Source: Escherichia phage ECOP18. Taken from it: a stretch of DNA of 64,000 nucleotides. How positions within the stretch are numbered: position 1 is the first letter of the stretch; each line of letters begins with the position of its first letter. The translations under genes were made by a program, and so were the position numbers. Below the pieces are notes generated by a model, which was given only the letters and a program-made list of their open reading frames with translations, was not told where the DNA came from and ran no database searches. Location: sequence record NC_105825.1; one strand, 5' to 3'. This document shows positions 1 to 64,000 of the stretch, piece by piece.

Positions 1-57
1 GAAATGGTGAAAGGTATTGATATTTCTACTTTTACCACTAGCACCGAAATCGAGTAA
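1..57 (+). CDS. 3' end of an upstream ORF (partial)
   Basis: Open frame from the window edge to TAA at 55-57, followed by a GC hairpin gtgggga/tccccac at 66-88. Confidence 0.3.
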   Translation, partial: EMVKGIDISTFTTSTEIE

Positions 58-122
58 TAATATTTAGTGGGGATTATTTCCCCACTTTACTATTCCCTTG
101 TTAATTAATAGGAGGCTAACTA

Positions 123-617
123 ATGGCTGAGGAAAAATACGGCTTCTCGCTAGGAGAAGTGAGCACGGCTAAACATGATATGATCATTTTAGTCGATTGT
201 CATACTGGCTATTGCGGAGAAGGGAACACCGAAGAATACTTTGTTCCTGCTGGTACGGATCTGGACGCTTTCGCTCATGAAATGGCTATTGATAATGCTT
301 CTCGTTTTGGTAGCGATGGCTATGAAGACGAAGAAACTGGCGAATGGTATGAAAATGAAAACGTATATGCAAGCCTTTATCATTATCAGCTAAGTAAATC
401 CGGCACATATGTAAACGGCGGCGATCCTATTAATTCCGTCATGAAATTAATTATTAAATATGGTGGCGTCGAGATAATTGATAACAAAGCGGTAATATAC
501 GCAAACCGATTAAAACAGCTTGTTTATATTCCTGATAGTACCCGATGGGATGAATACGCTGTTTTGCATGACGAATTGAAACGATGTTTCAATATTGAAT
601 CCCTGCAAGTAGTCTAA
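123..617 (+). CDS. hypothetical protein (pre-early-like)
   Basis: ORF track 164 aa; RBS aggagg 8 nt upstream of ATG. Confidence 0.6.
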   Translation: MAEEKYGFSLGEVSTAKHDMIILVDCHTGYCGEGNTEEYFVPAGTDLDAFAHEMAIDNASRFGSDGYEDEETGEWYENENVYASLYHYQLSKSGTYVNGGDPINSVMKLIIKYGGVEIIDNKAVIYANRLKQLVYIPDSTRWDEYAVLHDELKRCFNIESLQVV

Positions 618-631
618 TGTAAAGTTTTGTA

Positions 632-660
632 AAGGTCGCCTTTTATGGTGGCCTTTTTTG
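632..660 (+). terminator. putative rho-independent terminator
   Basis: Hairpin aggtcgcc/ggtggcct with G-U pairs followed by tttttt. Confidence 0.4.
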
Positions 661-722
661 TTATAATGCTTTTACACCAAAACGGTGGATTGAAAATTTT
701 CCCAAAAATTTGGAGGCTTAAA

Positions 723-953
723 ATGGTTGCTTATTCTTCTGCTAGTCATCTGTTTACCGCGCAAGGCTGGGTATCTAATCGTGCTGTCATCTATGAAATG
801 GTGCAGGAGTTCGGCATTGCTAAAACTTATAATACCATTCAGGAACTATATAACGCCGATAAAATCGATCAGCAAACGGCTGGCTTTTTACTGGATACCC
901 TGAAAGCTGAACATTGCACTAAAAAACAAGCCGCTAAAATTGTTTTAATGTAA
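723..953 (+). CDS. hypothetical protein
   Basis: ORF track frame; start moved to the ATG preceded by RBS ggagg (MVAYSS...). Confidence 0.5.
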   Translation: MVAYSSASHLFTAQGWVSNRAVIYEMVQEFGIAKTYNTIQELYNADKIDQQTAGFLLDTLKAEHCTKKQAAKIVLM

Positions 954-1002
954 TTAATAACGGGGCGTTACTTTCGCCCCGATAACTAGGAGGCTATCAC
1001 AA

Positions 1003-1152
1003 ATGGTTATTTTTCGATCTATTTTAGCGGGTATCTTGGGCGCTATTTTATCGTTATTTGCGATAGCTTTCGGCGTTCACGCTGTTATTATTGGCGCTGG
1101 CATTGCTGCGTTTTCTTATCTGCTGGGCTGCATGACTAGTAAAGGAGAATAA
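1003..1152 (+). CDS. small hydrophobic membrane peptide (49 aa)
   Basis: Hand-translated; RBS aggagg upstream; one hydrophobic Gly/Ala/Ile-rich segment; below the ORF-track size cutoff. Confidence 0.35.
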   Translation: MVIFRSILAGILGAILSLFAIAFGVHAVIIGAGIAAFSYLLGCMTSKGE

Positions 1153-1154
1153 AA

Positions 1155-1367
1155 ATGATCCGCAACGTTTCCCTTGCACGTTCGAAAGGCTTTAAGCTGG
1201 TGGATGTTAACACGTTCGAGCGGGAAGATTGTAAAATCGAATATGTAGCACGTAACAAAAATGCCTTTCGTGTTACCGAGAAAAAATTTGATAAGCGCGG
1301 CAACGTGATAGCTGAAACAGTTAAACATTTTGCCACCTTTTACGCTGCTTTTCGTGGGGTATTATGA
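1155..1367 (+). CDS. hypothetical protein
   Basis: ORF track 70 aa; RBS aaggag upstream. Confidence 0.5.
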   Translation: MIRNVSLARSKGFKLVDVNTFEREDCKIEYVARNKNAFRVTEKKFDKRGNVIAETVKHFATFYAAFRGVL

Positions 1368-1467
1368 TTCAGCAAATTAAAACGGCTTTTCGTTTTTGGG
1401 GCGTCCTGCCTTCAATTGGTTTTATTCTGATAATTATTAGTCAGCTAATGATCATCGGCGGAACTAT

Positions 1468-1827
1468 TTGGGAGCTATGCAAATGATAATTTATGAAGGC
1501 AATCGCTTTGTTGCTAATTACCGTCCGGCATTATTAGCAAACTATTTAAACCAGCTTTCCCCAGCTTATAAGGGCGTTATTAATATTTATGAGGGAAAGG
1601 CGCATTATAAAATTAATGCGGTCGTTGCCCGTGAACTAGCATTTCAATTTTTGACCTTTGCATCTTGTGACGTTCAGGTTATGGGTGAGGCATTAATCGC
1701 GGAAAATGAAGAGGATTTTATTAATATTTTCCGTAAGGTATGCACTGAGCGCTTGATAATGAAAGGCGCGTATATTCAATCAACTGCGGAAAGTATTGAA
1801 ACAGCATTTCGAAAGGTGGCGCAATGA
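1468..1827 (+). CDS. hypothetical protein
   Basis: ORF track 119 aa; true start may be ATG at 1483. Confidence 0.5.
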   Translation: MGAMQMIIYEGNRFVANYRPALLANYLNQLSPAYKGVINIYEGKAHYKINAVVARELAFQFLTFASCDVQVMGEALIAENEEDFINIFRKVCTERLIMKGAYIQSTAESIETAFRKVAQ

Positions 1828-2050
1828 GATTATATATTTTCGTTGGTAATGTTAAGGCAGCTAATGATTCCGCTGGTGGCGACAACGTTCGCCACCATTG
1901 GCAAAAATATATTTACTAGGAGTTATTATGTCTGGTTTAATGTTTACCTTATTAGTAGTTTATAGCATAATTACGGCAGGAATAGTAACTTATGTTACTA
2001 GTAAAATTTGGCCGGGAATATATGGTAATTTTTAATAACGGAGCGTTATT

Positions 2051-2254
2051 ATGAGCAATAAAATTATTGTAACCAAAATCAGTACAATGGTTGATGTTTT
2101 TTACGTGCCAGATACGCCGGAGAATCGGCAAGCGGTCGAGCGGGGCGAATATGATAAAGTGATTTATGATCACGATGGTTATTATCAGTATTTGGTGGAT
2201 TCCTACGGGGAGGAGGAGAAGATCACGCATCGACTACCGGAGGAGGGTTTATGA
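2051..2254 (+). CDS. hypothetical protein
   Basis: ORF track 67 aa; RBS ggagcg upstream. Confidence 0.45.
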   Translation: MSNKIIVTKISTMVDVFYVPDTPENRQAVERGEYDKVIYDHDGYYQYLVDSYGEEEKITHRLPEEGL

Positions 2255-2404
2255 AACGATGGTTTAATCACTGGTACAAGCGGTTTTTAGTACGCCGTCG
2301 CAAGTCTAGGCATCAAGATGAGTGGCGGGAGTGGGCAAAGCGTAACGGTTGCCCGCTACTATAATAATCACGGGGCGCAACTATCGGGAAGTGCCCCCAA
2401 TTCT

Positions 2405-2427
2405 CAAATGAGAATGATTCTCATTTG
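2405..2427. repeat. perfect 23-bp palindrome caaatgagaatgattctcatttg
   Basis: Read directly; related aaatgagaatcattctcatt palindromes recur at 2790-2920. Confidence 0.7.
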
Positions 2428-2648
2428 ACCGCGCCCGCGATGGTTAGCCTGCTAATGATTAGGGTGTTACGTGTCGCCTTGTGTGATCGTTAGCGAGCTA
2501 ACTAATTTTCAAGCCTCCTCCAATTTTGCCCTTGTTTTAGTATCTCCACCAAAATTAAACGCGTTAGAATGCGATCTAGGACGTTTTAACGCTATATTAG
2601 AATTATTCACTGCGTAGGAATACTGTATATTTATACAGTAGGATAAGC

Positions 2649-2657
2649 TGTGGATAA
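2649..2657 (+). promoter_or_regulatory. DnaA-box-like 9-mer TGTGGATAA
   Basis: Reverse complement of the TTATCCACA consensus; lies next to a ctgttaataa motif. Confidence 0.45.
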
Positions 2658-2721
2658 GTCTGTTAATAACACCCCAAAATGGCTAGGATTCTGTCAAGTC
2701 AAATCGTGCTGTTAATAAGTC

Positions 2722-2730
2722 TGTGGATAA
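2722..2730 (+). promoter_or_regulatory. DnaA-box-like 9-mer TGTGGATAA (second copy)
   Basis: Same 9-mer, again next to ctgttaataa. Confidence 0.45.
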
Positions 2731-2789
2731 CTTAAATAATAGTGTTTCTCACTTCCGTTCTTAAATACGAATCACTATCATTTGCGTTC

Positions 2790-2958
2790 CACTTTCTAAA
2801 TGAGAATCATTCTGCTTTTTAAAGGAGAATCGTTTCACTTCCTGAATAATTCTCACTTCCATTCTTAAATGCGAATTATTATCATTCTCATTCCGCTTTT
2901 TAAATGAGAATCATTCTCATTATCATTCGCATTCAGGCGAGCAGGGCAATTGCCCTGC
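2790..2958. repeat. cluster of inverted repeats (aaatgagaatcattctcatt and gcagggcaattgccctgc)
   Basis: Read directly; non-coding. Confidence 0.6.
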
Positions 2959-2963
2959 GCTTT

Positions 2964-3633
2964 TGTGCAAATCCGACATTGCTCCACGGGTGTTACGTGC
3001 GGGCGTGTATGTGCGAATCCGACAATTTTTGGTAGTGTGCAAATCCGACCCGAAAAATTTTTATAGTGTGCAAATCCGACAATGAATTTTCCTAAAAACT
3101 CCAGCAATCACGAACTGCGTTCGAATCCTGTGGGGTATGTGCAAATCCGACACGGTTTTTCTAGGATTAAGATGTGCGAATCCGACAAGATTTTTGTGAC
3201 TTCGATTGGAGGGTGTGTGATTGTGTGAGTTTGGGGAGAAGTTGAGAGAGCGAGAAAAATTTGAGGGAACTGCGGGAGGGGCGCATGTTTGGTGCGGAGC
3301 ACCTGATTTGCGGGGATTTTGGGGAAGAGTTGAGAAGATTTGGGTTAATTTGAGATTAGTGCAGAAAAAGTAAAATTTTATTAGCTAAATGGAGCAAAAT
3401 AGCTTGACAAGTGAAAATTCTTGTGGCTCTAAAAACTCAGGCAATCATGGGCCTTCGGCCCGAAATAATGCTGCCATTTTCAGGAGATTATGTGTCCATG
3501 AAAACTCAGGCAATCATGGGCCTTCGGCCCGAAATAATGCTGCCATTTTCAGGAGATTATGTGTCCATGAAAACTTAGGCAATTGTGCAAATCCGACCAG
3601 TTTTTAAACTTATGTCAGTGTGCAAATCCGACA
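2964..3633 (+). repeat. iteron-like array, 8 direct copies of TGTGC(A/G)AATCCGAC(A/C)
   Basis: Copies start near 2964, 3010, 3036, 3067, 3138, 3173, 3584 and 3619, each followed by a T-rich spacer; no coding frame. Confidence 0.7.
3432..3587 (+). repeat. 69-bp tandem direct repeat, 2 full copies plus a degenerate third
   Basis: aaaactcaggcaatcatgggccttcggcccgaaataatgctgccattttcaggagattatgtgtccatg repeated exactly at 3432-3500 and 3501-3569; contains hairpin gggcc-ttcg-ggccc. Confidence 0.8.
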
Positions 3634-4077
3634 GTAATTTCTGGAAATGTGTTTTGGAAAAATGCCCTCTAGAAATAACCGCCCTCCCAATAACCGCCCT
3701 GTATTAAACCGCCTAGTATATGTTCCTAGAAACTTAGGAGAACCGCCCTAGAAAGAGGGAGTATTTCGTGAGAACTCTGGAGTTTCTAGGAAAGTGTTGT
3801 GCCATCCTAGCAGAAGAGCGGCAACCGGTGTATCATCTTGAACACAAATATTGCCTTTAAATATTTTTAGTTATTTAAAAGTAAATATACCCCCATTTCA
3901 TGTGAGATTCCTCGTGGGGCGCGTGAGTATTACGGAAGAACTCTAATATTGGCCCGCGCTAAGACTAGCCGCTATAGCACAGACGCAAATAGAGTTGTAA
4001 TAATCATCGCCCCTAGAGTTCACAATAAGAGTTATTGTTAATCTATGAGATTATTATAACATACATTTTTAATAACG

Positions 4078-4833
4078 TCAAGAAGATTTTACTAATGTTT
4101 TTGGATTCTTCTTGGCTTTGAGATATATCCCTTTAGATGCTAGATAGATATATGTTGCTAGAAATGAAGATTCTGATCCCGATTCCTCATAGGTTAACGT
4201 ACCTCTAGGGTATTTATTTGTTTTAGGAGCATAGTTAAGCACAGCCGCAGTTAATGACCCTAATCCTAGAACATCTGCAAGACGTCTAAAGGTATTCTCT
4301 TCATCATGGATAGCATAAAGAATGTTATCTTCAATATCCGTTAATGGAATTTTACGGGTATGAGATACTGCAATCCGTGCTATCATAGCTCCAATTGTTT
4401 TATTAATATCCTCGAAAGAAACACTCTCCATATATTTTAGAGGGGGAAGATGGTCATATTTACATTTCTTAGGTGGAATAAGAAGTTGTTCAGGATAAGC
4501 CTCTAGTGCCTGACGAACGTTTGCTTCTGGATATGTTGGTAAAGGTTCATCTATAATAACATGTAAGAAATTAGCTCTGTGCCCCTTAGCAGTTGGATCT
4601 AAAGACTTCAATATTTTGTTCATATCCACGTATGAATACGCTAGATCTGCTTGAGGAGCATTAATATCAAACTTAATCTTCTTACCTTCCCATTTAGCAG
4701 GGAACATCTCACAAACAAACATTACTGCATGTTTAACATCTGGCTCTAGCTCTGATAGACATTTGTGATCTGCTGTTACTGCTAAAGCGAGTATATTCTT
4801 AAATTTATTAGCTTCTTCAATCATATATCCCAT
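4078..4833 (-). CDS. hypothetical protein
   Basis: ORF track 251 aa; first gene of the minus-strand block. Confidence 0.55.
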   Translation of the reverse strand: MGYMIEEANKFKNILALAVTADHKCLSELEPDVKHAVMFVCEMFPAKWEGKKIKFDINAPQADLAYSYVDMNKILKSLDPTAKGHRANFLHVIIDEPLPTYPEANVRQALEAYPEQLLIPPKKCKYDHLPPLKYMESVSFEDINKTIGAMIARIAVSHTRKIPLTDIEDNILYAIHDEENTFRRLADVLGLGSLTAAVLNYAPKTNKYPRGTLTYEESGSESSFLATYIYLASKGIYLKAKKNPKTLVKSS

Positions 4834-5162
4834 GCCTGCTGACTATTATCACTAACTTGTGTCTTTTTCTTTCTTTGTGGTTTAAAAGCTCCTTTAGTAT
4901 TGCTTCTATTAGGCTCTAATTTATACCACAGCATTCCTAGCTGGTTAACCATATGAGCAACATTTCTAGGAGTCAATGGTGGTAGAAATTCGCAGTTTGA
5001 TATTTCCACTAATATATTAAGTAACTCTGTCTCTTTAGCTTTACTGTTTACTACCACCACGTATTCTAATGTTTCTACCTCGGAATCCTCGTCTTTATAG
5101 TAGAGGCTAAGAGTAATTAAATTGTCACCAGCAGGAGTTATTTTTGTTTTACCAAATATCAT
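4821..5162 (-). CDS. hypothetical protein
   Basis: ORF track 113 aa; tightly packed with neighbours. Confidence 0.5.
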   Translation of the reverse strand: MIFGKTKITPAGDNLITLSLYYKDEDSEVETLEYVVVVNSKAKETELLNILVEISNCEFLPPLTPRNVAHMVNQLGMLWYKLEPNRSNTKGAFKPQRKKKTQVSDNSQQAWDI

Positions 5163-5755
5163 TAATTACCTCTCTTATCTTCATTAATAGCAGCTCCCAA
5201 CGCCTCCATAATAGCATCCTCTAAACTTCCATGTTTACCAGGATTATTAAAATGAATAGTACAAACAGAACTCCTAGAAACTCCAGCATCCACAGGTGCT
5301 ACGCTTCGCATATCAGATTCAAAAGCTTCTTGAGTATGTTTCAACTGCACAGAAGGGCCGTAATCTTCACCAACTCGATAAGATTGATTAGACGACAGCG
5401 TACCACCGCATGGAACATTGTGTAAATCCGATGATTTATTTAACAGTGCAATACCGCCTTTTGACCACGGGTCACTAACAGTGGTACTGGGACGATTTAC
5501 CTCAGTCTTCACGAGTTTATAACCAGCGTCTATTAGTGCATTAATCAGGTTATCAGCTGGGATGCGAGCCGTGCCAAAAATCTTACGAGCATCTTCAAGC
5601 TTACCTTCAAAATCTTTACACGCTCTAAGGTCGGTGTGTGCAAATGTTAGCTTCATAGATTTGAATTGTACAGTAGCAGTTAAATCTTTAAAGCTATAAT
5701 CCCATGTGTTCAGTTCATGGTCTAGTACTAATTGAATAGGTTGTTGTGTAAACAT
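5162..5755 (-). CDS. hypothetical protein
   Basis: ORF track 197 aa. Confidence 0.55.
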   Translation of the reverse strand: MFTQQPIQLVLDHELNTWDYSFKDLTATVQFKSMKLTFAHTDLRACKDFEGKLEDARKIFGTARIPADNLINALIDAGYKLVKTEVNRPSTTVSDPWSKGGIALLNKSSDLHNVPCGGTLSSNQSYRVGEDYGPSVQLKHTQEAFESDMRSVAPVDAGVSRSSVCTIHFNNPGKHGSLEDAIMEALGAAINEDKRGN

Positions 5756-5940
5756 TATTTATTCTCCAGTTTGTCTAACAGTTTATGGGCTGCTAGATTA
5801 TATTGTTTGAGTTCACGATTAAGGATTTGGTTCTCACACTTTAGCTCTAGATTCTTGTTGTTAAGAATGTTGCAGATTAGTAGAAGTGCTAGTATTAGTA
5901 ACAGAGAACCTACGAGCATTAAAAGAAAAAGAGTTTCCAT
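5755..5940 (-). CDS. small membrane protein
   Basis: 61 aa, one hydrophobic helix followed by a coiled-coil-like tail. Confidence 0.45.
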   Translation of the reverse strand: METLFLLMLVGSLLLILALLLICNILNNKNLELKCENQILNRELKQYNLAAHKLLDKLENK

Positions 5941-6173
5941 TATTTAATTCCCATGTAACGTTTGAGATATATGATGAAGTCTTCTGCTGTATGCTCTACG
6001 CTACCTTGAGCTACGAATAGCTTGAGAGCTTCACGTTGTAACTTAAGAGCAGCCAACTCACCCCGTAATTTTACCAGATCTTCTGCTAGTTCTCTAGCTC
6101 TACGCATAATAGCAAAAGATACAAGTACTACGATGAATAACATAACTACTAAAATAATTGCTATGATTTCCAT
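5940..6173 (-). CDS. small membrane protein
   Basis: 77 aa, N-terminal hydrophobic helix. Confidence 0.45.
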   Translation of the reverse strand: MEIIAIILVVMLFIVVLVSFAIMRRARELAEDLVKLRGELAALKLQREALKLFVAQGSVEHTAEDFIIYLKRYMGIK

Positions 6174-6451
6174 ATTAACATCCAGCTTTTATCACACATT
6201 TGGGCATGATCTATCAGTTCATTCATTGATGTGTTGTTATCATAAATGCACTCTAGTATATACTTTCTGTCAAATTCGTCAACCAAATATTCTACATTAT
6301 TTATTACTACTTTATACAGATCTGGGACTAGAGAGCATGTATTTGGTACGGGGCGACTGCTTAAGTCTATTTCATTATAGCCCCATGTTGTTTTAAATAG
6401 TTTGTTACTAAGTGCTGCTAATGGATTTGACCATATAATATAGCTACTCAC
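6161..6451 (-). CDS. hypothetical protein
   Basis: ORF track 96 aa. Confidence 0.45.
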   Translation of the reverse strand: MSSYIIWSNPLAALSNKLFKTTWGYNEIDLSSRPVPNTCSLVPDLYKVVINNVEYLVDEFDRKYILECIYDNNTSMNELIDHAQMCDKSWMLIWKS

Positions 6452-6890
6452 TATTTATCTCCATTCTTAACTTTGAAAACTTATTATACCAAACTATATG
6501 ATTATCGTCAATTACAAATTTATGATAACATGCTGGTACGGTATAAGTTCCATAATCCGTGACACGCTGCACAACCTTGTGTGCACACAGTCGACAACCG
6601 TGCCCTTCTAAATGAGATCTAGCCGTTTGCCAGTAATAACCATCATGATCCGGACAATAGATCTCGACTTGCTGTTGCATTGTTTTATAATTTACACGCT
6701 CATACCCAAAGAAAGCTCCATGAGCTGCAACAGCTTTCTTGATAAATATAAGGTTTAGTGCTTCTTGCTGAAAGTCGGGATGTAGCTGCTTAATCTTATT
6801 TCTATTAATAGATCCATCAGATTTGATAAACCTATTTATTGGGAAGTTGTTAGCTTCCTCGATTAATAATTCATTTACTTTTTCTCTCAT
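6444..6890 (-). CDS. hypothetical Cys/His-rich protein
   Basis: ORF track frame; start moved to internal Met (MREKV) to avoid overlap with the upstream gene; CPDHDGYYW...HGCRLCAH segment. Confidence 0.4.
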   Translation of the reverse strand: MREKVNELLIEEANNFPINRFIKSDGSINRNKIKQLHPDFQQEALNLIFIKKAVAAHGAFFGYERVNYKTMQQQVEIYCPDHDGYYWQTARSHLEGHGCRLCAHKVVQRVTDYGTYTVPACYHKFVIDDNHIVWYNKFSKLRMEINSE

Positions 6891-6891
6891 A

Positions 6892-7116
6892 TTAGATATT
6901 CTCACAGCTAAGGTAGAAGCATTCGTAAGCATCACCAGTAAACTCTTTATCTTGTAGTATACACTTAGCCTGGTCTTGTGGTACTCCGGCATCTAATAAT
7001 TGTTGTTTACTTGGCTTTTCAGCGAATACTTTTACAAAATATTCGCCATCCTGATTATACTCATTTATATCTCTAGTAAGGACATATACTTGCATTTGAA
7101 GTTCCTTGAAACACAA
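6892..7116 (-). CDS. hypothetical protein
   Basis: ORF track 74 aa. Confidence 0.45.
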   Translation of the reverse strand: MCFKELQMQVYVLTRDINEYNQDGEYFVKVFAEKPSKQQLLDAGVPQDQAKCILQDKEFTGDAYECFYLSCENI

Positions 7117-7120
7117 AAGG

Positions 7121-7150
7121 CCAGAACAATTAAGTCCTGGCCTCTAGAAT
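7121..7150 (-). terminator. putative rho-independent terminator
   Basis: Hairpin ggccag/ctggcc followed by a U-rich run on the minus-strand transcript. Confidence 0.45.
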
Positions 7151-7521
7151 TAATGAAGTTGTTTACCACTTCTTAAAATAGTGGCCGTTTCCATAAGATT
7201 TAACGTTGTATCACGCTTTTTGATTTGTTTGTCCAGTTCATCGGTACGTTTGCCAATGTAAGCGTTAATAGCCATATTCATAGCTGAGGCAAGATCTTCT
7301 TTGGTTATCTCTTCATTATCTAAAGCTAATTTAGCTAAAGAATCGAAAGTACTAGAAAGGCCTATAAGATCTGAGGTTTCACTGGCCAAAATAGGGTTAA
7401 TATTATCTATTGTTACTTCTAACATAGAGTTAACAATATCTTCTCCGTCTACTAGACCAGATTCAATATTACTCTCCCATTCCTTCATCTGCTCCAGCAA
7501 GGGATTTTTCTTTTCTGTCAT
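7150..7521 (-). CDS. hypothetical protein
   Basis: ORF track frame; start uncertain (internal Met chosen). Confidence 0.4.
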   Translation of the reverse strand: MTEKKNPLLEQMKEWESNIESGLVDGEDIVNSMLEVTIDNINPILASETSDLIGLSSTFDSLAKLALDNEEITKEDLASAMNMAINAYIGKRTDELDKQIKKRDTTLNLMETATILRSGKQLH

Positions 7522-7930
7522 GGTAGAGATTTCCTGTGTCAGTTGGTAAGAAGGATGATTGCGTTTTAGGTGGATGTTGTTTAGCAATCCAGTTAAGAAT
7601 CAGCACACGACTAGGAACAATATCAGTGTTGTACCAGAAATCGTGAACCCATTGACGAGCATCCTCAAACTTACCAAATTTATACGCTTTCTTAAACAAT
7701 TCAAACCCAAAACAATCTGGTGTAAAGTCTACTTCACGATACTGAATTACTTTAGAACCAGTTAGGTCTTGGATCGCTGCATTAATTTCTGTATGCGAGA
7801 ATTTTGTTTCGTGAAACTTGTTAAAGAATCGGTAGTTGAAGCGTCCGTTCGTTTCGACAAACAACTGGATGAAGAGATCGTTAAATTGGTTATCAAACCA
7901 GTAATTCTGTAGTTGTTGTAGTGCTGTCAT
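7469..7930 (-). CDS. hypothetical protein
   Basis: ORF track 153 aa. Confidence 0.5.
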   Translation of the reverse strand: MTALQQLQNYWFDNQFNDLFIQLFVETNGRFNYRFFNKFHETKFSHTEINAAIQDLTGSKVIQYREVDFTPDCFGFELFKKAYKFGKFEDARQWVHDFWYNTDIVPSRVLILNWIAKQHPPKTQSSFLPTDTGNLYHDRKEKSLAGADEGMGE

Positions 7931-8127
7931 TTACGAACTCCGTTAATCGCCATAATGATGCCTTCGTACATAAAAGGAAGTAACCCAGAAGTATAGAATA
8001 TATTTTCCGTTATTCCTAAATGTCTAAAAAGTATATTAAATAATGCTGTTAGAAACACAACCTGAGGCAGTAGTACAAAATACTCAGTTACGATCTTTGG
8101 TGCCTGATAAACAAGACGTTTTATCAT
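7927..8127 (-). CDS. small membrane protein
   Basis: 66 aa, hydrophobic. Confidence 0.4.
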   Translation of the reverse strand: MIKRLVYQAPKIVTEYFVLLPQVVFLTALFNILFRHLGITENIFYTSGLLPFMYEGIIMAINGVRK

Positions 8128-8226
8128 TGTTTTTAAGTCTCCTTATTACTTTGGCCTGCTCCACAATAATGAAAACTGCGAGCACTAATAGTGCTATTAG
8201 CCCCGCAGTAACTGGTACTAAATCAA

Positions 8227-8553
8227 TCATGGGAGACGCCATACGTAATTAGCTGTCTGTAGGATCTTAGGTGTGTCATTATGATACATTACTACAGACT
8301 TTGGTGAGTAGCTATCAGCTAGTTCTTTACGAATCATTTCACACTCTTCACCAGTATCAATATTTTTAACTATCACTTTCATATTAAGTGGTGTTAATAC
8401 AGAAAGTGGTTTCCAAGAGTCCTCAATTTCAATTCCTACCTTTTTCTCAATTATCCTGATAACTTCTAATGTATCATCCGGAATACTTATATTATTATTC
8501 ACAAACTGTAATATCTCATGTAAGGTATTTAATTCATTAAAATTAAGCTTCAT
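8227..8553 (-). CDS. hypothetical protein
   Basis: ORF track 108 aa. Confidence 0.5.
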   Translation of the reverse strand: MKLNFNELNTLHEILQFVNNNISIPDDTLEVIRIIEKKVGIEIEDSWKPLSVLTPLNMKVIVKNIDTGEECEMIRKELADSYSPKSVVMYHNDTPKILQTANYVWRLP

Positions 8554-8788
8554 CTTTAAGAATGTCCTCTACCATATCACAAGACTGTTGCAATTCATCA
8601 GCAATACGTTTAATATCGGTTTTTGTTACTTTACCAACTAACATCACCAGTAGCATAGAAAAGATAATAAGTGGAACTGGAATAACAAATAAAGCTACCT
8701 TAACAACATTCTTTGGTGCCCATGTGTGGTACTTGGTAACCAGTACACCAACCACAATCAAATAAAACGCTAGAATAAACATTATCAT
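8543..8788 (-). CDS. membrane protein
   Basis: 81 aa, two hydrophobic helices. Confidence 0.45.
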   Translation of the reverse strand: MIMFILAFYLIVVGVLVTKYHTWAPKNVVKVALFVIPVPLIIFSMLLVMLVGKVTKTDIKRIADELQQSCDMVEDILKDEA

Positions 8789-9066
8789 TTTTTAATCTCC
8801 GTAATTATCTGAGCACGCATCACTTTATTAGGTAATTTTGTATTCCCAGCTATTGCTTCAATATTGTTTAGTTTTTCTTTTAGAATATCTGAGCGTCTCT
8901 GTGCTAGTTCAATATCTTGTTCTTGCTCTAGCAAACGGTGGTGTAGTCCATCATTAGTAATAAGCATACTTTCCATGTTTTTTCGTGCGTTTACAACGCC
9001 AATAATTCCACCAATCGCTACTAGCGTAGTAAGAACCAGTAACCCAATAAGAATTTCTGTAATCAT
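8785..9066 (-). CDS. membrane protein with coiled-coil tail
   Basis: 93 aa, N-terminal TM helix. Confidence 0.45.
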   Translation of the reverse strand: MITEILIGLLVLTTLVAIGGIIGVVNARKNMESMLITNDGLHHRLLEQEQDIELAQRRSDILKEKLNNIEAIAGNTKLPNKVMRAQIITEIKK

Positions 9067-9184
9067 TTATTTAATTCCTCTAAAGTAGGTAAGGGTTTTG
9101 TATGATCAAAAGTTTCTATAACAGCGTTAGACCCATGTAGTTCTAAACGTAGTTCATTAGCTCTTTGAACTGCCAACTCTAAAT

Positions 9185-9598
9185 CTAAATACCTAAAGTA
9201 GCCTCCGTGTATTGTAATACTTTCGGCGCTTCTGACCTGGACTCTCCATTGTTGTCGATCTTTTTCCAGGTAACTCCTAAGTACCCCGAATTAGATTGAG
9301 CGATTTTGCTGCGATTATTTTCTTGGGACGTACAATCTTTTAAATTACACCATCTATTATCGTTTCTTATATTATTTAAGTGGTGTACTAGATTTGGAAT
9401 ATATCCCTCCATGTACAAAAAGGCTAATCTATGGGCTGCATATCTTTTTCTACTTATCCCAATAAATATATAGCCATCCTTATCAGGACTACCGGCAATA
9501 CTACCTGCTTTACCCCGCCCTCTACTGACTTTCCTTATAAACACGCCCGTTTCCGGGTGGTATTCAAATAGCTCTTTTAATTTTTCTTGTGTTAGCAT
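9185..9598 (-). mobile_element. HNH homing endonuclease (free-standing)
   Basis: 137 aa; AHRLAF...HHLNNIRNDNRWCNL resembles the HNH His-Asn-His signature. Confidence 0.6.
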
Positions 9599-9870
9599 TT
9601 TTTCTTTAATTGCTTGACTTCACGCTCAAAGCTAGCTGCTCGGCGTTCTGCCACTGCTTGATGCTCCTTAGCAAAGCGTGCCTCTTGTTTTGCTAAGTTA
9701 AAGGCCATAGCGTTCTTGTTAAGAGAATCGTACATCTTCTTCATCGCCGGAATAGACATTTTCATCAGTTGCCCCTCAAATCCTTGCATGTCGAGAAGAA
9801 TTGCTAATACATTGGCCATTTCAGTCTTGGTAAGGTTAGAGGCGTCGAAGTCTTTAGTCATGTTTTCCAT
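9592..9870 (-). CDS. hypothetical protein
   Basis: ORF track frame; start moved to MENMTK downstream of the conserved promoter leader. Confidence 0.5.
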   Translation of the reverse strand: MENMTKDFDASNLTKTEMANVLAILLDMQGFEGQLMKMSIPAMKKMYDSLNKNAMAFNLAKQEARFAKEHQAVAERRAASFEREVKQLKKKC

Positions 9871-9902
9871 TAGAATTTCCTCTCTCATTAATTTATGAAC
9901 TT

Positions 9903-9931
9903 ATTATACAGAATTTTAAGGCTTAAAGCAA
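9903..9931 (-). promoter_or_regulatory. early sigma70-type promoter (TTGCTT-17-TATAAT)
   Basis: Minus-strand -35 TTGCTT and -10 TATAAT, 17-bp spacer, AT-rich upstream, conserved leader. Confidence 0.6.
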
Positions 9932-9948
9932 CTGAATTTTTTAATTAC

Positions 9949-10380
9949 TTACCAATCGTTAACAACGCCGGAGAACTCAGAAGCAAAAACTTTTTCAAAT
10001 TTCTCTGCAATTTCAGGATGATCTTTGCAGATCAGCTCAATACAGGCTTCTGGAGTCATTCCTTCATCTTCAGGATCACCGTAATACTTGTCCCAAAGAT
10101 CATCAGGGATGATGTGCTCTGCCAAATCTTGGAAAGAGATTAGCTGATAACGTTCTGCTTCCTCAGGGAGGAGGATTTCACAAAGATCTTTATCTATGTC
10201 ACTACGGTAATCAGCAATTAGCAGGGCATTGCAAGCATGACACTCCCAAACCATCAAGCGCTCAGAAATAGGATTAGACTTATCCTGAACGTAGGACTGA
10301 AACAGGGTTCGGAAAGTAGCTTTAACTTGTTCAAACTTATCTGCTGCTGCAAAAACTAGAGCTTTATCAACTTTGTTCAT
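9949..10380 (-). CDS. hypothetical protein
   Basis: ORF track 143 aa; RBS in the conserved leader. Confidence 0.55.
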   Translation of the reverse strand: MNKVDKALVFAAADKFEQVKATFRTLFQSYVQDKSNPISERLMVWECHACNALLIADYRSDIDKDLCEILLPEEAERYQLISFQDLAEHIIPDDLWDKYYGDPEDEGMTPEACIELICKDHPEIAEKFEKVFASEFSGVVNDW

Positions 10381-10410
10381 TTTTATTCCTTCTCATCAAT
10401 TTATAAAGTA

Positions 10411-10439
10411 ATTATACAGAAACTTAGGCATTTTAGCAA
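10411..10439 (-). promoter_or_regulatory. early sigma70-type promoter (TTGCTA-17-TATAAT)
   Basis: Same architecture as 9903-9931. Confidence 0.6.
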
Positions 10440-10539
10440 ATAAAACTTTTAATTAAAATGCCTAGTCCTGTGCCAATAGCAATACAAATGATTATAAGTA
10501 TTGCTACTGTTTGTATTACTCGTTTAATAATACCCATGA

Positions 10540-11061
10540 TTAGACATTTAACATCCAACTAGTTTTATCATGAGAAGTATATGTACCACTCATTATGTCT
10601 TCCAGCCGTACTGGTGATTTTGCATACTCAACGCAAACGTTAATATAACGAGGGTCTCCCATTAACTCAAAGTGAGTATGCCCGTGTAAGTTCTTCTTGC
10701 CCCTTAACTCTTCTGGATGTACTGGAGCATGGGAAAGCCAAAAGTTTTTATACTTAACTAGGGATTGTACATTATCTACTACTCCTACTAAGTCTTTGAA
10801 AGATAATCCTTCTCGCTCTAAGTCGTGGTTCCCCAAAACTAATGTAGTTCTAACATTGCTAAAGAGTTTTTCGAACTTCTCCAAACCATTTCTAGATACA
10901 AATGCATCTCCTAAAATATAAAATACTGTACGCTTATCTTTCATGGATGTAATAGTATCCATAATAAATTCATCATGCTCTTCCATAGTAGAGAAGATTG
11001 GTCTGAATTTAGTAATATTTGCATGTCCTAAGTGGAGATCACTCCAAAAGCAAACTTTCAT
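10540..11061 (-). CDS. calcineurin-like metallophosphoesterase
   Basis: 173 aa; motifs SDLHLGH, GD, GNHD, GHTH. Confidence 0.6.
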   Translation of the reverse strand: MKVCFWSDLHLGHANITKFRPIFSTMEEHDEFIMDTITSMKDKRTVFYILGDAFVSRNGLEKFEKLFSNVRTTLVLGNHDLEREGLSFKDLVGVVDNVQSLVKYKNFWLSHAPVHPEELRGKKNLHGHTHFELMGDPRYINVCVEYAKSPVRLEDIMSGTYTSHDKTSWMLNV

Positions 11062-11936
11062 TAAAGAATCCTCTGTATGCCACAGCTATCTTCTCGAAGC
11101 GTGGTAAATGTTGTGATTTTCCCCGTTTCATCATTAACTTGCGCAACTGTCAACTGCCCGTTGAAAACACCGCCAGTATCAAGATAAACACGATTCTGGT
11201 ATAAAATAGGGTAAGGTACTCCAGTATGCCCGTGAAACACAAAGTCTACCCCACTAACTGGAGGTACTTCTATCCTGTATTTTTCTTTAAATCCTGCATA
11301 ACGCTGGAAATACGAGTGTTCCTCACCCTTTTTGGACAAATGGAAGCCTATTTCTTGGATTACATCTCGATCCCATAAGTATGGTTCAACATGGTATCCA
11401 GGATGGTCGTGTGGGTCTTCCTTAGCTGCTTCTACTTGTGCAATAAGATTATCCCATACTGGGGTTTCTACTTCATTACCACATTCTTTGTACGTAAAAG
11501 GTACACCACCATGAACAACACCAAACTTCTTACCACGATGTCTAACAGTTAGGAATACTGGCATTTTTTCAGCCATATCTTCGGCAATATTTTTAATGGT
11601 ATCCTCGTCTAGCTCATTCATAGCCCACATACCGCCATTATACATCCAGTTAGCCCAATCTCCTACAATCATAAATTGGTCATGATTACCACGAACGCTA
11701 CAGAAACGTGGATTATATAGGAATTTGGCTAGAACTTGTAGGTTCTGCGTGCCCCGATCAATTAAATCCCCCACGCATACAACGCAATCTTTCTTGCCGT
11801 TATAGCCAGCTAACTGTAGTGCATCTTCTAGTAAATCGTTGCATCCATGAATATCACCAACAAAGAATAAGTTAACATCATCAGGTACTACTAGTGTTTT
11901 ATGCACATTAAATTCTTTTTTCATAATTATTCCCAA
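11061..11936 (-). CDS. Ser/Thr protein phosphatase (PPP family)
   Basis: 291 aa; GDIHG, GDLIDRG, GNHD motifs. Confidence 0.7.
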   Translation of the reverse strand: MGIIMKKEFNVHKTLVVPDDVNLFFVGDIHGCNDLLEDALQLAGYNGKKDCVVCVGDLIDRGTQNLQVLAKFLYNPRFCSVRGNHDQFMIVGDWANWMYNGGMWAMNELDEDTIKNIAEDMAEKMPVFLTVRHRGKKFGVVHGGVPFTYKECGNEVETPVWDNLIAQVEAAKEDPHDHPGYHVEPYLWDRDVIQEIGFHLSKKGEEHSYFQRYAGFKEKYRIEVPPVSGVDFVFHGHTGVPYPILYQNRVYLDTGGVFNGQLTVAQVNDETGKITTFTTLREDSCGIQRIL

Positions 11937-12172
11937 ATAACATTTAAAATAGTTGTACCATAATTATTTGATAGTTTTAGAGTATAACCATCTTTATAGA
12001 GGGCTTTTATAGCTTCATAACTAATTTCATCACGATTAAATTGTATAAAAGAACCCCCAGCCTCTACAGAAGCTAGAATCCGTCTTTTAACGTATCTATA
12101 CGGCTTCTTTCTGCTCTTGAGAAGAGCAGCTCTATTAACTCTAGCTAAACGTTTTGCTTGCTCTGCTAACAT
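11927..12172 (-). CDS. hypothetical protein
   Basis: ORF track 81 aa; RBS aggagg in the leader. Confidence 0.5.
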   Translation of the reverse strand: MLAEQAKRLARVNRAALLKSRKKPYRYVKRRILASVEAGGSFIQFNRDEISYEAIKALYKDGYTLKLSNNYGTTILNVIWE

Positions 12173-12199
12173 TTAATCCTCCTATCAATCTATATAAAT

Positions 12200-12228
12200 A
12201 TTATACCAAAATTTTTAGCAAAAAGCAA
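12200..12228 (-). promoter_or_regulatory. early sigma70-type promoter (TTGCTT-17-TATAAT)
   Basis: Same architecture. Confidence 0.55.
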
Positions 12229-12269
12229 GTAAAATAAAAGCCTGATCAGCTAAGATCATGCTTTGTTTA

Positions 12270-12560
12270 TTAGTCCTCTGGATTATCATCCAGGAAATTT
12301 TTAATAGCTTCGTGCATAGTTTCTTTACGAAGCTGACGTCCAATCAGAATATGATTAGCTTCTACTCGACCATTAGGTAAGCGATCCGCCAGAACTACTA
12401 CAGGAACTTGGCGTACTCCAAATTTCTGCATTAATTCTGTATTATCAGTCTCTTTATGGACTTCCAAATTATATTCATTGACTACTTTATCAAATACTGG
12501 CTCAAACATTTTGCAAGGATTGCAAGTAGAACCTTTCAATAGATATACTAATTTACTCAT
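12270..12560 (-). CDS. thioredoxin/glutaredoxin-like protein
   Basis: 96 aa; CNPC active-site-like CxxC near the N-terminus. Confidence 0.55.
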   Translation of the reverse strand: MSKLVYLLKGSTCNPCKMFEPVFDKVVNEYNLEVHKETDNTELMQKFGVRQVPVVVLADRLPNGRVEANHILIGRQLRKETMHEAIKNFLDDNPED

Positions 12561-12984
12561 AGTTATTAATGGCCTCTAAGAAGTTTTTCATAGTTTTTAC
12601 GGTTGCGGTGCTCAGATCAAGACTTACACCCAAACACTCGGTTAGTGCTTCCTGATAAGGAGCCTTTAATCTGCCTTCTGGGACTTCTACCTTCTTATAT
12701 TCTTTATTTTTGACCTTTTTAATCATAGTCTCTAGTACAAGAAGCGGTAATTTAGCACCTTCAATATCAGTACCCAAAAGTTCAGTTAAAATTTTATTAA
12801 GATCAAGACGAGTTAACTTTTTGCCCTTAGACATAGATGCACCTACCTTTGTATCAATAGATTTTTCCGCTTTCTTTTCGAGCTTTTTGTACTCAGGAGA
12901 GTCATGATTACGGAGTGCAATGTTTAGCTCGTAATGTGGTATACGAAAATGTTCCGCCATTTGAGTATAGAAACGATCAGACAT
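12553..12984 (-). CDS. hypothetical protein
   Basis: ORF track 143 aa. Confidence 0.5.
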   Translation of the reverse strand: MSDRFYTQMAEHFRIPHYELNIALRNHDSPEYKKLEKKAEKSIDTKVGASMSKGKKLTRLDLNKILTELLGTDIEGAKLPLLVLETMIKKVKNKEYKKVEVPEGRLKAPYQEALTECLGVSLDLSTATVKTMKNFLEAINNYE

Positions 12985-13059
12985 AATATATACCTCTCTT
13001 AACTAATTTATGTATATATTATATAATAACTAGGGCTAAAAGTCAACTACTTTTTTATC

Positions 13060-13476
13060 TTAATTTACTGCATGTATAAATCTTTTCCTAACTAGATACA
13101 TAGTTATTGGGTAAATTGAGTACATAAGTATCGGGGAGAAAAGGGTGAAATACGCTGTAACTCCCCCAGCTAACATCAAAGGTATTAATGCTAGAGTAAG
13201 GGCCATAAGAATCATACCGAATGAAACAGCCAAAGCTATGGATATAGGATTCTCTAGTTCCATCCATAACCAACAATATTTCGTATCTCTATGGCAATTG
13301 CATTTACAAACGCCGAATGAACCCATAATTATATACTCTAGTCCGTGAATAACCTTTATTAATAAGCTATTTCGGGTAGTTAATGCAATGATAGTAAAGA
13401 CTATCATTAAAACGAATACTACTAGACTTATTTTCCAGATACCTAGCAGCATCATAGTGAATAGTTCTGCAAACAT
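13060..13476 (-). CDS. multi-pass membrane protein
   Basis: 138 aa, at least 3 hydrophobic segments. Confidence 0.5.
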   Translation of the reverse strand: MFAELFTMMLLGIWKISLVVFVLMIVFTIIALTTRNSLLIKVIHGLEYIIMGSFGVCKCNCHRDTKYCWLWMELENPISIALAVSFGMILMALTLALIPLMLAGGVTAYFTLFSPILMYSIYPITMYLVRKRFIHAVN

Positions 13477-13553
13477 GGCTTTCTCCTATCTTCAAAAATT
13501 ATTAAAGCCCCCTTTGCCTAAAAAGGCGGGAATATTCCCGCCTCAGTTATTAA

Positions 13554-13967
13554 TTAAACTAGTTCGACATGACCGCCATCATAGGTACCACGTTTTATTT
13601 CATCGTGATAATCTCCTGAAGCATTCCAATCGGCACCAAAACGAAGTTTAATGCCTAGTTCTTTACCAGCTTGTTCAAAAGCCTTTTTAACTGCCCAAAA
13701 TGCTTCTAGGTCATTCCAATCAATCTTGCCATTAATGTATGGAGCAAAATCAAGAGCATCTCCAGTAATATGCTTGCTTTTACTAGGATCTTTTAAAAAT
13801 GAAGTACCATTAGCAATATTCTGGGCACTTTGTGCTACTGTACGAATACCCTGTACGATCGTGAAATCATATGGAGATAATTCTAAAGCTCTACGAGCTA
13901 CTTTTTGTAGCTCTGGCTTAACGGTAGCTAATTGTTTTTCGCTATTTTTACCAAATTTAAAACTCAT
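13554..13967 (-). CDS. lys: endolysin (L-alanyl-D-glutamate peptidase-like)
   Basis: 137 aa, the size I recall for T5 endolysin; sits immediately downstream of the putative holin; assignment from memory, not a search. Confidence 0.55.
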   Translation of the reverse strand: MSFKFGKNSEKQLATVKPELQKVARRALELSPYDFTIVQGIRTVAQSAQNIANGTSFLKDPSKSKHITGDALDFAPYINGKIDWNDLEAFWAVKKAFEQAGKELGIKLRFGADWNASGDYHDEIKRGTYDGGHVELV

Positions 13968-14620
13968 ATTGATCTACCTAAAGATCTCTGTTGTGGGGAA
14001 CAGAGCTTTGTTAAATACTCGTTAAATTTCTCAGAATCGGCTGCATCTACAGGATTATCTTTCCAAGCAATACCAATATATCCAGCATAGATATTGTTTA
14101 GATTGAAATACGGACAAGTGTATATGTAATTAAAAGTAACGTTCTTAAACGCAGGTATATTTAACCCCATGTATTTATTTACTTTTACACTTAAATCCGA
14201 CGCGTAGTTAAAGCCGTCTAAGTGACGTCTATATAGCTCAGACGTCTTATTTACCGCTTTATCGGCCAAGTCAGCCCTATCTAATTGCGCATTGCTTTCC
14301 CATGCAATAATGTTAGAATAATCATTAATGGCATCGGGTTTATACTTGACTACAAAAACAGCATCCGCACCCGTTTGGGAAAAAAGCACCATGCTCTTTT
14401 CTCTAGCTACGTTAGGAAAATTACTTATCCTTTGAGTTTGAACATCCTGTAGAACCGCAGACGTGGAGAAAGTCTTTAAGAATGACATCACCTCACTAGT
14501 ATTACTAACAAATAAGAAAATAATGACAGCAACTAAGATAGTTAGCAGACGTTTAAGAAGCGATGCTGGATCTTTCGCTTCTTGGAGCAGTACCGTTAAT
14601 AATTGTAAGAACTTTTCCAA
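13964..14620 (-). CDS. hol: putative holin
   Basis: 218 aa; N-terminal TM helix; TTG start with GGAGG RBS; 4-nt overlap with the endolysin gene. Confidence 0.45.
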   Translation of the reverse strand: MEKFLQLLTVLLQEAKDPASLLKRLLTILVAVIIFLFVSNTSEVMSFLKTFSTSAVLQDVQTQRISNFPNVAREKSMVLFSQTGADAVFVVKYKPDAINDYSNIIAWESNAQLDRADLADKAVNKTSELYRRHLDGFNYASDLSVKVNKYMGLNIPAFKNVTFNYIYTCPYFNLNNIYAGYIGIAWKDNPVDAADSEKFNEYLTKLCSPQQRSLGRSI

Positions 14621-14737
14621 TTGTAACCTCCTCTAACCAGTACCATTATACTAATTTTGGAGGAAAATTACAATGTGTTTTTAAAGATTTTCTTTGGAGC
14701 ACAAAATTTTGTCGTTGTCAAGAAGAATTTTAGATAA

Positions 14738-14770
14738 AAGAAAAGCCAGGGTCGTTAAACCCTGGCTTAA
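14738..14770 (-). terminator. rho-independent terminator
   Basis: Hairpin ccagggt/accctgg followed by a U-run on the minus transcript, just after the ClpP-like gene. Confidence 0.55.
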
Positions 14771-14776
14771 AACTAC

Positions 14777-15376
14777 TTACTCTTCTTTATGCTCCTCTGA
14801 TTGAGGTAACTGGGCTTTATTATACTGCTCAGATCGATATTTTGCCAAGATTTCAATACGCTTATGGATTTCTTTGCTATCTAGATAGATATTTTTGTTG
14901 TATTTTACCATCTCGTCGATTTCGTCTATTGAGAAGAACGGATAGTAGACATCTAGCATCATATCTTCTACTAACTTGTTGTAAGATTCATAGGCTTTCT
15001 TGATTTCTTGACCCTTCTCACAGAATCCGCCAGAGAACGTGTGTCCCATTAGCGTAGCATGTGGATGTACTACCCATCCATGACAGGATAGGAAAATTGT
15101 ACAGTAAGCAGAAGCACTAGGACCAACCAGATGCCCTATAACTGTTCCACGGCAATTAGCAATTAAGTTAGATAACTGTGCAGCAGTATCAACATAACCA
15201 CCTGGGCCATTAATCATCAGATTAATTTCGTCGTCCTCATTTGCCTGCATAAGTACCATTGATAAATCACGGTATTCATCCGGCGGGCCTAATTCTTCAT
15301 CAAAGAAAAAGGTATACTCATTAGATTGGCGAATGGAGTGAAACAGGTTAGTCTTTTCTTCTTTTTTATTAGTCAT
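14777..15376 (-). CDS. ClpP-like serine protease
   Basis: 199 aa; NGPGG and S14-like core residues. Confidence 0.5.
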   Translation of the reverse strand: MTNKKEEKTNLFHSIRQSNEYTFFFDEELGPPDEYRDLSMVLMQANEDDEINLMINGPGGYVDTAAQLSNLIANCRGTVIGHLVGPSASAYCTIFLSCHGWVVHPHATLMGHTFSGGFCEKGQEIKKAYESYNKLVEDMMLDVYYPFFSIDEIDEMVKYNKNIYLDSKEIHKRIEILAKYRSEQYNKAQLPQSEEHKEE

Positions 15377-15388
15377 AGCGATCCTTGA

Positions 15389-16141
15389 TTATCCAACTAG
15401 TGGTTCTAGCTCTAAGTCACAGAAGTTATAAACTTCTAGTTTAAGGTTATTGATACCATCGAATTTATTAACTAATTCGTGAGTAATATATTTTGCAGGA
15501 ATACCACTTTCAGATGGATGATCTGATTTAATAGTGAACTTCTGCTCAGCGGGTACTACATTTACTATCAAAGAATCCATATCTAAATGGTTTGTTTCTC
15601 TGAGTAACTCTCCTTCATTGGGGAATCTAACATCTGTTATTACGGCGACATCTGGGTCGTCTTTAAAGATGGATTGCTCCAGAATTATGAGCCAAATGCG
15701 TTCATGCACCAGCTGCCTTCCTAGCTCTGTCCCTACGAGCTGTAACATTTTTCTCGGAGAAATAAATAAACTATAAAGTCCGTCTTCTTTATTCTCTGAG
15801 ATAAGTTGTTGAGGATTAAGATATTTTTCCTCAAAAATAGGCCAAACGTACGAGAAGTCTTCAAACTTATCGATACCGTACTTAAACCACACATCTCTGG
15901 CTCGCTCCAATTGAGATTGTGTGACCGTAAACCATTGGTCAATCTCTTTTCCTCTGCGCTCTCCTAGAAACTCTGGAGTTACACCGAGGATTACGGATGC
16001 AAGTTCATAAACAGGCTTAGCAAAACTATAACGACGGGATAAACACGTTGGATACGTGTCATTACACCAATCGATAATTAATTTTGCAACGGTATCTTTT
16101 CCCGAACCAGCTTCACCATGTAAACCAACTAATACTGACAT
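15389..16141 (-). CDS. P-loop kinase (dNMP-kinase-like)
   Basis: 250 aa; Walker A GEAGSGKDT at the N-terminus. Confidence 0.55.
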   Translation of the reverse strand: MSVLVGLHGEAGSGKDTVAKLIIDWCNDTYPTCLSRRYSFAKPVYELASVILGVTPEFLGERRGKEIDQWFTVTQSQLERARDVWFKYGIDKFEDFSYVWPIFEEKYLNPQQLISENKEDGLYSLFISPRKMLQLVGTELGRQLVHERIWLIILEQSIFKDDPDVAVITDVRFPNEGELLRETNHLDMDSLIVNVVPAEQKFTIKSDHPSESGIPAKYITHELVNKFDGINNLKLEVYNFCDLELEPLVG

Positions 16142-16494
16142 TAATCTTTCCTATTGTTAATTGGTGGATAGTAAACTAAGCAACGTTTTTCTTGTAAATC
16201 TTGGCGATAGAAGCAAACCATACCAGTCAGTCGTGAGATATATGAATATTCTGCCTCGCGGCATTTTGCCAACATATTCCAATCTTTATATGGTACAACA
16301 ACTACTACGCCATCTTCGCCATTTGTAGCTAATTTCTTTTCGAATTTGAAATCAAAGCTACAAGGCTGAAGTCCTTTAGGCCAGTCTACATGAGCTTGCT
16401 TTAACTCATGAGATGACTCTGGTTTTATTTCTTCTGCACAGCCTGTGATTGTGATTGCGGCTGCGAGCAGTATTCCAAGTTTCCAGTTAAACAC
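16141..16494 (-). CDS. lipoprotein (possible o-spanin)
   Basis: 117 aa; lipobox LAAAITITGC; 70-nt out-of-frame overlap with the upstream TM/coiled-coil gene. Confidence 0.4.
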   Translation of the reverse strand: MFNWKLGILLAAAITITGCAEEIKPESSHELKQAHVDWPKGLQPCSFDFKFEKKLATNGEDGVVVVVPYKDWNMLAKCREAEYSYISRLTGMVCFYRQDLQEKRCLVYYPPINNRKD

Positions 16495-16874
16495 GCTAAT
16501 CTTTCCTCGAACTCTTTACTCTGCTTTTTAGCAATTAATGTTACCAATCCAGGCTTTGCAGCTATAATATCTTGGCGACTAAGAGCTTTATCTAACTGCT
16601 TAATCTTTTTGTCTAGATCTGCTTGCGAAATATTATTCATTGTGAAATACTGATTCATTCTAGTCTCACGAAGTTCACTTTCAGCTTTCACCTTATTAAG
16701 GGAAGCCTCTAGAGAAGAAATCTTTTTAGTAGCTACCGCAAGATCTCCCGCTAAAGTCTCCACTTTATCTACTAAGTGATAAGCACCGAATCCGATGCCT
16801 ATCGCTAGACCTGCTCCCAGGATATACCACTTACCGTGCCATATTCCTGAAAGAAGTTTTTGTATCAAATCCAT
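16425..16874 (-). CDS. TM plus coiled-coil protein (possible i-spanin)
   Basis: 149 aa; N-terminal TM helix then a long predicted coiled coil. Confidence 0.4.
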   Translation of the reverse strand: MDLIQKLLSGIWHGKWYILGAGLAIGIGFGAYHLVDKVETLAGDLAVATKKISSLEASLNKVKAESELRETRMNQYFTMNNISQADLDKKIKQLDKALSRQDIIAAKPGLVTLIAKKQSKEFEERLACLTGNLEYCSQPQSQSQAVQKK

Positions 16875-17529
16875 GCGCTGCTAACCTGTCTTTATCTGAT
16901 ACTTTAATCATATCAGGCTCACCAGTTCCTAGTACACCGAAGATATACTGTTCGAGAACTTGGTGTAAACGGTATAAGTTACTTTCAATTTCCTGCCACG
17001 GAATACCGGACTGATGGAAACGAATGTTAGTCTGAATTACGAAGTTACGAACATCATCGTTATCGTTCTTCTTAATACCTTTCACATATGCAATTGGTAC
17101 ACGCAGTTCGGATAAGATGCGTTCTGCTTTAGGTTTTGCTTCAGCGAGCAAATCACGCATTGTTTCACGAACATCTCCGAGACTCTTATCCATTAAGTAA
17201 GAGCGAGCATGTAATCCCATCTCTTCCATTTTATCGAACATAGAGTCGAGGTTGAACGTTTTGAAGCTAAATGCTGGATGCCAGCAGTATAGCTCGTGTA
17301 ACCAGTAAACTTCACCTGCAACAAATAGTGGGTTTACAAAATATTCGAAATCACCACGGAAAGATAGCGAACCATCACGAAATACCTGGCGACTATGCAC
17401 GATGTTCTTTTCTGCATCATCAGTTACTTTAACCAGTAACTCTTCAGTTTTACGCTCCCAAACACGATCTGGGTCGAACAAACTGTTCTGCAAATCATAC
17501 ACATCGGCGAACTTAGAAATAATCCTCAT
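16831..17529 (-). CDS. hypothetical protein
   Basis: ORF track 232 aa; RBS in the leader. Confidence 0.55.
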   Translation of the reverse strand: MRIISKFADVYDLQNSLFDPDRVWERKTEELLVKVTDDAEKNIVHSRQVFRDGSLSFRGDFEYFVNPLFVAGEVYWLHELYCWHPAFSFKTFNLDSMFDKMEEMGLHARSYLMDKSLGDVRETMRDLLAEAKPKAERILSELRVPIAYVKGIKKNDNDDVRNFVIQTNIRFHQSGIPWQEIESNLYRLHQVLEQYIFGVLGTGEPDMIKVSDKDRLAAHGFDTKTSFRNMAR

Positions 17530-17560
17530 ATTTAATCCTCTTGCCTCAATCTATAAACAT

Positions 17561-17589
17561 ATTATACAAAAGTTTGGGCATCTAAGCAA
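17561..17589 (-). promoter_or_regulatory. early sigma70-type promoter (TTGCTT-17-TATAAT)
   Basis: Same architecture. Confidence 0.6.
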
Positions 17590-17611
17590 CTAAAATTTTA
17601 TTATAAAAATA

Positions 17612-17645
17612 GCCCAGTCGCAAAAGTGCAGGCTGGGCTTTGTCA
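17612..17645 (-). terminator. rho-independent terminator (hairpin could act on both strands)
   Basis: agcccag...ctgggct hairpin with T/U runs on both sides. Confidence 0.5.
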
Positions 17646-17683
17646 TTATTTGCTTTTGCTAGTAAGCTGACTTAGTGTCAATC

Positions 17684-18064
17684 TTATGTAATATTAGTTT
17701 TTCTAGCTTTGTGCAGTACCCCTGCATTTCTCCATAACTTAATATCATCTACTGTTTCTTTATAAGGAGCTATGGTAAAACCTAGTGGGCCAGCACTAAA
17801 TAATCCTAAGAATCCTATTGCACGCATATAGAATAAGCATTCTTCGCCTGTCATTCCTTCAACTGCTTTTCTTTGTTTTTCGTTTTCAAACTCGTGCTCC
17901 TTGTTGTCTATACGAAGGTGTTTAATGAACCATTCAGCAGAATATTCATCTAAGTGTCTAAGTATAGCTACTGCATACCCAGCGCCGATTAAAAACCAAG
18001 TGGTAACAAGAATTAGTACTATAGTCATATAATCTCCAGTTAAGGTCAGCGACCAACTCACCAC
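17684..18064 (-). CDS. membrane protein
   Basis: 126 aa, two TM helices. Confidence 0.5.
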   Translation of the reverse strand: MVSWSLTLTGDYMTIVLILVTTWFLIGAGYAVAILRHLDEYSAEWFIKHLRIDNKEHEFENEKQRKAVEGMTGEECLFYMRAIGFLGLFSAGPLGFTIAPYKETVDDIKLWRNAGVLHKARKTNIT

Positions 18065-18138
18065 TTACCGCACTAAGGGGCACGACTCCCTTATCCGTAA
18101 CAGTTGCAGGTGACGCAACTCGGTCCTACGCGAGTTCT

Positions 18139-18423
18139 TTAGGTATTCTGCATTTCAGCTTTAAATTTTTTCATATTACGAGTCTTTCTATAAAAGAAAA
18201 ACACATATGTTGGGCCTAGAAGAATATCCACAATAAATATCATAGATCTAGCACATCTGAGTAATGTTTTATCATCAAGAGGAGGCAGATCTAACGGTCG
18301 AGTTTTATGTATAACGTATAATATTACATCTTTATTCTTAGAAATATACAGATCATCAACCAAGCTGTAAATAGCTACTATAGACCCAATGACGAACCAA
18401 AGAGCAAATGGAGAAATAATCAT
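18139..18423 (-). CDS. membrane protein
   Basis: 94 aa, hydrophobic. Confidence 0.45.
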   Translation of the reverse strand: MIISPFALWFVIGSIVAIYSLVDDLYISKNKDVILYVIHKTRPLDLPPLDDKTLLRCARSMIFIVDILLGPTYVFFFYRKTRNMKKFKAEMQNT

Positions 18424-18716
18424 TTCAGATCCTTTTCATTAATTAGAATATTAGTAAACAGTGGAGTAACCCCTAGACTCATAGTAGGTCCAAACGTATT
18501 CATGGCTACCCACAATTGCATAGTGATCATCCCATCTTTAATCTCCGGATCTTTATATTCTTCGATACGTTTTTTGGCAAAGGCAACTACATCTGGAATA
18601 CTACCGTTCTTTACAACATGATCATGCCAAAACTGAGCGTTTTCACTTCGTAGGAATGTTAAAACATCCTTAGTTGCTGGAATCTGCACTGTGCTATTGA
18701 TGTTTAGTCTTTTCAC
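18420..18716 (-). CDS. hypothetical protein
   Basis: ORF track 98 aa. Confidence 0.5.
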   Translation of the reverse strand: MKRLNINSTVQIPATKDVLTFLRSENAQFWHDHVVKNGSIPDVVAFAKKRIEEYKDPEIKDGMITMQLWVAMNTFGPTMSLGVTPLFTNILINEKDLK

Positions 18717-19113
18717 GTTCTTCTCTCCGACGTTTAGATTCTTTCATCATATGAGCTGCTACAACTTCGTGGTAGTAGTCATTAATGTTATCTTCTGGCA
18801 AGAAATGCTTAATAGTCTCTAGCTGACAAATAACTCGATGAAGATGGCTATTTGGTAGACATAATTTCATCCCCGCAACAAATCCAGAGAAGCCTGGAAC
18901 ACTGAACATAGGTTGGGCTTCTACTCTACCTTCAGAGTTGATATTAAGCTCAATTGAGATACCCATTTTCATGCTGTAAAGCTGGCAGTACTCCCCATTA
19001 CCAGACCTTGACCAAATAGTGAAGTCCTCATCAATTTGATCTTGGATTTCTGTAATTGCAAATTTAATTCTAGGGTCTAAATTATTCATCTTCACCTTCA
19101 AAGTCGCAATCAT
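18694..19113 (-). CDS. hypothetical protein
   Basis: ORF track 139 aa. Confidence 0.5.
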   Translation of the reverse strand: MIATLKVKMNNLDPRIKFAITEIQDQIDEDFTIWSRSGNGEYCQLYSMKMGISIELNINSEGRVEAQPMFSVPGFSGFVAGMKLCLPNSHLHRVICQLETIKHFLPEDNINDYYHEVVAAHMMKESKRRREEREKTKHQ

Positions 19114-19387
19114 AACGACAAGTAAAAGAATCAGAACTATTAGTACGTTGAGTGGTTATTTCACCGCGTTTGCTAATAGTAACGGCTGGAGTAGAGAAGT
19201 TTTTATTAGTATATATTTCTACTTTACCATTACGTTCCTTAACATCACGAACTTTACCATACTCGGTAATAATGCCGTTCTGTTGGACTTTAACATTACC
19301 ATTTTTCATAGAAACTTTGGTAGATGCCAGAGAACCGAAACTAACTGCGGAGATCATCAGTGCAATAATAAACTTATTCATCTTCAT
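19082..19387 (-). CDS. secreted protein (signal peptide)
   Basis: ORF track frame; start moved to MKMNKFIIALMISAVSFGSLAS. Confidence 0.4.
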   Translation of the reverse strand: MKMNKFIIALMISAVSFGSLASTKVSMKNGNVKVQQNGIITEYGKVRDVKERNGKVEIYTNKNFSTPAVTISKRGEITTQRTNSSDSFTCRYDCDFEGEDE

Positions 19388-19655
19388 CCTCCCCACTACA
19401 ATCACGACATACATCATAATCGTTGAAAGAACGTTCGTGAGCTTCACACCACCAAGAACAAGAATCGCAGAGAAACATTTCGGTTTTCTCCAGTGCTTGA
19501 CCTAAAAGATCATCAGCTTCCTCAGCAGTAATCTTCAATCCGCACACATCTGCCACACGTTCTTTAATTAAACGACCTGCTTCATGGTAGGACATACAGG
19601 TTCCCGCAACATCATGTTCAAGAACATGAATGGCACAGTCTAGGCGATTTTTCAT
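19374..19655 (-). CDS. Cys-rich acidic protein
   Basis: 93 aa; several CxxC-like pairs; RBS in the leader. Confidence 0.5.
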   Translation of the reverse strand: MKNRLDCAIHVLEHDVAGTCMSYHEAGRLIKERVADVCGLKITAEEADDLLGQALEKTEMFLCDSCSWWCEAHERSFNDYDVCRDCSGEDEDE

Positions 19656-19695
19656 TTCAAACCTCTCTCATCAATTTATAAACATATTATAGCAA

Positions 19696-19724
19696 GAAAA
19701 GAGAGGTTTAGCAAATGAATTATT
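19696..19724 (-). promoter_or_regulatory. early sigma70-type promoter (TTGCTA-17-TATAAT)
   Basis: Same architecture. Confidence 0.6.
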
Positions 19725-19731
19725 TCAGAAT

Positions 19732-20079
19732 TTAGTCATAGCACCACCATAACCCACGCTTACGCATGTCATGATCGCGATTATAATCATAATTTTCTGG
19801 ATCTTTCATCACGCGGTGGAGTTCTTGACGATTCCCTTGACGAACCATTTTATTAGAATGCCACTTAACATTCTTACTAATAGAATTCCAGTTATAACCA
19901 TCCTTTTTCTCATTACGAATGGTTGCTTCCTTCATTTCTTTCTTGATGTCGTCCCAGGATTTGGCATAAATAACACGAATCCAGTAGCCATTTTCTTTGA
20001 AGAAAGAATATTCTTGAGAAAAGTGTTCTTTAGACTTCCACCACTGATCACCAGATTGTTTACGATAAGTACGGCTCAT
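19732..20079 (-). CDS. hypothetical protein
   Basis: ORF track 115 aa. Confidence 0.5.
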   Translation of the reverse strand: MSRTYRKQSGDQWWKSKEHFSQEYSFFKENGYWIRVIYAKSWDDIKKEMKEATIRNEKKDGYNWNSISKNVKWHSNKMVRQGNRQELHRVMKDPENYDYNRDHDMRKRGLWWCYD

Positions 20080-20200
20080 ATTACCTCCATTAAGTCTTTT
20101 AAATTAACCTAATGTGGATGAATTTTATTATACATAGATTATTTACCTATATACAGAAAAACCCCAGACTACTTATTCAATAGCTGGGGTTTGTTATTAA

Positions 20201-20515
20201 TTACAGATCGGGGCGTTCATCTTCGAAACAGCCTGAGCTGATTCCTTCTCCGAATCCTACAAAGCCATCAAATTCATCATTTGAGATGCCCATAATCATC
20301 GCTTCCATTTTCCTGATCTCCGAGGTTTTCATGCCTGCTTTACTATTCTTATAGTACTTGCGAGGGTTCCCGCACATCCAACAAGAACAGATGCAAGGAG
20401 TAGTAGTGATAATACCTAACCGCTTAGGGCTTTCTTCATGTGGAAAGACTGTCCAGTACTTCTTGCGGTTGTTCTTCACACGTTGCCGGTGATGGCGTCT
20501 TAATGCTCGATCCAC
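20201..20515 (-). CDS. basic Cys-rich protein
   Basis: 104 aa; CICSCWMCGNP cluster. Confidence 0.45.
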   Translation of the reverse strand: MDRALRRHHRQRVKNNRKKYWTVFPHEESPKRLGIITTTPCICSCWMCGNPRKYYKNSKAGMKTSEIRKMEAMIMGISNDEFDGFVGFGEGISSGCFEDERPDL

Positions 20516-20596
20516 ACATTTCTCCTAAAACTTGGGAGATAAACGGAGTTTGCTCGACTACCTTACGTAGTTCGTAGAAACCGTACCCAAACCCCA

Positions 20597-20965
20597 TTAC
20601 ATCGCCTGAGTAAATGTACGACTAATAACATCGTTCTGCTGTTCACGCGTCAGTGCGTTAAAACGTACAGCATAGCCAGAGACACGGATGGTCAACTGAG
20701 GATATTTTTCAGGATGTTTCTGCGCATCCAAAAGCTGATCACAGCTTAACACATTGACATTTAGGTGCTGACCACCTTCGATTTGAGGGGCGACTTCCAC
20801 TTTGACTTCACGGAAGGCTTCGGGATCGAATTGTGGTGTGATACCTTCTAGATCTTCAACTAGAACTTTCTGTTTAAGTTCACCGTTGTCGGAGTATAGC
20901 TGAATAATCTGATTTTCATGAACAAGGTTAATTACGCCAGATTTAAGATTTTGATATGCTTTCAT
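20597..20965 (-). CDS. grcA: autonomous glycyl-radical cofactor (GrcA/YfiD-like)
   Basis: 122 aa; C-terminus [11 protein letters not shown]...[39 protein letters not shown] closely matches the GrcA / pyruvate formate-lyase C-terminal glycyl-radical domain, including RVSGY. Confidence 0.7.
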
Positions 20966-21007
20966 TAGATCTCCCCGATGTTAGAATTTGGCTCAGCTAT
21001 TTATTCT

Positions 21008-21202
21008 TTATACTTTTCCATAGTATACGGAAACTGTCTTACCAGTTTGGTTCATGACATATGCTACTTCATCTTCTTTTAAAAAGATGGCTTGGTCTAC
21101 TCCAACTATAGCCAATCTTTTATTTCTAGGATTAAAGCTTACACTTTTGCCTGTATGAATCTGTTCCCCATTCTTGGCTGACATTATTTTAATTGTTAAC
21201 AT
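21008..21202 (-). CDS. hypothetical protein
   Basis: ORF track 64 aa. Confidence 0.4.
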   Translation of the reverse strand: MLTIKIMSAKNGEQIHTGKSVSFNPRNKRLAIVGVDQAIFLKEDEVAYVMNQTGKTVSVYYGKV

Positions 21203-21239
21203 AGCTGCTCCTAAAGTTAGCTATCTCTAGCTCTTTTAA

Positions 21240-21316
21240 TGGTAGTTAGTAGTGGATTTGAACCACTGTAGTCGCTCCGTATGAAGGAGGTGCATAACCA
21301 CTCTGCCAACTAACTA
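21240..21316 (-). tRNA. tRNA with CAT anticodon (Met or Ile2)
   Basis: Cloverleaf read by eye: acceptor TAGTTAG/CTAACTA, T-loop TTCAAAT, anticodon loop TTCATAC, CCA encoded. Confidence 0.55.
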
Positions 21317-21482
21317 GTTAATTCTTTATAGGTTAGATCTAGAAGATCTTTCTTACTGATAAGTCCTTCTCTATATTGGTCAATAAACATATCTATTCTA
21401 GAGTTCTCTGAGACTTCTATATCAGAAAGTTCAGCAAATATTTTTGCAAGTTTATCAATATCTTCCATACATAACCTTAATT

Positions 21483-21559
21483 TGGTACTCCGGGAGGGAT
21501 TTAAACCCCCGATCTCTCGGTTATCAGCCGAGTGCTTTAGATCGCTAAGCTACCGAAGC
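21483..21559 (-). tRNA. tRNA-Ile (GAT)
   Basis: Acceptor GCTTCGG/CCGGAGT, D-stem GCTT/AAGC, anticodon stem CTCGG/CCGAG, loop CTGATAA, CCA encoded. Confidence 0.6.
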
Positions 21560-21560
21560 A

Positions 21561-21740
21561 TTAACATTTTACAGCAGAACGTTTGCCATTTCTAGGTGCA
21601 CCTGGAAGTCGTGCACGTTCTGCCATTCTTCTCTTAATCTTTGAGATATTTTCTAGTGTTTGTTCCTCCGGCTTAATACCTGAAACACTACACCACTGAT
21701 TACCATCCCATGCGGTAATGATCATAACACCATTACTCAT
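21561..21740 (-). CDS. hypothetical protein
   Basis: ORF track frame; start uncertain (internal Met). Confidence 0.3.
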   Translation of the reverse strand: MSNGVMIITAWDGNQWCSVSGIKPEEQTLENISKIKRRMAERARLPGAPRNGKRSAVKC

Positions 21741-21766
21741 GATCTTTTCTGTAAAAGTAATCCTCA

Positions 21767-22060
21767 TTATAGCAACTCGTCTAAGCAAGAGGTATATTTA
21801 AGTTTACCATCTTTATCTACTTTGATTTCGACTTCCGCTCGTGGTACTTGATGAACTACACCATGAATCATCTTATAGCGAATGCCTTTAGCTGGTTCAT
21901 GCTCTTTTGGAAATACTTGCTTAACCGTTACTACCTTAAAACCCTCACGCGGTGTTAACACTACTACTTGATCACCTTCTTTGATCTTCCAAGAGCCAGG
22001 AAATTCATAGGTATAGCGTTGACCACCAGTTTGGAACACAACAGAAAGATAACGTTTCAT
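21767..22060 (-). CDS. hypothetical protein
   Basis: ORF track 97 aa; RBS in the leader. Confidence 0.5.
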   Translation of the reverse strand: MKRYLSVVFQTGGQRYTYEFPGSWKIKEGDQVVVLTPREGFKVVTVKQVFPKEHEPAKGIRYKMIHGVVHQVPRAEVEIKVDKDGKLKYTSCLDELL

Positions 22061-22090
22061 TTGGCTTCCCTCTCATTAATTTATATAAAT

Positions 22091-22119
22091 ATTATAACAA
22101 TAAATAAGAGAGAAAGCAA
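22091..22119 (-). promoter_or_regulatory. early sigma70-type promoter (TTGCTT-17-TATAAT)
   Basis: Same architecture. Confidence 0.6.
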
Positions 22120-22127
22120 ATGAATTT

Positions 22128-22295
22128 TTAATAAAGTTTAGTCACTTCATAAACTATACTACGAGATTCTTTATTACGTTCTATTAAATTAGAATATGCT
22201 TTTTCAGCTTCATTTTTAGTATTAAAGTCTATAACGTGGGAGGTATTCGCTCTATTTGATTGACTATACCAGATAACTACTAATAATTTAAACAT
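22128..22295 (-). CDS. hypothetical protein
   Basis: ORF track frame; start moved so it does not overlap the tRNA at 22310. Confidence 0.35.
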   Translation of the reverse strand: MFKLLVVIWYSQSNRANTSHVIDFNTKNEAEKAYSNLIERNKESRSIVYEVTKLY

Positions 22296-22309
22296 AATAG
22301 TCCTTAAGT

Positions 22310-22396
22310 TGGTGCTGGGCACAGGATTCGAACCTGTAACGGGATTACTCCTCCTGATTACAAATCAGGTGCATTCAACCATTCTGCCGACCCAGC
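22310..22396 (-). tRNA. tRNA, 87 nt with long variable arm, isotype unresolved
   Basis: Acceptor GCTGGGT/GCCCAGC, T-arm ACAGG-TTCGAAT-CCTGT, CCA encoded; anticodon loop reads TTTGTAA (UGU), which does not fit a type II scaffold. Confidence 0.45.
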
Positions 22397-22561
22397 AGAA
22401 CCCGTTATTTCAACGGGATTTCTTTTTCAATAATAGGAGACTTATCAGTCATAACCGCCATTGCCATTTGTTGTAGAAATTCAAAGGTGAAGGCTACACG
22501 TTCTTCACCAATCTCTACTTCTACACGTTTCTTTTGTTTATCGATCTTGACTTTTAGGTTA

Positions 22562-22813
22562 TCAGCCATTAGAGAGTACAGTACTGGTAGTTGGCAATAC
22601 TACAGATGAAGCAACAGTGTTTAAATGCTTTCTCCAGTCTAGGTTAAATTGTTTTCGAAACTCTTCATAAGGTTCTTCTGGATAAAAGCTAAAACCTCCT
22701 TTCTCATCATTCAGGATAACAGAGCCGTCAGTTTGTTCGTATGCTCGGTATGTTTCTCCAATAACAATAACTCGTTTTTCGGTACTTTTATTACGAAACT
22801 CAAAAACGTGCAT
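22562..22813 (-). CDS. hypothetical protein
   Basis: ORF track 83 aa. Confidence 0.45.
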   Translation of the reverse strand: MHVFEFRNKSTEKRVIVIGETYRAYEQTDGSVILNDEKGGFSFYPEEPYEEFRKQFNLDWRKHLNTVASSVVLPTTSTVLSNG

Positions 22814-22829
22814 AATGTTTCCTTAAAGT

Positions 22830-22906
22830 TGGAGCGGCTAGAGGGAATCGAACCCTACTCAGCGAGGCTTGGAAGGCCTGCGGCACAACCCGTGTGCTTA
22901 ACCGCT
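22830..22906 (-). tRNA. tRNA-Gly (TCC), tentative
   Basis: T-loop TTCGATT, anticodon loop CTTCCAA; acceptor register ambiguous by 1 nt. Confidence 0.45.
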
Positions 22907-22913
22907 TATTGTT

Positions 22914-22989
22914 TGGCTGGAGAAGGAGGAATCGAACCTACCATTAACGGAGTCAAAGGCCGTTGTGCTAACCGTTACACTACTCTCCA
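22914..22989 (-). tRNA. tRNA-Gln (TTG)
   Basis: 76 nt, standard numbering fits: acceptor TGGAGAG/TTCTCCA, D-stem GTGT/GCAC, loop CTTTGAC, T-loop TTCGATT, CCA. Confidence 0.6.
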
Positions 22990-22995
22990 ATTATT

Positions 22996-23071
22996 TGGCT
23001 GGGATGCCACGGATCGAACGTGGAACCTTCGGAGTCAGAGGCCGACGATCTGCCAATTGATCTACATCCCA
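22996..23071 (-). tRNA. tRNA-Gln (CTG)
   Basis: 76 nt: acceptor TGGGATG/CATCCCA, D-stem GATC/GATC, loop CTCTGAC, T-stem CCACG/CGTGG, CCA. Confidence 0.6.
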
Positions 23072-23083
23072 ATAATTTTTATT

Positions 23084-23278
23084 CTACGGAAAAATTGTTG
23101 TTGGCTCAGATTCTTCCAAACGTTTGCCTTCATGATCAACACGAATAACGCCGCATCCTTCGCAAATCACAACTGCACCATAACCTTCTTTGACCTCAGC
23201 TTCTGTAATCAAACCAGAAAGATCACCAGTATCTTTACCCCACATATCAATGGAGCATTGTTTGCAGAAATCAGCCAT
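23084..23278 (-). CDS. small Cys-containing protein
   Basis: ORF track 64 aa; CxxC...CxxC. Confidence 0.4.
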   Translation of the reverse strand: MADFCKQCSIDMWGKDTGDLSGLITEAEVKEGYGAVVICEGCGVIRVDHEGKRLEESEPTTIFP

Positions 23279-23303
23279 ATTTTATTTCCTATTTAAGTTA
23301 ATT

Positions 23304-23380
23304 TGGGGTGGCTAGTGAAATTCGAATCCACATAGGCCTGATTCACAATCAGGATCATTAACCAATTATGATATAGCCAC
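23304..23380 (-). tRNA. tRNA-His (GTG)
   Basis: Acceptor GTGGCTA/TAGCCAC, anticodon stem CCTGA/TCAGG, loop TTGTGAA, T-loop TTCGAAT, discriminator C, CCA; no encoded G-1. Confidence 0.6.
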
Positions 23381-23611
23381 AATTGAAAACTCGCAGGGTT
23401 AGCGAAACCTTCCTCAATTAGCATGTTCTAGAATACTAATCAAGTTATCTCCTATTGCACGCAGCTCAAGACGAGTACGAATTTTCAATTGTGGCGGCTC
23501 TCAGAAACTCTTCTACTCTAGTCTTAGCAGCTTACTCCCGAACGCATGTCGGGGAAGTCTTACTAAGCGCATCAAATAGCACCGTTACACTTTGAGCCAT
23601 TGGTGTATTAA

Positions 23612-23700
23612 GAAGCAGAAGGACTTGAACCTTCACGAGATAGACCATTTATCTCAGCCGCTTTATGAGGTATGTTGCAGGGAGTGGATGTTCCCTATAA
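23612..23700 (-). ncRNA. tRNA-like element (T-arm GAAGG-TTCAAGT-CCTTC), no clean cloverleaf found
   Basis: Strong T-arm motif but I could not pair an acceptor stem by eye. Confidence 0.25.
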
Positions 23701-23746
23701 ACCTTTTAGGCAGCCCCGTCTACCGATTCCGGCATACTTCAGGATT

Positions 23747-23841
23747 TGGAGGTAGGTAAGGGGATCGAACCCTTACACCGTATCACTACGATCAACCGAT
23801 TTCAAGTCGGAGTCCAGCGCCAGCCATTGGATTGACCTACC
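23747..23841 (-). tRNA. tRNA-Ser (TGA), type II
   Basis: About 95 nt; acceptor GGTAGGT/ACCTACC, anticodon stem CCGA/TCGG, loop CTTGAAA, long variable arm, CCA. Confidence 0.5.
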
Positions 23842-23853
23842 ATATAAATTGTT

Positions 23854-23944
23854 TGGCGGAAGAGGAGAGATTTGAACTCTCAAGCCGTTTTACCAGTCAG
23901 CCACTTTCCAAGCGGTTTTCGTCACCAATTCGATTTGCTCTTCC
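23854..23944 (-). tRNA. tRNA-Ser (GGA), type II
   Basis: 91 nt; acceptor GGAAGAG/CTCTTCC perfect, T-arm GAGAG-TTCAAAT-CTCTC, anticodon loop TTGGAAA, CCA. Confidence 0.5.
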
Positions 23945-23964
23945 AATAACAAGATGATGCCTCT

Positions 23965-24045
23965 ATCACACCAGGCAGTTACGCCTCGCTGGGATTCGAA
24001 CCCATTAAAACAGCTCAACCGAGATAGTAGGTTTAATTTACTCTG
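23965..24045 (-). ncRNA. tRNA-like fragment (T-arm TGGG-TTCGAAT-CCCA) without a pairable acceptor
   Basis: T-arm motif only. Confidence 0.25.
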
Positions 24046-24056
24046 ACCATCAAATT

Positions 24057-24133
24057 TGGTGCGTGACAAGGGATTCGAACCCTCAAAACCCGACTTCTAA
24101 GGACGGTATGTATGCCAATTCCATCAATCACGC
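24057..24133 (-). tRNA. tRNA, type I length, anticodon loop reads CTTAGAA (UAG)
   Basis: Acceptor GCGTGAT/GTCACGC, T-arm GAGGG-TTCGAAT-CCCTT, CCA; D-arm weak; a Leu-type anticodon in a short-variable-arm scaffold. Confidence 0.45.
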
Positions 24134-24138
24134 GTATT

Positions 24139-24217
24139 TGGTGGAGAATAACGGAATCGAACCGTTCTGATGTCCTCGGTGCAAGCGAGGTGTCCACTCC
24201 ATGCAGACCCATTCCCC
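24139..24217 (-). tRNA. tRNA-Ala (TGC)
   Basis: Acceptor GGGGAAT/ATTCTCC with a G3-U70 wobble, anticodon stem CCTCG/CGAGG, loop CTTGCAC, CCA. Confidence 0.6.
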
Positions 24218-24455
24218 AAATTATTTAGTTTACTAAGGCTATTAGCTCGGCGTAACTACAGCACCTTCGCTTCGAGCGGAAGGAACCGCGTCATCTCGCA
24301 AACCCGATACACTATTCAGTTGCCACTGAATCTAGTGGACTAATCTAGAACTTCTCCCGAATCGTAGGGATCGTGCTTTTTGGCAGCCAGTCCTAGGTCG
24401 AACTAATACCTTAGTGAACTATGATGAGGATTTCTCCTCATCAATTTATATAAAT

Positions 24456-24484
24456 ATTATAACAAGAAATTAAGCATTAAGCAA
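24456..24484 (-). promoter_or_regulatory. early sigma70-type promoter (TTGCTT-17-TATAAT) driving a non-coding leader and tRNAs
   Basis: Same architecture; no CDS for about 240 nt downstream on the minus strand. Confidence 0.55.
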
Positions 24485-24502
24485 CTGCGTTTTTCTTGAA
24501 AT

Positions 24503-24581
24503 TGGTAGATCGCCTGGGACTCGAACCCAGAACCTTCCGATTAAAAGTCGGATGCTACTAAACCTATTGAGCTAGCGATCT
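24503..24581 (-). tRNA. tRNA-Lys (TTT)
   Basis: Acceptor AGATCGC/GCGATCT, anticodon stem TCCGA/TCGGA, loop CTTTTAA, T-arm CTGGG-TTCGAGT-CCCAG, CCA. Confidence 0.6.
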
Positions 24582-24586
24582 ATTAG

Positions 24587-24750
24587 TAACCATTATACAC
24601 TTCTTTAATAGAGTGGACTTTTAAGTAAGGGTGATTAGTACTAAACTCTACCATTACTTCATCCCAATTTTTACCATAATGAGCGAGTAAGGATTTTGAT
24701 GTATTCTTACCTAACCGTTTGTCACTTACTACTAATCGAAATACTTTCAT
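24587..24750 (-). CDS. small hypothetical protein (54 aa)
   Basis: Hand-translated MKVFRLVVSDKRLGK...; below the ORF-track cutoff. Confidence 0.3.
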
Positions 24751-24770
24751 TTCGAAATCCTCTATTAAAA

Positions 24771-24848
24771 TGGAAGCGGGTGCAGGAATCGAACCTACCT
24801 CTTTCTAGCTTATGAGACTAGCGATCTCTACCAGAGATCTAACCCGCA
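24771..24848 (-). tRNA. tRNA with CAT anticodon (Met/fMet/Ile2)
   Basis: D-stem GATC/GATC, anticodon stem CTAGT/GCTAG, loop CTCATAA, T-loop TTCGATT, CCA; U1-U72 unpaired. Confidence 0.55.
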
Positions 24849-24854
24849 ATTGTT

Positions 24855-24930
24855 TGGTCAGTGCGGCAGGACTCGAACCTGCGACCCGAAGCATCCAAGG
24901 CTCCCACGCTACCAACTGCGCTACGCACTG
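24855..24930 (-). tRNA. tRNA-Pro (TGG)
   Basis: Acceptor CAGTGCG/CGCACTG, D-stem GCGC, anticodon stem GGAGC/GCTTC, loop CTTGGAT, CCA. Confidence 0.6.
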
Positions 24931-24939
24931 TTAATTCTT

Positions 24940-25137
24940 TTATTGTGGAGGAATATTAATAATTCGTCCGTCTACACAATAAACGGTACTAGGAATTGTA
25001 CTATATATGTAGAAATTCTTTATATTACTCTCTCCGCCACAGAAATTTTTAGCAAATTCATACTCTTTATTAATGGTTGAGTCAAGTTTAAAACAACCAG
25101 TAAGTAGGAATACAGACAGCAGTAAAACTTTTTTCAT
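24940..25137 (-). CDS. small lipoprotein
   Basis: 65 aa; signal peptide with lipobox LLTGC; RBS in the leader. Confidence 0.5.
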   Translation of the reverse strand: MKKVLLLSVFLLTGCFKLDSTINKEYEFAKNFCGGESNIKNFYIYSTIPSTVYCVDGRIINIPPQ

Positions 25138-25169
25138 TTTGCTTTCCTTCTCAACACTTTATAAGGTAT

Positions 25170-25198
25170 ATTATACAGAGAATTAAGCATAATAGCAA
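25170..25198 (-). promoter_or_regulatory. early sigma70-type promoter (TTGCTA-17-TATAAT)
   Basis: Same architecture. Confidence 0.6.
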
Positions 25199-25337
25199 AT
25201 GAATTTTTAATAAATTTACTTATTGTGTAGGCCACCTGGAGGCTACCAACCCCACGGCTGACAAAGAAGTTTGCGAGACCTCTCTTAAGTGCCAGAATAG
25301 ACCCGCCGATCTATCGGAACCTACATAATAAGTAAAC

Positions 25338-25470
25338 TTTATAGTGTCATTCTAGACAGGACTCGAACCTGTTATCACTTGTGCGGACTTACGAGAACCA
25401 TTCTTTCACTCGAATCGAACGAGCTTCTGCCCTCGCCAAGCTGGTTTCCCCATCAACCACGCTAGAATGT
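25338..25470 (-). ncRNA. roughly 130-nt tRNA-like structured RNA, unresolved
   Basis: Ends ATTCTAG...CTAGAAT pair perfectly; two T-arm-like motifs (TTCGATT and TTCGAGT) inside; no CDS. Confidence 0.3.
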
Positions 25471-25632
25471 TTGATTGTTTTCAGTGCAAGAGTCCGAGTC
25501 TTGGACACGACCGCTTCGCAAGTACATAGGCAGCTTATCATGAGTCAGCACTTCCGAATTGCTAGCTCCGTGTTCTGCACTGAAATTTTATTAGTTTAAC
25601 CGTAAAGTATTATCTACTTCACCATTAATTGT

Positions 25633-25938
25633 TCAGCATTCTTCTGGGATTGCTGGTGTAGCCTTATATTCCCACCATTCAGAACCGTCGTATTCACCAC
25701 GTTCTAACCAAGTTCCATCAGTAAACCACACGTTACCATAAAGCAATTGCCCACCGAAACCAGAATCATATTTAAAGTCTAGATTATTTAGAAAATCTTC
25801 AATATCTTTTTCTGTATAACCTACGGGTAACACCCAAACTTCTTTGTCCCCATAATAACCGAATTCTATCTTAATACACTTAACTTCAGAATTAATATTC
25901 TTTAAGGCAAGTAACAATTCTTCTTTAGCATTAATCAT
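25633..25938 (-). CDS. hypothetical protein
   Basis: ORF track 101 aa. Confidence 0.5.
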   Translation of the reverse strand: MINAKEELLLALKNINSEVKCIKIEFGYYGDKEVWVLPVGYTEKDIEDFLNNLDFKYDSGFGGQLLYGNVWFTDGTWLERGEYDGSEWWEYKATPAIPEEC

Positions 25939-25963
25939 AGCATATTTCTCGTACTAGTTTAAT

Positions 25964-26040
25964 TTGGCGCGACCGATGGGATTTGAACCCACATTCTCTC
26001 CCGTGACAGGGGAGTACCATTACCAAGCCAGCCCCGGTCG
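25964..26040 (-). tRNA. tRNA-Asp (GTC)
   Basis: Acceptor GCGACCG/CGGTCGC, anticodon stem CTCCC/GGGAG, loop CTGTCAC, T-loop TTCAAAT, CCA. Confidence 0.6.
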
Positions 26041-26050
26041 CATAATTCAT

Positions 26051-26236
26051 TTACTCAGCTTTGAGTTTTTCAATAGCTGCATTAAGTTCTTTAAGAAACT
26101 TTTTTCGTACATTAAGACGGTTGAGACTTACTAGTATATCATGTTTAAGTTCTTCGATGTATTTCTTCTCAACTTCAATATTGTTGATAGTGCTATCACG
26201 ATGAACTTCTAGCTGTGCAATTACATTCTTGGACAT
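26051..26236 (-). CDS. hypothetical coiled-coil protein
   Basis: ORF track 61 aa. Confidence 0.4.
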   Translation of the reverse strand: MSKNVIAQLEVHRDSTINNIEVEKKYIEELKHDILVSLNRLNVRKKFLKELNAAIEKLKAE

Positions 26237-26338
26237 GCTTGTTTCCTCAGTTATTAATGAAAATGGTATCTGTGACTGAATTCGATGTCAGCAATGATAG
26301 CTGGTTGGCTACCGGTTTACTTAACTCTACACAGAATT

Positions 26339-26421
26339 TGGCGGGCCGTGTAGGATTCGAACCTACGTTGTCTTTCGACATGGATTAACAGTCCACCGCC
26401 AAACCGCTTGGCTAACGACCC
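26339..26421 (-). tRNA. tRNA, type-II-like (83 nt), anticodon loop CTGTTAA (GUU)
   Basis: Acceptor GGGTCGT/ACGGCCC, 3-bp D-stem, variable-arm hairpin GTC-GAAA-GAC, T-arm GTAGG-TTCGAAT-CCTAC, CCA; Tyr-like scaffold with an Asn anticodon. Confidence 0.45.
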
Positions 26422-26573
26422 TAAATTTATATTGCTGACTAGGATTTTCACCTAGACGGAGTTAGCACCGTAGCGTGTAGCGGCATACCTCTCCAAACCG
26501 TGCCTCATCTTTCAATTACGGAGACAGTGTTCCTACGCGTGCCTGAATTGATTTAACAACTCTTTCAGCAAAT

Positions 26574-26649
26574 TGGACGACCGCATGAGATTTGAACTCA
26601 CATAAAAAGGATTTGCAATCCTTCGCCTAAGCCATTCAGCCAACGGTCG
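26574..26649 (-). tRNA. tRNA-Cys (GCA)
   Basis: Acceptor CGACCGT/GCGGTCG, anticodon stem AAGGA/TCCTT, loop TTGCAAA, T-loop TTCAAAT, CCA. Confidence 0.6.
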
Positions 26650-26697
26650 ATTTATCTTGTTCTGTCATGTTGCTTCTCCAGTTCAATTTATGTAATT

Positions 26698-26726
26698 ATT
26701 ATACAGAACTTTTGGAAACTAAGCAA
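26698..26726 (-). promoter_or_regulatory. early sigma70-type promoter (TTGCTT-17-TATAAT)
   Basis: Same architecture; precedes tRNA-Cys on the minus strand. Confidence 0.55.
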
Positions 26727-27006
26727 CTACATTTTTTAAAAATTTGATGCCTTTCTTTTTCTTCTTATATTTCCACGTTAAGGGATTCTGTCGATTATGA
26801 ACGCTTGAGATCTTTGTCTCGTCAAAGTTCTTCAATATCATGTAATCACAGGATAATTGTTCTAATGGAATGTGATCACCGTCAAAAGCGTATACATAAG
26901 GCTGTTGACTAGCACGATAATGATAGACTTTGTTAATTCTACGTTTCAGCAACTTATCCGCGCAGTAAATAAAGAAGTTTTCAGGATGCATCAGCAGCTC
27001 CCTCAA
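26719..27006 (-). CDS. hypothetical protein
   Basis: ORF track 95 aa; its 3' end overlaps the promoter footprint, so boundaries are uncertain. Confidence 0.4.
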   Translation of the reverse strand: MRELLMHPENFFIYCADKLLKRRINKVYHYRASQQPYVYAFDGDHIPLEQLSCDYMILKNFDETKISSVHNRQNPLTWKYKKKKKGIKFLKNVVA

Positions 27007-27099
27007 TTTGGTGCACCCTGTTCGTATCGAACGAACCTCTCAAGCTCTTCAGGCAAGCGCTAATCCATCTCAGCTAAAGGTGCAAATTTTGGCAAACCT

Positions 27100-27170
27100 A
27101 CTAGGACTTGAACCTAGACCGTACGGTTTTGGAGACCGACATGCTGTCCAGTAACACTCTAGGAATGCAG
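27100..27170 (-). ncRNA. tRNA-like element (T-arm CTAGG-TTCAAGT-CCTAG), acceptor not pairable
   Basis: T-arm motif and an encoded CCA but no matching 5' acceptor strand. Confidence 0.25.
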
Positions 27171-27173
27171 GAT

Positions 27174-27250
27174 TGGCGTCCTGTGCGGGGATCGAACCCA
27201 CAAATCCTACCTTGAAAGGGTAGTGACTTTACCAGTTTGTCTAACAGGAC
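27174..27250 (-). tRNA. tRNA-Glu (TTC)
   Basis: Acceptor GTCCTGT/ACAGGAC, anticodon stem CTACC/GGTAG, loop CTTTCAA, T-loop TTCGATC, CCA. Confidence 0.6.
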
Positions 27251-27257
27251 TTAAATT

Positions 27258-27348
27258 TGGTGTTGGATGATGGAGTCGAACCACCCGAGACCCTTCCGAG
27301 TCGGCAGATTTACAGTCTGCTTCGCTACCTCTACGATACTAATCCAAC
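27258..27348 (-). tRNA. tRNA-Tyr (GTA), type II
   Basis: 91 nt; anticodon arm AGCAGACTGTAAATCTGC identical to the E. coli tRNA-Tyr arm as I recall it; acceptor GTTGGAT/ATCCAAC, CCA. Confidence 0.7.
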
Positions 27349-27476
27349 ATATTTAAAAGTATTCAAATACTAGTTTAAACACTTTTAGATATGTTTCCAA
27401 ATTAGATAACTATTATATCAAGTTTTATGGCACTGAGCAAGTCAAATTTTAAAGAACTTGCTCAGTGCTGTATTAG

Positions 27477-27752
27477 TTAGTCGAACTTAGGAGCGACAGT
27501 TAAGGAGAATGGAAGTTCGAAAACTTCTTCGCCCTCATCACTAACAGTAATTACACGACCTTTAAGTTCAGACATTGAAATATCAATATCAGCTTTTGCA
27601 TCTGGAGCCATGCCAGCTTCAATACATTTAGCTTTAACTTCCGGCAGAAGTTCTACATCGTAGAAATAAAGCCATTCAATCTCACCTTCCCAGCCTTCCC
27701 AGGATTTACAGATTGCACTTTCAATACCAGTTGCTATAACACGATTTTGCAT
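27477..27752 (-). CDS. hypothetical protein
   Basis: ORF track 91 aa; RBS aaggag in the leader. Confidence 0.5.
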   Translation of the reverse strand: MQNRVIATGIESAICKSWEGWEGEIEWLYFYDVELLPEVKAKCIEAGMAPDAKADIDISMSELKGRVITVSDEGEEVFELPFSLTVAPKFD

Positions 27753-27782
27753 TCGTTAACTCCTTCATCAATTTATATAACT

Positions 27783-27812
27783 ATTATACCAGAAATTTAA
27801 AGCAAAAGGCAA
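27783..27812 (-). promoter_or_regulatory. early sigma70-type promoter (TTGCCT-18-TATAAT)
   Basis: Variant -35 and 18-bp spacer. Confidence 0.5.
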
Positions 27813-27842
27813 GTACATTTTTAAAAATTCTGTTTGGAGGAG

Positions 27843-28049
27843 CTAAACTCCAGATTCTTCAGCTAAGTCTAGGCTAATAAGAGATATAGCCATAATTGCT
27901 GCTCCGTGTTCTCTTTCTCCTGTCTCTTTAGCTAGGGTTATAATATCAAGAAATTGCTTATGAAAGTCTGCAACCTCTTGAGTCATACCTGCCTCAGCAA
28001 TCATGCCTTTAAGCATGAAACGTTGTGCGGTAATTTCGGGATTAGCCAT
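27843..28049 (-). CDS. hypothetical protein
   Basis: ORF track 68 aa. Confidence 0.45.
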   Translation of the reverse strand: MANPEITAQRFMLKGMIAEAGMTQEVADFHKQFLDIITLAKETGEREHGAAIMAISLISLDLAEESGV

Positions 28050-28224
28050 GTTGTTTCTCCAGTTTCATGTTTAATAGTCTACAAATAAAATCAATGTCTT
28101 CATCTGTGCCTAGATCTCTATCTTCAAGAGTTGCCTTGAAGTTTTTCGTCAATTCCATGAGGATAACTTCTATAGAACGACGTGTTGGCGGAGGTGGATG
28201 TCTATACATCTTATTTCCTTAAGT

Positions 28225-28301
28225 TGGTAGGGGTGGTGGGATTCGAACCCACAAAACCTGAATTTTAAGTCCAGTACCTATGCCAATTCGATTACACCCC
28301 C
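28225..28301 (-). tRNA. tRNA, type I length, anticodon loop CTTAAAA (UAA)
   Basis: 77 nt; acceptor GGGGGTG/CACCCCT, anticodon stem CTGGA/TTCAG, T-arm GTGGG-TTCGAAT-CCCAC, CCA; Leu-type anticodon in a short-variable-arm scaffold. Confidence 0.45.
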
Positions 28302-28402
28302 ATGTAATCAGTTTATTAGTTGATACATATTATAGCCTAGTGAAAATCCTACTACTAGTCCCACAAACCAACCAATATAATAATCTTTTAGTTTCACAGG
28401 TA

Positions 28403-28588
28403 TTATCCTCGTTCAATATCTAGGGAAACACCGCAGTTAGGATTAATACCTGTACCGTTGCAATTTGAACAAATCCAGATATTGCAAAAAGTATCTCCTG
28501 CTTCTGCATCAGAACTTTCACCAATTCCCCTACACTCAGGGCAGGCACATTCTTCTAGCTCTTGCTTGAGTTCTTGAAACTTGGACAT
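28403..28588 (-). CDS. zinc-ribbon-like small protein
   Basis: 61 aa; CPECRG...CSNCNG. Confidence 0.45.
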   Translation of the reverse strand: MSKFQELKQELEECACPECRGIGESSDAEAGDTFCNIWICSNCNGTGINPNCGVSLDIERG

Positions 28589-28597
28589 ATAGTCTCC

Positions 28598-28786
28598 TTA
28601 GTCAATTACTTTTGAGGCTTCAAGGGAGTCGATATAGTATACGTTTTCTACCATAATCATATAATCTGCCACTTTATCCATAGCTTGGGCCTCAGAGGTA
28701 GCTCTGGCTAACCTATATCCTTTTTTATATTCATCCGGGTATTCTCTATCTTGAATAAATACAACATAAACTATGTATAATTCCAC
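28598..28786 (-). CDS. hypothetical protein
   Basis: ORF track frame truncated to a GTG start with RBS so it does not run into the tRNA at 28806. Confidence 0.35.
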   Translation of the reverse strand: MELYIVYVVFIQDREYPDEYKKGYRLARATSEAQAMDKVADYMIMVENVYYIDSLEASKVID

Positions 28787-28805
28787 TTGTAATCCCCTAA
28801 TTAAG

Positions 28806-28884
28806 TTGGTGGCTCCCCGAGGATTCGAACCTACGTACCTTCCGGTTATGAGCCGGGTGCTCATACCATATGAGCTTGAGAACC
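28806..28884 (-). tRNA. tRNA with CAT anticodon (third CAT tRNA)
   Basis: Acceptor GGTTCTC/GGGAGCC with G-U pairs, D-stem GCTC/GAGC, anticodon loop CTCATAA, T-loop TTCGAAT, CCA; T-stem weak. Confidence 0.45.
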
Positions 28885-28890
28885 AGAATT

Positions 28891-28979
28891 TGGCGGAAGA
28901 AGTGGGAATCGAACCCACAAGGCTATATTTCAAACCGACAGATTAGCAATCTGCTGCAATACCGTTATGCTATTCTTCC
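28891..28979 (-). tRNA. tRNA-Ser (GCT), type II
   Basis: 89 nt; acceptor GGAAGAA/TTCTTCC, anticodon stem GCAGA/TCTGT, loop TTGCTAA, CCA. Confidence 0.55.
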
Positions 28980-28994
28980 GAATTTATAAGATAT

Positions 28995-29023
28995 ATTATA
29001 TTAGAAATTTAGCTTCATAGCAA
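28995..29023 (-). promoter_or_regulatory. early sigma70-type promoter (TTGCTA-17-TATAAT) for a tRNA transcript
   Basis: Same architecture. Confidence 0.55.
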
Positions 29024-29522
29024 GAAAATTTTTCAAGTTTTCGGTAGACATCTCATCCACATCTACGGGAGAAACAAAGCCGTTTAATTTTCTAGCAAAT
29101 TTTTCACCCGCAGGATCGTTGTCTCCGACAGCTACCAATTTAAAAGGTAATAATTTCAGTTGCTTTAATAACGCTTTTCCTGGAGAAGAACCTAACATTG
29201 CCAGGGCTGGATAACCAGCGTTATGTAGCGCAACTGCCTTAAATACAGATTCAGCGATCAATACTACTTTTTCATCTCCATTGAGAGTTTCTAGTCCCCA
29301 TACACACTGGGTAGTAGAATAAGTAAAATATTTAGCTTCAAAGGGACACTTACTATGACCTTTTGGAGCAGAAGGATTATACGTCTGATAGCCTCGCAAC
29401 ATCCCGGAGAAGTCATACAACGGGACTGTTAGCCATCCTTCCGGACTTAACCAGCAATGATATTTATCTGTATCAAATCCTCTGGATAAGAGGTGCTGTG
29501 TTAGCTCATCAACATTCATATT
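29001..29522 (-). CDS. TOPRIM-domain-like protein
   Basis: ORF track frame; start moved to MNVDELTQ with RBS gagagg; LIAES...VGDNDPAG resembles the TOPRIM E...DxD motif. Confidence 0.4.
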   Translation of the reverse strand, partial: NMNVDELTQHLLSRGFDTDKYHCWLSPEGWLTVPLYDFSGMLRGYQTYNPSAPKGHSKCPFEAKYFTYSTTQCVWGLETLNGDEKVVLIAESVFKAVALHNAGYPALAMLGSSPGKALLKQLKLLPFKLVAVGDNDPAGEKFARKLNGFVSPVDVDEMSTENLKNFLAMKLNF

Positions 29523-29549
29523 TGGTTCCTCTCTCAAATTTATAGATAT

Positions 29550-29578
29550 ATTATACAGAGAATTTAGCATTCAAGCAA
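29550..29578 (-). promoter_or_regulatory. early sigma70-type promoter (TTGCTT-17-TATAAT)
   Basis: Same architecture. Confidence 0.6.
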
Positions 29579-29694
29579 TCAAATTTTTTAACTTTTTAGA
29601 GGAAAATCATAGGGCACTTAAGGGTAGCAGATAAGTGGGGAGGACCAAAATTTGTGACCCCACTAAAAATCCGGGGGCAATTTTTAAAGACCCC

Positions 29695-29723
29695 TTGACA
29701 TTTTCGCTGGGGTAGTGTAAAGT
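29695..29723 (+). promoter_or_regulatory. sigma70-like promoter TTGACA-17-TAAAGT (not the early-family type)
   Basis: Consensus -35, 17-bp spacer, weaker -10; about 60 nt upstream of the plus-strand island. Confidence 0.45.
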
Positions 29724-29785
29724 ATATGTTATGGATGAGTGATCAAAGAGACACACATTTTCTATATACTAGGAGGTGTCAAAAT

Positions 29786-30775
29786 ATGACAGAAGAAGTA
29801 GCTAAGAGTCCTGAGACCGTCGCTAGCGTTGCAGCAGAACTGCACCGTCACGAGGAATCAGATAAGAAAAAGTGGGAGAAGGTCAGAGTCTACGAAGAAA
29901 AACATCGTGAACACGATGATGAAGAAGAAGATGACGATGATGAACATTGTCATAAATATGGAAAACATAAAATGCAAGAACCAGTAAACGTATTCACTAG
30001 TGGCTTCCCTGGCCTACTGGGTGGTTACCCAGCAAACGCAGGTGCTTTCGGTGGTGAAGGTATGGGACTATTCGGAGCTATCCTAATCGGTGCTCTATTA
30101 ACCGGCGGATTCGGTGGTTTCGGTGGATTCGGTGGACGTGGTGTAGTTGGTGAAGGTACCGCAGTTGATGCAGTACTTCAGAACCAAGATACCGCTAGTA
30201 TTCTAGCAGCTATCAACACTACTCGTACAGAGGCTAACCAGGGTACTGGAGCTGTTTTAAGCGCAGTTAACAATGGTTTTAGCCAGACAACCCAAAACCA
30301 GAGCCGTGATACTCAGTCTGTACTAACTACGATCTACGGTACAGGTGCTAATCTGTCTAATCAGATCTGCCAGGAAACTCGCAACGTTATTCAGGGTCAG
30401 TTCGATCTTTCTCGCCAGATTGATCAATCTTTCGCAGCTAACCAGATAGCTCGTGCACAAGATAAGTTTGATTCTGCACAGATCGCTTTCCAGCAGACTT
30501 TACAAACTAATAACCAGTTTGCCGCTGTTCAGGCTCAGATGTGTGCTAACCAGAACTCTCTGGAACGTCAGATCGCTGAATGTTGCTGTGAACTTCAGAC
30601 TGCGATCGCTGGTGTAACTACTGCGCGTATCCAGGATGAGTTAGACGCATGTCGCCTACGTGAAGCAATCGCTGCGGGTAGCGGTGCTAACGGTCAGGTA
30701 ATTAATCAAATCGCTTTAAGTCTTGGTGCTATCACTCAGACTCTGGCTGGTCTGCAGGCTAAACTGCCGGCTTAA
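29786..30775 (+). CDS. low-complexity protein: acidic N-terminus, Gly-rich hydrophobic segment, Gln/Asn/Thr-rich C-terminal region
   Basis: ORF track frame; start at ATG preceded by RBS aggagg; GMGLFGAILIGALLTGGFGGFGGFGG glycine-zipper-like segment; no recognisable family. Confidence 0.55.
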   Translation: MTEEVAKSPETVASVAAELHRHEESDKKKWEKVRVYEEKHREHDDEEEDDDDEHCHKYGKHKMQEPVNVFTSGFPGLLGGYPANAGAFGGEGMGLFGAILIGALLTGGFGGFGGFGGRGVVGEGTAVDAVLQNQDTASILAAINTTRTEANQGTGAVLSAVNNGFSQTTQNQSRDTQSVLTTIYGTGANLSNQICQETRNVIQGQFDLSRQIDQSFAANQIARAQDKFDSAQIAFQQTLQTNNQFAAVQAQMCANQNSLERQIAECCCELQTAIAGVTTARIQDELDACRLREAIAAGSGANGQVINQIALSLGAITQTLAGLQAKLPA

Positions 30776-30796
30776 TATTAAGGGGAGGAGCCCCTT

Positions 30797-31213
30797 ATGA
30801 GTAAATATGGTTTTGTAAATAACGGACTTAATCAAAGTATGGGCTCCCAGCAGCCCATTCCGGGTCTGGATAACCCCTACTTACAACAGTTGCAACAGCG
30901 TTTAGCAGAAGCGCAACAGATGCAGCAACAACTCCAGCAAAACCCTGGAAGTGTGAGTCCTATGCAAATGATGCAGCAAATGAGCGGGCAGTCGCAAATG
31001 CCTCAACAAATGCAGCAACAGGTGCCTCAGCAGCAAGTTCAGCAACAAACCCAACAACCGCAGGTTTCTGCGGAAGGACAGGCAGTACTAGCCCTTTTCG
31101 AAGACTTCGCAAAGACAGAGGATGGGAAACAGCTTGTATCACTTATGGGTAAGTTTAATAGCTTCTGCCAAAGCCAAGTTGCAAAAGCTCAAAATGGGGG
31201 TAGTAACTCCTAA
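30797..31213 (+). CDS. Gln-rich low-complexity protein
   Basis: 138 aa; RBS ggggagg upstream; QQ tracts throughout. Confidence 0.5.
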   Translation: MSKYGFVNNGLNQSMGSQQPIPGLDNPYLQQLQQRLAEAQQMQQQLQQNPGSVSPMQMMQQMSGQSQMPQQMQQQVPQQQVQQQTQQPQVSAEGQAVLALFEDFAKTEDGKQLVSLMGKFNSFCQSQVAKAQNGGSNS

Positions 31214-31222
31214 GGAGGAAAT

Positions 31223-31417
31223 ATGTGTTGCAGAAAATCTGTTTCGTGCTGCCCAGTGCCTGTAGCACGTTGTTGCTCTCCAGCAATGTTTACGCAAATA
31301 CCGGCGTTCAATCCCTTTGCCTTTAAACCTACTCTTATCCTGCCCCCTAGAGTAGATTTTCAGTCAAGATTGGCCTCCCGTATGGGTGGTTGCTGTACAC
31401 CGAGAGTATGGTTCTAA
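31223..31417 (+). CDS. Cys-rich small protein with four CC doublets
   Basis: 64 aa; RBS aggagg; MCCRK...SCCPV...RCCSP...GCCTP. Confidence 0.45.
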   Translation: MCCRKSVSCCPVPVARCCSPAMFTQIPAFNPFAFKPTLILPPRVDFQSRLASRMGGCCTPRVWF

Positions 31418-31431
31418 ACCAAAAACAAAAG

Positions 31432-31466
31432 CCCCTGCCGAAAGGTAAGGGGCTTTTTCTTTTGCC
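31432..31466 (+). terminator. rho-independent terminator
   Basis: agcccct-gccgaaaggta-aggggct hairpin followed by ttttctttt. Confidence 0.65.
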
Positions 31467-31479
31467 TTAAATACAGAAA

Positions 31480-31510
31480 AGCCCGCGCTCTCGTAGGAAA
31501 CGCGGGCTTG
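31480..31510 (-). terminator. rho-independent terminator (convergent)
   Basis: cccgcg...cgcggg hairpin followed by a U-run on the minus transcript after the SPFH gene. Confidence 0.55.
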
Positions 31511-31532
31511 GTTCGAAGATTACGTGTAACTA

Positions 31533-32480
31533 TTACTTGTTACGCATATCCATGATCATTTGACCATCGTAGCCAGTACCTACCACAGTCTGAGGTACAC
31601 CACCTTGATACTTCTGAGCACGGATCATTTCAACTTCCAGTTGTTTCCAACGAATCATTTCAGGAGTAATGGTACGTTGCAATGCGGCGTTAGCTTCAGC
31701 TTCTTTCTTAGCTGCGTACAGTTTAGCATCTGCGTCACGTTCATTAGCAATAGCTTGGTTGTTACGAGCTTCACGATCTGCTTCTGCTTGTTTAACTTTT
31801 TGCTGTGCTTCCTGTTCAACGCGAGCAAGTTCAGCTTTCGCAGCATTAACTTGCTCTTCACGAACTTTGGTATTCTGTACCTGTTCCATGATTACTGGCG
31901 GCAAGGTAATATCCTGAAGGAATACCTGCTTAACTGTGTAACCATATGGGCGCGCATACTCTTCAACTTCCTGTTGAATTGCAGTTTGCAATTGAGCCTG
32001 AATTTTAGCATCAAATAAATCTTGTGCTTTAGGTACAGACTTACCAAACTCACGAATAGTAGACAGTAATTTTTCAGTTACATACTTGTCTAGTGCCTGA
32101 TCCTGAGTACCTGCGTTAATACGGTTAATCGGTGCTTTAGAACCATCAAACTGCAACATAACAGTCAGGTCAACAGTGGATTTAAACTTATCCTGGCTAG
32201 GAACCTGAAGTTTATCTAATTTTACAGCAATATCTTTTGTACTAAAAGTATCGAAAGATGCAAACGGGTTTACAAGATGGAAGCCCGGCAATACTGGATT
32301 AGGGTCTACTTTACCCAGGAATGTTTGGGTTTTAACCGTACCATCAGAAACAATAGTATATGAATTAAAAGCTAGGATTAAACCTGCTAAACCAACTACA
32401 GCACCAATACCCCAACGTTTAATAGTACGAATTACTTTCTGCTCAGAAGTCAGTTCTTTCATATTTTTAGTAGCAAACAT
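31533..32480 (-). CDS. SPFH/band-7 (stomatin/prohibitin/HflKC-like) membrane protein
   Basis: 315 aa; N-terminal TM helix, then an Ala/Gln/Glu-rich coiled-coil region typical of SPFH proteins; assigned by overall architecture. Confidence 0.5.
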   Translation of the reverse strand: MFATKNMKELTSEQKVIRTIKRWGIGAVVGLAGLILAFNSYTIVSDGTVKTQTFLGKVDPNPVLPGFHLVNPFASFDTFSTKDIAVKLDKLQVPSQDKFKSTVDLTVMLQFDGSKAPINRINAGTQDQALDKYVTEKLLSTIREFGKSVPKAQDLFDAKIQAQLQTAIQQEVEEYARPYGYTVKQVFLQDITLPPVIMEQVQNTKVREEQVNAAKAELARVEQEAQQKVKQAEADREARNNQAIANERDADAKLYAAKKEAEANAALQRTITPEMIRWKQLEVEMIRAQKYQGGVPQTVVGTGYDGQMIMDMRNK

Positions 32481-32513
32481 ATATTTCCTTTGTTTTAGTT
32501 ACAGTTAATAAAA

Positions 32514-32589
32514 TTGGCCGAGGTGACAGGATTCGAACCTGCATAAAGGAATTTAGAAGACTCCTGCCTCTCCCTTAGACTACACCCCG
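32514..32589 (-). tRNA. tRNA-Arg (TCT)
   Basis: 76 nt; acceptor CGGGGTG/CACCTCG, anticodon stem GGAGT/ATTCC, loop CTTCTAA, T-loop TTCGAAT, CCA. Confidence 0.5.
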
Positions 32590-33084
32590 TTTAAGTATTT
32601 TTAAGAACTCTCGTAAAAACTCTTAAAAATACAGACGATACCGGGAGAGTCATAAGTCTCACTCATTAAGTATTTCAAGACAAAATACAGTAACGTCTAT
32701 TATTTTCCAGTTTAAGTCAGGGTGACTTAGTGGTTATGTCCTGCGGTATATTGAGGACTCGGTTAGGCTTGGGGTCATGACTTCCCACCTTTTGCTGCTA
32801 CTCAACAGGAGTTATCGCGAATTACCTGTGCTATTGTGCACCATTAGTGACATCTCTCATGTCAGCATTTCCCACTTTGTGGATAGCTTGAAAAACTACT
32901 CCGATATGGAGAAAGAACTTCACTATCCTAGAATACCTTCTAAAGTTCTTCTTTAGCCTGGACATAGTTAAATCGTAATAAAACTATTCAGCAGACTGGT
33001 TGGTTAGTCTGGAACCAACTACCGCGTGGTTTAGGCAGTGCGCAACTAACCTCGGAAGCTTTTATGTTAAAAGCATCAGTTATC

Positions 33085-33170
33085 CAGTTCTTACCGACCG
33101 TAGGATTCGAACCTACATCTTCCACCAGTTACGGCTTGATAATACCAATTATACTAGGACGGCAGTGTTA
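33085..33170 (-). ncRNA. tRNA-like element (T-arm GTAGG-TTCGAAT-CCTAC), no clean cloverleaf
   Basis: T-arm motif inside an 830-bp ORF-free stretch that is transcribed from the promoter at 33387. Confidence 0.25.
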
Positions 33171-33386
33171 CTACATAAGTGATTTCCACACCCCACTATT
33201 TATAAATCAGAGAAGAGTTTAGGGGAGAGGTTTCAGACGCCTCATTTTACACGTTCTAGCCACTAACCGGGATTGCCGCCCCCTGTGTACTAGTTTTACA
33301 ACTAACCCACCGACTCTATTCAATGCGCTCCGGTTGGGATTCTGCACTCAGCGTAATCGGCTCGCTGTTCCCTAATTTATGAATAT

Positions 33387-33415
33387 ATTATACAGAATTT
33401 ATAAGCATTTAGCAA
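33387..33415 (-). promoter_or_regulatory. early sigma70-type promoter (TTGCTA-17-TATAAT) driving a non-coding region
   Basis: Same architecture; nothing coding downstream until tRNA-Arg. Confidence 0.55.
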
Positions 33416-33423
33416 ATGAATTT

Positions 33424-33858
33424 TTAGAAAAATTCACTAGCAATCAAAGCAGTTGTTTTACCGTCATAACGTCCGGGAAATTCTGCCTTAATAGTTTTCA
33501 TTAATAGAGCTTTGGTAATACCTGGGTTTAATTTAACCAGTTCTGCAAAATACTCACGAATCTGAACCTCAGTCAGTTGACTTGGCTGATACTCTTGCAG
33601 CATGGAATAAAGCAGTTGCTCATAGTCTACATCAGTAGGAACTTCCATACCAACTTTAATAGCGCGTTGTTTTGCATTTTCTAGAGCCTTAATCTGAGCT
33701 TTCAGATAGGCTACGAACTCGGTTCGAGTAACAATGTCTTTATCAATACGTTGCAGATCACCAATCATGGTCTGAAGATTAAGTGCCCGTTCCTTATCAC
33801 CGTGAGTACGTGCTAGACTAAGTAGTGCACGAAGGGTCATTAGAATATTTTCACCCAT
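33424..33858 (-). CDS. hypothetical protein
   Basis: ORF track 144 aa. Confidence 0.5.
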   Translation of the reverse strand: MGENILMTLRALLSLARTHGDKERALNLQTMIGDLQRIDKDIVTRTEFVAYLKAQIKALENAKQRAIKVGMEVPTDVDYEQLLYSMLQEYQPSQLTEVQIREYFAELVKLNPGITKALLMKTIKAEFPGRYDGKTTALIASEFF

Positions 33859-34029
33859 TATTTCATCCCCAATGCTTGGTTAAAAGATTGTTCTGTCATA
33901 ACTGCTGAGACTTTGGCGAAATCAAACTTTTTAGGGTTCGTAGTTATTTCAGCAACGTTAGAAGTTTTAACAGTTTTCGTAGTACGAATACCGCGAGTGT
34001 TAACACCAATAATTACAACTGATTTCATA
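33859..34029 (-). CDS. small hypothetical protein (56 aa)
   Basis: Hand-translated MKSVVIIGVNTRG...; RBS in the leader. Confidence 0.35.
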
Positions 34030-34060
34030 TTTCGCTTCCTCTCATTAATTTATGAAAGTA

Positions 34061-34090
34061 TTATACAGAAATTTAAGTAGCTAAGCAAGT
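34061..34090 (-). promoter_or_regulatory. early sigma70-type promoter (TTGCTT-18-TATAAT)
   Basis: Same family, 18-bp spacer. Confidence 0.5.
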
Positions 34091-34096
34091 AAATTT

Positions 34097-34564
34097 TTAA
34101 GTTTTAGTGACAACAGGTTTATAGAATGTATGTCCCTTAATCTTAGTTGTTTTCTTAAACTTCTTTGTCCAGTAAGGTTTATCTTTACCACTATGGAAGT
34201 ATAGTGCTCCATATGTAGGATCTTGTGGTAAATCAACGTAGTATATCACTCTAGCTAAATTCTTAGCGGTTTGCCAAGCCTCATCAGTTTTATCAACTTT
34301 TGGTCTCTTAGATACCCAAGAGAACTGGTTAGACTGATATACTACTTTACAGTAGGAATCTGGGAATTTACCGGAGTTTACACGGTTTTTAGTAACATGT
34401 GCAATCGCCGTCATTCCCTTTATGCCCTCACCACGACTTTCGAAATAGATATTTTTAGCAATGCAATCTATTTCTTTTGCATCGTGCGATGCCTGACTAC
34501 TAAAGCTGAAGGTAAGGGCAGCTACTAAAAGCAAAGCTGCCTTCATTCTTTTTACTCCTGCCAA
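34097..34564 (-). CDS. secreted cell-wall-hydrolase-like protein (SleB-like)
   Basis: 155 aa; signal peptide; NIYFESRGEG...HVTKNRV...YFHSG resembles the SleB-type hydrolase domain. Confidence 0.45.
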   Translation of the reverse strand: MAGVKRMKAALLLVAALTFSFSSQASHDAKEIDCIAKNIYFESRGEGIKGMTAIAHVTKNRVNSGKFPDSYCKVVYQSNQFSWVSKRPKVDKTDEAWQTAKNLARVIYYVDLPQDPTYGALYFHSGKDKPYWTKKFKKTTKIKGHTFYKPVVTKT

Positions 34565-34869
34565 TCATATTCAACACGATTGGGATTTTCTTTATACCCT
34601 AAGTCAAGCAAATCATTACGCATATTTTGCTTAGCTACTGGGTTCGAGGTTACTAGTACCACTTTCTTTGGTCTCTGCCCAAATTCTAAGAGTAAACGAA
34701 GAATTTGATAACCTTCCATACCATCTACAGCCAAGTCATTATCCATATAAACGAAATGGCCGGTGGTATCAGTTTTATTCAGAAACTCTACAGCGGCTTC
34801 TGGGGTTCGAATGATAATGTCCATTCCGTGAAGATTACGCACATCATCAATCAAAATATGAAAAGTCAT
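34552..34869 (-). CDS. hypothetical protein
   Basis: ORF track 105 aa. Confidence 0.5.
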   Translation of the reverse strand: MTFHILIDDVRNLHGMDIIIRTPEAAVEFLNKTDTTGHFVYMDNDLAVDGMEGYQILRLLLEFGQRPKKVVLVTSNPVAKQNMRNDLLDLGYKENPNRVEYDWQE

Positions 34870-34899
34870 AATAGCCTCGTTTCATCAATTTAAAAATGT

Positions 34900-34929
34900 A
34901 TTATACAGATAACTTAGTAAATTAGCAAA
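34900..34929 (-). promoter_or_regulatory. early sigma70-type promoter (TTGCTA-18-TATAAT)
   Basis: Same family. Confidence 0.5.
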
Positions 34930-35311
34930 TACATTTTTAAATTGTGAAACTAGTAAACCGATAAACAGCCTAGAGGCGCCACAGGCCATATCTTATGAGC
35001 CATGTACCTTTGATCTAGGGTTTGAATCATCAACGAATACTTTGCATCTTTTAGCTTTAGAAGTTTAGAAGTTTGAGTTCTTTAAACTTTTCAGCTTTCA
35101 TACTTAAATGTTGATCTTTGAAGTTGTGTCGGTAATATCAACGACGCTTTGTTCTTACGTGTCAGCTTAAAAGGCTGGTGTAATAAACATAATCTCCAAT
35201 AGATTATACTTTATAGTATGGTCAGCGGTCCTATTTAACCTCGTATTTCAACCGCTGCTGCGAGGTAAGATGCTTGGGCTTTCGTCTACCGATTTACTAG
35301 CTTTTAAATTA

Positions 35312-35950
35312 TTACTCTACTTCAATGAAGGTAGAGGCGTTAGACTCGGACAGAACAAAGTCAACATTTGTTGCAAAGTCCTGATATTCCTCGTCATGCT
35401 GCTTAATCAGCTTTTCCAGTTCCAGCGGATCAATCAAGAATGGAGTATTCTTGAGTTCCAGCAGGTTGAGCTGCATTTTAACTTCATCTTCGGAAGTTTT
35501 CTTATCGCGGGTAGCCATGCTATCCTGCAAACGCTCATATTTAGCATCAAACTGTGCTTTCTGCGTATTAAACTTAACCGTAGCGGCATGGAACTGCTTA
35601 CGCATGTTAGCCAGCAGTTGGGCTTTAAGTTCCATAGAACGCTTAGCTTCAATTGCTTCCGCAACAGTCATCTTACGAGAGCCAATCTCAACGATTGTTT
35701 CCGCATTGCTTTTAATCAGAGCAGCTTTGATACGATCACGCTGGGACATCATATCCAGCAGAGACTGGAAATCAGTCTTAATACGAGTAGACAGATCAGC
35801 TACTTCGATTGCAGCGCCAACTACAACTTGGTTTTTATCCTTACCTTCACCAACAGCGATCAGAAGCTGCTGTTCAGTAGCTTTACGGATTTTAGCTTCC
35901 AGAGATTTGATAGTTGCCAGAGCGCGAGTTTTAGAAATACGAGTAGTCAT
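35312..35950 (-). CDS. hypothetical coiled-coil protein
   Basis: ORF track 212 aa; on the strand of its neighbours; the two plus-strand ORFs here are antisense shadows. Confidence 0.5.
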   Translation of the reverse strand: MTTRISKTRALATIKSLEAKIRKATEQQLLIAVGEGKDKNQVVVGAAIEVADLSTRIKTDFQSLLDMMSQRDRIKAALIKSNAETIVEIGSRKMTVAEAIEAKRSMELKAQLLANMRKQFHAATVKFNTQKAQFDAKYERLQDSMATRDKKTSEDEVKMQLNLLELKNTPFLIDPLELEKLIKQHDEEYQDFATNVDFVLSESNASTFIEVE

Positions 35951-36003
35951 TATTTGCTTCCTTATATGAAGTTTGAGATTTGAATTTGTTTAAAGTTGGT
36001 CTA

Positions 36004-36186
36004 TTACAGACCAATTGCCAGCAGAGTGCGTAGAACAGTATCATTACTGTTATCAATTTTAGGATTAGCACGATTTAGCAGATCAAAGATTTTCTGGGTA
36101 CCTGATTGACGTTCAGCCATACGACGGATACCCAGATTACGAGTAGCTTTCTTACCATTTTTACGAACATTTTTAGATACTGGCAT
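36004..36186 (-). CDS. small basic protein
   Basis: ORF track 60 aa; Lys/Arg-rich. Confidence 0.45.
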   Translation of the reverse strand: MPVSKNVRKNGKKATRNLGIRRMAERQSGTQKIFDLLNRANPKIDNSNDTVLRTLLAIGL

Positions 36187-36226
36187 ATATGTTTTCCTTT
36201 TATTGTTTTCTCAAATTTATGAATAT

Positions 36227-36255
36227 ATTATACAGAATTTTGAGGCCGGAAGCAA
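36227..36255 (-). promoter_or_regulatory. early sigma70-type promoter (TTGCTT-17-TATAAT)
   Basis: Same architecture. Confidence 0.6.
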
Positions 36256-36256
36256 A

Positions 36257-36958
36257 TCAAATTTTCATTTTTTCGATCATAGCTGCAACACAATAGCTTT
36301 CAACTAAGGCATCAAATGCAGGATCATGCTTAACCGGATAGATCCCATAACGAATAGTGTCCATCTTCTCCATTTTAGCTATTGCCCAGCTAATACCTTC
36401 GGTCTCTAGAGCTTTATAACTGTATCCAGCTTGCATCCAGAGATTACGAAGAGATCGAACATTACCCAAATTCCAGAATTTCCACGGAACTACCTCTTCA
36501 TTAGTTCCAGAATGGAACGTGTTTGCAGAGTAGATAGTCATATCAAACTCTGGGCCATTGCCATAATACAAAGCATTTTCACCTAGAGCCAACTCCATAA
36601 TATTTTGAGCCATAGAGAAGGCAGCATAGTTTGAGCCTAATTTATTAGTGCAATGATGTTTACCATTTTGGAAGGCAATCAGTTTTGGATTACGTTCCTT
36701 CATGGCTTCCATAATGTGGATAGCAGACGGGCTATTTTTAGCTTGATCCATCCAGAATGCTAGAGTAGATGCTGTAACTTTGGCACCAGAATTAAGCTGA
36801 TCCTGCACATCCAAAGTAACAAATACTAGATCAGGGTCTTTATCAATTCCATGCATAGCCACAAAAGCGAAAGAAGGCATTGCGATATGAGTAGTACCAC
36901 AATCTCCTGGAGTTCCCAGAGATTCAATATCTAGCATACCAAATGGTTTTACTTTCAT
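36257..36958 (-). CDS. DEDD-type 3'-5' exonuclease-like protein
   Basis: 233 aa; N-terminal DIESLG resembles the Exo I motif of DnaQ-like exonucleases. Confidence 0.45.
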   Translation of the reverse strand: MKVKPFGMLDIESLGTPGDCGTTHIAMPSFAFVAMHGIDKDPDLVFVTLDVQDQLNSGAKVTASTLAFWMDQAKNSPSAIHIMEAMKERNPKLIAFQNGKHHCTNKLGSNYAAFSMAQNIMELALGENALYYGNGPEFDMTIYSANTFHSGTNEEVVPWKFWNLGNVRSLRNLWMQAGYSYKALETEGISWAIAKMEKMDTIRYGIYPVKHDPAFDALVESYCVAAMIEKMKI

Positions 36959-36986
36959 AACTTATCCTTTATTGTGTAGAAAACTA

Positions 36987-37223
36987 TTAAAGAGCTGTCT
37001 CTTTAATAGACTCCCACTTCTTGGGGTCTTTAAAACCAGGAAGCATATCCTCACCGACATCCCAGTTTTCTTCCATAGAAAAATCGGGCCATTCATCCCA
37101 GCTACCTTCCAATTCTTCGTAACAGGTATCCATTACCTCATGACTAGAAAGTCGTGTATAATCTCTAGCGGACTTATGAGTGCTAGCACGATTAAAGTCA
37201 TTCTTTGCTACAAAATTACGCAT
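36987..37223 (-). CDS. small acidic protein
   Basis: ORF track 78 aa. Confidence 0.4.
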   Translation of the reverse strand: MRNFVAKNDFNRASTHKSARDYTRLSSHEVMDTCYEELEGSWDEWPDFSMEENWDVGEDMLPGFKDPKKWESIKETAL

Positions 37224-37264
37224 AGTTTCTCCAAATAAGAGGGGCTTTCGCCCCCTGATTTAAA

Positions 37265-37480
37265 TTACTTGCCCAGCAGTTTAAGAATATTTTCCATAAT
37301 AGTTTGGGCAGACTTTTCACTCTTGTTGGTTTCAGCCAACTTTAAAGCGAGTTCTTCCTGCTGTTTCTGAATATCAGCAGCGATTTTTTGATCAGCCTCA
37401 ATACGAGCTTGAAGCTCATCAGTGATAGTGGTAAAGGAAGCAATGATTTCAGTAACGGAACGTGGTTTCTTAGAGAACAT
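37265..37480 (-). CDS. hypothetical coiled-coil protein
   Basis: ORF track 71 aa. Confidence 0.45.
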   Translation of the reverse strand: MFSKKPRSVTEIIASFTTITDELQARIEADQKIAADIQKQQEELALKLAETNKSEKSAQTIMENILKLLGK

Positions 37481-37543
37481 AAAAATATCCTTGATTAGTT
37501 AGAGAATCGGTAGATTGTAGGGGCAGAAGCCCCTACTTATCTA

Positions 37544-38059
37544 TTACTTCGCTTTACGCTTGCGAGCTGGTTTAGCAGATTTACGAGCGGAATCACCAGT
37601 GAACTTAATGCCTACACCGTAACACAGAGCGCGAACATTATCTTTACTATACTCTACGCCAAAGATATTTGGCTTAACAGAACCAAACTGTCCACGAGTA
37701 TCACGCAATACATCTGCTGTTGGTTTACGCTTCTGGTTAACTGCCTTCTCATAGTCTTTCATAGACATACCATTACGAGAGAACAATTCAGCCCCAGCGT
37801 TGAAGCTCAGGGAAACTGGGACAGATTTGTGGCCGTAATTTTCTACATACATAACCATTTTGTAAGATTTACGGGTGGTATTTTTAGCTTTAGGCTTTTG
37901 ACGAATCGGAGCCGGATTATTCAGTGCTTGCGCAGCCTGAGCATCGGTAGGATGCTTACGCAGGTGACGTTCCAGACGAGCTTTGCGATTAGCCTCGGTC
38001 TGTGGGAAAGTTTTAACTGCCGGAGCTGCTTGAGTTTTTGCGTTTTTCTGCTTAGCCAT
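37544..38059 (-). CDS. basic, probably nucleic-acid-binding protein
   Basis: 171 aa; Lys/Arg-rich at both termini. Confidence 0.45.
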   Translation of the reverse strand: MAKQKNAKTQAAPAVKTFPQTEANRKARLERHLRKHPTDAQAAQALNNPAPIRQKPKAKNTTRKSYKMVMYVENYGHKSVPVSLSFNAGAELFSRNGMSMKDYEKAVNQKRKPTADVLRDTRGQFGSVKPNIFGVEYSKDNVRALCYGVGIKFTGDSARKSAKPARKRKAK

Positions 38060-38097
38060 TATTTGTTTTCCTTTTTGTTTATCAATTTATGAAGTAT

Positions 38098-38126
38098 ATT
38101 ATACGAGAATTTGAAGCGTTTAGCAA
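38098..38126 (-). promoter_or_regulatory. early sigma70-type promoter (TTGCTA-17-TATAAT)
   Basis: Same architecture. Confidence 0.6.
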
Positions 38127-38142
38127 ATGAATTTTTTAAAAA

Positions 38143-38421
38143 TTATCTACCAACCATCTTAGCTTGTTCGGCATCTGAGACATATTGATACGCTCCTTTA
38201 TTATACGCTGGAGCAGTACACATTTTCTTACGCTCAATCTCTTCTTGAGCTTTTCTTTCGCGTTCAGCTAATTCTTCATCCAGATAAACTAAACGTTGCT
38301 CTGGAGGAGGTGGGAGACGTGTTTCTGGCTCACCAATATTAGCCTTTCTTATTTGACGAGGTGATTGTGCACGTTTTCTCAATGGCTTAAATCCTAATGA
38401 ATTTGAGTTATAAATCCGCAT
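38143..38421 (-). CDS. hypothetical protein
   Basis: ORF track 92 aa. Confidence 0.5.
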   Translation of the reverse strand: MRIYNSNSLGFKPLRKRAQSPRQIRKANIGEPETRLPPPPEQRLVYLDEELAERERKAQEEIERKKMCTAPAYNKGAYQYVSDAEQAKMVGR

Positions 38422-38448
38422 AAAGCCCTCCTCACTTTCAATACGAAT

Positions 38449-38477
38449 ATTATACTAAATTAGAGGGCTTTAAGCAA
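38449..38477 (-). promoter_or_regulatory. early sigma70-type promoter (TTGCTT-17-TATAAT)
   Basis: Same architecture. Confidence 0.55.
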
Positions 38478-38497
38478 GAAAATTTTTAATTTATTTA

Positions 38498-38974
38498 TTA
38501 CATCTCGGCAAGTTCTTGCTCGGTAATAACTGTGTTACACAATGCATCTACAGCCTCATTACCACTAATACCAGAATGCCCTTTAACCTTAATAAAGGTA
38601 GGATTAGTATTATGAAAGTTGATATACTGCTGTGTTAATCTAAATGCTTCCTGCCAAAGTTCTAGATTAAGAGGGACTTCACCATCTGCTTTCTTCCAAC
38701 CTTTCCTTTGCCAAGAAAACATCCAACTTTCCATACCATTTTTGCAATAAGCAGAGTCAGTATAGATAGCAATTGGTCTATTATCTTTTCTAACAGACCA
38801 ACGTAGAGCTTCTACAATAGCTGTGAGTTCCATCTCATTATTTGTAGTTTTAGGATTATAACCAGATTTAGAACCTAAACGATCGTCGTTATCATCATAG
38901 ACAATAAAACCCCAAGCACCTGGACCTGGATTAGACTTACAAGCACCATCTGTGTAAATGTGGAAAACCGACAT
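38498..38974 (-). CDS. rnh: ribonuclease H
   Basis: 158 aa; DGACKSNPGPGAWGF N-terminal motif and conserved acidic residues of RNase HI. Confidence 0.7.
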   Translation of the reverse strand: MSVFHIYTDGACKSNPGPGAWGFIVYDDNDDRLGSKSGYNPKTTNNEMELTAIVEALRWSVRKDNRPIAIYTDSAYCKNGMESWMFSWQRKGWKKADGEVPLNLELWQEAFRLTQQYINFHNTNPTFIKVKGHSGISGNEAVDALCNTVITEQELAEM

Positions 38975-39237
38975 TATTTTTCACCTTCTGTTACAACTCT
39001 AGTTTTTGGCGGAGTAGGAGGCATTGGTGGAACTCTTTGGTACTCTCTTTGTGGACCATTTGATGCTAAACACGGCTCAGGAGGCTTAGGTTTTATAACC
39101 TCTAATTCCCTATCCAAGAATTCCTCTATTGCTCTATCTACAAAGTAGTCATAAGGTAAATGATAGTATTCTGATAGAGTAAGAAGTTTATGTTCTTGCC
39201 TTTCTGTTAAATAAATTTTCTTTCTAAAGAGTCCCAT
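38974..39237 (-). CDS. hypothetical protein
   Basis: ORF track 87 aa. Confidence 0.5.
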   Translation of the reverse strand: MGLFRKKIYLTERQEHKLLTLSEYYHLPYDYFVDRAIEEFLDRELEVIKPKPPEPCLASNGPQREYQRVPPMPPTPPKTRVVTEGEK

Positions 39238-39263
39238 ATGTGTACCTCCAATTTATAAAATAT

Positions 39264-39293
39264 ATTATATTTAAATTTCACTAAATAAGCAAA
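39264..39293 (-). promoter_or_regulatory. early sigma70-type promoter (TTGCTT-18-TATAAT)
   Basis: Same family. Confidence 0.5.
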
Positions 39294-39331
39294 TGAAATT
39301 TAAATATAATAGCCCCGAAGGGCTATTTAAA

Positions 39332-40171
39332 TTAAGAAGACATTTTAGCTTTAAGAGCTGGATGCGGATCATATCCTTCAAGCTGGAAGGACCAAGCCGC
39401 AGTATTATTCTCTAATAAATCATAAAGGTCTACAAATTCTGGCATTACTAGAGTTGGCAGAGGACGTGGTTTACGTTTCAGTTGCTCCTCTACTTGCTCT
39501 ATATGATCACTGTAAATGTGTGTATCTCCACCACTAAAGATGAGATAACGAGGTTTTAGCCCAGTCAGTTTTGCCAGGATATGTGTTAATAAAGCATAAC
39601 TAGCAATATTGAAAGGTAGGCCTAGAAAACAGTCTACAGAACGTTGTGTCCATTTAAGATCTAAGTATCCATCATTACTTACGTAACACTGGAAACCATA
39701 GTGACATGGTGGTAGTGCCATCTTATCTAGTTCGGCAACGTTCCATGCAGATACTAGGTGTCTACGACCATGTGGATTATTCTTGAGACCCTCAATGAGT
39801 TCTGTGATCTGATCTCGTCCACCAAAGTTGCGCCATTGTTTACCATATACTGGTCCCAGATTACCTCTGTCATAACCCATGCTTATGGCTTGGTCTTCAT
39901 AATTTGGAGTCCAGATAGTCCACTGTCCTTCGTCACGCCCAAATGTGGATACTCGCAAATCATGGAGATTTGTAGATCCAGATAAAAACCATAAGAGTTC
40001 TCCAACTACCGATTTCCAAGCTAGACGTTTAGTGGTTACGGCAGGGAACCCCTCACGTAGGTCGAACTTAGCATAGGAATCAAAAATTGAAACTGTGCCT
40101 GTTCCTGTACGATCGTTACGTGGTTCGCCTAGTAGAATTACATCTGTTAGAATTTTTAAATATTGTTGCAT
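39332..40171 (-). CDS. thyA: thymidylate synthase
   Basis: 279 aa; GEPRNDRTGTGT, LAWKSVVGELLWFLSG, PPCH motifs. Confidence 0.85.
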   Translation of the reverse strand: MQQYLKILTDVILLGEPRNDRTGTGTVSIFDSYAKFDLREGFPAVTTKRLAWKSVVGELLWFLSGSTNLHDLRVSTFGRDEGQWTIWTPNYEDQAISMGYDRGNLGPVYGKQWRNFGGRDQITELIEGLKNNPHGRRHLVSAWNVAELDKMALPPCHYGFQCYVSNDGYLDLKWTQRSVDCFLGLPFNIASYALLTHILAKLTGLKPRYLIFSGGDTHIYSDHIEQVEEQLKRKPRPLPTLVMPEFVDLYDLLENNTAAWSFQLEGYDPHPALKAKMSS

Positions 40172-40704
40172 TAATAAGTAACCAATTCCTGTACAAATCG
40201 CAGGCTGTTATCACTGTTTGCGCCAGTTGCGTAAACTAAACGAGTAGATTCATAGTTGTAATCTAGAATCGTATTATCCAGATGTACATCTGCCTCTAGT
40301 TTTTGATCACTAAAGATTGTGGATACGAAAGCACTTTCAATATGACCGTGAATATACATTTCGTACAGTAATGTTGCGCCACCTAAAACCACTGTCTGTT
40401 GATCTTTTAAGAACGTAGGCAATGTATCCCCAATCTTAGAAATTGGGGTGTAAATATCATGTGTAATATCGTCTGGCAGTGGACGATCAGCACGAATAAA
40501 TAGATCAGAAGCTCCAATCATACGTTCCCTAACGGCGTATGGAAGAGCTAAATAAGTACCAGCACCAATGATGATGTTATCTGGATTCAACACGTCCAGT
40601 TGAGAATAGAAAGCATCTAGTTCTTCTTTGAAGGAAGCCCACGGAAGTTTACCGCGGAGGCCGAACTCCCCATTCGGCCCAACTGCATACATTGCTGTAA
40701 TCAT
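40171..40704 (-). CDS. dihydrofolate reductase
   Basis: 177 aa; DHFR-like N-terminus (MITAMYAVGPNGEFGLRGKLPW); adjacent to thyA. Confidence 0.65.
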   Translation of the reverse strand: MITAMYAVGPNGEFGLRGKLPWASFKEELDAFYSQLDVLNPDNIIIGAGTYLALPYAVRERMIGASDLFIRADRPLPDDITHDIYTPISKIGDTLPTFLKDQQTVVLGGATLLYEMYIHGHIESAFVSTIFSDQKLEADVHLDNTILDYNYESTRLVYATGANSDNSLRFVQELVTY

Positions 40705-41846
40705 AAGAAATCTCCAAATTCATTACCCAGATCTTTCAGAGTATCAGTAGAGGTTTCGGTGACTTGACCTACACGATATGCTGCACCAATCTGGATTTCT
40801 TGTGGAGCAGGCTGTAAAGAAGTGGTATCCAGCCAGTTCATGATCCACGGAATGGGGTTCTTGGTGATTACTGGTAAATGACTAGGCCATTCTACACCAA
40901 TGTGCATAAATGCATTACGCCCCACAAAGTACAGATATTCTTCTAGAAGTTCTGCATTCAAGCCAATCAGACTACGACCTTTGAAAATGAAATGACCCCA
41001 TTCAATTTCAGTTTTCAAAGTTTTCAGGAGCTGTGCTGGTGCTTTAGCCACTGCTTCATCTACCAGATCTTTGTCAAACTGCTGGAACATAATCTGGATG
41101 ATTGCTTTGGACATCTGAGTGTGCAGAGCTTCATCTTTAGCGATTAATTGCAGATTTTTAGCAATACCTTGCAGAATATCGTTCTCTGCTAATGCAAAGG
41201 TACATGCAAAGGATGCGTAAAACTGCATTGCTTCCAGACCATAGATCGCAAAGTAAGCGTCTAATAGTTTAGCCTGAGTTTCACGTTTAACTTCAGGGAA
41301 CTCAGTTTCTGGATATGTATTGTCGCCACGATGATCGCGTACTGCGATGAAATACTGACCTAACTGATATAGCTCATCAAATAGCTCAACAGAATCAGCG
41401 ATTCGTGCGAATGCTTCCTGGTTTTTGGTTACAGAATCAATAAATTCTGCTGGGTCAGTCAGCACATTACGAATAATATTACTATAAGCACGACTATGCA
41501 GATCTTCGAAGTAGCTCCACTGCTTGAGCATACCTTCCAATTCTGGACGGCTTACAAGCGGCATAATAGCTGCTTCAGGGGCACGACTGATAAAGGAGTC
41601 GGTTTGGGTTTGCCATGCTAAGTTCAGGAGTGTAATTTCCTGAATTTCACGTGGGAGATTAGGCCATTGTTTCTTATCTGCTTCCAGACTGATTTCAGTT
41701 TCAGTCCAAAATTGAGAGCGTTGCAGTAGTGCCAGACGTTCTAGTTCTGAATGTGCTACACGTACATAATCTGCGATACCGAGAGAATCTCCCAGGAAAA
41801 GGTCAGCGTTAGTATGATCCCAATTCAGGTTTAGTAAAGTAGTCAT
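40701..41846 (-). CDS. nrdB: ribonucleotide reductase class Ia beta subunit
   Basis: 381 aa ferritin-like protein with conserved E/H iron ligands; directly downstream of nrdA. Confidence 0.75.
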   Translation of the reverse strand: MTTLLNLNWDHTNADLFLGDSLGIADYVRVAHSELERLALLQRSQFWTETEISLEADKKQWPNLPREIQEITLLNLAWQTQTDSFISRAPEAAIMPLVSRPELEGMLKQWSYFEDLHSRAYSNIIRNVLTDPAEFIDSVTKNQEAFARIADSVELFDELYQLGQYFIAVRDHRGDNTYPETEFPEVKRETQAKLLDAYFAIYGLEAMQFYASFACTFALAENDILQGIAKNLQLIAKDEALHTQMSKAIIQIMFQQFDKDLVDEAVAKAPAQLLKTLKTEIEWGHFIFKGRSLIGLNAELLEEYLYFVGRNAFMHIGVEWPSHLPVITKNPIPWIMNWLDTTSLQPAPQEIQIGAAYRVGQVTETSTDTLKDLGNEFGDFL

Positions 41847-41877
41847 TGATTTTCCTCTTTCTCACTATTTCAGGAAT

Positions 41878-41906
41878 ATTATAGCAAATCTGGTAGCGAT
41901 TAGCAA
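41878..41906 (-). promoter_or_regulatory. early sigma70-type promoter (TTGCTA-17-TATAAT) upstream of nrdB
   Basis: Same architecture. Confidence 0.55.
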
Positions 41907-41952
41907 GTAAAATTTCAAAGAAAAAGGAGACCCGAAGATCTCCTTGTTTTTA

Positions 41953-44283
41953 TTAAATAGTACAACCACCGGATGCACAACCTGCTGCTTCTTCTCCAGC
42001 ACCTCCACCATTTGCGGTATTGAAGTTAGCATAATACCAAGTTTTCCACCCATACTTAACAGCAGTCATGAAATCACGAACTACTACTGGGCCAGGAATA
42101 ATTTCATTCTCAAACTTGGTGTAGTCATAGTACATATTCGTACTGATAGACTGACTGAAGAATTTCTGCATAGTTGCTACCCATTTGATCCACTCGATAC
42201 GATCTACATCATAAGCCAGTTTATAGCTCATTAACGTTTCCCAATCGGTTGCACCCGGGGCAATTGCAATTACTTTATTCACTGCACTACCTTTGATAGA
42301 TACAATCTTACGAGGCGGTTCAATAGAGTTAGTAACACCTAACAGAACAGAAGAACTTTCTCCCGGCATCTGAGCAGTCAGAACAGAGTTACGCATACCG
42401 TATTTCAGAATATCTGCACGTAGAGACTCCCAATCCATTTCTAGACCTACGGATACCAGTTCATCAACAGTTTTCTTATACGTGTCGATTACTAGAATTC
42501 CTTTAGATGGTTTAGTACGATCAAACCACTCACATGCACCCTGTTCTTTAGCCAGGCGTACAGAGGCTTTATGCAGGAAGTAAGACAGTTTTTCAGCCTC
42601 ACGGTGAATCCAGTTACGGGCTTCAATACCTTCGTAAGCCAGACCTTCTGCTGCCATTGCACCCGCTGCATTCATCAGGCCAATACCAACATTACGACGT
42701 TTCTTAGCCGTATATTCCATAGTTGGGAACGGATAATCCTGAATTTCAATAATTGTATCAACGAATTTCAGAAGGATGTAGCAAGTTTTTTCCCACTCAG
42801 CCAGAGATTCCATGCGTCCAAGTACAACACCACCTAAGTTACACAGGGATACTTCACCAATATCCTCCGGCTTCATTTGATCAAGCTGCTCTTTTGTCTT
42901 ATACAGCTCTGTAATATGATGGAACGGGCGTGTAGGCTGAGTAATTTCAACACAAAGGTTTGTCATGCGGATCGGATCAAGGAAGTTACCGTGACGATTG
43001 GATTCCCCAATGTGGTGAGCATACATACGTCCTGTTTCCATTCGGATACGTAGCCAAGTATCTAGGATTTCTTTTGCAGAGACCTTAGGAGCTGCTGGAA
43101 CTGTCTTTCCTTCGTGGTCGATCTTTGTAAGAGATGCCACACGTTTCTCCGCTGCCACATAGATTTCTTCAAATTTAGCCTCGTCATCACTATAAAACGC
43201 CTCATGAACTTCTGGAGCATAGAAGTATGACATTAGCGTAATATCTTCGTTTTTCAGATAACGTTTTAACAAAAGATTGTTGAAGCTCAGAGAATAATCC
43301 ATCTTATCGATTTTATTCTCATCTGTAGCACGTTGTTGCTTAACCTGCATCAATTGAATGATTTCAGGATCGAAATATGGATAAGACACTGTAGCAGAAC
43401 CACCACGAGTTTGCTGAGTATTGGCCTTTACTGAGCGGTCAATGTGTCGATAATATGGCAGTTTTCCGGAATGCGGGAATGCCCCATTTCGCACCGGATC
43501 AGCAATTGATCGGCTTTCAAGATGATACCCGATTCCCGCTCTGGCTGCGACCATTTTGAAGACGATGTGCTCGGCGGTGTCGATTGAATCCAACGTGTCA
43601 GTGGAATCCACGAGACAGCAACTAGCAAATCCACGGTCACTAGAGCGCAAGCCAACCAATGGCGGCGTAGGAATGTTGATTTTGTGTAGCGACATTGCGT
43701 TGTAGAGGTCGATTGCATCTAGAATTGTCCAATTAGGTTGAGATAACATCGCCATTGCCATACCCATATAGGCAAATTGCGGAGTTTCGTAAATTTCGCC
43801 AGTTGCGATATTACGACGGGAATACTTATCAAAGAATTGTTTCAATCCTCCGCTAGTGAAAAGACGGTCACGATCATGGTCAATAACCTGATTCAAAGCC
43901 TCAAACTGCTCATCGGTAATCCATGCACTCATGTCTTCCCATGCACCTACACTAACCATATGATCGTGGAAGAAGCGTAGAGAAGGTGGTTCGAAGGAAT
44001 CATAAAGGCGTTTACGCATCTGCGCAAGACGTAATTCCTTTGCTGGCACGTCGTATGCTGGGTTATCTTTAATAAGACTTTCAGCAGCCTTAATTAAAGC
44101 ATCCATCAGAGTGTCGGAATCCACAACCCCTTTAGGCAGAGTTTTTTGGGCAGCCATAGTAATGGCAGACCAACTTACATCAACTGTTTTACAACCATAC
44201 TCTGCCCAACCATTGAGTTTTTCAGGAGCAAAGTCTTCTACAGTACCGTCACGTTTAATTACTTTTTCAATGCGATGGCTCAT
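41953..44283 (-). CDS. nrdA: ribonucleotide reductase class Ia alpha subunit
   Basis: ORF track frame, start moved to MSHRIEKVIKRDG (ATP-cone-like N-terminus) with RBS; C-terminal Cys-containing tail; about 776 aa. Confidence 0.8.
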   Translation of the reverse strand: MSHRIEKVIKRDGTVEDFAPEKLNGWAEYGCKTVDVSWSAITMAAQKTLPKGVVDSDTLMDALIKAAESLIKDNPAYDVPAKELRLAQMRKRLYDSFEPPSLRFFHDHMVSVGAWEDMSAWITDEQFEALNQVIDHDRDRLFTSGGLKQFFDKYSRRNIATGEIYETPQFAYMGMAMAMLSQPNWTILDAIDLYNAMSLHKINIPTPPLVGLRSSDRGFASCCLVDSTDTLDSIDTAEHIVFKMVAARAGIGYHLESRSIADPVRNGAFPHSGKLPYYRHIDRSVKANTQQTRGGSATVSYPYFDPEIIQLMQVKQQRATDENKIDKMDYSLSFNNLLLKRYLKNEDITLMSYFYAPEVHEAFYSDDEAKFEEIYVAAEKRVASLTKIDHEGKTVPAAPKVSAKEILDTWLRIRMETGRMYAHHIGESNRHGNFLDPIRMTNLCVEITQPTRPFHHITELYKTKEQLDQMKPEDIGEVSLCNLGGVVLGRMESLAEWEKTCYILLKFVDTIIEIQDYPFPTMEYTAKKRRNVGIGLMNAAGAMAAEGLAYEGIEARNWIHREAEKLSYFLHKASVRLAKEQGACEWFDRTKPSKGILVIDTYKKTVDELVSVGLEMDWESLRADILKYGMRNSVLTAQMPGESSSVLLGVTNSIEPPRKIVSIKGSAVNKVIAIAPGATDWETLMSYKLAYDVDRIEWIKWVATMQKFFSQSISTNMYYDYTKFENEIIPGPVVVRDFMTAVKYGWKTWYYANFNTANGGGAGEEAAGCASGGCTI

Positions 44284-44626
44284 TTGGTTTTCCTTTTTAT
44301 AGTTATCAGGATTTAGGAAATAGTTTACTTTATTCTCAGTCATTTGGCAAATAAAATTTTCTGATAGAAAAGGCCCGAGTATTTTCATACCCAGGCCTTC
44401 TGTGTTGTCAGTCTAGTTTTTGGCCACTTAAGTTCTCAGCAGAATATCTATCGAGGTACTTAGTTCATTATAATTGAAGGGCCGATTTGGATTTGAGGTT
44501 ACAATTTTCCACGCTAGGGTAGTCTTAGGACTTTCTTCCCCTTCCTTACGTGTAATCATATTAGCAGCACTCAGTGAAGTACGATGTATTTTAGTTTTAC
44601 GGTGTAGATGTACAACGTCTCCCATA

Positions 44627-45388
44627 TTACACCTTCCCCATGTCTTTAAAAATATCGTAGAATGCTTTAGACTCAGCAGAACGAACGTTATCAATCAATT
44701 CGATCATTGAGAATGGGGCATTTTCGTATTTCTCATAGACTTCCATAAGTAGTGCTAGACCTGAGTCACATTTAATGTCTTTCTGAGCTATATCTCCGCA
44801 GATAATTAAACGGCAGTCTTGTCCTACACGAGTTAGGAGACAAATCATTGCCTCAACGGAAATATTCTGAGCTTCATCGACAATTACATAGGAGTTGTTG
44901 AAAGTTCTGCCACGAGCATGTTCTACAGCCAAAAATTTAATTTTCTGACGTTCGACATATCCCTTATAGGCATGATCACCGATGGCCCATTTCATACCAT
45001 CAGCTATTGGCTCTAACCAAGGCTCTAGCTTTTCCGCTAGATCACCAGGAAGCATACCAAGAGACTTACCTAGAGGTTCATTAGGACGTACGAGGATCAC
45101 TTGCTCAATATCTGAGTGAATGTCTACGAGTTCCTGAGCTGCAAGAACAGACGGGATAAAGGTTTTACCAGTACCTGGCTCACCGATACCCACAGTCACT
45201 GTGTTGTTCTTGATCATATTGATATATGATTTTTGCTCGCGGTTTTTACCTACTAGGGATTTAGCAACTGGGTTAGCGTAATCATTAGAAAAATCAGCCT
45301 GAATTACGTTATTCTCATATTTGTTGCCACGCTTTCTTGAACCATTGCGGTTCTCTCTTTTTTGACGTGCTTTTCCCATAAATAACAC
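44627..45388 (-). CDS. phoH: PhoH-like ATPase
   Basis: 253 aa; Walker A GEPGTGKT and PhoH-like Walker B region. Confidence 0.75.
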   Translation of the reverse strand: MLFMGKARQKRENRNGSRKRGNKYENNVIQADFSNDYANPVAKSLVGKNREQKSYINMIKNNTVTVGIGEPGTGKTFIPSVLAAQELVDIHSDIEQVILVRPNEPLGKSLGMLPGDLAEKLEPWLEPIADGMKWAIGDHAYKGYVERQKIKFLAVEHARGRTFNNSYVIVDEAQNISVEAMICLLTRVGQDCRLIICGDIAQKDIKCDSGLALLMEVYEKYENAPFSMIELIDNVRSAESKAFYDIFKDMGKV

Positions 45389-45452
45389 TCCTATAGTGTA
45401 CTTCGCTAACAGAGGATCAACAAAAAGATCTTGTTTATCAACTTACAAATAT

Positions 45453-45481
45453 ATTATACCAATATATACAGTAAAAAGCAA
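45453..45481 (-). promoter_or_regulatory. early sigma70-type promoter (TTGCTT-17-TATAAT) for phoH
   Basis: Same architecture. Confidence 0.6.
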
Positions 45482-45673
45482 CTACAATTTTAAATAAGCC
45501 TATGATATTGCATTTAAATAAAAAATTTGCTTGCTTTTAACGTGAGATGTGTGATACTAGATAATCATTTTATATCGCGTGCACGAGTGCGTGATTATAC
45601 AATTTTTAATAGAGATTGGCAAATAAAATTTTTTGACTCAGATCATGTTACAGAACTTTATAGTAAAATATTG

Positions 45674-45702
45674 TTGACATCCGCCCTCGAATGAGTTATA
45701 AT
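45674..45702 (+). promoter_or_regulatory. sigma70 promoter TTGACA-17-TATAAT for nrdD
   Basis: Perfect consensus hexamers, 17-bp spacer, about 30 nt upstream of the nrdD ATG. Confidence 0.65.
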
Positions 45703-45731
45703 AGTAGTCTTAGTTAGAGAAGGAGAGTATA

Positions 45732-47606
45732 ATGAATCGCAATGAAGAACTAAAGTATAAAGAAATGCAGGCGTTAATTAGAAACTGCAAAGAGATTATC
45801 GAAGGGTCAGCAGATGAAGAGCTGCTGTTTAATAATGCCAATAAACCCTCAGAACGTTTCCCTACACAAAGGGATATGCTTGCAGGTGAATTGAGTAAGT
45901 ATCTGATTCTAGAAGAAATGCCCATTCAGATTCGAAATGCTCATATGATTGGAGATATTCATTTCCATGATGCTGACTATGCTGCATTAGGTATGACTAA
46001 CTGTTGTCTGGTAGCTCTGGAAGATATGTTGAAGAATGGTATGAAGGTTGGTAATGCTGAAATTAGCACTCCAAACTCTATCACTACTGCGGCAGCTATT
46101 ACAGCTCAGATTATCACTCAGGTTAGCTCCCATCAGTATGGTGGTACTTCTGTAGATCGCCTTGATGAAGTATTAGCCCCTTATGTTCGTAAATCCTATG
46201 ACAAAAATCATGCGTTTGCAAAACGTTGGACTAAGGATGAAGCCAAAGCATCCGTAATGGCTACGGAGATGACTGAAAAAGAAGTCTATGATGCTTGTCA
46301 GGGTCTAGAGTATGAAATCAATACGATGTTCAACTCTAATGGTCAGAGTCCATTTATTACCTTTGGTTTTGGTCTAGGGACTTCTTGGGAAGCACGTCTA
46401 GTACAGAAAGCAATACTGAAAGTACGTATGGATGGCTTAGGCATCAATAAACGTACAGCTATCTTTCCGAAACTGGTGTTTGTTCTGCGTGATGGCGTAA
46501 ATATGAAGCCAGGAGATGTTAATTATGACGTCAAGAAGTTAGCTATGAAATGTACTGCTGAACGTATGTATCCAGATTATATCAGCTATGATAAGGTTGT
46601 AGAAGTTACTGGGGACTATAAAGTTTCTATGGGCTGCCGTTCATTCCTAGCTGCTACAGAAGATGGTGAAACTGCCGGTCGTAATAACTTAGGTGTTGTT
46701 TCTGTAAACTTGCCTAGAATTGCTATCGAAGCTGAAGGAAATATTGACCTATTCTTTGATTTGCTTGAGCTACGTGTAGATACAGCATTAAAAGCGTTGG
46801 AGTGGAGAGTTGATCGCTTAAAATACATTCAAGCTAAAGCTGCACCCATCCTCTATATGTCAGGAGCCTTTGGGTTACGTTTGGGGCCTGATGAATATGT
46901 ATTCGATCATTTCTATAACCGTGCTTCTGTATCTCTAGGGTATATTGGTTGCCATGAAATGCTACAGTTCATGTTTGGCAAAGATGTAGACACAATGTCC
47001 GAGACCTGCATCAAGTTTGTTCAGCGTGTATTGCAGTACATGCGGGATAGAGTCGATCAGAAGAAGGAAGAAACTAAGTTAGGTTATAGCCTGTATGCTA
47101 CACCATCAGAATCCCTATGTGACCGTTTTTGTCGTCTAGACCGTGAATACTTCCCGGAGCATGAAGATATTCTGTCCAAAGGATACTACACTAACTCTCA
47201 CCACCTTGATGTAGAACGTAAAGTTGCTCCCAATGTGAAATTTGATTATGAATCTAACTTTACGCCGATTGCTTCTGGTGGATGTATTTCCTATGTAGAA
47301 CTACCGGATATGAAACGATTCCCAGATGCACTGGAATGGGTTATTAATTATGCTGCTAGTAAGGTTCATTACTTCGGTATTAATACTCCAGTGGATTCTT
47401 GTGGTAAATGTGGATTCTTAGGTGAAACAATAGCATCCGAAGATGGGTTTAAGTGCCCTATCTGTGGTAATCATGACCCTGAAACTCTTGAAGTAACTCG
47501 TCGAGTTTGTGGGTATCTTGGAAATCCGGGTGCTCGTCCATTTAACCCCGGCAAACAGCACGAGGTTATGGGCAGAGTGAAACATCAGGATATTCGAGCT
47601 AAATAA
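45732..47606 (+). CDS. nrdD: anaerobic ribonucleotide reductase (class III)
   Basis: 624 aa; C-terminal Zn-ribbon cysteines (CGKCGF...CPICG) and glycyl-radical motif RRVCGYLG. Confidence 0.8.
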   Translation: MNRNEELKYKEMQALIRNCKEIIEGSADEELLFNNANKPSERFPTQRDMLAGELSKYLILEEMPIQIRNAHMIGDIHFHDADYAALGMTNCCLVALEDMLKNGMKVGNAEISTPNSITTAAAITAQIITQVSSHQYGGTSVDRLDEVLAPYVRKSYDKNHAFAKRWTKDEAKASVMATEMTEKEVYDACQGLEYEINTMFNSNGQSPFITFGFGLGTSWEARLVQKAILKVRMDGLGINKRTAIFPKLVFVLRDGVNMKPGDVNYDVKKLAMKCTAERMYPDYISYDKVVEVTGDYKVSMGCRSFLAATEDGETAGRNNLGVVSVNLPRIAIEAEGNIDLFFDLLELRVDTALKALEWRVDRLKYIQAKAAPILYMSGAFGLRLGPDEYVFDHFYNRASVSLGYIGCHEMLQFMFGKDVDTMSETCIKFVQRVLQYMRDRVDQKKEETKLGYSLYATPSESLCDRFCRLDREYFPEHEDILSKGYYTNSHHLDVERKVAPNVKFDYESNFTPIASGGCISYVELPDMKRFPDALEWVINYAASKVHYFGINTPVDSCGKCGFLGETIASEDGFKCPICGNHDPETLEVTRRVCGYLGNPGARPFNPGKQHEVMGRVKHQDIRAK

Positions 47607-47614
47607 GCTAATCA

Positions 47615-47647
47615 GCCGGGTTGCTAGTCGACCTGGCTTTTATTTTA
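47615..47647 (+). terminator. putative terminator after nrdD
   Basis: agccgggt...acctggct imperfect hairpin followed by ttttatttt. Confidence 0.4.
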
Positions 47648-47648
47648 T

Positions 47649-47677
47649 TTGCTTTCAGCCAAAAATTTATATATAAT
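47649..47677 (+). promoter_or_regulatory. early-family promoter (TTGCTT-17-TATAAT), plus strand
   Basis: Same hexamers and conserved leader ATAGATTTATAAATTTGAGAGGAG. Confidence 0.6.
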
Positions 47678-47705
47678 AGATTTATAAATTTGAGAGGAGA
47701 AAGCT

Positions 47706-47987
47706 ATGAGCGAGTTGCTTCCTAAAGTAGATGTCTCCCATCTTGGAGAGCCTAGTGAAGAACGTAAGGCTCTAGATTGGTTGGGTGGATTTGATTATCG
47801 TCGTGTTGTTGCAACATGGAATGATAAGAAAGTTAAGAAGTTTCGGGTACATTATGTAGGTAAAGACAAGTGGCTCTGGATTGATTATGAAGAATCGAAG
47901 GGATCTACTAAGGCTGTGAAAATTTATCGTATGTATGGGTATTATTATGCCCACTGTGATAAGAATGAATTTACAGTACAGAACTAA
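47706..47987 (+). CDS. hypothetical protein
   Basis: ORF track 93 aa. Confidence 0.55.
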   Translation: MSELLPKVDVSHLGEPSEERKALDWLGGFDYRRVVATWNDKKVKKFRVHYVGKDKWLWIDYEESKGSTKAVKIYRMYGYYYAHCDKNEFTVQN

Positions 47988-47996
47988 GGAACAAGA

Positions 47997-48200
47997 ATGA
48001 AAAACGTAAAACATCTTAAATATCGCTTAATTTACAACGGACGTATGGAAACAGAAGACCTGGCCCAGTTAGCTATTAATTCTAATGAGGTTACAGTGCG
48101 TGCGCTGGCAATTGAAAAGTTGCGTGCCTCTTATGAAAATCGTGTTATGGAATTGGAGGAGAAACTTTATGGCATTCTCGAAGCCGATGCTACCAGATAA
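47997..48200 (+). CDS. hypothetical protein
   Basis: ORF track 67 aa. Confidence 0.45.
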   Translation: MKNVKHLKYRLIYNGRMETEDLAQLAINSNEVTVRALAIEKLRASYENRVMELEEKLYGILEADATR

Positions 48201-48390
48201 GGGTTTAAACGCCGCTTTGGAAAACGCATTAATGCAGCACTGGGAAACTGGTTATAAGGATGGTGTTGAATCCTGCGCTACTATGTTAGAAGTTATTGCT
48301 AATACCTTAATGGAGAAAGGCAATAAAGAATTAGCTGAGCTATTAGACAGTATTGGGCAAAACTTCAGAGAACAGGTGAAAAATGCGTAG
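48169..48390 (+). CDS. hypothetical protein
   Basis: ORF track frame; start moved to MAFSKP with RBS ggaggag. Confidence 0.4.
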   Translation: MAFSKPMLPDKGLNAALENALMQHWETGYKDGVESCATMLEVIANTLMEKGNKELAELLDSIGQNFREQVKNA

Positions 48391-49210
48391 ATTAATTATT
48401 ATTAGCGGTGCAGGTTTGAGTGTTGAAAGTGGTGTACGAGCTTTTCGTACTGATACTGCTAGTGGTAAAGCACTGTGGGATGATTATGATCTAGAAGAAG
48501 TATGTAATATTCATGCCTTTCGTGGTAATTTTTATCATAAAACCCATATGTTTTACAACAAGCGTCGTGAAGAGCTAAAAACTGTTGAACCCAATCTTGC
48601 ACATTTGCGTATTGGTGAATGGTATAAACAATATCCAGGTCAAGTAGTAAACTTGACTACCAATGTTGATGACCTTATTGAACGTGCAGGCGTTCCACAT
48701 AGCGACATTCTGCACATTCACGGATATTTAAAAGAGGTTGTTGTAGCTGACAGCTACAATAGTAGTAATAAACGAATTATTGATGTTGGGTATAACTCTA
48801 TTGACCCAGATGATTATAAATGGGTTAAACCTAATGTAATCTTCTTTGGTGAGCATGCTCCAGCATATACAGAAATGTACAATGTTTTTGATGGTATTAC
48901 CAGTCAAGATATGATCATTGTGGTTGGTTGCTCTAACCAAGTAATTAACTTCTACTGGGAATTATTTCCTGTTCTTAATTTGACTGCTGCCAAATTAATG
49001 GTAGTTAACTACTATGATAGTGCCCTAGCGACAGAGCCAGGCTATCAAGGTATGACTCGTAGTGAGATGTACCAGTTGGAAGAACGCGGTGTCCCTTACT
49101 GGAGTAAAGGTGCGGTAGATGCTTTCAGTGATCCTGATTTTATTGCTCGTGTGGAAGCTCATTTAGAGGGTAGACCTTATATGCTGGGGAACAGACATGT
49201 CCATAGTTAA
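48383..49210 (+). CDS. Sir2-family (NAD-dependent) protein
   Basis: 275 aa; N-terminal IIISGAGLSVESGVRAFR matches the Sir2 GAG(I/L)S.ESG(I/V).(T/A)FR NAD-binding motif. Confidence 0.6.
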   Translation: MRRLIIISGAGLSVESGVRAFRTDTASGKALWDDYDLEEVCNIHAFRGNFYHKTHMFYNKRREELKTVEPNLAHLRIGEWYKQYPGQVVNLTTNVDDLIERAGVPHSDILHIHGYLKEVVVADSYNSSNKRIIDVGYNSIDPDDYKWVKPNVIFFGEHAPAYTEMYNVFDGITSQDMIIVVGCSNQVINFYWELFPVLNLTAAKLMVVNYYDSALATEPGYQGMTRSEMYQLEERGVPYWSKGAVDAFSDPDFIARVEAHLEGRPYMLGNRHVHS

Positions 49211-49379
49211 ATCTGTGTATACACATCCTGATGATATATTTGTATGGGCGGACGGTAGTTGGTGCTATCGCTGTGAGCTGTGGGAAATGGACTATAAATC
49301 CGATGACTATGGTGTTATATATGTTGATACGGTTGAGTATGATACGTTCTTAGAAAGGAACAAAGATGGAAATAAGTAA
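49197..49379 (+). CDS. hypothetical protein
   Basis: ORF track 60 aa. Confidence 0.4.
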   Translation: MSIVKSVYTHPDDIFVWADGSWCYRCELWEMDYKSDDYGVIYVDTVEYDTFLERNKDGNK

Positions 49380-49872
49380 TACTCCAATTATTTTTCTAGA
49401 CATTGATGGGGTGCTCAATTCGAGCATCTCCCACCATCATGCACCTGATGATGAAAAGATTTTCTTTGGAAGTGATTGGGTTTTCAAACCGCTTCTCAAG
49501 GCTTTTCAAGACTTTATTCGTTCTTCTCCAATAATGATTGTTGGGGTATCTTCATGGTTCTCTGTCAGGAATGAGATGGAGAACGTTCAGATTATGACCG
49601 GATTAGATCTTATCAATCGTTTTATTGGTACAACGGATTTTACTGGTGGTGGGCTATCTAGGGGTAATTCTGTTCTTCGCTTCGTTGAAAAGCATAAGCT
49701 CAAACATTGGTGTGTGCTGGATGATGCTGGTGCTATGATGTATCAGTACCCAACGGTTATAGTCAATGGTAGAACTGGAATAAACCTTCAAGATTTAAGA
49801 GCTGTTAGCTATATGTTAGAATTTAGTCCAGATCTTGAAATGTGTAAAGCTCTACAACAACTTAAGGTGTAA
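49366..49872 (+). CDS. HAD-superfamily phosphatase-like protein
   Basis: 168 aa; N-terminal FLDIDGVLN (DxDGV motif I). Confidence 0.5.
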   Translation: MEISNTPIIFLDIDGVLNSSISHHHAPDDEKIFFGSDWVFKPLLKAFQDFIRSSPIMIVGVSSWFSVRNEMENVQIMTGLDLINRFIGTTDFTGGGLSRGNSVLRFVEKHKLKHWCVLDDAGAMMYQYPTVIVNGRTGINLQDLRAVSYMLEFSPDLEMCKALQQLKV

Positions 49873-49874
49873 AT

Positions 49875-50300
49875 ATGTTCAATAATGTATTTTCTAAAGC
49901 TAACCCAATTTTGGTTAATTTTTGGCGTACTCTTCCAGCCAACCTGTATAATGAGGCTATTAACTCTTTGAAAATATGGTGTGAGAATAACGAAATCTCC
50001 TTTGCTTTTAAAGATGATATTGATGAGGCCCCTTGTATTGGTTTAATTGTTCAGGTAGAGGAGGGTCTTGAAGAGATTGTGGGCTGGAAAGAGTTAGACG
50101 AAATGGGCTTAGTTTTTGCGTTAAATTATAAGCTGTTTATGCCTGCTAAGCATCGCCTTGTTGTTAACTATAAAACTAGTGAATCTCCTGGTTTTCAGGT
50201 TAATGAACGTTATGGTTGGTCTTACTCACCGGAAGAAGTAAATGAGGGGATTCAGAAACTTCGACGTTTCGGGTATATGATCCCAGGTTTAACTGCTTAA
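49875..50300 (+). CDS. hypothetical protein, paralog A
   Basis: 141 aa; shares P/CIG, MGL(I/V)xALN(F/Y) and (I/M)PGL(N/T) segments with the next ORF. Confidence 0.55.
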   Translation: MFNNVFSKANPILVNFWRTLPANLYNEAINSLKIWCENNEISFAFKDDIDEAPCIGLIVQVEEGLEEIVGWKELDEMGLVFALNYKLFMPAKHRLVVNYKTSESPGFQVNERYGWSYSPEEVNEGIQKLRRFGYMIPGLTA

Positions 50301-50309
50301 GGAGGCAGA

Positions 50310-50702
50310 ATGGAACAAGTATATTGGCGTCAGATTGATCCTAGTTTGGTGAAGCGTGCGGAGAAGCTGCTACAACGTTGGTTGGGGGTAAGACAAGCCT
50401 CCTTCACTTTTCCGGAGCAGCAAATAGACGATCCCTGTATTGGTGTTTTCCTATCAGGCTACGCTAGGGAATGGGAATTGGATTGGAATGAGTTGTCTGC
50501 TATGGGTTTAATTGTTGCCCTAAATTTCTCTTTGTTACACCCACGTGGTTTGGCTATATGTCGTGTGCCCGATGATGGTTGTTCGCCCCATCTTTTACAG
50601 GTGGAAGATGATATTTTGGAGTACACTCCAGATATTCTCAAAGAAGCTAAAGAACAATTAAACCGTGTTGGGATCTATGTTCCAGGCCTGAATGATGAAT
50701 GA
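50310..50702 (+). CDS. hypothetical protein, paralog B
   Basis: 130 aa; tandem paralog of 49875-50300. Confidence 0.55.
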   Translation: MEQVYWRQIDPSLVKRAEKLLQRWLGVRQASFTFPEQQIDDPCIGVFLSGYAREWELDWNELSAMGLIVALNFSLLHPRGLAICRVPDDGCSPHLLQVEDDILEYTPDILKEAKEQLNRVGIYVPGLNDE

Positions 50703-50793
50703 TTTTTATTAGCTGAACTTTGTAATCCGGGCTATTAGTGCTCGGATTATTACATAATCTTTTCAGTCGATTGACAGTCAAAATAAATTGTCG

Positions 50794-50822
50794 TTGACAA
50801 TTTGGATGGATTATGTAATAAT
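50794..50822 (+). promoter_or_regulatory. sigma70-like promoter (TTGACA with an AT-rich -10 region)
   Basis: TTGACA at 50794 and also at 50771; -10 register ambiguous (TGTAATAAT). Confidence 0.4.
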
Positions 50823-50841
50823 ATATGTATTGGAGGTGAGG

Positions 50842-51294
50842 ATGTCATTCACACAGCAAGAACTTTTAGATAACTTCCGATATGAAGATGGTAAGTTATT
50901 TAGAACTACAGGAAGAAATGCAGGGAAAGAATGTTGTGTTTCTACGGGTAACGGATATTACCGTATATCTCTAGGGAATAGGACTATGCTTCGGCATAGA
51001 GCAATATTTTTAATGCACCATGGATACTTACCTGATTTAGTAGATCATGTGAACACTATAAAAGGTGATGATCGTATTGAAAATCTTAGAGAGCAGACGG
51101 TATCCGGTAATCTAAGAAATATCAAATACAAGAAAGGAATGCATGTTTACCCTTCTGGTAGTAAGAACTGGCAAGTAGTATTTACTATTAACCGTAAACG
51201 GATAGTTAAAGGAACATATGACAACTATGAGGTTGCATGTTCTATGGCCAAGATGTTTAGAGGTCAATTATACGGTAGGGAATCAATCCAGTAA
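50842..51294 (+). mobile_element. HNH homing endonuclease (free-standing)
   Basis: ORF track frame, start moved to MSFTQQ with RBS ggaggtgagg; HRAIFLMHHGYLPDLVDHVNTIKGDDRIENL is the same motif family as 9185-9598. Confidence 0.6.
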
Positions 51295-51299
51295 AATTT

Positions 51300-51828
51300 C
51301 ATTTGCAAGGGAGTATTATTTTATAGTATAATATTCCCATAAATGAGAGACATTAGTAAAAATTGATTTTGCTAATTTTTCTTGTTTACAATCCGCGATA
51401 CGGAACAGTTAGGCTGCCCCATTAAGGGTTGTTTTAACTGTTACGTGTTAGTTTTTAAACAAATAATTAATAGAATACTTAGCGATCTACATCCCGTAGG
51501 AACCCTGGTAAGGCCTCGAAGCAACCTAGTGTGAGGTGGTTGTGAAGTGAGACGGGAAGAGTGAAAAACTCTGAGAAGTGATGACGTAAGGTATACTGCA
51601 TCTAGTATGAGCTAGTACATGAAGCATTAGGTGAGCAAATCTGGCTTAGCGGCCATCCTCAAGGATTTGTGCGGTATAGTGAAGCGGCAGTGTAGCGTGA
51701 AAGGGGAAGTTGCCACCCCCCTTCAGTATTTGCGATTAATTGTTGAGAAATTGACAGTAACAGTTGTTCTATTCTTTCTGAATAGTCCTAAAGAAAACTT
51801 ATTTCATATCCAACACAGGAGTATTGTT
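51300..51828. other. 530-bp ORF-poor region, GC-richer than its surroundings
   Basis: No RBS-preceded ORF; several GC hairpins; sits between the HNH gene and the large helicase gene. Confidence 0.4.
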
Positions 51829-54618
51829 GTGTTCTCAATCCTACAAGGTCATGCAGGATTTCATCGTGATTTAGCCACAGGCAATTGGCGAGAAGTTAAA
51901 GCAGAAGACTATCTTTTTGCTAAAAGATTTTCCTCAAAGCATCCTGAAGGTAAACCAGCTTCAATGCCCTTCAAGTTTGATGTAATTGATGAAGTTGATC
52001 CTCAAACCCTAGTAGAAATGCTTCCTCTTATGAGACGTTTAACGTCTGACCCTCATATCGTTGCGGTACGAGGTCGATGTCTTGCACCTAAAAATAATGT
52101 GCGACGTAAGAAGGGCAACTTTAATGTATCTAACCCAAGTCATATAATCGCAATGGATGTGGATGGTATTGTAGATACAGGTGGTTGTAACAAGTTTGAT
52201 CTTGTTGGCATGGCTCGACATATTATTAGAATGTTAAATAGTATTAGTGAGGATATGTTCCCTCTTGATGCAGGGTTTATCGCTCATGCATCGTCTTCGG
52301 CTGGGCTAAAACCAGGTATCCGAATGCACTTAATACTAGAATCTAATGTTAAAGTAACTCAGGGTCAAATCAAATTCTTATTTACATCTATCAACGAAAG
52401 TAGTAGACAAAAGTATGGCTTTGATATTGCCGACTTAGCTTATTACTCTTCCGTACAGCTTCATTATTTTGCAGATCCGTTATTTATCGATGGTATAGTA
52501 GATCCGTTTAAAGCGGAGGGTGCTTCACGTCTGGTATTTGTTAAGGGTTCTAAAGTAAATTTACCCAATAATCTGGTTGACTATGAAACAACTAGAGGAG
52601 AGTTTAAAGAGGAGTTCTACTCCTTACTCGATCAAATTAAAGGTAAAAAGGCTGCCTCTGATAAAGTAGAAGAAACCATCAGCGAGTTAGAAGAAGCCGA
52701 GGATGGAGTGTATCTACGTATTATTCCTAAACTCTATCACAGAGCTTTAGAGGATGGTGTTGATTTTGCATGGCTAGAAAAAGAAATCCGCCCAGCCTTA
52801 TCAGAATATATTGCAACTAAAGATAATAGTCGTAATATTCAAGACTACTTTAATAACGGTCGTAAACAGGCTCTGAAAGCGTTTGTTAATAATTCTAAAC
52901 GCGATATACCTGATGTTTTAAAAGGTATTCCACTTAAAAAGCTAGAAACTAATTCTCTAGAAACTGATAACTTCTTGAAATTAAACACTGTACCACCAGA
53001 AGGTTATATGACTTTTGTAAAAGCAAGTCTAGGTACAGGTAAAACTACGGCGGTTGTGCGTTGGTTGGATTCAGGAGTTATTAAAGGTAATTTCTTAGCA
53101 ATTACCAATACTCGAGCACTGGTATCTTCAAATGCTAAGAAATTTAGTGCAGGACAATATGATAAGTCTGTAGATATGCTTAATTTTAAGCGTGGTGCTA
53201 TTGACCGTATGTCCACAACTATTCACTCTTTGCATAAATTCAAGAGTTTTATTGGTCAAATTGACGCAATCTTTATCGATGAATGTGATGCAGTAATGAA
53301 TGACCTATTATTCGCCCCGGTTGTTAAGCAACGTCGCGAGTGTATTCAGGTTCTTAGGGATATTCTTGCAACTGCAAAAATCATTATATTATCCGATGGT
53401 GATATTAGTGCGGAAACAATTGAAGCATATGGTTCTTTGATTGAGTTCGATAAACCAGTTGCATTCTATAATCATCACCGTAAGATGCTGTCAAAAGCTC
53501 ATGCTTATGAGTTCCCTGATGAATCCAGTATTTGGGTTGCACTTCAGACTTCTCTAGAGATGGGTGAGAAATCTATTCTAGTATCTGATTGTGGTCCTGA
53601 TGAGCTGAATGAGAAGGGTATGGCACTACGTCGTAATACTGGTGCGTTAGTTAAGGAAATCCATTCAAACTCCACCTCAGATGTGGATATTCGACGTATT
53701 CTGGATTATACAACTAATGAGCTAATTGATCAACAAATTGATTGCTTATTATGTAGTCCATCCGTAACGAGTGGCGTTGACTTCAACTATTTCGATAATG
53801 TATTTGTTATTACTAGAACCAGTAATCAAGCGCCAAACATGCGTTTTCAAGCAATCAGGCGCGACCGTGGTGCTCAGAACATCTATTATTTTATTGATAA
53901 ATCCACAAGTGGATTCTCCGCAGGTTCTGAACAATATAACATTGATGAGGGTTGGCTGGAGTTAGCACAGCAATTATACGCACGTCGTAGGGAGCTGGAA
54001 TCTAGGAACTATACTAGTACTTTACGTTATTACTTGCTTGATCAGGGTGCAACTATTGATATTTTCAGCGAAAGCTGGGGAACTATTGAAGGTGCTGGTA
54101 AAGAGTACACAGAAGAGCGAATCAAAGCTATTCTGCACTCAACTCCTGATTATTGTGCTCCACGTCATGCGGATGCGTATGAGGCTAAACTACTTCTTGT
54201 TCGCTATTATCATCTTGGGTCTATTAAAGATGTAACAGTTGAGCATGTTGAACAATATATCAAAGATAAACCGAATGATCGAGCTGCATTCTTCCATAAG
54301 ATGCACGAGATGTTCTGGGAAGATATTAAGAAGTGTTCAAATGTTACTATCAAACCATTCATAGAAGCTCTGAAAGGTAAGAAGAAAGATTTCTTCCTTA
54401 AAACAGGTCAGAGTGCTAACCCAAAATATGCTAGAATGTATCTTGGTATGATGGGTATTGGTAAGGATATGAACACTGAAAATATTGTAGACTGGTACAG
54501 AACCTATTGTAAAATCGAGTGTATGCCAATTCCTTATAAGTTCATGACTGACGAGGAAAAACATATGCATGATGAAGCAATGTCAGAGCTAGGTGCTAGA
54601 AATGACAGTGAAGAATAA
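51829..54618 (+). CDS. SF2-type helicase / putative replication-origin-binding protein
   Basis: ORF track frame, start moved to GTG after RBS aggag; Walker A SLGTGKTT and DECD box (IFIDECDAV); about 929 aa. Confidence 0.6.
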   Translation: MFSILQGHAGFHRDLATGNWREVKAEDYLFAKRFSSKHPEGKPASMPFKFDVIDEVDPQTLVEMLPLMRRLTSDPHIVAVRGRCLAPKNNVRRKKGNFNVSNPSHIIAMDVDGIVDTGGCNKFDLVGMARHIIRMLNSISEDMFPLDAGFIAHASSSAGLKPGIRMHLILESNVKVTQGQIKFLFTSINESSRQKYGFDIADLAYYSSVQLHYFADPLFIDGIVDPFKAEGASRLVFVKGSKVNLPNNLVDYETTRGEFKEEFYSLLDQIKGKKAASDKVEETISELEEAEDGVYLRIIPKLYHRALEDGVDFAWLEKEIRPALSEYIATKDNSRNIQDYFNNGRKQALKAFVNNSKRDIPDVLKGIPLKKLETNSLETDNFLKLNTVPPEGYMTFVKASLGTGKTTAVVRWLDSGVIKGNFLAITNTRALVSSNAKKFSAGQYDKSVDMLNFKRGAIDRMSTTIHSLHKFKSFIGQIDAIFIDECDAVMNDLLFAPVVKQRRECIQVLRDILATAKIIILSDGDISAETIEAYGSLIEFDKPVAFYNHHRKMLSKAHAYEFPDESSIWVALQTSLEMGEKSILVSDCGPDELNEKGMALRRNTGALVKEIHSNSTSDVDIRRILDYTTNELIDQQIDCLLCSPSVTSGVDFNYFDNVFVITRTSNQAPNMRFQAIRRDRGAQNIYYFIDKSTSGFSAGSEQYNIDEGWLELAQQLYARRRELESRNYTSTLRYYLLDQGATIDIFSESWGTIEGAGKEYTEERIKAILHSTPDYCAPRHADAYEAKLLLVRYYHLGSIKDVTVEHVEQYIKDKPNDRAAFFHKMHEMFWEDIKKCSNVTIKPFIEALKGKKKDFFLKTGQSANPKYARMYLGMMGIGKDMNTENIVDWYRTYCKIECMPIPYKFMTDEEKHMHDEAMSELGARNDSEE

Positions 54619-54621
54619 AAA

Positions 54622-54835
54622 ATGGGAAACAAGGAAGTTTCCAGTAAAAGAACGTAAAGTTCCTATTTATGATACTTCGGAAAAGCTATGTAGGGTGGTA
54701 CCGCACAGATTAGCTGGCATCCCTAACATATCCGAATGGTTACTTAAACAACGGAGGACTAACGTATCCCTTCGCATAGGGTTTGAGTTAGATAAAGTAT
54801 ACGCTGAACTTTCTTCTTTGCTCAAAGAATCATAA
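54622..54835 (+). CDS. hypothetical protein
   Basis: ORF track frame, start moved to MGNKEV. Confidence 0.35.
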
Positions 54836-54844
54836 AAAATTTAT

Positions 54845-54873
54845 TTGCTTTCAGGAAAATTTTTCTGTATAAT
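54845..54873 (+). promoter_or_regulatory. early-family promoter (TTGCTT-17-TATAAT), plus strand
   Basis: Consensus hexamers and conserved leader. Confidence 0.6.
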
Positions 54874-54904
54874 AGATTCATAAATTTGAGAGAGGAGTTT
54901 AAAT

Positions 54905-55609
54905 ATGGCTGGTTCTCGCAGGAAGAAACATATCCATGAAATCCCGGATGAAGTCTTTAAAAAAGTTATAGAGCATCTGGAGAACGGTGGTACTAAGAAA
55001 GCAGCATGTGAAATGCTCGGCGTATCCTCCAATCCGACTATGGAAAGGATGATAGAAGAGTGGCAAGATCGCCAAATTCAAGTTGCCGAGATGAAGAAAA
55101 AGAAACGTGGTACACTCATTGAAGGTATTGAGTTGGCCAACGTTATTGAACAGTATCTATCTGGTGATTCCTTTGAGGAGATTGCCGATCGTAATTATCG
55201 TTCTGTAGCAATGGTTAAATCTGTTCTGGAACGCTATGGTGCTCTGCTTCGTTTGAATGATATTGTAGACCCATTGAATCCGCCAATTATTCCTGATGAT
55301 GCTGTAGCAGAAGAATTTGAGATAGGCGAGCTTGTTTGGGTTCCTGGATACCAGTGTATTGGTGAAATCAAAAAAGCAATGGATAACCCCGTTGGTTGCT
55401 ACCGTGTATGGCTTCTATCGGAAGGCAAACAACAGAATGTTCATTATATGAATTATGAATTAGCTTCTGTAAAGCATTTGGAAAAGCTGGGGGTAGATGT
55501 AAAATCTCTGGGATATAAATGGACTCGGGAAGAAGTCATTACATTGATTAACGAAGCTGTTAAGGCTGCCCTGAAACTTGATAAAGAAAAAGGAAAACGC
55601 CGTGAGTAA
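54905..55609 (+). CDS. putative HTH DNA-binding protein
   Basis: 234 aa; GGTKKAACEMLGVSSNPTMERM resembles a helix-turn-helix. Confidence 0.45.
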   Translation: MAGSRRKKHIHEIPDEVFKKVIEHLENGGTKKAACEMLGVSSNPTMERMIEEWQDRQIQVAEMKKKKRGTLIEGIELANVIEQYLSGDSFEEIADRNYRSVAMVKSVLERYGALLRLNDIVDPLNPPIIPDDAVAEEFEIGELVWVPGYQCIGEIKKAMDNPVGCYRVWLLSEGKQQNVHYMNYELASVKHLEKLGVDVKSLGYKWTREEVITLINEAVKAALKLDKEKGKRRE

Positions 55610-55838
55610 ACTAACTGATTTACTTAAAGATGGAGATGTAAAATATCTCCAGCGGGATAGCTGGGAAAATAGTAAAGAATATACTGTACTATTGAAATTT
55701 GACGTAGACAGCAATACTGTACGCCAATACGTGTGGATGCCTTCAGACACTACGCTGCTGCCTAGTGATGAAGAGGTTGAATTAACACTAGACGAAGCTC
55801 TAGCGGATGATTGGGAGATTGTTGAGCTAGATGTGTAG
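55578..55838 (+). CDS. hypothetical acidic protein
   Basis: ORF track 86 aa. Confidence 0.45.
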   Translation: MIKKKENAVSKLTDLLKDGDVKYLQRDSWENSKEYTVLLKFDVDSNTVRQYVWMPSDTTLLPSDEEVELTLDEALADDWEIVELDV

Positions 55839-55858
55839 CAATTACCGAAAAATTTCAG

Positions 55859-55887
55859 TTGCTTAATCCTACAATTCTTGATATAAT
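55859..55887 (+). promoter_or_regulatory. early-family promoter (TTGCTT-17-TATAAT), plus strand
   Basis: Consensus hexamers. Confidence 0.6.
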
Positions 55888-55944
55888 ATTCTCATAGTTT
55901 GAAAGAACTATTCTGTTTAATTCTTAATTAAGGAAATATAAAAT

Positions 55945-56355
55945 ATGACTACTCCAACTCAGTGGACTGATGAACTGTTTGAAAAAATGTCTTCCGAATA
56001 CGTTGCTCGTATGGAGCAATTCCCAGAGGATGAACGTCCGGGTGTTAGCATGGAAATTGTTAGCGAAATCGCCCAGGAAAATGGTGTAACTCCGAACGGT
56101 TTTCGTATGAAGCTGACTAAAGCAGGTTTGTATATCAAGAAAGCTGCTGGCTCTGCTTCTAAATCTAGCGCATCTACTGGAGAAAAAGCTTCCGGTGGTT
56201 CTCGTACCTCCAAAGCCCAAGCTCATGCTGATCTTCGTTCAGCATTCTCTGATGCTGGCTTAGCACCAGATTTTCTGGATGATGCAATTATCGACAAACT
56301 GACCGGTAAAGCGGCTGCTCATATGGCAGAAGCAATCCGAGCTATCACTAAGTAA
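55945..56355 (+). CDS. hypothetical protein
   Basis: ORF track 136 aa; RBS aaggaaa. Confidence 0.55.
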   Translation: MTTPTQWTDELFEKMSSEYVARMEQFPEDERPGVSMEIVSEIAQENGVTPNGFRMKLTKAGLYIKKAAGSASKSSASTGEKASGGSRTSKAQAHADLRSAFSDAGLAPDFLDDAIIDKLTGKAAAHMAEAIRAITK

Positions 56356-56391
56356 TTTTTAGATAAATCCACCAACAAAAGGAACACAGTT

Positions 56392-56688
56392 ATGACCAAA
56401 GCTGAAATTATTGCACAATGTGAAAAATTTGGTGAGTTTTATCTTCATTACGAGAAACTTCGTCAGAAAGGAACCACGTACCTTCAGGGTACGATGGAAT
56501 TTGATCCAGCCCAGGATAAATATCTGGCTGAGCGTATTAAACGTGAACGTATTCGTAAAGCGAAAGATGATGAGATCCTTGTCTTCTCTCGTACTAATGA
56601 TAGCTTCCGTTTTATTCCTGTCGAGAAAGTCCGTCGTGTGACTAGCCTCCAGTCAGAGTTAGATCGTGCTTCTCCAGTAGGCCGATAA
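56392..56688 (+). CDS. hypothetical protein
   Basis: ORF track 98 aa; RBS aaaggaa. Confidence 0.55.
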   Translation: MTKAEIIAQCEKFGEFYLHYEKLRQKGTTYLQGTMEFDPAQDKYLAERIKRERIRKAKDDEILVFSRTNDSFRFIPVEKVRRVTSLQSELDRASPVGR

Positions 56689-56703
56689 GAAACCAATTAG
56701 CCC

Positions 56704-56731
56704 CTATATGGGGCTTTTTGTGTATTTGGGA
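56704..56731 (+). terminator. rho-independent terminator
   Basis: agcccctatatggggct hairpin followed by ttttgtgtattt. Confidence 0.6.
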
Positions 56732-56738
56732 TATGTAA

Positions 56739-57044
56739 ATGAGCGAACAGGTAAATCAAAACTATGATGGACACGTTGATGACCAGTCCATCATACTTTG
56801 GGAGAAGGAGGGAGAACAAGTAAGATTAACAGTATCTGAATTTCGTGGGAATCTATACATGGGTATTCGTTACTGGCTTCTTGATATTAATGATGAATGG
56901 TTTCCAACGAAATCTGGCTTCTCTTTTCCTTACACCCTAGAAACAACATCACAGCTTTTCTATGCGTTTACACAGATTCTTAGCGAATCTGAGGTTTTAC
57001 ATGAAGTACAGAAACGAGCTGAAGAACTCAAAGCCAAGAACTAG
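56739..57044 (+). CDS. hypothetical protein
   Basis: ORF track 101 aa. Confidence 0.5.
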   Translation: MSEQVNQNYDGHVDDQSIILWEKEGEQVRLTVSEFRGNLYMGIRYWLLDINDEWFPTKSGFSFPYTLETTSQLFYAFTQILSESEVLHEVQKRAEELKAKN

Positions 57045-57074
57045 GCATTCTTGGCTTTTTCTTTATAAATGTAT

Positions 57075-57103
57075 TTGCTTTCAACTCAGTTTTGTTATAT
57101 AAT
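57075..57103 (+). promoter_or_regulatory. early-family promoter (TTGCTT-17-TATAAT), plus strand
   Basis: Consensus hexamers and leader ATTTATATAAATTAATGAGAGGA. Confidence 0.6.
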
Positions 57104-57117
57104 ATTTATATAAATTA

Positions 57118-57333
57118 ATGAGAGGATTAATCATGGCAATGACAGTAACACTTCCCAAGATTCAAGCAAAACTTAATCTACTTTCCACAGCACGCATTAA
57201 TTATCAGGATAACATAGGCACAGTAAATCAAAAGGTGTACAAAGATGCGTTTCTGAAAGAATCTGCTGATTTGATGGATATGGTTACACAATATAATAAA
57301 GAACTCAAGATGGAAATCGCCGATGATGAATAA
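57118..57333 (+). CDS. hypothetical protein
   Basis: ORF track 71 aa. Confidence 0.5.
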   Translation: MRGLIMAMTVTLPKIQAKLNLLSTARINYQDNIGTVNQKVYKDAFLKESADLMDMVTQYNKELKMEIADDE

Positions 57334-58297
57334 TGTAAAAGACTTTATTAAGCGTTGTCAAGAAGCATATTATCAAGGCATGTCTTTAATCTCTGACGAA
57401 GAATATGATCGTCTGATTAAAAGATTTCCACTAGAAGAAGAGATCGGGCCTAAGGGTGATATTCCACACCTGTATCGTATGTATTCTTTACAGAAAGTTT
57501 ATTATAATCGTGGAGATAAACCTCCGTTTAACCCATTAGGTCAGGTGGAAACTGATAAGTTAGATGGTTGTGCGATTTCTCTGCTATATATTAATGGCGA
57601 TTTTGTTCAAGCACTAACTCGTGGTAACGGTATTTTAGGAAATGATGTCACAAGCAACGTAAGATTGCTGAACATCCCCAAAAAGATTTCCCAAAAAGTA
57701 CCTACTCAAATCACTGGTGAAGTTCTAATTACAAAAGAAGTAGAAAATAAACGTAACTTTGCCTCTGGTGCTATTAACCTCAAAGATAGCGATGATTTCG
57801 TACAACGTATCGGGGAAGGTGGTTTAATCTTCGTTGCATATGGTATCCAGTGTTCTGCTGAATCTGTAGGTATTACAGAAGCATATTTAAAAGATATGCT
57901 TTGGCTAGAGAATGAGAACTTCTTAACAGTTGTTAATGTGCGTTCCTTCTTTAAATGGATTCCGACGGACGGTAAAGTTGTCCGTATTAATGATAACAAC
58001 AAATTCTTCCGAGAAGGCTGGACTAATAAATTCCCTCGTGGAGCATTCGCTATTAAAGAGGATGAAGAAGGCGAGATTACAACCCTTACTAAAGTTGAAT
58101 GGCAGGTAGGGGCTTCTGGTAAAGTAACTCCAGTTGGTTATTTCGAACCGGTAATTATTGATGATGCTACAATTGTTAAAGCGACTCTTAATAACGTTGA
58201 TTATATTAACTCTCTTGATTTAGAGATCGGTTGCCAGATTCGAGTGATTCGTGCTGGTGGTGTAATCCCGTGCATAGTAGAGCGAGTATACGATTAA
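57323..58297 (+). CDS. NAD-dependent DNA ligase, N-terminal adenylation part
   Basis: 324 aa; KLDG lysine-adenylation motif in LigA-like context (ETDKLDGCAISLLY). Confidence 0.65.
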   Translation: MMNNVKDFIKRCQEAYYQGMSLISDEEYDRLIKRFPLEEEIGPKGDIPHLYRMYSLQKVYYNRGDKPPFNPLGQVETDKLDGCAISLLYINGDFVQALTRGNGILGNDVTSNVRLLNIPKKISQKVPTQITGEVLITKEVENKRNFASGAINLKDSDDFVQRIGEGGLIFVAYGIQCSAESVGITEAYLKDMLWLENENFLTVVNVRSFFKWIPTDGKVVRINDNNKFFREGWTNKFPRGAFAIKEDEEGEITTLTKVEWQVGASGKVTPVGYFEPVIIDDATIVKATLNNVDYINSLDLEIGCQIRVIRAGGVIPCIVERVYD

Positions 58298-58440
58298 TAC
58301 ATAACCCTTTGCTACCCATCTACCATATCGGAATTATAAAGTGGTTATTGACATTTTCGCCGCTTAGGTATATACTATTATCATTCAGTTGAGGGATAGA
58401 AAGTTATGGCGAGGGTAAGCAAAGTTAGTTAAAATTGTAG

Positions 58441-58469
58441 TTGCTAAATGCTTAAATACTTGCTATAAT
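58441..58469 (+). promoter_or_regulatory. early-family promoter (TTGCTA-17-TATAAT) between the two ligase ORFs
   Basis: Consensus hexamers. Confidence 0.6.
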
Positions 58470-58496
58470 ATTTATATAAATTGATAAGGAAGAAAT

Positions 58497-59270
58497 TTGA
58501 TGAAAATCGAAATTCCAACACAATGTCCCTCTTGTGGTTCTAAGCTAGATCTTGTCAACGGACAATTATTCTGTCGGAATAAGTCCAACTGTCCAGCGCA
58601 ATCAAGTAAGTTAATTGAGAACTTCTGTTCAAAAATGAAGTTAAAGGGCTTTGGCCCGAAAACTATTGAGAAGCTGGAGCTGACGAAGATTTCAGAACTC
58701 TTTTACCTAACCGAAGAAGATTTGGTTAGAGCCGTGGGTAGTAAGGTTGCCGCTAAGTTAATTAGCGAATTAAATACTAAAGTTCGCGGAGACATTGACT
58801 TTGGTTCAGTTCTCGGTTCTTTAGGAATCCCTCTAATTGGAGAGGTTGCAGCAAAGAAATTATCCCAAAATTGCACTAGCTTCCATGATGTGAAGGCTGA
58901 CGGCAAGGCTGGAGAAAATTATAAAGCCTGGCTAAATTCCCCACAAGGCAAGGATGTTATCGAATTACCGTGGAAATTCTCAACTGGTGCTAAAGCTAAA
59001 ACCGTCGTTACTGATGATTTAGTTGCCCAGCCAAATGGAATCGCGGTATGTATTACCGGATCTTTGCAAGATTTTGCAAATCGAACGGATGCAACAAACT
59101 ACTTAGAAGGTCTAGGATACACGGTTAAGAAATCCGTTACCAAAGACGTCAAATACCTAATCTGTGAGGATGAATCAAAACGTTCTTCCTCATCTTATAA
59201 GAAAGCCGAAACGAATGGGATAGAAATCCTGTCGATTAAAGAACTATTGGAGAAAAATAATAATGTCTAA
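58497..59270 (+). CDS. NAD-dependent DNA ligase, C-terminal part (Zn-finger/HhH/BRCT-like)
   Basis: 257 aa; Cys4 cluster CPSCGSKLDLVNGQLFCRNKSNCPAQ, then HhH-like and BRCT-like segments. Confidence 0.6.
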   Translation: MMKIEIPTQCPSCGSKLDLVNGQLFCRNKSNCPAQSSKLIENFCSKMKLKGFGPKTIEKLELTKISELFYLTEEDLVRAVGSKVAAKLISELNTKVRGDIDFGSVLGSLGIPLIGEVAAKKLSQNCTSFHDVKADGKAGENYKAWLNSPQGKDVIELPWKFSTGAKAKTVVTDDLVAQPNGIAVCITGSLQDFANRTDATNYLEGLGYTVKKSVTKDVKYLICEDESKRSSSSYKKAETNGIEILSIKELLEKNNNV

Positions 59271-60030
59271 ACTGAACTGGAACGTAGAAGGTGTAACCGA
59301 GTCTCTGAAAGCAAAAGCCACTGCTCTGGGTGTTGCTGTAATCTCTCAAGAACAAGTAGCTGCTATCGCTGCTGAACTGGCCGCTGAAACTGGCAAAGAT
59401 GTTACCGCTCGCTCTGTTGGCTCTAAACTGCGTAAAGAAGGTTTTGAAGTACAGAAAGCTAACGAAGTACAGAAATCCCCGTGGACTCCTGAGCAGGAAG
59501 CTGAACTGGTTGATTTCCTGAACGCTCATGCTGGTCAGTATACCTATGCTGAAATCGCTGCTGCTGTGGCTGGTGGTCAGTTCGGTGCTAAGCAGGTACA
59601 GGGTAAGATTCTGAGTCTGGAAATGACCGCTTCTGTTAAGCCAACCGAAAAAGCTGCTGCTGTTCGTTCCTTCACTCCAGATGAAGAAACTGATTTTGTT
59701 AATCAGGTTGTTGCTGGTGCTACTATTGAAGCTATCGCTGCTCACTTCGGTCGTAATATTAAGCAGATCCGCGGTAAAGCTCTGAGCCTGCTTCGTGAAG
59801 GTCGTATCGCTGCTATGCCGGTACAGGAAACCTCAAGTGCTAAAACTAGTGAAGATCTGTTAGAAGGTCTGGATCTGGTTAACATGACTGTTGCTGAGAT
59901 CGCTGAGAAAACTGGTAAGTCTGAGCGCGGTGTTAAATCTATGCTGTCTCGTCGTGGTCTGGTTGCTAAGGACTATGATGGTGCCGCTAAGCGTGCTAAA
60001 CTGGATGCAAAAGCTGCGGCTGCTGAATAA
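59263..60030 (+). CDS. protein with four internal HTH-like repeats (possible DNA-binding protein)
   Basis: 255 aa; repeated about 33-aa units (AAIAAELAAETGKDVTARSVGSKLRKEGFEV; AEIAAAVAGGQFGAKQVQGKILSLE; EAIAAHFGRNIKQIRGKALSLLREG; AEIAEKTGKSERGVKSMLSRRG). Confidence 0.5.
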   Translation: MSKLNWNVEGVTESLKAKATALGVAVISQEQVAAIAAELAAETGKDVTARSVGSKLRKEGFEVQKANEVQKSPWTPEQEAELVDFLNAHAGQYTYAEIAAAVAGGQFGAKQVQGKILSLEMTASVKPTEKAAAVRSFTPDEETDFVNQVVAGATIEAIAAHFGRNIKQIRGKALSLLREGRIAAMPVQETSSAKTSEDLLEGLDLVNMTVAEIAEKTGKSERGVKSMLSRRGLVAKDYDGAAKRAKLDAKAAAAE

Positions 60031-60042
60031 TCTGGTAAATTA

Positions 60043-60076
60043 AACCTAAGGGGAGGGGGCTATGCTCCTTCCCCTT
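60043..60076 (+). terminator. rho-independent terminator / attenuator
   Basis: ggggaggg...ccttcccc hairpin followed by ttttt. Confidence 0.5.
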
Positions 60077-60112
60077 TTTGCATTTAGAAGGCACGAAAGC
60101 GTGCAAAGGAGA

Positions 60113-61585
60113 ATGACCTTGTTTAACGTGCAAGCTGTAGTGTTGAAGATGCTTCTAGCTTCCGAACAGAAGCAAATAGCATTGGAAACATTCTCAAAAC
60201 TGCATAAAGATCATTTTAATGACGCTTTCTCCTCAATTTACCAAGCCGTCCAGAATTATTATAAAAAATATAACACAATGCCGTCCATTGACGCACTTAT
60301 GCTTGAAGCTAATAGGAACGCCCGCCTTTCTCAAGCTCTAGTCGTCTTAGCTAACACTCAAATTCCAGAAGTGAGCATGGAACAGGCACTTGAAGTCCTA
60401 GAGGCTGAATATACACAGGATTTATTCCTGAAGCTTCTAGAAACAGACGTGCTTCAAGATTTAACAATGCTGGATCAGGGAGAAATTCTCAACCGAGTTG
60501 CCTCCCTTCACTTAAAATTAGAAGAGAAAGTAACGAATACTGGAAAAGTATTCAACGCAGATAACATGCGTATTTTCCAGAGAGAAGAAGATACCAAACT
60601 GAACTTAATCGCTCTTGGTATTTGTAATGAGTTCGACGCTCAAATTGGTTTAGCTCGCACAGAAACGTTACTGCTTGGTGGTTGGCGTGGTACTGGTAAA
60701 TCCATTATCTGTTCAAACATACAGGTTCAGCAATATTTGAATGGAGATATTGCTCCATACTTCTCAATTGAGATGAAAGAACATGAAGTATTTAGACGTA
60801 ATCTAGCCATGTTAGCCGGGGTATCAGCACTAGCAATGCGTAATAATACTCTAGAAGGTGCAGCTCTATTGAGATTAGCCAGAACTAGAGCTAGAATGTT
60901 CAACGGTGGTGAAGAGCTTTTCGATAACTTCGTTAAACAGTATACAATGGCTAAGATGAGTGATTTCTACGATATGGAGAGTAAGCTAATAGAAGGGTAT
61001 GAACTACATACTCCTATGATTATCGTTTATGACCCTGAACTGTCCATTACAACAGTTGACGTAGAATTAAATAAATTAGTTGCTAGATATGGTGATAAAG
61101 TTACAGTAGCTTTACTGGACTATATTAACCAAACCCGACTTCCAGATTCTAAAACCATTGATATGTATGACTGGAAAGAACAGATGGTTGTTAGCTCGTC
61201 TTTCAAATCCATCTGCCAGAAACATAACGTGGCTGGCGTAGCTCCTTACCAGATCGATCAAGATGGTAGAACACGTATGTCAAAGGGGATTCTTGATTCC
61301 GCAGACATGGCTGCTAATCTTAATGCTGCAAAAGCTGATAATGGTCAAGGTGCTATTATGTTTGACTTCGTTAAGACTCGTTCTTCTGATAGCGTGAAGT
61401 TTATGCCTAAAATGAACTGGGAAACCCTGCGGATGGATAACACTACCAATCTAGCAATGGAAGATATATCTCAAATGGAAGCTGAGTTCGTTATCCCTAT
61501 TGAGAAGGATAAGCCGGCTCAACCTAAACGTGCTAAGAAAGACAAAACTGAAAATTCAACAGGTGAACAGGCCAGCGATATATGA
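60113..61585 (+). CDS. DnaB-like replicative helicase
   Basis: ORF track frame, start moved to MTLFNV with RBS aaggag; Walker A GGWRGTGKS; about 490 aa. Confidence 0.6.
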   Translation: MTLFNVQAVVLKMLLASEQKQIALETFSKLHKDHFNDAFSSIYQAVQNYYKKYNTMPSIDALMLEANRNARLSQALVVLANTQIPEVSMEQALEVLEAEYTQDLFLKLLETDVLQDLTMLDQGEILNRVASLHLKLEEKVTNTGKVFNADNMRIFQREEDTKLNLIALGICNEFDAQIGLARTETLLLGGWRGTGKSIICSNIQVQQYLNGDIAPYFSIEMKEHEVFRRNLAMLAGVSALAMRNNTLEGAALLRLARTRARMFNGGEELFDNFVKQYTMAKMSDFYDMESKLIEGYELHTPMIIVYDPELSITTVDVELNKLVARYGDKVTVALLDYINQTRLPDSKTIDMYDWKEQMVVSSSFKSICQKHNVAGVAPYQIDQDGRTRMSKGILDSADMAANLNAAKADNGQGAIMFDFVKTRSSDSVKFMPKMNWETLRMDNTTNLAMEDISQMEAEFVIPIEKDKPAQPKRAKKDKTENSTGEQASDI

Positions 61586-62472
61586 GTAGAATAACAGAAC
61601 TACTTGATCTGAAAGGCATTGAATATAAAGACACAGGTGGGGACATCCTCATCTGTTGTCTCAATCCAGATCATGACGATAAACACCCAAGTTTGCGTAT
61701 TGATCCTGAAACAGGTATTATGCACTGCTTGAGTTGTGGCTTCGGTAAAGGTATACCGAGCATTTACCATTATTTTAATGAGACTCAGTACCGACAGTCT
61801 CCAAGACTATCGCAGGTACGTAAAAAGATTTCAGAGATTAGGAATGGATCTACAAATCTTGCAATTCCTGAATCTGCTTACCTTTTCGAAGGTGATTTCC
61901 GAGGTATAAGTTCTAAGACCTTGAAGAAATATTTTGCTTTCCAACACCAAGCAGACTGGGAAGGCAGAATTGTATTCCCAATCACAGATGCTGTTGGACG
62001 CAATATCCTATTTTTGGGTCGTTCTATAAACAGTTCTGCCCCTCCTAAATACTTAGTAAAACCAAAACAAGTTTCACCACCGATTTTCCCTGTACGATAT
62101 AATACTCCAGTTCTTATTCTAGTTGAAGGTATCTTTGATATGCTGAACCTAGAGGATAATGGTATAGACTATGCTTCTTGTTGCTTTGGTACACATCAGT
62201 TTACCTCGGATAATATTGCAGATAAGTTCAGCCCTTATATTATTGCTGGTGTAAAAGTTGTTGTTATCTTACTAGATAATGATGCTTCTGGTAATAAGGC
62301 TGCACAAGCATTGGCCAAGTTAATTCGTACAAAAACGCGTTTAACACCTGTAGTTGCTAACTTTCTTCTACCCGAAGGTAAAGACCCCGGTGACTTAAAT
62401 AAAGAAGAAATTGATATGTTAGCAAAACGTATTGAAATTTTAGTTGCTGAATCGCTTAAAGATTTGGTATAA
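61582..62472 (+). CDS. DNA primase (zinc-finger plus TOPRIM)
   Basis: 296 aa; CHC2-type zinc finger (CCLNPDHDDKHPS...HCLSCG), TOPRIM E (LVEGIFD) and DxD (LLDNDASG). Confidence 0.7.
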   Translation: MSRITELLDLKGIEYKDTGGDILICCLNPDHDDKHPSLRIDPETGIMHCLSCGFGKGIPSIYHYFNETQYRQSPRLSQVRKKISEIRNGSTNLAIPESAYLFEGDFRGISSKTLKKYFAFQHQADWEGRIVFPITDAVGRNILFLGRSINSSAPPKYLVKPKQVSPPIFPVRYNTPVLILVEGIFDMLNLEDNGIDYASCCFGTHQFTSDNIADKFSPYIIAGVKVVVILLDNDASGNKAAQALAKLIRTKTRLTPVVANFLLPEGKDPGDLNKEEIDMLAKRIEILVAESLKDLV

Positions 62473-62477
62473 TATAT

Positions 62478-62520
62478 TGGTAAGTTAGAGAAGAAACACT
62501 GAAGTTATACTTACTTACCA
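62478..62520 (+). promoter_or_regulatory. inverted repeat tggtaagt...acttacca in the polymerase leader
   Basis: 8-bp arms about 27 nt apart, immediately 5' of the polymerase RBS. Confidence 0.3.
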
Positions 62521-62534
62521 AGAGGAGATTAAAT

Positions 62535-64000
62535 TTGAAAATCGCAGTAGTTGATAAAGCCCTAAACAACACTCGTTACGATAAACATTTCCAGCTATAC
62601 GGCGAGGAAGTTGATGTATTCCATATGTGTAATGAGAAGTTATCTGGTCGTTTGCTTAAAAAGCACATTACTATTGGAACACCAGAAAACCCATTTGATC
62701 CGAATGATTACGATTTTGTTATACTAGTAGGTGCTGAACCTTTCCTGTATTTCGCAGGTAAGAAAGGCATTGGTGACTATACTGGTAAACGTGTAGAGTA
62801 TAATGGATATGCTAACTGGATTGCGAGTATCAGCCCAGCCCAGTTACACTTTAAACCTGAAATGAAACCAGTTTTCGATGCAACAGTAGAAAATATCCAC
62901 GATATTATCAATGGTCGTGAGAAGGTTGCAAAAGCTGGTGATTACCGTCCTATTACTGACCCTGACGAGGCGGAAGAATATATCAAGATGGTGTATAATA
63001 TGGTTATCGGACCTGTCGCATTCGACTCCGAAACCTCAGCACTATACTGTCGAGATGGTTATCTGCTTGGTGTTTCTATGTCTCACCAAGAGTATCAGGG
63101 TGTATATATCGATTCTGATTGTCTCACAGAGGTTGCAGTATATTATCTCCAGAAAATTCTGGATAGTGAAAACCACACTATTGTTTTTCACAACCTGAAG
63201 TTTGATATGCACTTTTATAAGTACCATCTGGGACTTACTTTTGATAAAGCGCATAAAGAACGCAGGCTCCATGATACTATGTTGCAGCATTATGTTCTAG
63301 ATGAACGTCGTGGTACTCATGGCTTGAAATCTCTAGCAATGAAGTATACCGATATGGGTGACTATGACTTCGAACTAGATAAGTTCAAAGAGGATTACTG
63401 CAAAGCACATAAAATCAAGAAAGAAGATTTCACCTATGATTTAATTCCGTTTGATATTATGTGGCCTTACGCTGCGAAAGATACCGATGCTACCATACGT
63501 TTGCACAACTTCTTCTTACCAAAAATTGAGAAGAATGAAAAACTTTGTAGTCTGTATTATGATGTCCTAATGCCTGGTTGTGTATTTCTCCAGCGTGTTG
63601 AGGATCGTGGTGTACCTATTTCTATTGATCGTTTAAAAGAAGCTCAGTACCAGTTAACCCATAATCTGAATAAAGCTCGTGAAAAACTGTATACTTATCC
63701 AGAAGTCGTTCAGCTAGAGAAAGATCATAACGAAGCGTTTAACCCAAACTCTGTTAAACAACTCCGTGTTCTTCTGTTTGATTATGTTGGCTTAACTCCA
63801 ACAGGTAAATTGACGGATACTGGAGCAGATTCTACAGATGCAGAAGCTCTGAACGAATTGTCTACGCAGCATCCAATTGCTAAGACTCTACTAGAGATTC
63901 GTAAGCTAACTAAGCTGATCTCTACTTATGTTGAGAAGATTCTTCTGAGTATTGATGCAGATGGTTGCATTCGTACTGGTTTCCACGAACATATGACTAC
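62535..64000 (+). CDS. DNA polymerase, family A (5' part; runs past the window end)
   Basis: Hand-translated from TTG start after RBS agaggag (LKIAVVDKALNN...); 3'-5' exonuclease-like FDSETSALY motif; frame stays open to 64000. Confidence 0.7.
   Translation, partial: MKIAVVDKALNNTRYDKHFQLYGEEVDVFHMCNEKLSGRLLKKHITIGTPENPFDPNDYDFVILVGAEPFLYFAGKKGIGDYTGKRVEYNGYANWIASISPAQLHFKPEMKPVFDATVENIHDIINGREKVAKAGDYRPITDPDEAEEYIKMVYNMVIGPVAFDSETSALYCRDGYLLGVSMSHQEYQGVYIDSDCLTEVAVYYLQKILDSENHTIVFHNLKFDMHFYKYHLGLTFDKAHKERRLHDTMLQHYVLDERRGTHGLKSLAMKYTDMGDYDFELDKFKEDYCKAHKIKKEDFTYDLIPFDIMWPYAAKDTDATIRLHNFFLPKIEKNEKLCSLYYDVLMPGCVFLQRVEDRGVPISIDRLKEAQYQLTHNLNKAREKLYTYPEVVQLEKDHNEAFNPNSVKQLRVLLFDYVGLTPTGKLTDTGADSTDAEALNELSTQHPIAKTLLEIRKLTKLISTYVEKILLSIDADGCIRTGFHEHMT

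What the first reader, a model, noticed from the sequence alone, without database searches (positions are those of the whole stretch)
16141..16874. Overlapping TM/coiled-coil gene and lipoprotein gene (spanin-like pair) detached from the holin-endolysin pair
A 149-aa protein with an N-terminal TM helix and long coiled coil is followed by a 117-aa lipoprotein (lipobox LAAAITITGC) whose start lies 70 nt inside the first gene in another frame. This is the classic embedded/overlapped Rz/Rz1 architecture. The pair sits about 1.5 kb from the putative holin/endolysin (13554-14620), separated by ClpP-like and kinase genes.
Basis: inference. Interest (0 to 1): 0.45.

Follow-up and report, generated by a model that had tools for sequence, protein, structure and literature searches.

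The report
T5-type overlapped spanin gene pair
This is the already catalogued pair of phage T5-family "spanin" genes, which are predicted to break the bacterial outer membrane at the end of infection, so the finding is correct but ordinary.

Summary
On the minus strand, a 149-aa protein (16425-16874) has an N-terminal transmembrane helix and a helical periplasmic domain with heptad periodicity. It is followed by a 117-aa lipoprotein (16141-16494; GTG start, lipobox ITG|C, Cys19). The lipoprotein gene starts 70 nt inside the first gene, in another frame.

The window is a T5-like phage (Tequintavirus, about 98% identical to sequenced relatives). The two genes are the orthologues of T5 T5.045 and T5.044 (88% and 95% aa identity). 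Curated records (T5, Stitch, DaisyDussoix) annotate them as i-spanin and o-spanin with the same geometry.

Kongari et al. 2018 (PMC6139136) list the T5 family as "overlapped" and state that the T5 spanins overlap by 70 bp. Both proteins fall in the same PHROGs as T4 PseT.3/PseT.2, a spanin pair tested by complementation. The two cysteines essential in PseT.2 are conserved.

Separation from the holin-endolysin pair by dNMP kinase and a Clp-like protease is conserved across T5-like phages and resembles T4.

- The architecture is overlapped, not embedded.
- By sequence the pair is of the T4 PseT type, not the lambda Rz/Rz1 type.

No experiment on the T5 pair itself was found. Verdict: already known, low interest.

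The parts
16425..16874 (-). i-spanin gene (149 aa, ATG start); orthologue of T5 T5.045 and homologue of T4 PseT.3
   Evidence: ORF. PHROG 739 'Rz-like spanin', E = 2.6e-37. 88% identity to T5.045 and 95% to the Stitch i-spanin. BLASTP to T4 PseT.3, E = 5e-6.
16773..16829 (-). Codons for the N-terminal transmembrane helix of the i-spanin (about residues 16-34)
   Evidence: Best Kyte-Doolittle 19-residue window is residues 17-35, mean 1.55. Helical in the AF2 model.
16141..16494 (-). o-spanin gene (117 aa, GTG start; outer-membrane lipoprotein precursor); orthologue of T5 T5.044 and homologue of T4 PseT.2
   Evidence: ORF. PHROG 812, E = 1.2e-29. 95% identity to T5.044. BLASTP to T4 PseT.2, E = 3e-7. 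Annotated as o-spanin with the same gene length and overlap in Stitch and DaisyDussoix.
16438..16449 (-). Lipobox I-T-G-C (residues 16-19 of the o-spanin); Cys19 is the predicted lipidated residue, followed by Ala (+2)
   Evidence: G18 and C19 are invariant in alignment A2, which includes the Klebsiella, Proteus and T4 homologues.
16425..16494 (-). 70-nt dual-coding overlap. It encodes the i-spanin C-terminal tail (ACLTGNLEYCSQPQSQSQAVQKK, with both of its Cys) and the o-spanin signal peptide in the +2 frame
   Evidence: 0-1 substitutions here against 1.3-10.6% in the flanking single-coding parts. Kongari et al. 2018 state that the T5 spanins overlap by 70 bp.
16501..16508 (-). Shine-Dalgarno-like GAGGAAAG, 6 nt upstream of the o-spanin GTG
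   Evidence: The RBS annotated in Stitch falls on the AGGA core of this site.
13964..14620 (-). T-type holin (218 aa)
   Evidence: Pfam PF11031 Phage_holin_T, E = 4.8e-113. PHROG 860 holin.
13554..13967 (-). Endolysin, L-alanyl-D-glutamate peptidase (137 aa)
   Evidence: PDB 2MXZ (L-alanyl-D-glutamate peptidase), E = 1.3e-90 over the full length. PHROG 465 endolysin.
14743..14768 (-). Terminator-like hairpin after the Clp-like protease gene. It appears to end the transcription unit that holds the spanins
   Evidence: 11-bp stem, 6 G-C pairs, followed by a T-rich tail. A terminator is annotated at the same place in T5 and Stitch.
14645..14673 (-). Promoter-like site upstream of the holin (TTGTAA-17-TATAAT)
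   Evidence: Consensus scan only. A promoter is annotated at the equivalent place in T5.
17595..17623 (-). Promoter-like site upstream of ORF232 (TTGCGA-17-TAAAAT), a candidate start of the ORF232/i-spanin/o-spanin/dnk/Clp-like unit
   Evidence: Consensus scan only. A promoter is annotated upstream of T5.047 in T5.
14777..16141 (-). dNMP kinase (15389-16141) and Clp-like protease (14777-15376) genes, lying between the spanins and the holin. The dnk ATG overlaps the o-spanin TAA (TAATG)
   Evidence: Pfam DNMK, E = 1e-11, and CLP_protease, E = 3.6e-8. Junction sequence GATTAATGTC.

Best explanation
The two genes encode the two-component spanin of a T5-like phage.

- The 149-aa protein is the i-spanin. 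It is anchored in the inner membrane by its N-terminal helix and has a helical, partly coiled-coil domain in the periplasm.
- The 117-aa protein is the o-spanin. It is exported and lipidated at Cys19. Because Ala, not Asp, follows the Cys, it should be sorted to the inner leaflet of the outer membrane.

By analogy with lambda Rz/Rz1 and T4 PseT.3/PseT.2, the two bind through their periplasmic domains into a complex that spans the periplasm. The complex is held in check by the peptidoglycan mesh. Once the T-type holin (13964-14620) lets the L-Ala-D-Glu peptidase (13554-13967) destroy the wall, the complex changes shape and fuses the inner and outer membranes. That removes the last barrier to phage release.

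Shown here: gene structure, topology signals, homology, conservation and synteny.
Inferred from the family: localisation, complex formation, disulfide bonding, membrane fusion and timing.

The pair appears to be transcribed with ORF232, dNMP kinase and the Clp-like protease. This unit is separate from the holin-endolysin unit, which has its own predicted promoter.
For: - ORFs, 70-nt overlap, TM helix, lipobox and SD site.
- PHROG 739 and 812 'Rz-like spanin', E = 2.6e-37 and 1.2e-29. T4 PseT.3 and PseT.2 hit the same two PHROGs, E = 1.3e-37 and 5e-42.
- BLASTP to T4 PseT.3, E = 5e-6, and to PseT.2, E = 3e-7.
- The two Cys of PseT.2 that Kongari et al. showed to be essential (C87, C98) align with invariant C94 and C105 here.
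- 88% and 95% identity to T5 T5.045 and T5.044, annotated as spanins. The same annotation appears in Stitch and DaisyDussoix.
- PMC6139136 lists the T5 family as overlapped with a 70-bp overlap, and reports that T4 pseT.3/pseT.2 complement lambda Rz-am Rz1-am.
- The gene order i-spanin, o-spanin, dnk, Clp-like protease, holin, endolysin is kept in T5 and in a Klebsiella T5-like phage at only 37-45% aa identity.
- The overlap is under stronger constraint than its flanks.
Against: - No experiment on a T5-family spanin was found in the searchable literature. Function rests on homology to T4 at about 28% identity and on topology signals.
- Pfam and NCBIfam have no significant model for either protein.
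- The single-sequence AF2 models are of low confidence: pLDDT 65 for the i-spanin and 48 for the o-spanin.
- Signal-peptidase II processing, outer-membrane sorting and expression timing were not testable here.
- The promoter and terminator calls are consensus matches. Their number is no greater than in shuffled sequence.
Confidence: 0.93

Rival explanations
1. The 117-aa lipoprotein is not a lysis protein. It is a lytic-conversion or superinfection-exclusion lipoprotein, like T5 Llp or the Cor proteins, which block the phage receptor. It happens to lie next to a bitopic membrane protein.
For: It is a small phage lipoprotein apparently co-transcribed with an early-type gene (dnk) rather than with the holin and endolysin. 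T5-like phages are known to encode the lipoprotein Llp, as mentioned in PMC4342426.
Against: - It falls in the same PHROG as T4 PseT.2, which is experimentally a spanin subunit. The essential Cys pair is conserved.
- In every homologue examined here (T5-like, Klebsiella, Proteus T4-like, T4) it is paired with an upstream PseT.3-type TM/coiled-coil gene.
- PMC4342426 treats Llp as a protein separate from the spanins.
Confidence: 0.03
2. The overlapping start of the second ORF is not used. Only a shorter downstream product is made, or none, as some GenBank records imply by annotating only a 135-156-nt 3' fragment. There would then be no lipoprotein and no two-component spanin.
For: HMD-P5 and Klebsiella phage K7_rec7 annotate only the 3' fragment, and vB_Sen-E22 annotates nothing there. 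The start codon in the window is GTG, not ATG.
Against: - There is no alternative ATG, GTG or TTG in the first 30 codons of the ORF.
- An SD-like GAGGAAAG lies at the right spacing.
- The same position is ATG in T5 and in the Klebsiella phage.
- The signal peptide and lipobox are conserved in T5-like phages and in T4-like homologues.
- The short annotations are best explained as gene callers avoiding a long overlap.
Confidence: 0.03
3. The 149-aa protein is an FtsL-like or other bitopic coiled-coil protein that acts on host cell division, rather than an i-spanin.
For: A weak NCBIfam match to FtsL_COG5462: E = 1.1e-4, 21.8 bits.
Against: The score is far below the curated cut-off of 50 bits. 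The match covers only the TM helix plus the first coiled-coil turns (residues 17-67), a generic architecture. The PHROG 739 match is about 33 orders of magnitude stronger and covers the whole periplasmic domain.
Confidence: 0.01

Closest known systems
Phage T5 spanins T5.045 (i-spanin) and T5.044 (o-spanin); the 'T5 family' of Kongari et al. 2018 (PMC6139136)
   Same: Orthologues at 88% and 95% aa identity. Same 70-nt overlap, same lipobox (AAITITGC), and the same downstream neighbours: dnk, Clp-like protease, terminator/promoter, holin, endolysin.
   Different: - The o-spanin start is GTG here and ATG in T5.
- The i-spanin is 149 aa against 147 aa, with a different N-terminal 15 residues or so.
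- T5 carries the HNH homing endonuclease hegF between T5.047 and the i-spanin. Here hegF is absent, and the i-spanin start lies 44 nt inside ORF232.
Phage T4 PseT.3 / PseT.2 (separated two-component spanin; complements lambda Rz/Rz1)
   Same: - Same PHROGs (739, 812).
- Alignable TM helix, first periplasmic helix and KPGLV motif in the i-spanin.
- In the o-spanin: lipobox, HxxWP motif and the two C-terminal Cys that are essential in T4.
- Also located away from the holin and endolysin (legend to Fig. 8 of PMC6139136).
   Different: - Only about 28% identity, below the 40% family threshold of Kongari et al.
- The T4 genes count as 'separated' in PMC6139136 (the annotated CDSs share 4 nt), whereas here the overlap is 70 nt.
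- The T5-type i-spanin has a tail of about 25 residues with two Cys, which PseT.3 lacks.
- The T5-type o-spanin has two extra Cys (C45, C78).
Lambda Rz / Rz1 (embedded two-component spanin)
   Same: The same functional logic and topology: an inner-membrane protein anchored by an N-terminal TM helix, plus an outer-membrane lipoprotein encoded in another frame of shared DNA.
   Different: - Rz1 is wholly embedded in Rz, whereas here only 70 nt are shared.
- Neither window protein has any Pfam match at E <= 0.01.
- Rz1 is a 40-aa proline-rich unstructured peptide. This o-spanin has a 98-aa mature part and, like T4 PseT.2, a predicted beta/alpha domain.
- The lambda genes sit in the lysis cassette.
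Shivani / phiR201-type T5-family spanins (separated by a homing endonuclease gene)
   Same: The same protein family.
   Different: In those phages a GIY-YIG endonuclease gene of about 700 bp separates the two spanin genes. The window has the uninterrupted overlapped form.

Membership tests
Two-component spanin (functional class, criteria of Summer 2007 / Kongari 2018) | i-spanin: N-terminal transmembrane domain with a mostly helical, coiled-coil periplasmic domain | tested here: met
   Hydrophobic window at residues 17-35, KD 1.55. AF2 helices at 2-79, 84-101, 108-116 and 120-129. Heptad periodicity over residues 35-79, reached by 0.3% of shuffles.
Two-component spanin (functional class, criteria of Summer 2007 / Kongari 2018) | o-spanin: lipoprotein signal sequence with lipobox and Cys, and no inner-membrane retention signal (Asp at +2) | tested here: met
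   MFNWKLGILLAAAITITG|CAEE, with Ala at +2. Gly-Cys is invariant in the homologues. No SignalP or LipoP was available, so the test was by pattern and hydropathy only.
Two-component spanin (functional class, criteria of Summer 2007 / Kongari 2018) | Adjacent genes, i-spanin first, in embedded, overlapped or separated arrangement | tested here: met
   Overlapped: 70 nt shared, o-spanin in the +2 frame and extending 284 nt beyond the i-spanin stop.
Two-component spanin (functional class, criteria of Summer 2007 / Kongari 2018) | Periplasmic cysteines available for intermolecular disulfide bonds | tested here: met
   i-spanin C128 and C136; mature o-spanin C45, C78, C94 and C105. Whether the bonds form was not testable.
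Two-component spanin (functional class, criteria of Summer 2007 / Kongari 2018) | Required for outer-membrane disruption; complements lambda Rz-am Rz1-am | not testable with these tools
   No experiment on a T5-family pair was found. The T4 homologues do complement.
T5 spanin family (Kongari 2018: at least 40% identity over at least 40% of the length) | Sequence identity to T5 T5.045 and T5.044 above the threshold | tested here: met
   88% (i-spanin) and 95% (o-spanin) over the full length.
T5 spanin family (Kongari 2018: at least 40% identity over at least 40% of the length) | 70-bp overlap of the two genes (the overlapped members of the family) | tested here: met
   70 nt in the window, T5, Stitch, DaisyDussoix, HMD-P5 and E22. 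Published value: 70 bp.
T4 PseT.3/PseT.2 superfamily (PHROG 739 / PHROG 812) | Significant profile match of both proteins to the same families as T4 PseT.3 and PseT.2 | tested here: met
   Window proteins: E = 2.6e-37 and 1.2e-29. T4 proteins: E = 1.3e-37 and 5e-42, to the same PHROGs. Pairwise BLASTP: E = 5e-6 and 3e-7.
T4 PseT.3/PseT.2 superfamily (PHROG 739 / PHROG 812) | The two C-terminal Cys of the o-spanin that are essential in T4 (C87, C98) | tested here: met
   They align with invariant C94 and C105. Their essential role in T4 is from PMC6139136.
Lambda Rz / Rz1 sequence families and embedded architecture | Sequence match to lambda-type Rz and Rz1 families, with the o-spanin gene wholly inside the i-spanin gene | tested here: not met
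   No Pfam family at E <= 0.01 for either protein. Only 70 of the 354 nt of the o-spanin gene lie inside the i-spanin gene.

The most novel reading that the evidence does not exclude
The pair seems to be transcribed with ORF232, dNMP kinase and a Clp-like protease, a unit that in T5 lies in the early region. It is not transcribed with the holin and endolysin. The spanin complex may therefore be installed in the envelope long before lysis. The T5-clade additions might then give it a regulatory or second role that the T4 and lambda systems lack, for example redox-gated activation or an early change to the envelope. Those additions are the Cys-bearing i-spanin tail, overprinted on the o-spanin signal-peptide DNA, and two extra o-spanin Cys. 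Nothing here tests this.
Probability: 0.05. Interest if true: 0.35.

Novelty: already known. Interest (0 to 1): 0.07.

Why it matters
It matters little for discovery. The gene pair, its 70-bp overlap and its place in the T5 spanin family are already published and annotated.

Its practical value is for annotation. Many GenBank records of T5-like phages miss the o-spanin or truncate it, because gene callers avoid the long overlap and the GTG start. The correct model is the full 354-nt gene starting inside the i-spanin gene.

The T5-family pair also still lacks direct experimental proof, and that gap would be easy to fill.

Tried and rejected
- Pfam and NCBIfam scans of both proteins. Pfam found nothing. 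NCBIfam gave only sub-threshold FtsL and SctW matches for the i-spanin, rejected as generic TM plus coiled-coil similarity.
- PDB sequence search. No solved relative for the o-spanin, and only chance-level hits (E >= 0.12) for the i-spanin.
- Single-sequence AF2 models of both proteins. Confidence was too low for fold searches (pLDDT 65 and 48), so only the secondary structure was used, with caution.
- Literature searches for experiments on T5.044/T5.045 or on T5 i-/o-spanins. Only bioinformatic treatments and genome announcements were found.
- The promoter and terminator scan gave no more sites than shuffled sequence. I rely on only three of its sites, the terminator and the two promoter-like sites that coincide with regulatory features annotated in T5; the terminator is also annotated in Stitch.
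- The phage collection and the literature had already settled the question.

Full report
**What is there.** All ORFs in 12.5-18.5 kb that have database support lie on the minus strand. The two in the finding are:
- 16425-16874: 149 aa, ATG start.
- 16141-16494: 117 aa, GTG start.

They share 16425-16494, which is 70 nt. The second gene reads in the +2 (= -1) frame relative to the first.

The first protein has one strongly hydrophobic segment, residues 17-35 (Kyte-Doolittle 1.55). A single-sequence AF2 model makes it almost entirely helical up to residue 129, followed by a disordered tail. Confidence is modest (pLDDT 65). Residues 35-79 show a clear heptad pattern: 83% hydrophobic at a/d positions against 27% elsewhere, reached by 0.3% of shuffles.

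The second protein starts MFNWKLGILLAAAITITG|CAEE. This is a lipoprotein signal peptide with Cys19 and Ala at +2. It has four further Cys. A GAGGAAAG Shine-Dalgarno-like site lies 6 nt upstream of the GTG.

**What genome this is.** Megablast of 13000-17600 finds 453 phage records. The best are 97.5-98.1% identical over 100% of the query, and all the best hits are T5-like phages (Demerecviridae, Tequintavirus or Epseptimavirus) of Salmonella and Escherichia.

The neighbours are the known T5 genes:
- T-type holin: Pfam Phage_holin_T, E = 4.8e-113.
- L-alanyl-D-glutamate peptidase endolysin: PDB 2MXZ, E = 1.3e-90.
- Clp-like protease and dNMP kinase.

**The pair is already annotated and published.**
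- The T5 reference record has T5.045 (444 nt) and T5.044 (354 nt). Both are named 'Rz-like spanin', with notes on similarity to T4 PseT.2.
- Phage Stitch and the BASEL phage DaisyDussoix annotate 'i-spanin' (450 nt) and 'o-spanin' (354 nt) with the same gene lengths and the same overlap as in the window.
- Identity of the window proteins is 88% and 95% to T5, and 95% and 94% to Stitch.
- Kongari et al. 2018 (PMC6139136) list a T5 family of i- and o-spanins: T5, EPS7, Stitch, SPC35, AKFV33, FFH1, DT57C, My1, phiR201 and Shivani. They class most members as 'overlapped' and state that 'the T5 spanins overlap by 70 bp'.

**Relation to characterised spanins.**
- Both window proteins hit PHROG 739 and PHROG 812 (E = 2.6e-37 and 1.2e-29). 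T4 PseT.3 and PseT.2 hit the same two PHROGs.
- Pairwise BLASTP to the T4 proteins gives E = 5e-6 and 3e-7 at 28% identity.
- In the o-spanin alignment, G18, C19, H35, W38, P39, C94 and C105 are among the invariant positions from T5-like phages to T4.
- C94 and C105 correspond to PseT.2 C87 and C98. Kongari et al. showed both to be essential, in the same paper that showed pseT.3/pseT.2 complement lambda Rz-am Rz1-am.
- A Proteus T4-like phage (Straboviridae) has the homologous pair in the T4 position, between alc and pseT.
- Neither window protein has any Pfam match at E <= 0.01. So this is a T4-type spanin by descent, and Rz/Rz1-like only in function and topology.

**Evidence that both frames are real.**
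- The o-spanin ORF is the only coding sequence across 284 nt between the i-spanin stop and the dnk start.
- Its stop overlaps the dnk ATG (TAATG).
- tblastn finds it in 551 records, down to 26-46% identity, in Klebsiella, Pectobacterium and Proteus phages.
- In the Klebsiella phage the pair overlaps by 88 nt, starts with ATG, and keeps the lipobox.
- In four close relatives the 70-nt overlap carries 0-1 substitutions. The singly coding parts differ by 1.3-10.6%, as expected for dual coding.

**Detachment from the holin and endolysin.** The order i-spanin, o-spanin, dnk, Clp-like protease, terminator, promoter, holin, endolysin is the same in T5, in Stitch, and in a Klebsiella T5-like phage whose spanins are only 37-45% identical.

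In the window, a strong terminator-like hairpin (14743-14768) follows the protease gene. A promoter-like site (14645-14673) precedes the holin, and another (17595-17623) precedes ORF232. All three sit where T5 has annotated signals. The scan as a whole is no richer in sites than shuffled sequence, so these three count only through that agreement.

The spanins are thus probably in a transcription unit with dnk, apart from the holin-endolysin unit. This step is inferred. T4 likewise keeps its spanins away from t and e. The layout is therefore a known pattern.

**Mechanism (inferred from the family).** The i-spanin sits in the inner membrane and the lipidated o-spanin in the outer membrane. Their periplasmic domains join across the periplasm. 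After holin triggering and wall degradation by the endolysin, the complex is free to change shape and fuse the two membranes.

No experiment on a T5-family pair was found. This last step rests on homology and topology only.

**Differences worth recording.**
- The i-spanin tail, residues 127-149, includes both of its Cys and is encoded entirely within the overlap. It has no counterpart in T4 PseT.3, which has no Cys.
- The i-spanin start lies 44 nt inside ORF232. In T5 the homing endonuclease hegF is inserted at exactly this junction, and the T5 i-spanin has a different N-terminus.
- Several GenBank records truncate or omit the o-spanin.

**Verdict.** The finding is already known and of low interest.

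Noticed in passing
window 16831-16874 (junction of ORF232 and the i-spanin); L006 (T5) 4246-4790: The i-spanin start lies 44 nt inside the 3' end of ORF232 (the T5.047 homologue). In T5 the HNH homing endonuclease gene hegF sits at exactly this junction, and the T5 i-spanin has a different N-terminus (MRKWFVDLVWNNKMY against MDLIQKLLSGIWHGKWY). A remnant of the window-type start (ATGGATTTGATAC...) is still visible in the 3' end of T5.047. The window shows the hegF-free state.
   Followed up: partly
window 16492-16494; L006 3870-3872; L007 4001-4003: The o-spanin start codon is GTG in the window, Stitch, DaisyDussoix, HMD-P5 and E22, but ATG in T5 and in a Klebsiella T5-like phage. The upstream SD-like sequence is the same in all the close relatives.
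   Followed up: yes
L001 (HMD-P5) 4642-4776; L007 (Klebsiella K7_rec7) 4175-4330; L002 (vB_Sen-E22) 3642-3995: Public annotation of this gene is inconsistent. Some records call only a 135-156-nt 3' fragment of the o-spanin, and some call nothing, although the full 354-nt ORF is intact. This is probably because gene callers avoid a long overlap.
   Followed up: yes
window 16425-16494: Both cysteines of the i-spanin (C128, C136) are encoded inside the 70-nt overlap, on the same DNA as the o-spanin signal peptide. T4 PseT.3 lacks this tail and has no Cys. The overlap is nearly invariant among close relatives (0-1 changes).
   Followed up: partly
window about 15955-15960 (inside dnk): The sequence CTGCGCTC matches the site annotated in T5 as a major single-strand interruption (nick) consensus, and sits at the same position in the dNMP kinase gene.
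   Followed up: partly
window 16831-17529: ORF232 (PHROG 4243, function unknown) is labelled 'putative DNA polymerase III subunit epsilon' in HMD-P5. It has no Pfam or NCBIfam support, so the label looks unfounded.
   Followed up: partly
window 13060-13476: A 138-aa ORF just downstream of the endolysin (PHROG 5944, function unknown; the homologue of T5.039) lies next to the lysis genes. The T5 record notes four transmembrane domains in T5.039. Its role is unknown.
   Followed up: no
H64 (Salmonella phage LmqsSP1), H93 (vB_Sen_SG_WM_RUS_R2): Some relatives match the spanin region in two pieces spread over about 1.4 kb, or have an 'endonuclease' annotated beside the spanin. This fits the published Shivani-type separated form, in which a homing endonuclease gene lies between the two spanin genes.
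   Followed up: no

What the first reader, a model, noticed from the sequence alone, without database searches (positions are those of the whole stretch)
20597..20965. Phage-encoded GrcA-like autonomous glycyl-radical cofactor
The 122-aa product ends in ...[39 protein letters not shown], which is nearly the C-terminal glycyl-radical domain of pyruvate formate-lyase / GrcA (YfiD). The same phage carries a class III anaerobic RNR (nrdD, 45732-47606) that itself depends on a glycyl radical, but no obvious activase. A phage spare-part radical domain could repair oxygen-damaged host PFL or its own NrdD.
Basis: partly seen in the sequence, partly recalled or inferred. Interest (0 to 1): 0.65.

Follow-up and report, generated by a model that had tools for sequence, protein, structure and literature searches.

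The report
T5-like phage GrcA spare-part protein
This T5-like phage carries a small copy of the radical-bearing tail of the host enzyme pyruvate formate-lyase, most likely used to patch that enzyme after oxygen damage; the gene is real but already annotated in T5 relatives, and its T4 counterpart has been tested biochemically.

Summary
A 122-aa ORF on the minus strand (20597..20965) ends in a complete glycyl-radical domain. It is 77% identical to E. coli PflB residues 699-760 and 73% identical to E. coli GrcA, and it carries RVSGYAV with Gly97 aligned to PflB Gly734.

The window is a T5-like phage (Tequintavirus). The gene is T5.056. Several GenBank records already name it "autonomous glycyl radical cofactor GrcA" (for example DT57C and T5_ev212). 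It is 52% identical over its full length to T4 Vs.6/Y06I, one of only two spare-part proteins validated biochemically.

It is under strong purifying selection (dN/dS about 0.07). About 434 E. coli/Salmonella T5-like genomes carry it, against 437 with the helicase marker.

No radical-SAM activase is encoded in the window or in a close relative's whole genome. Activation must therefore rely on host PflA, and on host NrdG for the phage NrdD.

The idea that it repairs the phage's own NrdD is not supported, because the two radical domains are not alignable.

One less obvious point emerged. In jumbo phages and Aeromonas T4-like phages the homologue sits inside the nrdD-nrdG cluster. This fits a link through formate, which PFL produces and class III RNR uses as reductant. 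However, a Klebsiella T5-like phage has nrdD without grcA.

Verdict: ordinary, already known.

The parts
20597..20965 (-). GrcA-like CDS (122 aa; orthologue of T5.056)
   Evidence: ORF; Pfam, NCBIfam, PHROG and PDB matches; 100% to 89% identical copies in T5-like phages; dN/dS 0.07 against the T5 allele.
20597..20785 (-). C-terminal glycyl-radical domain (residues 61-122 plus the stop codon), equivalent to PflB 699-760
   Evidence: 48/62 identical to PflB. 38 invariant columns across phage GrcA, E. coli GrcA and PflB. In the AF2 model this part matches 6owr and 2pfl.
20666..20686 (-). RVSGYAV motif. The Gly97 codon (20675-20677) is the predicted radical site, equivalent to PflB Gly734 and GrcA Gly102.
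   Evidence: Read from the sequence and the alignments.
20786..20965 (-). Divergent N-terminal half (residues 1-60). It aligns with other GrcAs only in a multiple alignment.
   Evidence: Identity is 17-18 of 54-59 aligned positions to T4 Vs.6 and E. coli GrcA. Gln5 is nearly invariant. NCBIfam GrcA matches only residues 50-122. AF2 predicts four beta-strands at pLDDT 74-79.
20971..20976 (-). Shine-Dalgarno GGGGAG, 5 nt before the ATG
   Evidence: Read directly from the sequence.
20436..20597 (-). 53-aa ORF whose ATG overlaps the grcA stop codon (TAATG). It matches phrog_31464 and its coding status is uncertain.
   Evidence: DT57C annotates it with '????'.
20201..20515 (-). T5.055-like 104-aa basic, Cys-rich ORF (CICSCWMC), the last gene before the terminator. 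Function unknown.
20157..20189 (-). Rho-independent terminator, identical over all 33 nt to the terminator annotated in T5
   Evidence: T5 annotation, mapped by blastn.
22066..22131 (-). Homologue of T5 early promoter P11, the nearest annotated upstream promoter. The transcript would run through tRNA-Ile, tRNA-Met and small ORFs into grcA.
   Evidence: T5 annotation, mapped at 97% identity; tRNAs.
45732..47606 (+). Context only: phage class III ribonucleotide reductase NrdD, with no nrdG next to it
   Evidence: Pfam. It keeps E. coli C175, M382, C384 and G681. No activase was found.

Best explanation
[quoted passage not shown] It is transcribed early, as the promoter-distal part of the tRNA-cluster operon. 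When oxygen cleaves PflB at its radical glycine, the small protein binds the cleaved enzyme. The host activase PflA then installs a radical on its Gly97. Its C-terminal domain replaces the lost PflB C-terminus and restores conversion of pyruvate to acetyl-CoA and formate. The phage supplies no activase, so it depends on host PflA. Shown here: the homology, motif conservation, purifying selection, gene context and absence of an activase. Inferred from the T4 and E. coli homologues: the activation and rescue steps. Inferred from background knowledge: the benefit to the phage, which is keeping anaerobic ATP and formate production running in a host that can no longer make new PflB or GrcA after T5 shuts off host expression and degrades host DNA.
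For: The C-terminal 62 residues are 77% identical to PflB and 73% identical to GrcA, with RVSGYAV and the [11 protein letters not shown] strand intact. The protein is 52% identical over its full length to T4 Vs.6. T4 has a single GrcA-like locus, and T4 Y06I is one of the two validated spare-part proteins that PFL-AE activates and that rescue cleaved PFL (PMC8683613; PMC13450708). PHROG 1209 matches full-length at E=1e-46. Against the T5 allele there are 27 synonymous and 9 non-synonymous differences, giving dN/dS 0.07. The gene is present at 80% identity or more in 434 records, against 437 for the DnaB-like marker. It has a good RBS and lies between a mapped T5 promoter and terminator. No activase is encoded.
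Against: No experiment exists for the T5-type protein. The NCBIfam GrcA equivalog score (120 bits) is below its 170-bit cut-off because residues 1-50 do not match. The N-terminal half is only about 30% identical to the E. coli and T4 proteins, and in YfiD that half matters for binding cleaved PFL and for activation. AF2 predicts a folded beta-meander there at moderate confidence, whereas YfiD's N-terminus is disordered. A Klebsiella T5-like phage does without the gene, so it is an accessory function.
Confidence: 0.8

Rival explanations
1. The protein belongs to an anaerobic dNTP-supply module. Its selected role would be to keep PFL producing formate, the reductant of the phage's class III ribonucleotide reductase, rather than to support energy metabolism in general.
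For: grcA-like genes lie between nrdD and nrdG in three jumbo-phage contigs. They lie directly after nrdD-nrdG in Aeromonas T4-like phages, with the start overlapping the nrdG stop codon. The window NrdD keeps the Cys-Met-Cys-Gly residues of the E. coli enzyme. The E. coli and T4 class III RNRs use formate as electron donor (PMC4390871). Every phage lineage that I inspected with grcA also has nrdD.
Against: In T5-like and T4-like coliphages the gene is not near nrdD: it is 25 kb away in this window, and there is no nrdD within 6 kb in about 54 loci. Klebsiella T5-like vB_Kpn24-P2 has nrdD but no grcA. About 2,900 phage records have nrdD against about 1,600 with grcA. Clustering could simply reflect co-regulation of anaerobic genes.
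Confidence: 0.3
2. It is a spare radical domain for the phage's own NrdD.
For: NrdD is a glycyl-radical enzyme that is also cleaved by oxygen. Homologues are adjacent to nrdD and nrdG in some phages. Reviews state that spare parts for glycyl-radical enzymes other than PFL have not been excluded.
Against: There is no alignable similarity to the NrdD radical domain (E=5.7). The motif and flanks are those of PFL (RVSGYAV against RRVCGYLG). The sequence is nearer to PflB than to any other glycyl-radical enzyme.
Confidence: 0.03
3. It modulates or hijacks host metabolism in some way other than repair. For example, it could titrate PflA, or activate intact but radical-free PflB or TdcE to shift fermentation fluxes.
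For: [quoted passage not shown] The divergent N-terminus could change partner recognition. Some records label the gene 2-ketobutyrate formate-lyase, although that is an annotation habit and not evidence.
Against: Conservation is highest exactly in the parts needed to rebuild the PFL active site. The T4 homologue behaves as a repair part.
Confidence: 0.1

Closest known systems
Bacteriophage T4 Vs.6 / Y06I (autonomous glycyl radical cofactor)
   Same: A stand-alone protein of about 120 aa from a virulent coliphage. It is 52% identical over the full length, with the same MKAYQ start and the same radical domain. It is encoded as a single-gene insertion with no shared neighbours.
   Different: The N-terminal halves are only about 31% identical. 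The last 45 residues of T4 are identical to E. coli GrcA, while the T5-type tail ends TFTQAM like PflB. T4 encodes its own NrdG and T5-likes encode none. Y06I has been tested biochemically and the T5 protein has not.
E. coli GrcA (YfiD), PDB 6owr, NCBIfam TIGR04365
   Same: Same size and architecture. It is 73% identical over residues 51-122. Foldseek finds 6owr as the best hit for the model.
   Different: The N-terminal 50 residues are not detected by pairwise or profile search, and the score is below the equivalog cut-off. The gene is phage-encoded and sits in an early tRNA operon rather than under host control.
E. coli pyruvate formate-lyase PflB, C-terminal domain (residues 699-760)
   Same: 77% amino-acid identity and 78% nucleotide identity over 186 nt. 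It is the best E. coli DNA match.
   Different: The phage protein has none of the 700-residue catalytic barrel with Cys418/Cys419. GenBank labels such as 'pyruvate formate-lyase' or 'acetyltransferase-related' for this gene are therefore misnomers.

Membership tests
GrcA/YfiD autonomous glycyl radical cofactor | Small stand-alone protein (about 115-130 aa), not fused to a catalytic barrel | tested here: met
   The ORF is 122 aa and bounded by stop codons. There is no match to PflB residues 1-698.
GrcA/YfiD autonomous glycyl radical cofactor | C-terminal PFL-type glycyl-radical domain with RVSGYAV, with the Gly aligned to PflB Gly734 | tested here: met
   Gly97 is invariant in 37 homologues.
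GrcA/YfiD autonomous glycyl radical cofactor | Strand duplicating PFL beta10 (the [11 protein letters not shown] region) ahead of the radical loop | tested here: met
   Sequence invariant across GrcA, PflB and the phage proteins. Its role is described.
GrcA/YfiD autonomous glycyl radical cofactor | N-terminal region of about 60 aa homologous to GrcA | tested here: inconclusive
   It aligns in a multiple alignment with a near-invariant Gln5. It is not detected by HMM or BLASTP, and identity is about 30%.
GrcA/YfiD autonomous glycyl radical cofactor | NCBIfam TIGR04365 equivalog trusted cut-off (170 bits) | tested here: not met
   120.2 bits, with the match limited to residues 50-122. This cut-off defines the bacterial equivalog, not the wider family.
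GrcA/YfiD autonomous glycyl radical cofactor | Radical installation by PFL activase and rescue of oxygen-cleaved PFL | not testable with these tools
   Shown only for E. coli YfiD and T4 Y06I.
Pfam PF01228 Gly_radical | Score above the gathering threshold | tested here: met
   63.1 bits against 22.2.
PHROG 1209 (phage Vs.6-like proteins) | Full-length profile match | tested here: met
   E=1.3e-46, residues 1-122 on profile positions 1-121.
Full-length formate C-acetyltransferase (PflB/TdcE), as some records annotate the gene | Ten-stranded barrel with the catalytic Cys418/Cys419 | tested here: not met
   Only the last 62 residues of PflB are matched.
Hypothetical spare part for class III RNR | Radical domain resembling the NrdD C-terminus (RRVCGYLG and its flanks) | tested here: not met
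   BLASTP E=5.7 against the phage's own NrdD.

The most novel reading that the evidence does not exclude
Phage grcA genes are not general housekeeping helpers. They would be the third component of a phage anaerobic DNA-precursor module (NrdD, NrdG, GrcA). By keeping host PFL alive through oxygen pulses, they would secure the formate that class III RNR consumes. The T5-type protein, with its own divergent N-terminal half and no phage activase, would be a lineage-specific solution that relies entirely on the two host activases.
Probability: 0.3. Interest if true: 0.45.

Novelty: already known. Interest (0 to 1): 0.15.

Why it matters
The gene is a clear example of a phage auxiliary metabolic gene that repairs a host enzyme rather than replacing it. 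For this window it adds nothing new. The gene is catalogued in T5 and its relatives, and the mechanism is known from T4 and E. coli. The only modest lead is the recurrent placement of homologues inside nrdD-nrdG clusters in other phage groups. That placement suggests a testable link, through formate, between PFL repair and anaerobic dNTP synthesis during infection.

Tried and rejected
1. Search for a phage activase. tblastn with E. coli PflA, E. coli NrdG and Aeromonas phage NrdG against the window and the whole T5_ev212 genome gave only chance-level hits. A six-frame CxxxCxxC scan found one site, in the 104-aa ORF just downstream of grcA (20201-20515). I rejected it as an activase. It is too short for a radical-SAM fold, has no Pfam match, belongs to an unknown-function PHROG, and also occurs in Erwinia and Rhizobium phages.

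2. Possible NrdG remnant. The ORF after nrdD (47706-47987) has a 22-aa match to NrdG residues 87-108. It has no Cys cluster, is absent at that position in T5_ev212, and is treated as chance.

3. Conserved neighbours. No neighbour of grcA is shared between the T5-like, T4 and Ah1 loci.

4. Literature on the T5 gene. Four full-text searches found no paper discussing it.

5. Promoter and terminator scan. It gave nothing above background, so I used T5's annotated signals instead.

6. Strict co-occurrence of grcA and nrdD. This could not be computed, because only 60 rows per search are listed. I used counts and one whole-genome counter-example instead.

Full report
**The observation**

It is 122 aa, starts at ATG, and its C-terminus is as quoted. 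A GGGGAG ribosome-binding site lies 5 nt upstream (sequence).

The similarity is not a short chance match.
- Pfam Gly_radical scores 63 bits against a cut-off of 22.
- The best solved structures are E. coli GrcA (6owr, E=1.6e-29) and PflB (E=6e-26).
- BLASTP gives 48/62 identities to PflB 699-760 and 54/74 to GrcA.
- In a five-way alignment, 38 columns are invariant. These include [11 protein letters not shown]-type residues and the whole of RVSGYAVRF.
- Gly97 (codon 20675-20677) is the counterpart of PflB Gly734.

**Where the window comes from**

The surrounding 3 kb is 98.6% identical to Escherichia phages SUT_E1520 and T5_ev212, and 452 phage records match it. The window is therefore a Tequintavirus (T5-like, Demerecviridae).

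In the T5 reference genome the gene is T5.056, annotated [quoted passage not shown]. DT57C, T5_ev212, slur09, phiP4 and others call it "autonomous glycyl radical cofactor GrcA". Many other records mislabel it "pyruvate formate-lyase". The identification is thus already in the public record.

**Relation to validated proteins**

tblastn finds the protein in 1,581 phage records. Roughly 1,000 of these are T4-like phages matching over the full length at about 52% identity, including T4 itself at the vs.6 position between denV and regB. T4 has only one such locus, so this is Y06I.

Andorfer et al. state that YfiD of E. coli and Y06I of T4 are the only two validated spare-part proteins. Both are activated by PFL-AE and restore activity to oxygen-cleaved PFL, citing Wagner et al. 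2001 (PMC8683613). A 2026 review repeats that formate-lyases are the only glycyl-radical enzymes with known spare parts (PMC13450708).

**Anatomy**

The C-terminal 62 residues are almost invariant among 37 phage and bacterial homologues. The N-terminal 60 residues are divergent.
- NCBIfam's GrcA equivalog matches only residues 50-122 and scores 120 bits, below its 170-bit cut-off.
- Identity to T4 Vs.6 or E. coli GrcA in this half is 17-18 of 54-59 aligned positions.
- The region still aligns in a multiple alignment, with a near-invariant Gln5.

This divergence matters, because in YfiD the N-terminal half contributes to binding cleaved PFL and to radical installation.

An AlphaFold model (mean pLDDT 70.6, pTM 0.39) gives the expected radical-loop hairpin and helices. 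Its best PDB matches are 6owr and 2pfl. It also predicts four beta-strands in residues 2-36 at pLDDT 74-79, whereas YfiD's N-terminus is disordered in solution. I treat that difference as a weak lead only.

**Evidence that the gene is functional**

Against the T5 allele (90% nucleotide identity) there are 27 synonymous and 9 non-synonymous differences, giving dN/dS of 0.07. All the non-synonymous changes lie outside the radical-loop region.

The gene is present at 80% identity or more in 434 records. The DnaB-like helicase of the same phage group reaches that identity in 437 records.

T5's annotated early promoter P11 maps to window 22066-22131, and its rho-independent terminator maps, identical over all 33 nt, to 20157-20189. 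Between them lie small ORFs, tRNA-Ile, tRNA-Met, grcA and the T5.055-like ORF. The gene therefore sits at the promoter-distal end of the early tRNA cluster.

**Activase**

- nrdD (45732-47606) is flanked by PhoH, NrdA, a Sir2-like protein and a HAD protein, not by nrdG.
- tblastn with PflA and two NrdGs finds nothing credible in the window or in the whole T5_ev212 genome.
- The only CxxxCxxC in an open frame is in the 104-aa T5.055-like ORF. That ORF is too small for a radical-SAM enzyme and has no family assignment beyond unknown-function PHROGs.

The phage must therefore use host PflA for this protein and host NrdG for its NrdD. The NrdD is 53% identical to E. coli NrdD, with an identical VTRRVCGYLG site.

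**Which enzyme is repaired**

The protein does not align with the phage NrdD radical domain (E=5.7). Its closest relatives among all glycyl-radical enzymes are PflB and GrcA. At the DNA level the best E. coli match is the 3' end of pflB, at 78% over 186 nt. Repair of NrdD is therefore unsupported. Repair of PFL, and possibly of the closely related TdcE, is the reading supported by homology.

**Link with nrdD in other phages**

- In Aeromonas T4-like phages Ah1 and Aeh1 the order is nrdD-nrdG-vs.6-nrdC-nrdH, with the vs.6 start overlapping the nrdG stop codon.
- In Klebsiella jumbo phage RCIP0023 the homologue starts 10 nt after nrdD.
- Among 80 IMG/VR loci, three jumbo contigs have nrdD-grcA-nrdG and two Aeromonas-type contigs have nrdD-nrdG-grcA. 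The 29 T5-like and about 25 T4-like loci have no nrdD within 6 kb.

E. coli and T4 class III reductases use formate as electron donor (PMC4390871). The window NrdD keeps the residues I recall as diagnostic of that type (C175, M382, C384 and G681 of E. coli; the assignment of their roles is from my own knowledge). PFL is the cell's formate source. A functional link through formate is therefore plausible, but it is an inference.

Against a tight coupling, the Klebsiella T5-like phage vB_Kpn24-P2 has nrdD (62% identical) but no grcA-like sequence anywhere in its 113 kb. In addition, nrdD-positive records outnumber grcA-positive ones by about 2,900 to 1,600.

**Why a virulent phage would carry it (inference from background knowledge)**

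T5 degrades host DNA and shuts off host expression early. Neither the 170-kDa PFL dimer nor the host's own GrcA can then be resynthesised. A 14-kDa phage-made patch is a cheap way to keep fermentative ATP and formate production going through oxygen fluctuations.

**Verdict**

The feature is already known, both by annotation in T5-like genomes and by biochemistry on its T4 homologue. Interest is low. The T5-type protein itself remains untested, and the nrdD-adjacent arrangement in other phages is the only lead worth a follow-up.

Noticed in passing
L003:4522-5384; L014:2935-3788; L016:1604-3782; L046:4021-7058 (also L047, L048, L076, L093): GrcA-like genes lie inside or directly after the nrdD-nrdG cluster in Aeromonas T4-like phages and in 345-357 kb jumbo phages. 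In the jumbo phages the order is nrdD-grcA-nrdG. This suggests a functional link between PFL repair and anaerobic ribonucleotide reduction, possibly through formate.
   Followed up: partly
window 20201-20515 (-): A T5.055-like 104-aa basic protein with CICSCWMC, the only CxxxCxxC in an open frame of the window, lies immediately downstream of grcA in the same transcription unit. It matches phrog_4499 and has no Pfam match. Homologues also occur in Erwinia and Rhizobium jumbo phages. It is too short for a radical-SAM enzyme and its function is unknown.
   Followed up: partly
window 20436-20597 (-): A 53-aa ORF starts at a TAATG overlap with the grcA stop codon and overlaps the T5.055-like ORF by 80 nt in another frame. 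Both are annotated in DT57C, one with '????'. Which of the two is translated in the overlap is unresolved.
   Followed up: no
L002:4001-4363 (T4 vs.6) versus L005:4067-4450 (E. coli grcA): The last 45 residues of T4 Vs.6 are identical to E. coli GrcA, while its N-terminal half is of the phage type. In neighbour-joining trees the two halves fall in different clades. This looks like recombination or gene conversion with the host gene. Cluster P0108 (900 members) similarly combines an E. coli GrcA N-terminus with a PflB-type tail.
   Followed up: partly
window 47706-47987 (+): The ORF just after nrdD has a 22-residue match to NrdG residues 87-108 (KKVKKFRVHYVGKDKWLWIDYE against KLVQRIRAECPGKDIWVWTGYK). 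It has no Cys cluster, and a different ORF occupies this position in T5_ev212. The match is probably chance, although a decayed nrdG remnant is not excluded.
   Followed up: partly
window 45732-47606 (+); L011:2986-4812: T5-like coliphages carry two very different nrdD alleles at the same locus. The window type is 96-100% identical in about 385 records. A DT57C type is only 60% identical, even though DT57C's helicase is 99% identical. This suggests allelic replacement by recombination.
   Followed up: no
L098-L100 (Klebsiella phage vB_Kpn24-P2, whole genome): This Klebsiella T5-like phage has nrdD but no grcA-like gene and no activase. grcA is therefore an accessory gene within Demerecviridae.
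   Followed up: yes
window 48383-49210 (+), 49366-49872 (+), 49875-50702 (+): Downstream of nrdD lie a Sir2-family protein, a HAD domain of the 'Swiss Army Knife' RNA-repair type, and two tandem DUF7415 proteins. None was examined further.
   Followed up: no
P0034; H47: Some T5-like records carry a shortened (67-aa, C-terminal domain only) or frameshifted copy of the gene. These are occasional decay or annotation artefacts.
   Followed up: no

What the first reader, a model, noticed from the sequence alone, without database searches (positions are those of the whole stretch)
21240..28979. tRNA cluster with anticodon/scaffold combinations that look non-canonical
About 23 tRNA genes were folded by eye. 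Four deserve checking: two standard-length (type I) tRNAs carry Leu-type anticodons (UAG at 24057-24133 and UAA at 28225-28301), although bacterial tRNA-Leu is normally type II; and two long-variable-arm (type II) scaffolds carry GUU (26339-26421) and UGU (22310-22396) loops instead of Leu/Ser/Tyr anticodons. There are also three CAT-anticodon genes, none with the classic initiator features. If real, these could reflect codon reassignment-like behaviour or decoy tRNAs; they could equally be manual mis-folds.
Basis: inference. Interest (0 to 1): 0.5.

Follow-up and report, generated by a model that had tools for sequence, protein, structure and literature searches.

The report
Phage tRNAs with swapped variable-arm architecture
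A T5-like phage carries working-looking leucine tRNAs that lack the long extra arm every bacterial leucine tRNA has, and threonine and asparagine tRNAs that have gained a small extra arm; these belong to large, mostly phage-specific tRNA classes that probably keep the normal genetic code but may present a different shape to host anti-phage tRNA nucleases.

Summary
ARAGORN and the Rfam tRNA model reproduce all four genes at the stated coordinates: Leu(UAG) and Leu(UAA) with 5-nt variable loops, and Thr(UGU) and Asn(GUU) with 15- and 13-nt variable hairpins. The window is a T5-like phage.

Reference T5 has conventional alleles (type II Leu, type I Thr and Asn) in the same gene slots. The odd genes are therefore replaced alleles, not mis-folds.

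Each belongs to a large phage family whose stems covary. The type I Leu family keeps the E. coli LeuRS identity set: A73, U8:A14, A15:U48, G18G19 and A20a, each in 124-127 of 127 sequences. The Thr and Asn genes keep the ThrRS and AsnRS identity elements. Their extra arm is a covarying 2-4 bp stem, usually capped by a GNRA tetraloop.

In NrdA, NrdB and ThyA, CUA, UUA, ACA and AAC codons align with Leu, Thr and Asn. Codon reassignment is not supported.

Thr(UGU), Asn(GUU) and Lys(UUU) are the published targets of the PARIS nuclease AriB. Variable loops are published cleavage sites of Septu and retron-Eco7. Scaffold change as immune evasion is my favoured but unproven reading.

One of the three CAT genes does carry initiator hallmarks.

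The parts
24057..24133 (-). tRNA-Leu(UAG), type I: 5-nt variable loop GUUUU, 3-bp D-stem, 11-nt D-loop GAAUUGGCAUA, A73
   Evidence: ARAGORN. Rfam 47.5 bits with alignment. The D-arm has the same architecture as E. coli leuW, leuZ and leuV. The identical sequence occurs in 129 phage records.
28225..28301 (-). tRNA-Leu(UAA), type I: 5-nt variable loop GUUUU, G1.U72, A73, D-loop GAAUUGGCAUA
   Evidence: ARAGORN. Rfam 57.4 bits. Identical in 18 IMG/VR T5-like loci. Reference T5 has no counterpart.
22310..22396 (-). tRNA-Thr(UGU) on a class II-like scaffold: 3-bp D-stem, D-loop GAAUGGUUGAA, 15-nt variable region; G1-C72, C2-G71, G35, U36, A73; private C at position 8 (window 22389)
   Evidence: ARAGORN. 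Rfam 54.1 bits with an 11-nt insertion in the variable region. 101 phage records hold it nearly full-length.
22338..22352 (-). Variable arm of tRNA-Thr: A GGA GUAA UCC CGUU (3-bp stem, GNRA tetraloop, 4-nt tail)
   Evidence: The stem covaries in relatives: 3/3 pairs change on both sides and 100% of cells are paired.
26339..26421 (-). tRNA-Asn(GUU) with a 13-nt variable region; G34, U35, U36, G73
   Evidence: ARAGORN. Rfam 59.0 bits with a 10-nt insertion in the variable region. 649 phage records match, 533 of them over at least 80% of the gene.
26367..26379 (-). Variable arm of tRNA-Asn: GUC GAAA GAC AAC (3-bp stem, GNRA tetraloop, 3-nt tail)
   Evidence: In relatives with a 15-nt variable region, all four stem pairs change on both sides.
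24503..24581 (-). tRNA-Lys(UUU), 79 nt with an enlarged D-loop. It is the third member of the PARIS-target trio and a replaced allele (71% identical to reference T5)
   Evidence: Targets of AriB are from PMC12409363.
24771..24848 (-). CAT gene 2, initiator-like: U1xU72 mismatch, G2-C71, C3-G70, A11:U24; no GGG/CCC in the anticodon stem
   Evidence: Annotated tRNA-fMet in T5_ev212. 100% identical in reference T5.
21240..21315 (-). CAT gene 1 (Met or Ile2-type; not assignable here)
   Evidence: ARAGORN. Rfam 51.5 bits.
28807..28884 (-). CAT gene 3 (elongator Met or Ile2-type; weak T-stem)
   Evidence: Rfam 40.3 bits. ARAGORN finds it only at a relaxed threshold.
21240..28979 (-). tRNA-rich region of a T5-like phage. 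Gene order is the same as in reference T5, but 11 slots hold replaced alleles

Best explanation
The four genes are functional elongator tRNAs that keep their conventional amino-acid identities (Leu, Leu, Thr, Asn) and are charged by the host synthetases. They are built on non-standard scaffolds that belong to large, mostly phage-borne structural classes.

(1) Leucine tRNAs that have lost the long variable arm. They keep the D-arm, elbow and A73 elements, which are what E. coli LeuRS reads.

(2) Thr(UGU) and Asn(GUU) tRNAs that carry a short variable hairpin, usually GNRA-capped, together with a class II-style D-arm. They keep the anticodon, acceptor and discriminator elements read by ThrRS and AsnRS.

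They supply codons the AT-rich phage uses heavily (CUA, UUA, ACA, AAC).

Inferred step: the altered shapes are kept because they make the phage copies poor substrates for host tRNA-cleaving defence nucleases. The extra arm emerges next to the 40|41 site that PARIS AriB cuts, on the face that AriB spans up to the D-loop. Removing the arm from tRNA-Leu removes a type of site that Septu and retron-Eco7 nucleases are known to cut in tRNA-Tyr.

The genes spread as cassettes that replace conventional alleles in the same slot.
For: Shown here
- Folds are confirmed by two methods.
- Covariation is strong. In 63 type I Leu sequences that are less than 85% identical, 98.7% of cells pair, 20/20 pairs change on both sides, 0/500 shuffles reach the observed values, and slid controls give 36-48%. 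The Asn variable stem covaries at 4/4 pairs and the Thr stem at 3/3 pairs.
- In 127 distinct 77-nt phage Leu tRNAs: U8 127, A14 127, A15 126, G18G19 126, A20a 124, U48 127, A73 126. U8, A14, A15 and A73 were not part of the search pattern.
- The nearest neighbours of type I Leu are all Leu tRNAs.
- The loss is specific to Leu. In loci not chosen for Leu, 39/95 Leu tRNAs are type I, against 0/80 Ser and 2/33 Tyr.
- Thr has G1-C72, C2-G71, G35, U36 and A73. Asn has G34, U35, U36 and G73.
- 33/52 distinct Asn variable regions and 13/27 Thr variable regions carry GNRA tetraloops on stems of differing sequence.
- The phage uses UUA for 27% and CUA for 20% of Leu codons.
- In NrdA, NrdB and ThyA aligned to E. 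coli, CUA aligns with Leu at 16/28 positions and UUA at 12/23. ACA aligns with Thr at 11/21 and AAC with Asn at 10/21. These rates are at least as high as for synonymous codons.
- The same slots in reference T5 hold conventional alleles that are 62-67% identical, while 12 other tRNAs are 96-100% identical.
- The classes are phage-centred. It hit only 30 stretches in 185,579 species genomes, mostly dense tRNA arrays on MAG contigs.

From papers
- E. coli LeuRS needs A73 and D/T-loop tertiary elements, not the variable arm (PMC9976931).
- AriB cleaves E. coli Lys(UUU), Thr(UGU) and Asn(GUU) at 40|41 and contacts D-loop U16-U17 (PMC12409363).
- Bas33 is phage HildyBeyeler (PMC11619597). Its only Thr(UGU) and Asn(GUU) genes are variable-arm alleles, and it has no Lys(UUU). 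T5 tRNA-Lys alone rescues it from PARIS, whereas T7 needs Lys plus Thr.
Against: - No aminoacylation, expression or cleavage data exist for these particular alleles.
- E. coli LeuRS failed to charge the type I tRNA-Leu(CAA) of Streptomyces coelicolor. Its leucine-specific domain is reported to favour tRNAs with a large variable loop (PMC6614811).
- The window's Thr and Asn keep the host-like AriB motif (UAAUCA, UAAUCC), so resistance would have to come from shape alone.
- In metagenomic phages, long-arm alleles do not keep that motif more often than short ones: Thr 5/9 against 24/68, Asn 4/8 against 27/54. That test is inconclusive.
- No nuclease that targets the variable arm of tRNA-Leu is known to me.
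- The Bas33 inference is indirect.
- The family statistics come from pattern-selected loci and one gene finder.
- The window's Thr copy has an unusual C8.
Confidence: 0.6

Rival explanations
1. The tRNAs are functional with normal identities, but the scaffold changes are neutral or simply economical. Phage tRNA-Leu loses an arm that LeuRS does not need. The small hairpins in Asn and Thr are tolerated insertions, or relics of descent from class II tRNAs. On this reading they have nothing to do with host nucleases.
For: - The loss occurs only in the one class II isotype whose bacterial synthetase ignores the arm: 39/95 Leu against 0/80 Ser (PMC9976931).
- Related alleles show a graded series of Leu(UAG) lengths: 87, 85, 81, 78 and 77 nt.
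- The 5' half of the variable-arm Thr is closest to Ser and Tyr tRNAs, which fits descent from a class II donor.
- The motif test gave no signal for AriB-driven selection.
Against: - The Asn and Thr hairpins are kept by compensatory changes and a strong GNRA preference across very different phages. That is purifying selection, not drift.
- Arm gain is concentrated in a few isoacceptors: Ile(UAU) 13/21, Asn 7/54, Lys(UUU) 4/48 and Thr(UGU) 4/56. It is 0 in Ala, Arg, Asp, Gln, Gly, His, Phe and Val.
- Three of those isoacceptors are the AriB targets.
- Replaced alleles in T5-like phages include known nuclease targets: Lys, Thr, Asn and Tyr.
Confidence: 0.25
2. They act mainly as decoys or competitive inhibitors that soak up host tRNA nucleases or other tRNA-binding factors, rather than as decoders.
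For: - The Thr and Asn genes keep the host-like AriB recognition motif U36AAUC (PMC12409363).
- That paper raises the possibility that overexpressed viral tRNAs inhibit AriB by competition.
Against: - Full cloverleaves, encoded CCA ends, intact synthetase identity sets and anticodons matched to the phage's frequent codons are all conserved. A pure decoy would not need these.
Confidence: 0.08
3. Mischarging or recoding: the variable-arm Asn (G73, G2-C71, C11-G24, extra arm) is charged by SerRS. Alternatively, the variable-arm Thr (A73, class II scaffold) is charged by LeuRS, like nematode nev-tRNAs. Or the type I 'Leu' tRNAs carry another amino acid.
For: - The Asn gene carries several SerRS determinants plus an extra arm.
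- nev-tRNAs are a precedent for class II tRNAs with other anticodons being leucylated (PMC3333845).
Against: - AAC and AAU codons align with Asn and ACA with Thr in conserved enzymes. Ser appears at 1 of 21 AAC positions.
- The arm is only 3-4 bp, against roughly 5-8 bp stems within the 16-21-nt variable regions of the E. coli Ser tRNAs read.
- The Thr D-loop places G18G19 as in Ser tRNAs, not Leu tRNAs, and it has A73 rather than G73, so it fits neither LeuRS nor SerRS.
- The ThrRS and AsnRS elements are conserved across phage families.
- 47% of the phage's Leu codons are CUA or UUA, so misreading them would be ruinous.
Confidence: 0.04
4. They are decaying pseudogenes or prediction artefacts.
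For: - Some GenBank records label homologues 'tRNA-OTHER' or 'tRNA-Pseudo-TAG'.
- The window's Thr has C8.
- The cluster does contain degenerate tRNA-like genes.
Against: - Two independent methods agree on the folds.
- Scores exceed the threshold by 18-30 bits.
- The sequences are identical in hundreds of phages.
- Compensatory changes are pervasive.
Confidence: 0.03

Closest known systems
Type I tRNA-Leu of Streptomyces coelicolor (CAA) and of animal mitochondria (PMC6614811; PMC9976931)
   Same: Leucine anticodon on a tRNA with a 4-5-nt variable loop. U8:A14 is important.
   Different: - The present genes are phage-borne and found across several enterobacterial phage families.
- They keep the full E. 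coli-type D-arm and A73.
- They must rely on a host LeuRS (E. coli type) that was reported not to charge the Streptomyces type I tRNA.
- All Leu anticodons examined (UAA, UAG, CAA, CAG, GAG) occur in this form.
Engineered E. coli tRNA-Leu variants lacking the variable arm (reviewed in PMC9976931)
   Same: They show that A73 plus the D/T-loop tertiary interactions suffice for E. coli LeuRS. The phage genes keep exactly those elements.
   Different: Those are laboratory constructs. The present genes are natural, abundant and under selection.
Nematode nev-tRNAs: class II tRNAs with Gly or Ile anticodons (PMC3333845)
   Same: A variable arm on a tRNA whose anticodon is not Leu, Ser or Tyr.
   Different: - nev-tRNAs have full Leu-type scaffolds and are leucylated.
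- The phage Thr and Asn arms are mini-hairpins of 2-4 bp.
- The cognate Thr and Asn identity elements are kept.
- Codon evidence shows no recoding.
Reference-T5 tRNA-Lys(UUU), Thr(UGU) and Asn(GUU) that neutralise PARIS (PMC11464382; PMC12409363)
   Same: Same isoacceptors, same genomic slots, same phage group.
   Different: The T5 alleles are ordinary type I tRNAs that escape through substitutions at positions 39-41. The window's alleles are 62-71% identical to them and keep a host-like U39-C40. They differ instead in scaffold: a variable arm in Thr and Asn, and an enlarged D-loop in Lys.
T5 and T6 tRNA-Tyr against retron-Eco7 and Septu PtuAB (PMC11555353; PMC13096335)
   Same: The variable loop or arm of a phage tRNA is the feature that decides nuclease sensitivity.
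   Different: That case concerns sequence and shape changes within an existing arm of a class II tRNA. It does not concern loss of the arm (Leu) or gain of one by a class I isotype.

Membership tests
Canonical bacterial tRNA-Leu (class II) | Long variable arm (more than 10 nt, with a stem) | tested here: not met
   Both genes have a 5-nt variable loop, GUUUU.
Canonical bacterial tRNA-Leu (class II) | A73 discriminator | tested here: met
   A73 in both genes. 126/127 in the family.
Canonical bacterial tRNA-Leu (class II) | Leu-type D-arm: 3-bp stem, U8:A14, A15 with U48, G18G19 after a 4-nt alpha region, A20a | tested here: met
   AUG/GAAUUGGCAUA/CAU compared with E. coli GCG/GAAUUGGUAGA/CGC. 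These positions are near-invariant in the family.
Canonical bacterial tRNA-Leu (class II) | Leucylation by host LeuRS | not testable with these tools
   Needs an aminoacylation assay. The literature is split.
Type I tRNA-Leu (mitochondrial / Streptomyces kind) | Leu anticodon with a 4-5-nt variable loop in an otherwise complete cloverleaf | tested here: met
   Covariation.
tRNA-Thr (E. coli ThrRS identity) | G1-C72, C2-G71, G35, U36 | tested here: met
   GCUGGGU.../...GCCCAGC-A with anticodon UGU. The same holds in Aeromonas PX29 and in BUCT-ZZ01.
tRNA-Thr (E. coli ThrRS identity) | Class I scaffold (4-5-nt variable loop) | tested here: not met
   15-nt variable region and a class II-type D-arm.
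tRNA-Asn (AsnRS identity) | G34, U35, U36 and G73 | tested here: met
   The anticodon arm is close to that of E. coli asnT. The nearest neighbours are short Asn tRNAs.
tRNA-Ser (SerRS identity) | Long variable arm in Ser orientation, plus G73, G2-C71 and C11-G24 | tested here: inconclusive
   The Asn gene has G73, G2-C71, C11-G24 and an arm. The arm is only 3 bp plus a tetraloop, followed by 3 unpaired nt. AAC codons are not Ser in conserved proteins.
nev-tRNA-like (class II scaffold, foreign anticodon, leucylated) | Leu-type D-loop and arm with A73, leading to Leu charging | tested here: not met
   Thr has A73, but the G18G19 placement is Ser-type (3-nt alpha region and 4-nt beta region). ACA codons align with Thr. 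Charging itself is not testable here.
Bacterial initiator tRNA (for the CAT genes) | 1x72 mismatch, with G2-C71 and C3-G70 | tested here: met
   24771-24848 has U1xU72, G2-C71 and C3-G70. This is not met by the other two CAT genes.
Bacterial initiator tRNA (for the CAT genes) | A11:U24 | tested here: met
   The D-stem is GAUC/GAUC in 24771-24848.
Bacterial initiator tRNA (for the CAT genes) | Three consecutive G-C pairs (29-31 with 39-41) in the anticodon stem | tested here: not met
   The stem is CUAGU/GCUAG. Relatives in T4-like phages do have GGG/CCC.
Anti-defence phage tRNA (nuclease-resistant substitute) | Same anticodon as a host tRNA cleaved by a defence nuclease | tested here: met
   Thr(UGU), Asn(GUU) and Lys(UUU) are the AriB targets. 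No such target is known for Leu.
Anti-defence phage tRNA (nuclease-resistant substitute) | Resistance to the nuclease and rescue of infection | not testable with these tools
   Only indirect evidence is available: Bas33, which carries these alleles, needs just tRNA-Lys to escape PARIS.

The most novel reading that the evidence does not exclude
Phages have evolved shape-based tRNA immune evasion as a general strategy. This is distinct from the anticodon-loop and cleavage-site substitutions described so far.

(a) The variable arm is stripped from tRNA-Leu, which would make E. coli-type LeuRS a natural user of type I tRNA-Leu, contrary to the published view that it charges only type II.

(b) A GNRA-capped mini variable arm, with a matching class II-type D-arm, is added to ANN-decoding tRNAs: Asn(GUU), Thr(UGU), Ile(UAU) and Lys(UUU). 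The arm would act as a steric shield for the 3' strand of the anticodon stem against AriB-like nucleases.

The alternative alleles circulate as exchangeable cassettes in T5-like tRNA regions.
Probability: 0.35. Interest if true: 0.8.

Novelty: new variant of a known kind. Interest (0 to 1): 0.62.

Why it matters
Textbook tRNA biology holds that tRNA-Leu is class II everywhere except animal mitochondria. The one bacterial exception (Streptomyces) was published as a notable finding.

In this survey about four in ten phage tRNA-Leu genes are type I in loci that were not chosen for that feature. They keep the E. coli LeuRS identity set. If they are charged, the assumed substrate range of enterobacterial LeuRS needs revising, and they offer natural minimal Leu scaffolds for engineering.

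The extra arm on Thr(UGU) and Asn(GUU) sits on two of the three tRNAs targeted by PARIS. That makes a concrete and cheap experiment possible: does an added arm protect a tRNA from a defence nuclease? It would also add a second, structural axis to the phage-host tRNA arms race.

For annotation, these genes are inconsistently called Leu, 'OTHER' or 'pseudo' in public records.

Tried and rejected
- BLAST of the 77-nt Leu(UAG) against 5,426 E. coli genomes found nothing even at E<=10. I therefore fetched host tRNAs by coordinate instead.
- Whole-molecule pairwise identity to E. coli tRNAs was uninformative, at about 0.65-0.75 for everything. I replaced it with position-specific identity elements and a half-molecule nearest-neighbour census.
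- I tested whether long-arm Thr and Asn alleles keep the host AriB motif more often than short alleles. No difference appeared at small n, so this neither supports nor refutes the shield idea.
- Literature searches for a prior description of type I tRNA-Leu, or of variable-arm Asn or Thr, in phages found none. The library holds only open-access text, and the 1980s T5 tRNA papers are not in it. Two query attempts failed on term length.
- Pseudogene, mis-fold and recoding readings are rejected for the reasons given under the rival explanations.
- A phage-encoded LeuRS was not searched for. From my own knowledge of published T5 genome annotations, no aminoacyl-tRNA synthetase gene is annotated in T5. 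Neither the window nor the 16.5-kb T5 stretch read was tested for one.
- tRNAscan-SE isotype models were not available.

Full report
WHAT IS THERE

The window is a T5-like phage (Tequintavirus). The stretch 21200-29000 is 99.8% identical to Escherichia phage T5_ev212 and 99.7% to EC148. It matches the reference T5 genome AY587007 at only 92% identity over 68% of its length.

ARAGORN finds 21 tRNA genes, all on the minus strand.
- Leu(UAG), 24057-24133, 77 nt.
- Leu(UAA), 28225-28301, 77 nt.
- Thr(UGU), 22310-22396, 87 nt.
- Asn(GUU), 26339-26421, 83 nt.

The Rfam tRNA covariance model scores them 47.5, 57.4, 54.1 and 59.0 bits against a gathering score of 29. Its alignments show an ordinary 5-nt variable loop in Leu(UAG). 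They place 11 extra bases (Thr) and 10 extra bases (Asn) exactly in the variable region.

ANATOMY

Both Leu genes have three features in common:
- A 3-bp D-stem.
- The 11-nt D-loop GAAUUGGCAUA.
- A 5-nt variable loop GUUUU, followed by A73.

The D-arm matches the architecture of E. coli leuW, leuZ and leuV (GAAUUGGUAGA and close variants). I fetched those genes from MG1655 for comparison. The genes therefore look like normal Leu tRNAs with the variable arm removed. U48 is kept opposite A15.

Thr(UGU) has:
- G1-C72, C2-G71 and A73.
- A class II-style D-arm, GCA/GAAUGGUUGAA/UGC. It is most like E. coli serT, GCC/GAGCGGUUGAA/GGC.
- The variable region A-GGA-GUAA-UCC-CGUU.

Asn(GUU) has:
- G73.
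- An anticodon arm close to that of E. coli asnT.
- The variable region GUC-GAAA-GAC-AAC.

THE SAME SLOTS HOLD CONVENTIONAL ALLELES IN REFERENCE T5

Gene order is the same in the window and in AY587007. In T5 proper, however, Leu(UAG) is an 85-nt type II tRNA, Thr(UGU) is a 75-nt type I tRNA and Asn(GUU) is a 78-nt type I tRNA. T5 has no Leu(UAA).

Identity between the two phages, slot by slot, is bimodal:
- Twelve tRNAs are 96-100% identical.
- Eleven same-anticodon tRNAs are only 62-73% identical. These are Tyr, Asn, Pro, Lys, Ala, Leu(UAG), two Ser, two Gln and Thr.

These slots therefore hold replaced alleles rather than diverged orthologues. Among T5-like IMG/VR contigs, Leu(UAG) occurs as 77-, 81-, 85- and 87-nt alleles. 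Proteus phage Stubb has a 78-nt version. Together these form a graded series of arm lengths.

EACH ODD GENE BELONGS TO A LARGE PHAGE FAMILY

BLAST against 50,697 phage records gave the following.
- Type I Leu(UAG): 567 records. They span T5-like phages, Felixounavirus, Seunavirus, a Vibrio Demerecviridae phage and Proteus phage Stubb.
- Long-arm Asn: 649 records. They include T4-like Serratia, Klebsiella, Enterobacter, Cronobacter and Aeromonas phages.
- Long-arm Thr: 106 records. They include Aeromonas phage PX29.

The type I Leu pattern matched only 30 stretches in one genome each of 185,579 bacterial and archaeal species. Most of those are dense tRNA arrays on MAG contigs, and none is in Enterobacterales.

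In loci that were not chosen for their Leu genes, the counts are:
- Leu: 39 of 95 are type I.
- Ser: 0 of 80 are type I.
- Tyr: 2 of 33 are type I.

THE GENES ARE UNDER SELECTION AS tRNAs

For 63 type I Leu sequences that are less than 85% identical to each other:
- 98.7% of stem cells pair.
- All 20 pairs show changes on both sides.
- No shuffle of 500 reaches the observed values.
- Sliding the partners drops pairing to 36-48%.

Among 127 distinct 77-mers the following are almost invariant: U8 127, A14 127, A15 126, G18G19 126, A20a 124, A22 126, U48 127 and A73 126. This is the E. coli LeuRS identity set as reviewed in PMC9976931. U8, A14, A15 and A73 were not specified in my search pattern, so their conservation is independent evidence.

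The nearest neighbours of type I Leu(UAG) are exclusively other Leu tRNAs.

The variable regions show the same kind of constraint.
- Asn: 52 distinct variable regions were found, and 33 carry a GNRA tetraloop (25 of them GAAA) on stems of unrelated sequence. All four stem pairs covary.
- Thr: 13 of 27 variable regions are GNRA-capped. All three stem pairs covary, with 100% pairing.

The 5' half of long-arm Thr is nearest to Ser and Tyr tRNAs, while its 3' half is nearest to ordinary Thr(UGU). Long-arm Asn is nearest to ordinary Asn in both halves.

NO SIGN OF RECODING

The phage uses UUA for 27% and CUA for 20% of its Leu codons. From standard E. coli codon tables these are minor host codons; I did not compute the host figures here.

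I aligned the window's NrdA, NrdB and ThyA with the E. coli orthologues. The results are:

| Codon | Positions aligned with the expected residue | Synonymous codons for comparison |
|---|---|---|
| CUA | Leu at 16/28 | CUG, CUU, CUC, UUG: 28-45% |
| UUA | Leu at 12/23 | CUG, CUU, CUC, UUG: 28-45% |
| ACA | Thr at 11/21 | ACU 10/39 |
| AAC | Asn at 10/21 (Ser at 1/21) | AAU 11/31 |

The codons therefore have their standard meaning. An abundant phage tRNA that misread them would be harmful.

LIKELY FUNCTION

T5-like tRNA regions are dispensable for growth but counter defence systems (PMC11464382, PMC11555353).

The PARIS nuclease AriB cleaves E. coli Lys(UUU), Thr(UGU) and Asn(GUU) between positions 40 and 41. 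Its second protomer is modelled on D-loop U16-U17. The T5 variants of these three tRNAs together neutralise PARIS (PMC12409363).

In this window those same three isoacceptors are replaced alleles with altered scaffolds: a variable arm in Thr and Asn, and a 12-nt D-loop in Lys. They keep a host-like U39-C40. The reference T5 alleles instead carry substitutions at positions 39-41.

The variable arm leaves the core directly after the 3' strand of the anticodon stem, which is where AriB cuts. A steric-shield role is therefore plausible, but it is an inference.

There is one piece of indirect experimental support.
- Bas33 is phage HildyBeyeler (PMC11619597).
- Its only Thr(UGU) and Asn(GUU) genes are long-arm alleles, 87 and 86 nt. 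It also has both type I Leu genes and no Lys(UUU).
- In the PARIS study, Bas33 was rescued by T5 tRNA-Lys alone, whereas T7 needed Lys plus Thr.

Variable loops are established nuclease targets. [quoted passage not shown] For tRNA-Leu no such nuclease is known. A neutral or economical loss is a serious rival.

CAVEATS

- E. coli LeuRS did not charge the Streptomyces type I tRNA-Leu (PMC6614811).
- The motif-retention test was inconclusive.
- The family counts come from pattern-selected loci and from ARAGORN only.
- The window's Thr copy has C at position 8 (window 22389), where all related records have T.

THE CAT GENES

The gene at 24771-24848 has U1xU72, G2-C71, C3-G70 and A11:U24. These are the formylation-type initiator hallmarks. 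It lacks the three G-C pairs of the anticodon stem, although relatives in T4-like phages have them.

The other two CAT genes (21240-21315 and 28807-28884) cannot be assigned to Met or Ile2 with the tools available.

VERDICT

The finding is real. It is an entry point to an apparently undescribed regularity of phage tRNAs.

The code-changing interpretation is not supported. Conventional identity on unconventional scaffolds is well supported. Immune evasion as the reason for the scaffolds is plausible and directly testable.

Noticed in passing
window 21240-28979 compared with L002 (AY587007): Identity of same-slot tRNAs between this phage and reference T5 is bimodal. Twelve tRNAs are 96-100% identical. 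Eleven are 62-73% identical: Tyr, Asn, Pro, Lys, Ala, Leu-UAG, Ser-GGA, Ser-UGA, Gln x2 and Thr. This indicates cassette-like allele replacement inside a conserved gene order.
   Followed up: partly
window 22389: The tRNA-Thr(UGU) has C at position 8, where about 100 related phage records, including T5_ev212 and Bas33, have the near-universal U8. The best BLAST identity is 98.9%. It is either a private mutation or a sequencing error.
   Followed up: partly
window 24139-24217: The tRNA-Ala(UGC) is 79 nt, with an unusual D-arm and an 8-nt variable region. ARAGORN calls it, but the Rfam tRNA model does not report it even at E<=1. It keeps G3:U70. The same allele is in Proteus phage Stubb, Cronobacter phage EspYZU14 and Bas33. 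The T5 tRNA-Ala is reported as a Schlafen nuclease target (PMC13056530).
   Followed up: no
window 24503-24581: The tRNA-Lys(UUU) is 79 nt with a 12-nt D-loop. It reads U36AAUCG41, against UAAUCA in E. coli and UAAACC in reference T5. It is 71% identical to the T5 anti-PARIS tRNA-Lys.
   Followed up: partly
window 22830-22905, 23747-23841, 23854-23944, 25400-25467, 33091-33164: Several degenerate or atypical tRNA-like genes are found only at relaxed thresholds: Gly(UCC), Ser(UGA), Ser(GGA), a dubious 68-nt Arg(GCG), and a 74-nt gene with an unclear anticodon loop that Rfam scores at 35.5 bits. The two Ser genes are marked as pseudogenes in AY587007.
   Followed up: partly
window 23400-23745, 24220-24440, 25215-25640, 26430-26570 (minus strand): There are G+C-rich stretches between the tRNA genes with no tRNA call or annotated CDS. 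They may encode other stable RNAs or tRNA remnants. Part of 26430-26601 matches Klebsiella phage DNA at 87%.
   Followed up: no
IMG/VR loci L048-L154 (for example the 92-99-nt tRNA-Ile genes listed): In the Leu-selected loci, 13 of 21 distinct phage tRNA-Ile(UAU) genes are over 80 nt. Most examples listed across all loci are 92-95 nt and carry a long variable arm containing CGCCAGAUUAGCG. This is reminiscent of nematode nev-tRNA-Ile(UAU). Mini GNRA-capped variable arms also occur in some Cys, Trp, Lys and Pro tRNAs. None occur in Ala, Arg, Asp, Gln, Gly, His, Phe or Val.
   Followed up: no
L268-L297 (genome-contig hits): In cellular genome assemblies, type I tRNA-Leu genes sit almost only in dense arrays of 15-36 tRNAs per 8 kb or less. 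These are on MAG contigs and in a few complete genomes, such as Candidatus Uabimicrobium and Anabaena cylindrica.
   Followed up: partly
L043 (KR014248) and NC_048853: Public records annotate homologues of the type I Leu(UAG) inconsistently. It appears as 'tRNA-Leu', as 'tRNA-OTHER' and as 'tRNA-Pseudo-TAG'.
   Followed up: yes
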